Of a stretch of DNA of 20,000 nucleotides, positions 1-20,000 are shown piece after piece. The notes below the pieces were generated by a model, which saw only the letters and a program-made list of their open reading frames with translations, made no database searches and had not been told where the DNA came from. Position numbers and translations under genes: made by a program. The stretch is from an uncultured virus (IMG/VR IMGVR_UViG_3300016482_000014) (Duplodnaviria > Heunggongvirae > Uroviricota > Caudoviricetes). The stretch covers positions 46,014 through 66,013 of the IMG/VR virus record IMGVR_UViG_3300016482_000014. One strand, given 5' to 3'. Positions within the stretch are counted from its first letter, which is position 1. Each line of letters starts with the position of its first letter.

Positions 1-185
1 CCAACAAGAAGGAGTCGATCGAAGCTGACGAAGAGTCCGCTGCCGTAGTGAAAGCCGCAGCAGCCATGCACGGAAAGAAAGCCGCTGCGACAGACGATGA
101 AGAGGAAGCTCCCAAGGTTCGCGGTAAGACCAAGGAAGCCGATGTTAAGTCTGTGCTGGATCAATGGGCTGATGACGACGAGTAA
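1..185 (+). CDS. 3' end of a gene truncated by the window edge; probable phage single-stranded DNA-binding protein (acidic C-terminal tail)
   Basis: Not in the ORF track. The frame from nt 3 reads NKKESIEADEESAAVVKAAAAMHGKKAAATDDEEEAPKVRGKTKEADVKSVLDQWADDDE, with TAA at 183-185. A flexible Ala/Glu/Lys linker ending in an aromatic plus acidic tail, followed by a terminator and lying upstream of a primase-helicase, is typical of phage SSBs. Function is inferred. Confidence 0.55.
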   Translation, partial: NKKESIEADEESAAVVKAAAAMHGKKAAATDDEEEAPKVRGKTKEADVKSVLDQWADDDE

Positions 186-198
186 TCAGTAGCGTCGC

Positions 199-224
199 AG
201 GGGCGGTTCACCCCGCCCCTTTTT
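199..224 (+). terminator. Rho-independent terminator
   Basis: Stem AGGGGCGG (199-206) pairs with CCGCCCCT (213-220) around a 6-nt loop. It is followed by TTTT and further T-rich sequence and starts 13 nt after the stop at 185. Confidence 0.8.
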
Positions 225-242
225 CATCTTTTGGAGTCCATG

Positions 243-476
243 ATGCGTGGCTATTCATACGAATTTGTACTTAAAGTGCGCACGTTAGCCAAGGGCAAAC
301 AAGCCCCGGTCGGTGTGCAGTTAGGTTTGAAAGCAGTAGAAATCGGTTTGCCAATTAAGCAGATCGCCGCCAAACTTGGCGTGTCACGTATGACCGTTTA
401 TGACTGGTTTACTGGGAAGTACCAACCTTCACCGCAGCACCTCAAAAAGCTGACGACATTGGTGGGCAGTAAATAA
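243..476 (+). CDS. XRE/Cro-type helix-turn-helix DNA-binding protein (~77 aa)
   Basis: LPIKQIAAKLGVSRMTVYDWFTGKYQPS is a classic Cro/XRE HTH. Start moved from TTG 231 to ATG 243 because GGAG (233-236) lies 6 nt upstream; ATG 240 is an alternative. Confidence 0.85.
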   Translation: MRGYSYEFVLKVRTLAKGKQAPVGVQLGLKAVEIGLPIKQIAAKLGVSRMTVYDWFTGKYQPSPQHLKKLTTLVGSK

Positions 477-495
477 TCATAGACAGAGGCATACG

Positions 496-3417
496 ATGAC
501 ACCCTTAGATTTTTTTCGGTTAGTAACTCCAAGCCAAGGGGTGTATTGTTTCGCGGCCATATCTAACGGGAAGGTTGAGCATGTATTTTTGGAGTCTGTC
601 GAGGATCTCGCTGGTATCAGCGAAGCCGTCATCGATGGTATTGACCAGTACTACACTCCCGCAACATTCAAAGTGCAGGGCAAACGCACACAGGCAAATA
701 CTGCCAAGGTAAAAGCGTTTTGGTTTGACATCGATGTAGGTAAAGCCAACGACAAATGCTATTCCACACAAGATGAAGCCACAGACGCAATTGATGCGTT
801 TCTTGCTGCGACAAACCTGCCAGACCCCCTGTGGGTCAACTCCGGCAACGGAATCCATCTGTACTGGCCTTTCAACAAAGAGCTTGATGCAGAAGTGTGG
901 AAGCCTATCGCTGGGCGTTTGCAAGCATTGGCACTCAAGCATGGTTTGCTGGTGGATACATCATGCACAACAGACAGCGCAAGACTGCTGCGCTATCCCG
1001 GATCGAAGAATTACCGCGACCCACAGAACCCCAAGCAAGGAAGTATCCTGACGGATACCTATGAACCGTTGGATCTGATGGATTTTGCAGGGAAGCTCGG
1101 ATTGGGCGATACCAGCCAAGATTCAGATGAGCAAGACGAAGCATTGCCATTTTCCGTGCCTGACCATATCAAGCACGTTGACGACGACATAAATAAAAGC
1201 ATTGTTGGTGTAACGGTGTTCAAGATCATCATGGATCGATCTGACTCCTGCCAGCAACTGCAACACATTCGCAAGGAGAGAGAATCTTTACCAGAACCAT
1301 TGTGGAGAGCAGGATTATCGATTGCACAGATCTGCGAGGATCGGGAAGACGCTATCAAGGCTGTGTCTGAGGGCCACCCAGATTACAGCTACGCTGCCGC
1401 AGAGAAGAAAGCTGCACAGACCAATGGCCCCTACACATGCCAAGCGTTTGAGAAGCTGGACTCCGAGCGGTGTAAAGGTTGCAAGCACTACGGCAAATTG
1501 TCCACGCCCGCGCAGTTGGGACGGTATGTGGCTCCCGCTGTAACGGAAGAAGACCGCACGGTGGAAGTCCCCAAGCCTACGGCTACTGCTACGGTGTTGT
1601 TGCATCCCAGCATCCAACCAGCAAAGACAGTTATTCCAGAGTACCCCAGCCCCTACTTCCGACCGAAAGGCGGCATGGGTGTGCATAAAGTAGTGAAAGT
1701 GCAGGGCGAACCAGACACCTCGGTTCAGATCTGTGAATACGATTTTTATGTGACACGCCGGATGGTCGACCCGGATGTGGGCGAAGTACTGTGGTTCAGA
1801 CTACATATGCCGCTTGATGGGATCAGAGAGTTCAGCATCCCCCTTTCGGACGCAGTGGCACGAGATAAGTTACGCGATGCTCTCGCGATGCACGGTGTGA
1901 TGACAATCGACACCAAGCAGGTAACGGAGTATCTGGTTTACGTTAAAAAATGGTTGAGGCATCTACAAATGACAAAGCAAGCAGAAAAAGTACGATCCCA
2001 AATGGGCTGGACAGACGATGGCACGTTTGTCGTTGGCACCAAGGAGCTTGTTGCTGGGCAACCGGAAGGGCAAGACATCTTGTATGCGCCACCCGCAACT
2101 AAGAACATGAACATCATCCCTGCGATGACCGATCGTGGCGACTTCCACAAGTGGAAAGAGGTGATTAACTTCTACGCCAACGATGACATGGAAGCCTATG
2201 CGTTTGCCGTGTTCCTGAGTTTCGGTGCGCCACTCATGCAGTTCACGCCCTTGCGTGGTGGTGTATACAACCTAGTCAGTGAGCATTCCGGTATCGGTAA
2301 GTCTTCGGCTTTGCTGGCTGCGAACAGCATCTGGGGGCATCCGTTTGATCTGCTCATGCAAAAAGACGACACCTATAACGTGCGTATCCACCGTGCGGGG
2401 GTCATGCGCCATCTGCCGCTGACGATTGACGAAATCACCAACATGAAGCCCATGGAGCTTTCTGATCAGGTCTATGCCAGCACATCCGGTCGGGGGAAAA
2501 ACCGCATGGAGACGCACACCAATACCGAGCGCCTAAACCTGACGACATGGCAGACCCCCACGCTGACCACCTCCAACTCCAGCATTTCTGACAAACTGTT
2601 TATGAACAAAAGTTTTCCGGAAGGCGAGTTGATGCGCGTGATCGAGGTCGGAGTCCAGCGCAATACAAAATATCCCAAGTCGTATACCGATATGTTGTTC
2701 CCGCAACTGGAGCATAACTACGGGATGGCATGGTTGCCCTACATGCGGTACATCATGAACAACCAGAGTGACGTTATCGGTATGCTGCGCCGCACACAAG
2801 AGAAGACAGACTCAGCCGCAAACCTGACGCAGCGTGAGCGGATCTGGTCAACGATGGCAGCGATCGGGCTGACGGGGGGTGCGATTGCACATTCTCTGGG
2901 GCTGCATGATATCAACGTAGAGCGGGTCGCACGGTGGGTGGCTGGACATATGTTTGACAGCTCCAAGAACATCACGCAATCCAGCAGCACGATGGAAGAG
3001 CATATCGCCGCATACATGGCTGAGAACTACACCAACATGCTGATGATTCGCAACGAGCCGGATATTGGCGAGATGTCCGTGATCCCAATCATTGAGCCTC
3101 GCGGTGAGTTGTTGATTCGGTGTGAGCCTGATACCCGCCGTATCTTTATCGCCATCGGGCCGTTCAAGAAGTGGTGCGCAAAGAACCAGATTACGTACGC
3201 ATCGGTAACACAATCGCTTGAGCGCAGTGGTATCAAGGTGGAAACGCTGAAAAAACGCATGTCCAAGGGTACGGCAATTACCATGCCCCCGGTGTCCACG
3301 ATCATGATTCAGGTGCCAGACAATGTGGCAGGGTCTGTGTTTGGCTTAGACGAGATGGATAAGATCGATGAAGAGAAGAAAGCGGCCACAATTGAAGCTC
3401 TTGCCCGCACCGCCTAA
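496..3417 (+). CDS. DNA primase-helicase fusion (AEP/RepB-like primase + Cys-rich domain + DUF927-like P-loop helicase), 973 aa
   Basis: AEP motifs: WFDID (721-735), SGNGIHLYW (841-867) and DSARLLRYPG. Cys residues C252, C280, C315, C326, C329. QMGW motif typical of DUF927. Walker A-like SGIGKSS (~2287-2307), Walker B LTIDE (~2419-2433) and a downstream GRGKNR. GAGG RBS upstream of the ATG. Confidence 0.85.
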   Translation: MTPLDFFRLVTPSQGVYCFAAISNGKVEHVFLESVEDLAGISEAVIDGIDQYYTPATFKVQGKRTQANTAKVKAFWFDIDVGKANDKCYSTQDEATDAIDAFLAATNLPDPLWVNSGNGIHLYWPFNKELDAEVWKPIAGRLQALALKHGLLVDTSCTTDSARLLRYPGSKNYRDPQNPKQGSILTDTYEPLDLMDFAGKLGLGDTSQDSDEQDEALPFSVPDHIKHVDDDINKSIVGVTVFKIIMDRSDSCQQLQHIRKERESLPEPLWRAGLSIAQICEDREDAIKAVSEGHPDYSYAAAEKKAAQTNGPYTCQAFEKLDSERCKGCKHYGKLSTPAQLGRYVAPAVTEEDRTVEVPKPTATATVLLHPSIQPAKTVIPEYPSPYFRPKGGMGVHKVVKVQGEPDTSVQICEYDFYVTRRMVDPDVGEVLWFRLHMPLDGIREFSIPLSDAVARDKLRDALAMHGVMTIDTKQVTEYLVYVKKWLRHLQMTKQAEKVRSQMGWTDDGTFVVGTKELVAGQPEGQDILYAPPATKNMNIIPAMTDRGDFHKWKEVINFYANDDMEAYAFAVFLSFGAPLMQFTPLRGGVYNLVSEHSGIGKSSALLAANSIWGHPFDLLMQKDDTYNVRIHRAGVMRHLPLTIDEITNMKPMELSDQVYASTSGRGKNRMETHTNTERLNLTTWQTPTLTTSNSSISDKLFMNKSFPEGELMRVIEVGVQRNTKYPKSYTDMLFPQLEHNYGMAWLPYMRYIMNNQSDVIGMLRRTQEKTDSAANLTQRERIWSTMAAIGLTGGAIAHSLGLHDINVERVARWVAGHMFDSSKNITQSSSTMEEHIAAYMAENYTNMLMIRNEPDIGEMSVIPIIEPRGELLIRCEPDTRRIFIAIGPFKKWCAKNQITYASVTQSLERSGIKVETLKKRMSKGTAITMPPVSTIMIQVPDNVAGSVFGLDEMDKIDEEKKAATIEALARTA

Positions 3418-3634
3418 ACCAGTAAATGAATGGCGGTTCACGACTGAAGGGGTGGAGTTTGTTCTGAACTGGGACAAGCTCCCCATTCACGGGTTTGTAT
3501 TTATCCCGTGCATAGAAACTGAAAAAGTAAGTATGTCGTTACGCAAGGAAGCCAGCAAGCAGGGGATATCCCTATCCCTCAAAGTTGGTATTCGGAACGG
3601 ATACTGGGGAGTTGGAGTTTGGCGGACACGGTGA
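3368..3634 (+). CDS. small hypothetical phage protein (up to 88 aa; start uncertain)
   Basis: Overlaps the primase-helicase 3' end by 50 nt. The C-terminal part looks folded (LNWDKLPIHGFVFIPC...GYWGVGVWR), resembling small basic phage proteins with 'FxP...GVxVWR' patterns. It fills the space before the intergenic region. Confidence 0.6.
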   Translation: MKRRKRPQLKLLPAPPKPVNEWRFTTEGVEFVLNWDKLPIHGFVFIPCIETEKVSMSLRKEASKQGISLSLKVGIRNGYWGVGVWRTR

Positions 3635-3640
3635 TATACT
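3612..3640 (+). promoter_or_regulatory. sigma70-like promoter with extended -10
   Basis: TTGGAG (3612-3617), 17-nt spacer, TATACT (3635-3640), with TG at 3632-3633 giving TGnTATACT. It points into a region with no ORF that ends in a terminator. Confidence 0.65.
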
Positions 3641-3645
3641 GCACA

Positions 3646-3733
3646 CGTACCGGTTCTCTCCCCGGTACGGACATTCTCTCCTTTTGGTTCTGATGTGGTG
3701 ACACCCCCGGCCCTCTCCTGCCGGGGGTTTTTT
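3646..3733 (+). ncRNA. candidate small RNA with three CUCUCC motifs (anti-SD-like loops)
   Basis: Hairpin 1: CGTACCGG (3646-3653) / CCGGTACG (3662-3669), loop TTCTCTCC. Middle copy TTCTCTCC at 3674-3681. Hairpin 3: ACCCCCGGC (3703-3711) / GCCGGGGGT (3720-3728), loop CCTCTCCT, then a T-run. Bounded by a promoter and a terminator. Confidence 0.55.
3703..3733 (+). terminator. Rho-independent terminator closing the + arm and the candidate sRNA
   Basis: 9-bp GC-rich stem, 8-nt loop and TTTTTT (3728-3733). The T-run overlaps the TAA stop (3732-3734) of the convergent 2075-aa gene. Confidence 0.85.
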
Positions 3734-6700
3734 ATTCCTTGAGCTTCATATAGTCGGTGCGCACCCGCCCGATGTCAGACAAGATCTCAGTCTCGACCCG
3801 CTTCAGTTCGTTGATCGCATCACGACGCTCCGCACCTGAGATGCCAATGTTGGCACCAGACTCGTAAAGTTTTTTCTGCTCACGGATGGTACGCAGAAGT
3901 TTGAGCTTGGCGTTGACGTACGGTGCGGCTGCAAGCAAGTGGTAGTTTTTCTCAATGAACTTGGCCTGCTTTTCAGGATCATCCTTGAGCGAGTTTTTGC
4001 CAGCCACCGCAGCGGCAACTTTTTCACGGAATTCGTAGAAGTCATCCTTCGTGCGAGATCCCACCGGTGCCATGATACCGATACTCAAGAACGGCAACTG
4101 TTCCAACCCACGATCAGGACGGGCAGGGTTCATCATGGAATCTAGCATCATTGACGCCGTAGATCCCATCAAACCGAAGTACCCACGCACGAAGTTATCG
4201 ATCTGAATCGGTGAGGTGGAGGTCTGCTCGCCCAACCATTTCGCAAACTCAGATGTTGCCGGGGTGTACTGAAGCGCGGCTGGTTTGGCTTTAAGTGACG
4301 GTGAAATCAGTTCTCGCTTGGTAAAGAATGAGAAGTTCGTGTAGTTCTCCAGCGCAGGGCGCAGGATCGCAGGGATTGGCTCGTTGCCATACACCGTCAC
4401 GGCTCCTCGCAGGAAGTCCAGCGCAGCGTCTACAGCGGGCTTGGCTTCGTCCTTTGAGTGATCCTTGTAGTACTGAATTGCCCGCTCAGGGATGGATTTG
4501 AAGATAAACCCAAGTTCGACTGGCACTGGGATCTTGAGCGACTGCTTCATACCAAACGCATCACTGACCGATTTTGGCAGTATCCATGCACGATCCCGCA
4601 CTTCGTCTGACGTTTCCTCGTAACCCTCGTCGTCGCTCATCACAAGCGCATACATGGTACCCATCGCCATCATGGTCAGGATACGTGACACGAACATACC
4701 AGCAGCGGCTCTTTTTGCCATGCCAGAAGACGCATCTTCACCGGTAAACCCACGATACAGCAAGTCAGTACCTTGCGCCCACGAGTTAAAGAACGGGATG
4801 ATATGGGTGAGCATCCGCATGGTCTTAGATGCGCCACGGCGGTTGAAGTTGATTAACTCACGCGCACGGGATTGGGCGAGTACCGCATCCCCGGTTTCCC
4901 GCATGGTTTGCTCATACACCGCCAGACGTGCTGCCATGTCAGAAGCTTTTGTCACCTGCTCCATGGCATGAACCAGCGCACGGACTGGACTGCGGCGCAC
5001 TGCATTGGTGTCAAACTCCACCGTTTCGATTGGGTTGATGGGATTGAAGTCATAGTCACCAACAATCCCGGAACGCTCCAGTGAATCAATGACGGCTTTG
5101 TTTCCACCAAAGTTCTTCAGGAACAAGATGCGGGGCAGGTTGATAAGCGTTTTGCCCATCGCTGCCAGCGGATTCTTGACGCCAGAGTAGAACATCACCC
5201 GCTGTGCATCATCAAACACCTGCTTGAGCGCAAACATGGGGGTGGCTGTCACCGTGGTACGTAGAAGTCTTGAGCTTGCAGAAAACACGTTGATCAGACT
5301 ACCCTTGATCTCGGGAGCCTCGGCAAACGCTGCCAAGTCGTACTGGTTCTGCACTTCAAAGAATACAGGGTTGCCGCCCTCGTACAGTGCGGGCAGTACC
5401 AAATGCGTATTGGTAGCGTTCTTGGGACTATCCAGTTTGGTAGCCATACCTGCATCGGCCATGATATTCAACGTACGCACCACAGCCGAGTTGCGCATGG
5501 ATTGTTCGGTCATCCAAGCCAGCTTGTGCATGTAGTTGTCAATGGCGTTTGCCACTGGGCGACCGAGTGAACCTTTCAACTGCGGCAGTTTACCAAGCGC
5601 GGCAATACCCCTGCGACCAGCAGCAAATACGATTTCCGGATTCTCGCTGATGTCTTTGAGTCGATCGAACGGTACATAGTTGACTGCGGCTTTCCAGTTG
5701 TCAGCCTGCTCCTTGTGGATACGCCCAGAAGTGACCATCGCATCGATCAGATTGCTGCGAACTGTATTCATGATTCGCTGGATTTCTTGGATCTCAGGAC
5801 TCTTATTGAACACGGCTACCAGCGCATCAATTTCTGCGTTAGTTCTATGCAGCAGTACTTTACCCAACCGGGTTTCGTAAGCAGCATCAACATCACCAGC
5901 AGCGGCTTGCTCAAGCGCCAGCGTTTCCAACTTACGGTTATGATCCCGCAGTTCTTTAAGCCGCATTCCTTCCAGTACCGTTGCCACTTTCGCTTTGGTG
6001 GTCGGGTACGTCGAGTTGTTCTTCTTGGCAAGCTCCGCCAGTTTTTCCACAATCATTTGCGGAGACGCGGGTTTACCCTGACTATCTTTCAGTTCAGTAG
6101 CTGTCCAAAGACCATTCGACTCGAGCTTCAACCCACCCGTGCGGTATACCTGCAACGCAATACGTTGATGGTCAAATGCTTGGCGCATCCAGACAATTGG
6201 GTTCACATCGCCAAACTGCCCGCGCACTCCTTGGGAAAACGCATCGCTCAAACGCTTGGCGATTGGAGCCAAAATATCCACAGTCTGTTGACGAATCAAT
6301 GTGGCGTAGCCTGCCTCACCCTGACTGATGGTGTTGAGGAACTTGCGCATTTCCGTGCGCTGAACCTGATTGGGGGCTTGATTGACCTGAGCCAACGAGG
6401 TGGGCAGGGGTTGACCTAACGGTGTGTTGACGTTTTGTGCAGCGTACGCAATATCGGAAGCAAAGATAGACTTGCCAGTCGTGCGCATCTGCAACTCACG
6501 CCCAGACCGCATCAAACCGTCGACTGCCACCATAGCGGTGAACAGCACGTTGCCTTGGGGTGAACCTTCTGCAATACCCAGCAAAGAGCGCAGCGCACGG
6601 GCAAACCACGAGAACACCGACTGGTTGCGGTACGGCATACCCATCAACTGAAACTGGAAGTCACGGTTTGACATGGCTTCTGAGGCAAACTCAGTCAGAC

Positions 6701-9700
6701 TGGATAGCCCATACTCTTTGGCCAGATCCGGGCGGCTTGCCTTCACATGATCATAGACTTCTTGCAGCGTACGGAAGTTGGGGTTACGAGCCTGCCCACG
6801 CTCTTGCAGCACGATGGAGCGGTGGACAAACGCATGGATCATCTCATGCAGGAATGTATGGGAATCCGCAGCACCCTGCACCAGCGCAATTTCGTCGTTG
6901 ATGGAGTTGTACTCGCCCAGTATGGGTTCGCCGTTCACGTCGTTACCCAAGGAGTCCACCATACGCATAGTGGGCATGGGCATCTTCATATCAAGAATAC
7001 GGCGGGCAACGAGCTGTTCCTTGGGGTTAAACACCCCAGAGTTGTCATTAACGATGACTTGCAGTGCCGCAATAGGATCTTTCGCTGTGAATGCTTTGAT
7101 CAGATTGTCGGTTACAGCACCCGCTGAGTCACCAGTTGCTTGCAGTGTCTGTACAGCGTTAGGAATACTCTGGTCTTTTGATTTCTGTAGCATACCCTCC
7201 AAACTGCCAGCAGCACCTACGATATCGCCTTCCGCAATTTCCTCCGCAATCTTCCTGCGGTCTATCTGTGTGATCAACCCACTGTCGGCAGCATCACGAG
7301 CCAATCTTGCCAACGCCTTGGGGTCAACCGTTTCGCCCATCTGCAACTCAGCTACACGTTGCAGCGCCTCATCATGGGAAGTAGTTTCGGAGGGTAGGGT
7401 GGTTACTGGAGCAGGTGCTTGTTCGATTCCCTGAGTGTCGATTCCAGCTCGTTCAGTAGGGCGAACCAATCCTCCTGACTCAGGTGCTGTAGTGGCTCCG
7501 GTGGTACCCTCTTGTGTGGCGGTTGGGATACTGCCCACGTCAACCACTCCCACGCCTCGCTCACTTGGTTGTCCGACAGTGGCTGGCTCAGTTGGAGTTG
7601 GTGCGGGCTTGACATCTTTAGCTCCTTGCGTTTGGGGCATCTCTTGAATAAGGTATCCGCCCTGACCATCTTGCGCAACCACACGGAACGTAGCATCACG
7701 AGATGTAGTTTGGGATATTTCTGATTCGTATTCCTGTGCGGTTTCAGGATCAAACGTAACCCACGATAGATCTTTGGAGGGTATGGTTGAAAGATCAATT
7801 CCCGGTGTTGCGGTAACACCTTCGTTGCCTAGTTCATCTCGCTCGTAAGCAACTATATCTGCAGCGGTCATATCTGTTGGCATACCACTGCTTCCGGTGC
7901 GATATACCGTACGAGACTGAATATCAGGTGTAACACCCACAGTTTCAGCCGCAGGAGCCTCGACCACAGGAGCAGTGTCAACCGGTAACTGCCCCAAGAA
8001 CGTATCAATATTTTCTTTGATACTCTCTGAGCGGTTCGGGGCGTCGCGGTATGTCTCCAGCACATTACGCACAAACTGACGGTCTTCAGGCTTGGTCAGG
8101 TCGGCATTGCGCAGGTCTGCATTTTTACGAAGCACCGCTGTCTTGCCAATACCCAACGTATCAAACACAGAGTCATCGACCTTCGTGGGTGCGACGGGTG
8201 CTGCGGGAGGCAGTTCAGCCTCAAAATCAAGCGCACCTTGTGCGGCTGGCACGGGTGCAGCTAACTTACTATCATACAAATTCTGTAGTTTTTCTTTAAC
8301 TTCGGGCTTAACCTGCGGGTTCTGCATCGCACGACCAATAACCTCTGCGGCCTTGGTGCGTTGATCCGCATCACCCAAATCCAACCCCGACAACTGCTTA
8401 GTATATGCAGCCGATTTCGGCAACCCAATGTCGAGTAGTTCCTGCGGTTTGATTGTGAGGTCTACTGGTGCTGGAGCAGGAGCAATCTGTGGTGGCCCAA
8501 GCTCTCGCATAACGATTTGCTCAGGCTGTGCAGGAGTAGCGGCTTCGAATACAGCCGCCGAAGCTTTTGCTCTTTGCTCTTCTGGGATATCCTTGACTTC
8601 TTCTTTTGCCAGCTTTGCACGGCGTGTGGGTTCCAACCCAATAGTCTTGGCAAATGCCTGACCTTCACCGATCTTGTCGTTGACGAGCTTCAACTGCTCG
8701 TTGATTTGCTGACGAACTTCCTTGTTTGCCGACACACGATCGAGGTTTTGTTTGAGGATCGTGAGGTTATCTTTGGCGGCATAGAGTGAGTTCAGGCTGT
8801 CATCCAGTCCTTCCACTTCCAGTGAAACACCCGCAACACCTTGCCCAATCTCACCTACTTTTGCACTGAGTTCTTCCGCAGTTTTGATCTGTGCGGCTTC
8901 CTCTTCCTGTTTCTGTAGTTCGAGGGCTTGCAGTTCACGCTCTCGCATGACATCGGCGGTTTCTTGCTCTTGGCGCAAAATGGCTTCGCGCTCGGGTGTC
9001 ATGGGAGGTTCAATCGCCTCACCAGTGGGAGTCAGCCCACGAGCTTCCAATTCTTGACGAGCAGCACGACGATCCAATGGAGACGCCACCGCACCGATCG
9101 CTGGGCCAGCCTGCAACGCACCATAGGCAGCAAGGCCATATTTCTCAATCGCATCATCAGAGAGCAGATCCTGCCCAGACTGCCAACGCTCTAGTACGGT
9201 CTGTGCCACTTCCACTGGGATCTCGGACAAACCTCGTGCAGCACCCCTGCCAGCACCACCAGCCAACGAAGCCTGTGCGGTTTGCAGGAGTTGTTTCTCG
9301 GCAAGCTCCTTGGAGACTTCTTTACCGATCATCTTGCCGATCAGGTTTTTACCAAGAGTGAACGCCGTGCCACCGGCTTCAAGGGCTGTCTGTCCAGCAG
9401 CGGCAACGGCAGCGCTGCTCCTATCCAATTCCAGTTGTTTCTTTTGCTCTTGGGCTACTCGTGCTTGCTCTTCGAGGTTGGCACCAAAAAACTGTGGATA
9501 CAGATACCCAGCCGCACCCGCGATACCGCCAATCGTGGCTCCAACAGGGCCAGCTAGCGCACCTACTTTTGCACCAGCAAAACCTGCACCAAGCGTACCA
9601 AGAATGTTCGCGCCTTGTTCAGCAACCGCACCGGGAATCTGAGAGACGAACTCACCTGCCGCAGGAAGGAACCCCTCACGTTGGTAGATATCTTTGACCT

Positions 9701-9959
9701 CTGCAAACCCACGAGTGGGGCCAACGGCACGACTGATGCGTTCTTGTTCGGCAGCGCCAGCTTTTGCGGCAGCGGCGGCTTCTTCCGGGGTACCAATCGC
9801 ACCACGAACACCTGTACCAATACTGGTTCCAGCACGTTCAAACGAGGACGTAAACCGTTTACCCAGTGAGGCTTCTTCTTGGGGCTTGAACGCATCTTCA
9901 AAAGAAAAGGTCTCGGAAGGCTTTTGCAAAGCCTCCTCAAACGAGAATTTCTCAGCCAT
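3732..9959 (-). CDS. large polyvalent internal virion/ejection protein (2075 aa): Gly/Ala-rich hydrophobic N-terminus, possible ART-like segment, zincin-like metallopeptidase, LPD38-like C-terminus
   Basis: N-terminal FSFEEA/FSFEDA repeat and glycine-zipper segment GAGFAGAKVGALAGPVGATIGGIAGAAG. TFLHEMIHAF (HExxH at 6834-6848) is followed by EFASEAMSNRDFQ. The C-terminal YEETSDEVRDRAWILP...KIPVPVELGFIFKSIPE...SPIQIDNFVRGYFG pattern matches my recollection of LPD38. Last gene of the late operon, in the P22 gp16/T7 gp16 position. Confidence 0.75.
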   Translation of the reverse strand: MAEKFSFEEALQKPSETFSFEDAFKPQEEASLGKRFTSSFERAGTSIGTGVRGAIGTPEEAAAAAKAGAAEQERISRAVGPTRGFAEVKDIYQREGFLPAAGEFVSQIPGAVAEQGANILGTLGAGFAGAKVGALAGPVGATIGGIAGAAGYLYPQFFGANLEEQARVAQEQKKQLELDRSSAAVAAAGQTALEAGGTAFTLGKNLIGKMIGKEVSKELAEKQLLQTAQASLAGGAGRGAARGLSEIPVEVAQTVLERWQSGQDLLSDDAIEKYGLAAYGALQAGPAIGAVASPLDRRAARQELEARGLTPTGEAIEPPMTPEREAILRQEQETADVMRERELQALELQKQEEEAAQIKTAEELSAKVGEIGQGVAGVSLEVEGLDDSLNSLYAAKDNLTILKQNLDRVSANKEVRQQINEQLKLVNDKIGEGQAFAKTIGLEPTRRAKLAKEEVKDIPEEQRAKASAAVFEAATPAQPEQIVMRELGPPQIAPAPAPVDLTIKPQELLDIGLPKSAAYTKQLSGLDLGDADQRTKAAEVIGRAMQNPQVKPEVKEKLQNLYDSKLAAPVPAAQGALDFEAELPPAAPVAPTKVDDSVFDTLGIGKTAVLRKNADLRNADLTKPEDRQFVRNVLETYRDAPNRSESIKENIDTFLGQLPVDTAPVVEAPAAETVGVTPDIQSRTVYRTGSSGMPTDMTAADIVAYERDELGNEGVTATPGIDLSTIPSKDLSWVTFDPETAQEYESEISQTTSRDATFRVVAQDGQGGYLIQEMPQTQGAKDVKPAPTPTEPATVGQPSERGVGVVDVGSIPTATQEGTTGATTAPESGGLVRPTERAGIDTQGIEQAPAPVTTLPSETTSHDEALQRVAELQMGETVDPKALARLARDAADSGLITQIDRRKIAEEIAEGDIVGAAGSLEGMLQKSKDQSIPNAVQTLQATGDSAGAVTDNLIKAFTAKDPIAALQVIVNDNSGVFNPKEQLVARRILDMKMPMPTMRMVDSLGNDVNGEPILGEYNSINDEIALVQGAADSHTFLHEMIHAFVHRSIVLQERGQARNPNFRTLQEVYDHVKASRPDLAKEYGLSSLTEFASEAMSNRDFQFQLMGMPYRNQSVFSWFARALRSLLGIAEGSPQGNVLFTAMVAVDGLMRSGRELQMRTTGKSIFASDIAYAAQNVNTPLGQPLPTSLAQVNQAPNQVQRTEMRKFLNTISQGEAGYATLIRQQTVDILAPIAKRLSDAFSQGVRGQFGDVNPIVWMRQAFDHQRIALQVYRTGGLKLESNGLWTATELKDSQGKPASPQMIVEKLAELAKKNNSTYPTTKAKVATVLEGMRLKELRDHNRKLETLALEQAAAGDVDAAYETRLGKVLLHRTNAEIDALVAVFNKSPEIQEIQRIMNTVRSNLIDAMVTSGRIHKEQADNWKAAVNYVPFDRLKDISENPEIVFAAGRRGIAALGKLPQLKGSLGRPVANAIDNYMHKLAWMTEQSMRNSAVVRTLNIMADAGMATKLDSPKNATNTHLVLPALYEGGNPVFFEVQNQYDLAAFAEAPEIKGSLINVFSASSRLLRTTVTATPMFALKQVFDDAQRVMFYSGVKNPLAAMGKTLINLPRILFLKNFGGNKAVIDSLERSGIVGDYDFNPINPIETVEFDTNAVRRSPVRALVHAMEQVTKASDMAARLAVYEQTMRETGDAVLAQSRARELINFNRRGASKTMRMLTHIIPFFNSWAQGTDLLYRGFTGEDASSGMAKRAAAGMFVSRILTMMAMGTMYALVMSDDEGYEETSDEVRDRAWILPKSVSDAFGMKQSLKIPVPVELGFIFKSIPERAIQYYKDHSKDEAKPAVDAALDFLRGAVTVYGNEPIPAILRPALENYTNFSFFTKRELISPSLKAKPAALQYTPATSEFAKWLGEQTSTSPIQIDNFVRGYFGLMGSTASMMLDSMMNPARPDRGLEQLPFLSIGIMAPVGSRTKDDFYEFREKVAAAVAGKNSLKDDPEKQAKFIEKNYHLLAAAPYVNAKLKLLRTIREQKKLYESGANIGISGAERRDAINELKRVETEILSDIGRVRTDYMKLKE

Positions 9960-9968
9960 TCCTTACCC

Positions 9969-12900
9969 CTATTTGACGAACTGCGAACCATCCCAAACAG
10001 CAGGGCCTCTAGCGGTATTGTATGTCTGACCTTTAACTAAATCAGCTTTGCTAGACGGAAGGTTAATTCCAGACGCACTGCCAGCAGCAGGAGCATTAGC
10101 ACCGCCAGTGCCGCCAAAACCATACACCTGCTGAGCGATACTATACACCTCTGGGGACAGTGTTTTGAAGAAGTTATCCCGGATACCATCTACATTACGC
10201 TTAGCAGCTAGGAGTTTAGCTTCGGCGTCTTTGCGAACCTTGGAATCGGGTTTGACATTACCCAGCGCGTTTAATGTTTCAGTTGCGGCTTTTACTTCTG
10301 CCTGTGCCAATTGGTAGTCTTTATTGGCGTTCAAAGCGGTTTGTGCTTTTTGAAAGGTTATCCCTTCCCCTGCGCCACCACGCGCCCCTGCATTGATCTG
10401 TGCCACACGCTCACGACCTGCGATCTCTTCCAGCTTGATAAGCTGCGACGAATAATCCTTGAACATATCTGCGGCTTCTTTCTTGTCGTTGCGGTCAAGT
10501 GCAATCTTGTACTTCTGGAAGGCCATATCGGCTTCCTCGGCAGCTTCCATGGCTTTTGCAGCTTTGTCTTTACCCTGCATGAAGGTAGCGCCACCCATCT
10601 GGGCGGCTTTAGCAATACCATCGGCGAGTGACGTACCACCCATCATTGCAAGGCCAGCCATCATGATTGCATCATATTTGGCGGTACCTTCTTGCTTGCC
10701 AGCACGTTCCATACGGGATTTGACCCGATTAGCCATGTCATCAAGCAGTTTCTGATCTTCTGGGCTACGCTGTACCGCCTGCCCGATCTGCTGCCTATAT
10801 TCCTCGAACGAGCCGGGGATGATGCTACGTGCACCCATGATGCCGGGGCCAGCCGCCGTGGGGGCGGTTTGAGGTGCTGTTCGAGGTGCAACAGCCGGGG
10901 GTACATTTTGTTGACCGGCTCCGGTAATCCCGAGTTTCTCTTGCGGTGGGGCAGCGGGAGCCGCAGGGGCTGGGGCATTAACCACCATATCCATCTGATT
11001 GGCATCGTGTGGGCTTGCTACCGTAGGATCTATACGGGGAGGCATTTGCTGGCTTTTTGCCAACTCTTCGCCCACCGCAGCGGGGTTAGCAGTTGCACCG
11101 CGCCACAAATTACGGAAAAAGTTACCAATAGGGCGGTCGACTGTTGCGAAACCCTCTGGAATACCAGCCATACGCAAGGCTTCTTTTTGCTCGTCTGTCA
11201 ATGGTTCGCCACCATTACTTAGCGCAACAATCCCACCACCAGCCATATCGATCGGGCCACCGAGGGATGCTGCCTGTGCTTGCTTGGCAATATCGTCTGC
11301 CACGGTAGTATCTTGTGGCTGCGCCATCGGTGCACGGGAGCGAGTGCGACGGTTCAATTCACCCTGCACAGCACTCAACGTAATAGCATCTTTTACCGTG
11401 CGGGCGTAAGCAGCAAGTTGTGTATCTGACAAGCGACGCAGTTTGGACGGAAGTTCTTGTACTGCCATCGTACTCATCGCATCAGGAGTTACCTGCCCGC
11501 CAGCAGCGTAACGCTTTGGTTCTGGGATGCGACCGCCCTTAGCGCGGGCAAACGCACCATATGCACTCAAACCGGCACCGAGAAGCTGAGGAGCTACGGC
11601 AGGCTGTTGCTGGTACATATACTGCGCACTCTGGGTAGATGGGACTCCACGCAACAAGTCAGACATGTAGCTCAACTGCTGGTACGGATACTGTTGCTGT
11701 GCGAGATACTGCTGATAAGCAAAATCCAACGCCTGCTGTTGTTGTTGCTGTTGCAACGCACCATACTTCTGGAGCGCATCCGTGATACCCATTTCTTGAG
11801 CGTACTGGGTTTGACCCAACTGACCAAGCTGACCGGCACCAGAGATAGCTGTTTGAGCGCCTTGCAGACCATACTGACCTGCACCGACCGCTTGACCGAC
11901 ACCCTGCATACCTGCCTGAGCGCCTTGAATGCCAGCCTGTTGACCAGCGATTCCGGCTTGAGTCCCTTGCAGACCCAACTGACCACCAGCAATTTGCTGA
12001 CCAACACCCTGAAGACCGAGACCAGCACCTTGCATTCCCTGAGCGGTACCGGCAAGACCTAGCTGACCAGCGGCAATTTGCTGACCAATTCCCTGTAACC
12101 CAAGCCCAGCGCCAGTCATTCCAAGACCATACAATTGTCCAGCCTGACCAAGCCCAGCCAATCCAGCTTGCTGACCTTGAATACCCTGTGCGGTACCTGC
12201 CAGTCCAGTCTGAAGACCCTGATAACCAGCCTGAAGACCTTGGATGCCAAGGCCAGCGCCGAATTGTTGAGCCTGTTGAGCCTGTTGGAATGCCTGTTGT
12301 GAACCAGCCGCTTGGATTTGGGCTAAACGATCTTGCAGGTTTCTTTGGTTTTCAGCTTCAACAATAGCAGAACGGGATCCACCAAACGCTCCTACCCTAG
12401 CCGCCTGAGCCTGCGTGGTTTGACGGGCAATTTCAGCCTGCCGAACAGCGTCTTTTTGCTGTTGCTCCACCACATTCTGCATGTACGGTGACATATAAGC
12501 TTGTTGGGCTTCTGGCGACGTTGCCATTTGCTGATAAGCCCGCCCTGCACCAAACCCTTGTCCAGCAGCCTGAATACCTAGCCCGCCGATACCAACGCCT
12601 TGCATCCCAAGTCCAGCAGCGGTACCGCCATATTGTTGAGCTTGAGGAGCCAAGCCAGCGGCTGCACCACCATACCCAGCACCAAGACCGCCATACATCC
12701 CAGCCTGCTGCCCAGTAATTCCAGCAACCTGTCCGGCTTGTTGTGCGCCTTGCGCACCATACTGAGATCCCATCAAACCATACAAACCTGCCTGACGCTG
12801 CGCCTGTTGAGCCGCCATTTGCGCCTGCTGCGCACCTGCTAATCCAAGTTGAGATGCTGCACCACCATAACCAGCGCCTGCTTGACCATAACCAAGGGCG

Positions 12901-13280
12901 GTTTGCTGGAGAGCTTGCGACACCGGCTGCGCACCAAGAGCCTGACCTGCTGCCGTGTATGCGATGTTAGATGCGTCAGTCAGTTGTGGAGCAACTTGTT
13001 GTTGGGAAAGCTGCTGGAATGCCTGTGCCTGCATCGGGCTAAACCCGGCAAAACGCTGACCCGTGTAGGCTTGGAACGGATTTTGGTTGATATCCGTCAG
13101 TGCTTGTGCGCGACCCAGCATTTCTTCCGCATATGGGCGGGCATATTCAGGGATATTGGTCTGTGTGACCGTAGACTTGGAGGGAGAAGAACTCCCACCT
13201 CCGCCTTGAGGTTTGATCTTGCCGCTTGCATCACGCTGGAATGCCTGCTCAGGCAACATATCAAAATGGTTGTATCTCAT
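9969..13280 (-). CDS. Gln/Gly/Ala-rich internal virion (DNA ejection/pilot) protein, 1103 aa
   Basis: GGGGSS near the N-terminus, long G/Q/A heptad repeats, a polyQ run and coiled-coil-like C-terminal half. Its start overlaps the stop of the GNAT gene (ATGA, 13277-13280). Position matches P22 gp7/gp20. Confidence 0.7.
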   Translation of the reverse strand: MRYNHFDMLPEQAFQRDASGKIKPQGGGGSSSPSKSTVTQTNIPEYARPYAEEMLGRAQALTDINQNPFQAYTGQRFAGFSPMQAQAFQQLSQQQVAPQLTDASNIAYTAAGQALGAQPVSQALQQTALGYGQAGAGYGGAASQLGLAGAQQAQMAAQQAQRQAGLYGLMGSQYGAQGAQQAGQVAGITGQQAGMYGGLGAGYGGAAAGLAPQAQQYGGTAAGLGMQGVGIGGLGIQAAGQGFGAGRAYQQMATSPEAQQAYMSPYMQNVVEQQQKDAVRQAEIARQTTQAQAARVGAFGGSRSAIVEAENQRNLQDRLAQIQAAGSQQAFQQAQQAQQFGAGLGIQGLQAGYQGLQTGLAGTAQGIQGQQAGLAGLGQAGQLYGLGMTGAGLGLQGIGQQIAAGQLGLAGTAQGMQGAGLGLQGVGQQIAGGQLGLQGTQAGIAGQQAGIQGAQAGMQGVGQAVGAGQYGLQGAQTAISGAGQLGQLGQTQYAQEMGITDALQKYGALQQQQQQQALDFAYQQYLAQQQYPYQQLSYMSDLLRGVPSTQSAQYMYQQQPAVAPQLLGAGLSAYGAFARAKGGRIPEPKRYAAGGQVTPDAMSTMAVQELPSKLRRLSDTQLAAYARTVKDAITLSAVQGELNRRTRSRAPMAQPQDTTVADDIAKQAQAASLGGPIDMAGGGIVALSNGGEPLTDEQKEALRMAGIPEGFATVDRPIGNFFRNLWRGATANPAAVGEELAKSQQMPPRIDPTVASPHDANQMDMVVNAPAPAAPAAPPQEKLGITGAGQQNVPPAVAPRTAPQTAPTAAGPGIMGARSIIPGSFEEYRQQIGQAVQRSPEDQKLLDDMANRVKSRMERAGKQEGTAKYDAIMMAGLAMMGGTSLADGIAKAAQMGGATFMQGKDKAAKAMEAAEEADMAFQKYKIALDRNDKKEAADMFKDYSSQLIKLEEIAGRERVAQINAGARGGAGEGITFQKAQTALNANKDYQLAQAEVKAATETLNALGNVKPDSKVRKDAEAKLLAAKRNVDGIRDNFFKTLSPEVYSIAQQVYGFGGTGGANAPAAGSASGINLPSSKADLVKGQTYNTARGPAVWDGSQFVK
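11811..12260 (-). repeat. coding heptad repeat (glycine-zipper-like, ~20 units) with a 28-aa internal duplication
   Basis: GLQAGYQ GLQTGLA GTAQGIQ GQQAGLA ... GAGLGLQ GIGQQIA AGQLGLA GTAQGMQ / GAGLGLQ GVGQQIA GGQLGLQ GTQAGIA GQQAGIQ GAQAGMQ. Confidence 0.85.
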
Positions 13281-13690
13281 AGTGTTACCCCGGCAATCCT
13301 ATATTTTTCCGTAAATCCGAACCTACGCCATAGACGGGCAACAGCCTCATTAACTGCGCCTTCGATCTTCGTAGCACCAAACGATTTGCATAACATGGCA
13401 AGTTGGTCAAACGCTTCTTGCGACACGATATGTTTGCCGCCGATGTAGGTGATAAATGCCACCCGATCATTCGGACGATTAAAGAAATTTATTGTCATGG
13501 CACCTTTGATAGCGCCATCCTCATCAACCACTACTGCCAACAACCACGTACCCATCGTAACGTATGTGCGAACCTGATCAAGCGTAAAGTCAGGCTCACC
13601 TTCTTGCTGCACAATCGCCTCATCAATGAAAGTAACAACTTTCGGCCAGACTTGATTCACAAGTTCCAGCGGTACGTGCTGTATTTTCAT
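13277..13690 (-). CDS. GNAT-fold (acyltransferase-like) virion assembly protein, T7 gp13/P22 gp14 positional analogue, 137 aa
   Basis: Size and pattern (RVAFITYIGGK...GATKIEGAVNEAVARLWRRFGF) fit the GNAT C-terminal 'A.rlw.r.GF' motif. ATGA overlaps at both ends. Lies immediately upstream of the ejection protein genes. Confidence 0.7.
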   Translation of the reverse strand: MKIQHVPLELVNQVWPKVVTFIDEAIVQQEGEPDFTLDQVRTYVTMGTWLLAVVVDEDGAIKGAMTINFFNRPNDRVAFITYIGGKHIVSQEAFDQLAMLCKSFGATKIEGAVNEAVARLWRRFGFTEKYRIAGVTL

Positions 13691-15372
13691 ACTGGCATGA
13701 CCTTATCAGGGGAGACTTCACGTTGCTGTGACTTCTTGCCATGTGCAGACTGGCGGATGCTATCAATCATTTCGTACAGCTTTTCAGCGCCTTCTTCAGG
13801 ATCGCCTTCACCAAGACGGGCAACAACATCAGGAGGAACGTAAACCTCACCATCTGCTACACGGGCAGGTTGAGAACCTTCAATACTGGCAGGAATGTCG
13901 TCGCTCAGTCCGTCGCCCTCACCCTCAATACGCATTGCAACACCAAGGTAGTTGTTCAGGATCTTTACACCAGCGTCTGTGCTGCCGTTACCAAGGGCGC
14001 TTACGACATCTGCCGGAATGACAAACGCATCGCTCGACATCTCGCCGCCAGCTTGGAACTTGGGGATTTGTGCGATACCAACTGCACCGCCGCTGGCAAA
14101 CCCATCCGCTCCACCAGCCATACCAGCGTACATGTTTGTGTCACCGCCCTGATTTTGCTGGTTTCCATACATCGCCATCATTTCTTCACGCAATTTGTCG
14201 ATCTCTGACTGCGTGGGTGCTGCCGGAGTAAACGTCTGTGTTGCGGGGTTGTAAATCATCCCGCCCGGGCCGGGAGCGATATTGGTAGGGGTAGGAGCCG
14301 CAGCAGCGATACCGACTGGAGCCGCAGAGGGTGTAATAGGAAATTTCATGCCCTGCACATACTCTTGTTGCGCACGTTCCATCATTGCCCGGTTGTAATC
14401 GGCTACGGCAGGATCTACCGTTCGGATAGGACGCTCATAGCGCTGTTCGATCTCACCGCCTTCGGCATATCCAAGAGAACCAGCATACCCACTAAACGTC
14501 TGGCTACCCCAATCCGATGTTTTTACCGGGGGCAGTGCAGTAAATCGTTGGGTCTTGGGGTCATAAACAGACGGGCGGTAATACGCATTCTGTTCTTCAG
14601 GCTCAGGCATACCACTGGAACTTGAGTCCATAATGCCGCCGATAATCGGCGCAGCAGCCATACCGACGTCACCAACAAATCCTTTCGGCAGCTGTTTAAA
14701 CGTACCAGATGGGTCAGAAAATAGTTGACCGAAACCCTTACCGATAGAAGAAAGTCTATCCATTGCACCCATCTGCGCAAACTGTTCTGCACCTGTTAGG
14801 GTTGGCATATTAGCGCCGACACCAGAAAGAGCGGTATCGTATGCGCCAGCCAACTGCATCGGGGTCATCCCTGCGCCAGCGGTAGCTGCGCCAACGTTGG
14901 CACCAACACCCGTCAATCCAGCATCCGCAGCAGCAGCCAACGCTTCAGGAGCAATGCTCGTAGTCGCAGCAGTTGTCGCCGTAGTAGGAGCTGCCGCAGT
15001 AATGCCTGCCCCAACCTGACCAAGACTAGACAGCGCACTAGCACCGCCGAAAGCGCCAAGCCCGGATATCAAGCCCTTCTCTAAACTACCTGTTAGGGCA
15101 TAAGAACCCAATCCAGCAACAGCAGCGCCAATGAAAGGGGCAGCAGCACCGCCAGTAAGTGCGCCAACACCAATGCCAACCACTGTCGGAAGGACATCCT
15201 CAAGAAACCCCGCTTCTGGCAACCCGGTATTTGGGTTAATTGTCAGTGAACCACCCTTGGCACGAGCGATACCCTGTAGGGCATTAAGCTCCCTTGGGGT
15301 AACGTGCATCAATTGGGAATCATTGCCTCGACCATGTGCGCGGACGAGTTCGGCAGCTTTTGTAATACTCAT
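13687..15372 (-). CDS. Gly/Ala-rich internal virion protein (~561 aa) with AxGG motifs and a duplicated C-terminal 'SDxIPA..GExxVP' module
   Basis: Start moved from 15564 to ATG 15372 (MSITKAAEL): GAGG lies 5 nt upstream, the overlap with the 225-aa gene disappears and room is left for a promoter. N-terminal HGRGNDSQLMHVTPRE...INPNTGLPEAGFL, then hydrophobic Gly-rich segments, and C-terminal GEGDGLSDDIPA...DGEVYVPPDVV. Confidence 0.7.
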   Translation of the reverse strand: MSITKAAELVRAHGRGNDSQLMHVTPRELNALQGIARAKGGSLTINPNTGLPEAGFLEDVLPTVVGIGVGALTGGAAAPFIGAAVAGLGSYALTGSLEKGLISGLGAFGGASALSSLGQVGAGITAAAPTTATTAATTSIAPEALAAAADAGLTGVGANVGAATAGAGMTPMQLAGAYDTALSGVGANMPTLTGAEQFAQMGAMDRLSSIGKGFGQLFSDPSGTFKQLPKGFVGDVGMAAAPIIGGIMDSSSSGMPEPEEQNAYYRPSVYDPKTQRFTALPPVKTSDWGSQTFSGYAGSLGYAEGGEIEQRYERPIRTVDPAVADYNRAMMERAQQEYVQGMKFPITPSAAPVGIAAAAPTPTNIAPGPGGMIYNPATQTFTPAAPTQSEIDKLREEMMAMYGNQQNQGGDTNMYAGMAGGADGFASGGAVGIAQIPKFQAGGEMSSDAFVIPADVVSALGNGSTDAGVKILNNYLGVAMRIEGEGDGLSDDIPASIEGSQPARVADGEVYVPPDVVARLGEGDPEEGAEKLYEMIDSIRQSAHGKKSQQREVSPDKVMPV

Positions 15373-15400
15373 AGATGCCTCGCGGCTAGGAGGTTGTTTA

Positions 15401-15429
15401 ATCGTAACATTTTGGTGTATATACGGCAA
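15401..15429 (-). promoter_or_regulatory. sigma70-like promoter with extended -10 upstream of the ejection-protein genes
   Basis: Minus strand: TTGCCG (15429-15424), 17-nt spacer ending in TGT, TACGAT (15406-15401). It sits in the only sizeable, AT-rich gap (15373-15436) of the late arm. Confidence 0.6.
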
Positions 15430-15436
15430 TGAATTG

Positions 15437-16114
15437 TCATGCCGTCGTATCCAGTGATCCAGACACCAAAACAATGCTTCCCACGGCTGATGGGTTGGCT
15501 GGTCTGGGATATGGCAAGGTTTGTGCCGGGAGATGTTCCATATAAACACCTTCCACCGGGCCAACTGGGTTGTATGCCTTTTCCGTTGCCCACCACAGTC
15601 GAATGGTATCCCCTGCTGTAATATCGAATGTCACGGATGAGTAGGCAACCAAATAACTATAAACACCGGCAGATTTTCTGGCTGGAATGGTAAACCGGCT
15701 GCTTGAGTTTGGCGTGACGTTACCATTTGTTTGCAGCCAGACAAATACATCATGTGCTACGTTGTCGGTGTTCACGAACTGCAAGCTGTAGTCGATCTTG
15801 TAGGTGCCTGATGCCGGGCAGGTTGCACTCCCATCCAGATTAAGGGTAAACCCTTCGTTGGCTTCCAGCGTGTTCCACAATACTTGAGTCGGGGTGTCAT
15901 CTGCTGCGGCATACTGATCTGTGGAATCGCTTGCTGAAATGTGCGGTGAATTGATGAACTTACCACCCAACGGGCCAAGCAGCGCCGAGGAGTTGGCATC
16001 ATTCCTAGCAAAGTACAGCCGCAAAGCATTGTTCATCTGCTCGTGGTACATCGCCCGGTATTCCGCCGGGGCAAGCAGTAGGTTTGGTGCGACAGTGGGA
16101 ATTAAGCGAGGCAT
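15437..16114 (-). CDS. small tail needle/fibre-like protein with probable C1q/TNF-like beta-sandwich head, 225 aa
   Basis: N-terminal helix APNLLLAPAEYRAMYHEQMNNALRLYF, then beta-rich SGTYKIDYSLQFVN...VWLQTNG...AGDTIRLWW. TGATG overlap with the upstream gene. P22 gp26 position. Confidence 0.55.
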   Translation of the reverse strand: MPRLIPTVAPNLLLAPAEYRAMYHEQMNNALRLYFARNDANSSALLGPLGGKFINSPHISASDSTDQYAAADDTPTQVLWNTLEANEGFTLNLDGSATCPASGTYKIDYSLQFVNTDNVAHDVFVWLQTNGNVTPNSSSRFTIPARKSAGVYSYLVAYSSVTFDITAGDTIRLWWATEKAYNPVGPVEGVYMEHLPAQTLPYPRPANPSAVGSIVLVSGSLDTTA

Positions 16115-18255
16115 CAGCGACCACCATCGTTTTTGATATCAGCACGGATGCTACCCAACTGCCACGCCACGCCGAGATCGTTTGACTCCACTCGCAATGC
16201 CATTTGTCGCCCCCTGAGTCGGGTATACACCTGACCGTTGAACTGCTGGATCGTGTACTGCCTGACATTGGTATAGTTGTCTTCGCTTTGTACCACCGGG
16301 ATATCCGCAGGGCTATATGGCGCACCCGCATTCCGACGGGGCTTCAACGTCATGGTGACAGATGGTTTATCGACATACGAACCGGTAAAGTTAATGTCAG
16401 GCAAAATACGCCAGACAAACGCAAACCTGTTACCATCCCCGATGTCAAAATCAGCAGATTGGATGTGCGCTGAAATCGGCACCGCAGACAAGCCAGACAC
16501 ATCATCCGTGCCAAGTTCGTGATAAATGATCCGGTTATTGTAGTCAGTAGCCATAGGGTATTCCCTAATAGGCGAGTCCAACCACGCAGTTCGTGCCATC
16601 GTGCCGTAGTACCAAACGTTTTCCAAGTAGTTGTAAACCACATATTTATCCACAGTTGTGGAATTGCCAGAGCAATAAAACCACCAAATCTCGTTAAACC
16701 CTTCGTTCGTTCCGGCAAAGACTTGGTACCCTTGGTCTTTGTTGATATCGGAAAAAATGTACTGCCGCAAGGCGCAAGACAATGTTTCCACCCGCCCGGA
16801 GTACATATAGAACTTATCCTTACCCATCCAATACGTCACGTTATTGACGGTAATCATGGAGTTGGGCGACATGATGGAGATGTTTTCCGCCATCTGGTTA
16901 AAACCCCATACGTACGGAGGCCCAAGATACTGCATGGAATACAGCGCGGCGTCTGTCCAGATTAGCTGCTCTTGCCGTGTTGATATCGAGCCAACGATGT
17001 ATGAACCGTGCGACAAACGGAATTCGCCAGACTGGTTGGTAACATCCGGCACCCACATAAACGGATCATCTTGATCTGACCACCTTACCAACATTGGATC
17101 GAACGCTGTATTAGCGTTTGTCGGATCGTAAGAGTTTGCCCCCATCGCAATGACAAATCGTTCTGTTGGGGACACAAGCACTTGGTTAGTGGTGTGCGGA
17201 ACAAAATCTTTATACGTATAGACCGTGCTTGGCACGGTTGCTCCAGAAGCCAGCGAAGACAAATACACACCCCGAGTCGTCACACCAAGGGTGGCATCCC
17301 AATAAAAAATAGGGCCTGCTCGCTGGTTAAACACCAGATCTTCACCGTAATTATCGGCTGCCCAGAGTCTCAATTGCTGCCCAATTCCGGTCGTACCGGG
17401 CGAACCCCACCCACCTGCCCCCCAAGGATCCGCTCCCCAGCCAAGGCCAATCACATAGATATCCAAACCAGTATTGGCTTGATAATCAGCCACAGCAGAT
17501 ACTCCTCCTCCTGACGCAGCAGAAGTGGAGAACACGCCAGCGATATTGACGCTGTATTGCGTGGTATTGATGTAGCTGAATACTTGTTGCTCTTTGTTAA
17601 TGTTTCCAGTGCTAAACCCGCCAAACGCCGTGGCACCAGAAAATGTCACAAAGTCACCAGTTACAACGCCGTGGTTGGCATCCGTCACAACAAATGTAGA
17701 GCAACCAACTGGGTCAGCAGTGGAATGAGAAGCGGCTGTCGTGCCGTTATACCCTCTGACCACGCCAGTCAAATTGTTGGTATCCACGCCGTTAAAGAAC
17801 ATTTCTTCCGTGCCAATCTTGATAACCCCACCCGTTACGGGGAACGATGCGGCGCTGACTAATGGGATCGTAGTTTGTGTGGCGTCAATGTTTGAAGCCA
17901 ATGTGCTGTACGCACTTGAGAAAGGGTTCCCTGTTGCCGGTGGCTGCGGCCCAAGCATGGGGTTGACGGTCTTGCGAATTGGCGTGATATCAGAATACGA
18001 ACCACCAGACTCAATGTAATACTTCAGGTTGGTGCCTAGCCCAACGTAGTTATCACCATCCAGCGACGACCAGTTAACCAACGATCGACATGTACCAAGG
18101 AAGGTATTGTTTGATATTCGTTGCCAGCCACCGATCTTTTCAGCATTGCCAGAACGGAATCGGATCTTGTCGCCATCAAACCAACGACCCTCAGCAGAAT
18201 AGTTCGTGCCTTCTCTGTAGATCCCAGCTTGTAGTGCAAGTTTTACGATGCTCAT
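16114..18255 (-). CDS. tail hub / packaged-DNA stabilisation protein (P22 gp10-like or tail tubular B-like), ~713 aa
   Basis: Start moved to ATG 18255 (MSIVKL), 1 nt after the endolysin stop. RWFDGDKIRFRSGNAEKIGGW N-terminus, beta-propeller-like segments (LVRWSDQDDPFMW, LIWTDAALYSM, EIWWFY, VVYNYLENVWYYG) and C-terminal RLRGRQMALRVES...DGGR. Confidence 0.7.
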   Translation of the reverse strand: MSIVKLALQAGIYREGTNYSAEGRWFDGDKIRFRSGNAEKIGGWQRISNNTFLGTCRSLVNWSSLDGDNYVGLGTNLKYYIESGGSYSDITPIRKTVNPMLGPQPPATGNPFSSAYSTLASNIDATQTTIPLVSAASFPVTGGVIKIGTEEMFFNGVDTNNLTGVVRGYNGTTAASHSTADPVGCSTFVVTDANHGVVTGDFVTFSGATAFGGFSTGNINKEQQVFSYINTTQYSVNIAGVFSTSAASGGGVSAVADYQANTGLDIYVIGLGWGADPWGAGGWGSPGTTGIGQQLRLWAADNYGEDLVFNQRAGPIFYWDATLGVTTRGVYLSSLASGATVPSTVYTYKDFVPHTTNQVLVSPTERFVIAMGANSYDPTNANTAFDPMLVRWSDQDDPFMWVPDVTNQSGEFRLSHGSYIVGSISTRQEQLIWTDAALYSMQYLGPPYVWGFNQMAENISIMSPNSMITVNNVTYWMGKDKFYMYSGRVETLSCALRQYIFSDINKDQGYQVFAGTNEGFNEIWWFYCSGNSTTVDKYVVYNYLENVWYYGTMARTAWLDSPIREYPMATDYNNRIIYHELGTDDVSGLSAVPISAHIQSADFDIGDGNRFAFVWRILPDINFTGSYVDKPSVTMTLKPRRNAGAPYSPADIPVVQSEDNYTNVRQYTIQQFNGQVYTRLRGRQMALRVESNDLGVAWQLGSIRADIKNDGGR

Positions 18256-18256
18256 A

Positions 18257-18877
18257 TCAGCCCTTTTGATTAAAGTATTCAATCAGCTTGGCATACTTTG
18301 TACTGCGATCATCCAGTCCGTGCGTTCCGCCATTGATCCGGCGCGTCATACCCGGCACATCCTGTGCGTCAGCAAGACCATTTAAACGATTCACGCTCCA
18401 AAACCACCCTGCGGACTCAGCGGCATATTTCGGGTCTTCCACGATCTCTGGCTTGACCAGTGCCTCGTTATCACAAGCAAGGCTGTACGCCACGTAGTTG
18501 TTTTTGCCAGTCAGTTGAATTAGACCACGACCGATATACTTCCATCCATCCCCAGAGGCTTCATCGCCGTTACCCATGCGGTCACTGTACACCCTGTTGG
18601 CAATCTTCTCTGGATTCATGGCGTAGCGCTGCGCAACCTCCAGATTGGGAAACCGGGTAGGCCACACCCGCATCAGACTGGCAGCGGAGTAGTTCAGGTT
18701 CTCCCGAACGAATTTAAACCCGCCAGACTCATGTGCCGTTTGGCTGAGAAAACCAGCAACCCGGTGAGGTGTATTGATCTCAAACCGCTCACAAGTCGCA
18801 GACAAAGGTTCCGCCCACCTATCGGCAAGTTCCGGCGTGGTGATCGTGCGAAGCAACTCAGGGGTAACCAAACTCAT
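18257..18877 (-). CDS. glycoside hydrolase family 19 endolysin (chitinase-like lysozyme), 206 aa
   Basis: AGFLSQTAHESGGF...ENLNYS, GDGWKYIGRGLIQLTGKNNY, SAGWFW and RRINGGTHGLDDR are canonical phage GH19 motifs. Confidence 0.93.
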   Translation of the reverse strand: MSLVTPELLRTITTPELADRWAEPLSATCERFEINTPHRVAGFLSQTAHESGGFKFVRENLNYSAASLMRVWPTRFPNLEVAQRYAMNPEKIANRVYSDRMGNGDEASGDGWKYIGRGLIQLTGKNNYVAYSLACDNEALVKPEIVEDPKYAAESAGWFWSVNRLNGLADAQDVPGMTRRINGGTHGLDDRSTKYAKLIEYFNQKG

Positions 18878-19347
18878 TTCTTGTCTTTCTCTTTGCTGCC
18901 CATGCTTGAGCCAAAGAAGAACTGAAGGATTGTTGCTACGACCGTACCCAGCAAGAAGCCAAGGATCGTGTCAGCAAAACGCTGGTTGTCTTCCGGGATC
19001 GTGCCAAACGTAATAAACGCAATGTACCCAGCAGCAAAAATAGACCAGAAAGTTGCGAAGATGTAGATGAACCGCTTGCTGAACAAGTCATCCTGTTGCA
19101 GCGCAGCAACCTGCATTGCCCGAGCGTTGGCAGTGTCACCGTAAGCCATGGCGATCAGTTCTTTCTCATGCTCCATCACCGCACGTTTCCAGTTTTCTAC
19201 AGCTTCCGGGCTTGGGTCTGGGGTGAGTTCAATACCGAGCTTCTCCTCAACAAACTCTTTGCCCTTTTTGGTGACAGCATCAGCAACAATACCCAGACCG
19301 TTTGCGGCAAGGGTGGCAAGAATCGGTGCAAGTACAGGTAGGATCAT
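18874..19347 (-). CDS. putative holin / lysis membrane protein (~157 aa)
   Basis: Start moved to ATG 19347 (GAGGTG 4 nt upstream). Hydrophobic N-terminus, two C-terminal TM segments (FIYIFATFWSIFAAGYIAFITF; ILGFLLGTVVATILQFFFGSS) and a basic tail. ATGA overlap with the endolysin. Confidence 0.7.
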   Translation of the reverse strand: MILPVLAPILATLAANGLGIVADAVTKKGKEFVEEKLGIELTPDPSPEAVENWKRAVMEHEKELIAMAYGDTANARAMQVAALQQDDLFSKRFIYIFATFWSIFAAGYIAFITFGTIPEDNQRFADTILGFLLGTVVATILQFFFGSSMGSKEKDKK

Positions 19348-19355
19348 GTCACACC

Positions 19356-20000
19356 TCAAGTTTTGATAATGTATGCGAGCGCATAGTACGGAGGCCTGTT
19401 TTCGTGTGCCTGCCCGCCACCAGTCGTATTGGTGGTAAATGTGTGGTTGTGGTCAATACTCGTAGAATCTGTCGTGCCAGAGTGCGTATGGTTAGCGCTT
19501 TGCACACCCGTTGTAATTGAATGCGAGTGAGATACGTTGGAGTTCATCCCACCGCTGGTGAAGCCGTGCTGGTGGTTATTGCTTATTCCGCCGGTGTTTC
19601 CAGAAAAGCCGTGAGCGTGGTCGTTACTTGCTCCGCTAGTGCCAAACGAGTGAGCGTGGCTTTCCGAGCCAGAAATATACAGGTTTCCATACCCAATTTC
19701 TTCATCGTAGCGAGTGCGGATGATGAACCGGTTGCCACCGGTATGGTAGTGCGTATTAGCCCCAGATGTAGAACCGGAGTGCGAGTGATCTGCGCTCTGT
19801 CCGCCAGTGCTACCACTAAACCCGTGCGTATGGTTTTGATTTTCGCTTGCAGTTGTGCCGCTATGCGTATGGTCAATACTAGCCAGCGCCGTCGTGCCAC
19901 TATGCGTATGGTCTGCGCTTTGATTGCCAGAGGTGAATGTATGGGTGTGGGCAACGTCGGTATTGTTTGTCGTGCCGCTGTGGGTGTGGCTTGGCATCTG
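19356..20000 (-). CDS. tail fibre C-terminal needle domain with 13 His-x-His motifs (5' truncated)
   Basis: The frame stays open past the window edge (CAG before the ATG at 19997). QMPSHTH start, repeated HxH units and a terminal HENRPPYYALAYIIKT are characteristic of T4 gp12/gp37-type collar-needle fibres. Confidence 0.85.
   Translation of the reverse strand, partial: QMPSHTHSGTTNNTDVAHTHTFTSGNQSADHTHSGTTALASIDHTHSGTTASENQNHTHGFSGSTGGQSADHSHSGSTSGANTHYHTGGNRFIIRTRYDEEIGYGNLYISGSESHAHSFGTSGASNDHAHGFSGNTGGISNNHQHGFTSGGMNSNVSHSHSITTGVQSANHTHSGTTDSTSIDHNHTFTTNTTGGGQAHENRPPYYALAYIIKT

What the first reader, a model, noticed from the sequence alone, without database searches (positions are those of the whole stretch)
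3612..3733. Candidate stand-alone phage sRNA displaying three CUCUCC (anti-Shine-Dalgarno-like) motifs
Seen: a complete small transcription unit sits in the gap between the convergent arms. It has TTGGAG-17-TATACT with extended TG, a predicted start near 3646-3647 at the base of hairpin 1, and a terminator ending at 3733. CTCTCC occurs three times in 63 nt (3656-3661, 3676-3681, 3713-3718), twice within 8-nt loops of perfect 8-9 bp stems whose sequences differ. A plain terminator does not need a repeated loop motif. Known: C/U-rich loops on tandem hairpins are the hallmark of alphaproteobacterial cuckoo/CcsR RNAs (CCUCCUCCC) and staphylococcal RsaE/RNAIII (UCCC), which pair with ribosome-binding sites. 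Inference: a host-RNAP-transcribed phage sRNA that occludes GGAGAG-type RBSs of host or phage mRNAs, for host takeover, anti-defence or an early/late switch.
Basis: partly seen in the sequence, partly recalled or inferred. Interest (0 to 1): 0.85.

Follow-up and report, generated by a model that had tools for sequence, protein, structure and literature searches.

The report
Conserved phage small RNA with CUCUCC motifs
Between two converging phage genes lies a small, evolutionarily conserved RNA gene whose exposed CUCUCC motifs match the GGAGAG ribosome-binding sites that only this phage's early genes carry, so it may be an RNA switch for early-gene translation, though its expression is untested.

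Summary
CTCTCC occurs three times on the + strand of the window, all within 3656-3718. [quoted passage not shown]

Twelve distinct relatives from uncultured aquatic phages keep four features. These are a -10 box fused to the stop codon of a conserved 88-aa ORF (TGATATA[AC]T, 12 of 12), a 5' hairpin with compensatory stem changes, CUCUCC in its loop (11 of 12) and a second single-stranded CUCUCC (9 of 12). The terminator-loop copy is kept in only 2 of 12. G.U pairs fit the + strand only. No Rfam family reaches threshold.

In the 66-kb phage, GGAGAG lies in the ribosome-binding site of 13 of 43 early/replication-arm genes and 0 of 47 others.

My best reading is a new phage sRNA family that pairs with GGAGAG Shine-Dalgarno sites, probably the phage's own early mRNAs. 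Neither expression nor regulation is shown: the one RNA contig missed the locus, and a cross-genome co-evolution test was negative.

The parts
3368..3634 (+). Conserved 88-aa ORF of unknown function. Its last codons carry the -35 and spacer, and its TGA stop supplies the TG of the extended -10.
   Evidence: ORF list. Homologues at 47-99% identity in 29 loci (alignments A1 and A6). No Pfam or PHROG family. AF2 mean pLDDT 84 with no clear fold match.
3612..3617 (+). Candidate -35 (TTGGAG), embedded in the Val-Gly-Val codons.
   Evidence: Sequence. Matches TTGACA at 3 of 6, so not listed by the scan. The GTT Val codon that gives the first T is the same in all 13 distinct upstream sequences, while neighbouring synonymous sites vary. 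This is weak evidence.
3632..3640 (+). Extended -10 element TGATATACT (TGA stop codon plus TATACT).
   Evidence: TGATATA[AC]T is invariant in 12 of 12 distinct relatives, while the 5 bases after it vary freely. The distance to the hairpin base is fixed at 5 nt in 11 of 12 relatives and 6 nt in L024.
3646..3669 (+). Hairpin 1 at the predicted 5' end of the RNA: 8-bp stem and 8-nt loop UUCUCUCC (motif 1 at 3656-3661).
   Evidence: Sequence and fold. Of 7 aligned pairs, 3 have changes on both sides, and 98.8% of cells are paired. On the + strand there are 69 Watson-Crick, 14 G.U and 1 mismatch of 84 cells; read on the - strand there are 15 mismatches. CTCTCC is in the loop in 11 of 12 relatives and TCTCC in 12 of 12.
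3670..3702 (+). Mostly single-stranded linker carrying motif 2 (CUCUCC at 3676-3681, context AUUCUCUCCUUUU).
   Evidence: Sequence. CTCTCC is present in the linker of 9 of 12 relatives. L025 has CCUCC instead, and L010 and L022 have degenerate C/U tracts. The rest of the linker varies in length and sequence.
3703..3733 (+). Intrinsic terminator: 9-bp G+C stem, loop CCUCUCC (motif 3 at 3713-3718), then U6. It ends 2 nt into the stop codon of the convergent gene.
   Evidence: Best terminator of the window scan. The stem covaries: 5 of 9 pairs change on both sides. The U-run is on the + strand only. The loop motif is kept only in the window and in L008, 2 of 12.
3732..9959 (-). Convergent giant gene (2075 aa, LPD38 domain), the first gene of the minus-strand virion/late arm.
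   Evidence: ORF list. Pfam LPD38, E = 8e-34. PHROGs of the neighbouring minus-strand genes are virion structural protein, endolysin and tail fibre.

Best explanation
The locus encodes a small + strand RNA of about 85-90 nt (about 3646 to 3733). The RNA is conserved in a clade of uncultured freshwater, marine and saline phages.

It is probably made in two ways. One is from its own host-type (sigma-70, extended -10) promoter, which is fused to the stop codon of the preceding 88-aa gene. The other is as the 3' end of read-through early transcripts.

The RNA starts with a stable hairpin that displays CUCUCC in its loop. It carries a second CUCUCC in a single-stranded linker and ends in an intrinsic terminator; in this lineage the terminator loop holds a third copy.

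I infer that these C/U motifs act as redundant seeds that pair with GGAGAG-type Shine-Dalgarno sequences and block ribosome entry. The best candidate targets are the phage's own early/replication-arm mRNAs, which alone use this Shine-Dalgarno flavour. As the stable RNA accumulates, it would turn early translation down in favour of the late, minus-strand genes.

Shown by computation and comparison: the sequence anatomy, conservation, covariation, strandedness, and the arm-specific GGAGAG sites. Not shown and inferred: transcription from the promoter, pairing with targets, and the direction and timing of any regulation.
For: Anatomy: hairpin, motifs and terminator verified.

Conservation: 29 of 36 fetched loci plus the window match the covariance model at 56-86 bits. 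These collapse to 12 distinct sequences whose neighbouring protein is only 47-99% identical.

Promoter: TGATATA[AC]T is invariant in 12 of 12 while the next 5 bases vary, and spacing to the hairpin is fixed.

Structure: 94.8% of 192 cells are paired. 8 of 16 pairs change on both sides. 0 of 500 shuffles reach the observed pairing or covariation score. Slid controls give 33-54% paired.

Strand: 14 G.U cells in hairpin 1 become mismatches on the - strand.

Seeds: CUCUCC is in loop 1 in 11 of 12 relatives and in the linker in 9 of 12, while stems and linker diverge.

Not coding: there is no conserved ORF on either strand, and the frame after the TGA stays open for 2-53 codons depending on the relative.

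Targets: GGAGAG lies at -22..-4 of 13 of 43 early-arm genes versus 0 of 47 others (Fisher p = 2e-5). Among GGAG-type sites the split is 13 of 30 versus 0 of 9 (p = 0.018). Three further small ORFs carry it. The arms are functionally distinct (PHROGs).

Predicted seed-TIR duplexes have a median of -13.6 kcal/mol for early-arm genes versus -9.4 for others (Mann-Whitney p = 4e-6), with 8-12 bp matches for several genes.

The same GGAGAG sites recur at orthologous genes in fragments of four relatives.

In the own genome, two promoter-proximal leaders present GGAGAG in a hairpin loop. One of them is conserved in G003 and G004, and in G002 with two wobbles.

Against: There is no expression evidence. 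The only RNA-library contig that matched lies at 2891-3083, inside the primase gene, and contigs cannot show starts or strands.

The -35 is weak (3 of 6), and the consensus scan does not call the promoter.

Early-arm sites also pair better with a generic anti-SD tail (median -7.5 versus -5.9, p = 0.003). Part of the duplex signal is therefore simply stronger Shine-Dalgarno sequences.

A 6x6 matrix of each genome's sRNA against each genome's start regions shows no preference for the own pair: own ranks are 1, 5, 4, 4, 5, 1 of 6. So there is no systematic seed-target co-evolution.

7 of the 30 early-arm GGAG sites are GGAGAA, which the window's seeds do not match perfectly.

The third motif is not conserved.

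The host is unknown, so host targets and chaperone dependence are untestable here.

Gene calls and start choices came from my own crude script, which favours Shine-Dalgarno-like upstream sequence.
Confidence: 0.5

Rival explanations
1. The stretch is only the 3' untranslated end of the early operon. Hairpin 1 would be a stabiliser or processing site (an exonuclease barrier or an RNase III/E site), followed by an ordinary terminator. The C/U motifs would have no pairing role, or would act only in cis within the long mRNA, as a 3'-UTR anti-SD does.
For: The element directly follows the last + strand gene. Transcripts from upstream must run through it to reach the only strong terminator. The -35 is weak. 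In the distant relative G001, a UUCUCC-loop hairpin plus terminator sits at the same place without the TATA[AC]T box. There is no transcript evidence for a separate start.
Against: A stabiliser does not explain an invariant TGATATA[AC]T at a fixed 5 nt (6 nt in L024) from the hairpin in 12 of 12 relatives when adjacent bases vary. It also does not explain a loop sequence and a second single-stranded motif that stay fixed while the stems covary. The cis version is compatible with the main reading and does not oppose it.
Confidence: 0.2
2. The conserved C/U motifs are a protein-binding platform and not base-pairing seeds. Candidates are a pyrimidine-rich Rho loading (rut) site that backs up the terminator at the convergent junction, or a site for ribosomal protein S1, a cold-shock protein, or the adjacent conserved 88-aa protein.
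For: C-rich, G-poor RNA is what Rho prefers (established knowledge, recalled). The element lies where head-on transcription must be stopped. The 88-aa ORF is always adjacent and has a basic N-terminus and an unassigned fold.
Against: The motif is presented in a stable hairpin loop and in only about 10 nt of linker, not in a long unstructured C-rich tract. The wider homologues of the small ORF occur without any such RNA. The exact complementarity to an arm-specific Shine-Dalgarno flavour would be a coincidence.
Confidence: 0.12
3. The RNA is a trans-acting anti-SD sRNA as proposed, but its real targets are host mRNAs (host takeover or anti-defence). On this view the GGAGAG sites of the early arm are an unrelated preference for strong, purine-rich ribosome-binding sites.
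For: The seed architecture is the same as in the main reading. The negative own-versus-foreign matrix and the generic anti-SD bias of early genes weaken the self-targeting idea. Most characterised phage sRNAs in the review table act on host genes (PMC12197685, table read).
Against: No host is known: the closest cultured relatives share only 24-28% identity in the primase. So there is no positive evidence at all. The 13 of 43 versus 0 of 47 split is hard to ascribe to Shine-Dalgarno strength alone, because the AG after GGAG does not extend pairing to the usual CCUCC anti-SD core (recalled; the core is named in the abstract of PMC10783764, search listing).
Confidence: 0.15
4. The signal belongs to the minus strand. 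GGAGAG would serve as Shine-Dalgarno sites for a small antisense ORF, or as GGA-loop hairpins of a CsrA-type sponge in the 3' end of the giant gene's mRNA.
For: GGAGAG is a good Shine-Dalgarno sequence, and GGA in hairpin loops is the CsrA/RsmA recognition form (recalled). Minus-strand ORFs of 25-65 aa start in the element in 6 of 12 relatives.
Against: No minus-strand ORF is present in the other 6 of 12, and those present differ in start and length. All 14 G.U cells of hairpin 1 become A.C mismatches on the minus strand. The U-run and the -10 box are on the + strand only.
Confidence: 0.03

Closest known systems
LhrC1-5 of Listeria monocytogenes (C/U-rich, multi-seed anti-SD sRNAs)
   Same: The layout is the same. 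[quoted passage not shown] In the window the three CUCUCC copies sit in exactly these three places.
   Different: There is no sequence homology, and no Rfam family reaches threshold. The motif is CUCUCC, not UCCC. The element is phage-borne and single-copy, not a multicopy chromosomal gene. The terminator-loop copy is not conserved. Targets are only predicted.
Cuckoo / CcsR / alpha-r14 and Betaproteobacteria toxic sRNA (CCUCCUCCC loops on tandem hairpins)
   Same: Tandem hairpins display C/U-rich anti-SD-like loops. Weak sub-threshold resemblance was detected: ar14 at 19.2 bits and Betaproteobacteria_toxic_sRNA at 20.8 bits.
   Different: The scores are far below the gathering thresholds of 58.8 and 50. 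In the 11 relatives searched, these families do not recur. Instead SdsR, SorX, PsrR1, Esr41, NsiR1 and anti-hemB appear, one or two loci each, which indicates a generic hairpin-plus-terminator shape. The motif differs (CUCUCC versus CCUCCUCCC; the latter is recalled).
Phage P1/P7 c4 RNA and P22 sar (phage antisense RNAs that occlude a ribosome-binding site)
   Same: These are phage-encoded small RNAs whose loop sequences pair around the ribosome-binding site of a phage mRNA and block translation (PMC12197685, passage and Table 1 read).
   Different: c4 and sar each control one immunity gene (ant) of temperate phages through long specific complementarity. Here a short, repeated seed matches a whole class of sites, in a phage where I saw no integrase or lysogeny module among the PHROG hits. 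That is not an exhaustive check.
T4 RegB endoribonuclease (class-specific inactivation of early mRNAs through their Shine-Dalgarno sequence)
   Same: The logic is the same: early phage mRNAs are singled out through a particular Shine-Dalgarno flavour. RegB cuts in the middle of GGAG, inactivating early mRNAs (PMC1702504, abstract in search listing). Here the early arm alone carries GGAGAG.
   Different: RegB is a protein nuclease. Here the proposed effector is an RNA acting by pairing. No RegB-like gene was looked for, and no cleavage is implied.

Membership tests
Rfam ar14 / cuckoo (RF02344) and Betaproteobacteria toxic sRNA (RF02278) | Match to the family covariance model at or above its gathering score | tested here: not met
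   19.2 bits against a threshold of 58.8, and 20.8 against 50. Nothing at gathering in the window. Neither family appears in the list at E <= 1 for the 11 relatives.
Any Rfam 15 family (including LhrC, RsaE and other C/U-rich sRNAs, if present in the library) | Match at the gathering score anywhere in the window or in relatives | tested here: not met
   0 matches at gathering in 20 kb. The best sub-threshold hits are NsiR1 at 22.9/39 and anti-hemB at 22.4/49.5. In relatives they are SdsR 30/38, SorX 27.7/46.6 and PsrR1 27.2/42, each in one locus only.
Trans-acting base-pairing sRNA with C/U-rich anti-SD seeds (functional class) | Own promoter giving a discrete small transcript | tested here: inconclusive
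   The extended -10 is invariant in 12 of 12 at fixed spacing. However, the -35 matches at only 3 of 6, and no transcript data cover the locus.
Trans-acting base-pairing sRNA with C/U-rich anti-SD seeds (functional class) | Rho-independent terminator at the 3' end | tested here: met
   9-bp stem with 8 G-C pairs, followed by T6. Present and covarying in all 12 relatives.
Trans-acting base-pairing sRNA with C/U-rich anti-SD seeds (functional class) | Conserved seed exposed in a loop or single-stranded region while the surrounding structure covaries | tested here: met
   CUCUCC in loop 1 in 11 of 12 relatives and in the linker in 9 of 12. The stems have 8 pairs with double changes.
Trans-acting base-pairing sRNA with C/U-rich anti-SD seeds (functional class) | Complementary sites at ribosome-binding sites of target mRNAs | tested here: met
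   13 of 43 early-arm genes carry GGAGAG at -22..-4, versus 0 of 47 others. Several have 8-12 bp predicted duplexes. This is computational only, and the co-evolution test was negative.
Trans-acting base-pairing sRNA with C/U-rich anti-SD seeds (functional class) | Demonstrated repression (or activation) of targets that depends on the seed | not testable with these tools
   This needs reporters, toeprinting or infection experiments.
Intrinsic (Rho-independent) terminator of the + strand early operon | G+C-rich hairpin followed by a U-run, placed after the last gene of the unit | tested here: met
   This role is compatible with, and part of, the sRNA reading.

The most novel reading that the evidence does not exclude
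A lytic-type phage encodes an RNA counterpart of T4 RegB/RegA. A single stable sRNA with redundant CUCUCC seeds recognises a private Shine-Dalgarno dialect (GGAGAG) that the phage writes only into its early/replication genes. Some of those sites are displayed in 5' leader hairpin loops, which would allow loop-loop kissing. The sRNA thereby times the global shut-off of early translation. This would be class-wide translational programming of a virus by one of its own small RNAs, using the Shine-Dalgarno flavour as an address label.
Probability: 0.3. Interest if true: 0.85.

Novelty: new variant of a known kind. Interest (0 to 1): 0.66.

Why it matters
Functional sRNAs of non-temperate phages are few. 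The 2025 review table I read lists about two dozen phage sRNAs, mostly from prophages, and none with redundant C/U seeds aimed at a class of ribosome-binding sites (PMC12197685).

This locus offers a compact and well-conserved candidate: 12 distinct variants, covariation, and a conserved promoter. It also comes with a concrete, falsifiable regulon, namely the GGAGAG sites of the early arm.

If confirmed, it would show that phages can partition their own translation programme with an RNA plus a Shine-Dalgarno 'dialect'. It would also provide a small, portable part (seed plus matching site) for synthetic translational control. If only the conservative part holds, it is still a new sRNA family absent from Rfam.

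Tried and rejected
**Expression.** One search of sequencing runs returned 24 rows. Of the 4 runs laid, the only true RNA run (X20) gave one contig at 2891-3083, and X19 is probably DNA. This says nothing either way about expression. The strain differences in that output were truncated (53 rows not shown), so I did not use them for a conservation claim.

**Similarity searches.** blastn of 3300-4100 against the phage and plasmid collections found no match. tblastn of the 88-aa ORF against phages found no match.

**Extra copies.** Two further model hits in the own genome (20.6 and 18.4 bits) are plain terminators without the motif.

**Distant relatives.**
- Pseudomonas phage Rollin has no gap at the junction.
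- Rhizobium phage RHph_TM3_14A has only a terminator there.
- Five near-complete distant relatives (G007-G011) have no model hit above 19 bits.
- In the three of them I read through (L088-L090), the small ORF abuts the convergent gene.

**Conservation of the 27.4-kb leader.** 26 loci with relatives of the downstream 300-aa protein were fetched. The 18 distinct upstream regions inspected do not keep the promoter plus GGAGAG-loop leader of the own genome.

**Seed-target co-evolution.** The matrix of 6 sRNAs against 6 gene sets showed no own-pair preference. Only G005 hints at it: its loop is UUCUCC, and it has three GGAGAA sites versus none in G002-G004.

**Coding and recoding.**
- There is no conserved ORF on either strand.
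- Stop-codon read-through or a SECIS-like element after the invariant TGA is rejected, because the downstream frame is open for anything from 2 to 53 codons.

**The 88-aa protein.** Its fold has no informative match: Foldseek best E = 0.36, and VIA-align best Z = 5.7 with rmsd 3.1 over 63 aligned residues.

Full report
**What is there**

The window is the last 20 kb of a 66,013-bp virus record with direct terminal repeats.

At the site, a + strand arm ends with three genes. These are a helix-turn-helix gene (231-476), a DUF927 primase-helicase (496-3417) and an overlapping 88-aa ORF (3368-3634). A minus-strand arm begins with a 2075-aa LPD38 protein (3732-9959). The non-coding gap is only 3635-3731.

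- TTGGAG (3612-3617), a 17-nt spacer, then TATACT (3635-3640), with TG at 3632-3633.
- Hairpin 1, CGTACCGG/UUCUCUCC/CCGGTACG (3646-3669).
- CUCUCC at 3656, 3676 and 3713.
- A terminator (3703-3728 plus T6), which is the best in the window scan.

The 90-nt RNA folds at -38.6 kcal/mol, z = -4.84.

CTCTCC is not over-represented in the window as a whole (6 found, 6.7 expected). However, the only three on the + strand are these. The whole genome has seven on that strand.

- The promoter is not in a gap. It is written over the last codons of the 88-aa ORF, whose TGA stop is the TG of the extended -10.
- The consensus scan does not call the promoter, because its -35 matches only 3 of 6 positions.

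**Is it conserved?**

The 88-aa ORF is a real gene. Protein-guided scans of the viral, metagenome and genome collections returned 36 loci, L002-L037.

A covariance model was built from 12 distinct sequences. It matched the window and 29 of those 36 loci at 56-86 bits. L035 and L036 matched at about 19 bits. L003, L027, L028 and L037 gave nothing, and L026 gave only E > 0.3.

The 12 distinct versions accompany proteins that are 47-99% identical. All 12 have TGATATA[AC]T, that is, the stop codon followed by TATACT or TATAAT. The following five bases differ freely, and the hairpin begins a fixed 5 nt later (6 nt in L024).

Hairpin 1 and the terminator are supported by covariation on a MAFFT alignment that was not fitted to structure:
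- 94.8% of 192 cells are paired.
- 8 of 16 pairs have changes on both sides.
- 0 of 500 shuffles reach the observed pairing or covariation score.
- Slid controls give 33-54% paired.

In hairpin 1 the + strand gives 69 Watson-Crick, 14 G.U and 1 unpaired cell of 84. The minus strand would have 15 mismatches, so the structure belongs to a + strand RNA.

The motif behaves like a seed. CUCUCC is in loop 1 in 11 of 12 relatives; the twelfth has UUCUCC. It is in the linker in 9 of 12; one of the others has CCUCC. Stems, linker length and terminator loops all diverge.

The terminator-loop copy is present only in the window and its 99%-identical neighbour L008. 'Three motifs' is therefore lineage-specific, and two are conserved.

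The element is single-copy in its genome; the other two weak model hits are plain terminators.

It is also clade-specific. In G001, a 58-kb relative whose small ORF is 29% identical, a UUCUCC-loop hairpin plus terminator sits at the same place without the -10 box. Five near-complete, more distant relatives lack the element, and in three of them read through, the small ORF abuts the convergent gene. The closest cultured phages, Pseudomonas phage Rollin and Rhizobium phage RHph_TM3_14A, share only 24-28% identity in the primase and also lack it.

**What it is not**

- No Rfam family reaches its gathering score in the window.
- Permissive searches give only sub-threshold sRNA-shaped hits, and these differ from relative to relative: anti-hemB, NsiR1, toxic sRNA, ar14, Esr41, SdsR, SorX and PsrR1.
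- It is therefore not a member of the cuckoo/CcsR family or any other curated family.
- No ORF is conserved on either strand. The frame after the TGA stays open for 2 to 53 codons depending on the relative, which rules out read-through or recoding.

**A candidate regulon**

I called genes crudely in the laid genome and annotated them with PHROGs.

The minus-strand genes are virion and lysis genes: tail, major head, portal, virion structural protein, endolysin and tail fibre. The + strand block at 21.7-49.6 kb holds small unknown ORFs and replication functions: ATPase, nucleotide kinase, exonuclease, helicase, primase-helicase and regulators. The RNA gene is the last feature of this early/replication arm.

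GGAGAG, the exact complement of the seed, lies at -22..-4 of 13 of 43 early-arm starts and 0 of 47 others (Fisher p = 2e-5). Among sites with a GGAG core the split is 13 of 30 versus 0 of 9 (p = 0.018). Three more small ORFs that I had not called also have it.

Several sites extend the match to 8-12 bp. Examples are AAGGAGAGAA against the linker UUCUCUCCUU, and GGAGAGGAUG against CAUUCUCUCC.

Predicted seed-site duplexes are stronger for the early arm, with a median of -13.6 versus -9.4 kcal/mol (p = 4e-6).

The same GGAGAG sites recur at orthologous genes (the 626-aa, 131-aa and about 300-aa genes and the helicase) in fragments G002-G005.

Two promoter-proximal leaders in the own genome mirror the sRNA's design. 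One is a consensus TTGACA-17-TATAAT promoter at 27433-27461, followed 6 nt later by an 8-bp hairpin with loop UGGAGAG. The other is a TTGACA-17-TACAAT promoter before the 131-aa gene, whose leader hairpin shows GGAGAG in the loop and holds the AUG in the stem. This second one is conserved in G003 and G004, and in G002 with two wobbles. These would be natural loop-loop partners.

**Evidence against or missing**

- Expression is untested. The single RNA-library contig that matched lies inside the primase gene, and contigs cannot show ends.
- Early-arm sites also pair better with a generic anti-SD tail (p = 0.003). Part of the signal is therefore Shine-Dalgarno strength.
- A 6x6 matrix of sRNAs against start regions shows no own-pair preference: ranks 1, 5, 4, 4, 5, 1 of 6. 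Only G005 hints at co-variation, with loop UUCUCC and three GGAGAA sites.
- Seven GGAGAA sites in the own genome are not perfectly matched by its seeds.
- The 27.4-kb leader could not be checked in close relatives. The loci I could fetch are too distant and do not keep it.
- My gene calls and start choices favour Shine-Dalgarno-like upstream sequence.

**Mechanism and comparison**

The best-supported reading is a stable small RNA with a 5' hairpin and a 3' terminator. It would be made from a host-type extended -10 promoter and also as the 3' end of early transcripts. Its redundant C/U seeds would occlude GGAGAG Shine-Dalgarno sites, most plausibly those of the phage's own early mRNAs.

[quoted passage not shown] In logic it resembles T4 RegB, which singles out early mRNAs through GGAG (PMC1702504, abstract in search listing). 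It also resembles the phage antisense RNAs c4 and sar, which block one ribosome-binding site (PMC12197685, Table 1 and passages read).

Two full-text searches for phage sRNAs with anti-SD or CU-rich features, and the review table, showed no described phage sRNA of this multi-seed type. This covers only the held open-access library.

**Verdict**

| Claim | Probability |
|---|---|
| Real, conserved, + strand structured RNA element | about 0.8 |
| Independent transcription unit | about 0.65 |
| Anti-SD action | about 0.5 |
| Anti-SD action on the phage's own early arm | about 0.4 |

It is a new sRNA family that works by a known kind of mechanism in a new setting.

Noticed in passing
window 3368-3634 (+): The 88-aa ORF overlaps the primase-helicase by 50 nt. 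It has a basic N-terminus and an invariant C-terminus, GYWGVGVWR. It gives a confident AF2 model (pLDDT 84; three strands, a helix, two strands). It has no Pfam or PHROG family and no clear fold match. More distant homologues (C-terminus GVRxWR) follow the primase in phages that lack the RNA.
   Followed up: partly
own genome G000:C1:27433-27490 (outside the window): A perfect sigma-70 promoter, TTGACA-17-TATAAT with TG, is followed 6 nt later by an 8-bp hairpin with loop UGGAGAG at the predicted 5' end of an early transcript. Its layout mirrors the sRNA's. Conservation could not be tested in close relatives.
   Followed up: partly
own genome G000:C1:44640-44700 (outside the window); G003 about 4600-4660; G004 about 2930-2990: A conserved TTGACA-17-TACAAT promoter lies upstream of a 131-aa gene (PHROG 'minor head protein') in the early arm. 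Its short leader forms a hairpin with GGAGAG in the loop and the AUG in the stem.
   Followed up: partly
own genome G000:C1:33276-35132 (outside the window): Three small tandem genes (87, 102 and 114 aa) share the start region GGAGAGGAT[GA]AAATG. Three others (119, 112 and 56 aa) share AAGGAGAAGAACC[AG]TG. They look like paralogue arrays with copied translation starts, and they are the best predicted sRNA targets (-17 to -24 kcal/mol).
   Followed up: no
window 199-220 (+): A second strong intrinsic terminator (8 pairs, 7 G-C, then T-run) lies inside the early arm, just upstream of the helix-turn-helix gene at 231-476. This suggests the last four + strand genes form a separate unit.
   Followed up: no
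own genome, both arms: At least six homing-endonuclease-like genes (HNH, GIY-YIG) are scattered through the structural and replication modules. All six matches to an extended -10 pattern (TGnTA[TC]A[ACT]T) are on the + strand and none on the minus strand. About six per strand are expected by chance, so only the absence on the minus strand is notable.
   Followed up: no
window 3656-3718 versus L008 468-560: Between the two closest variants the motif changes by CT-dinucleotide steps (CUCUCC versus CUCUCUCC) in the linker and the terminator loop. This suggests slippage within (CU)n tracts as the way the seeds drift.
   Followed up: no
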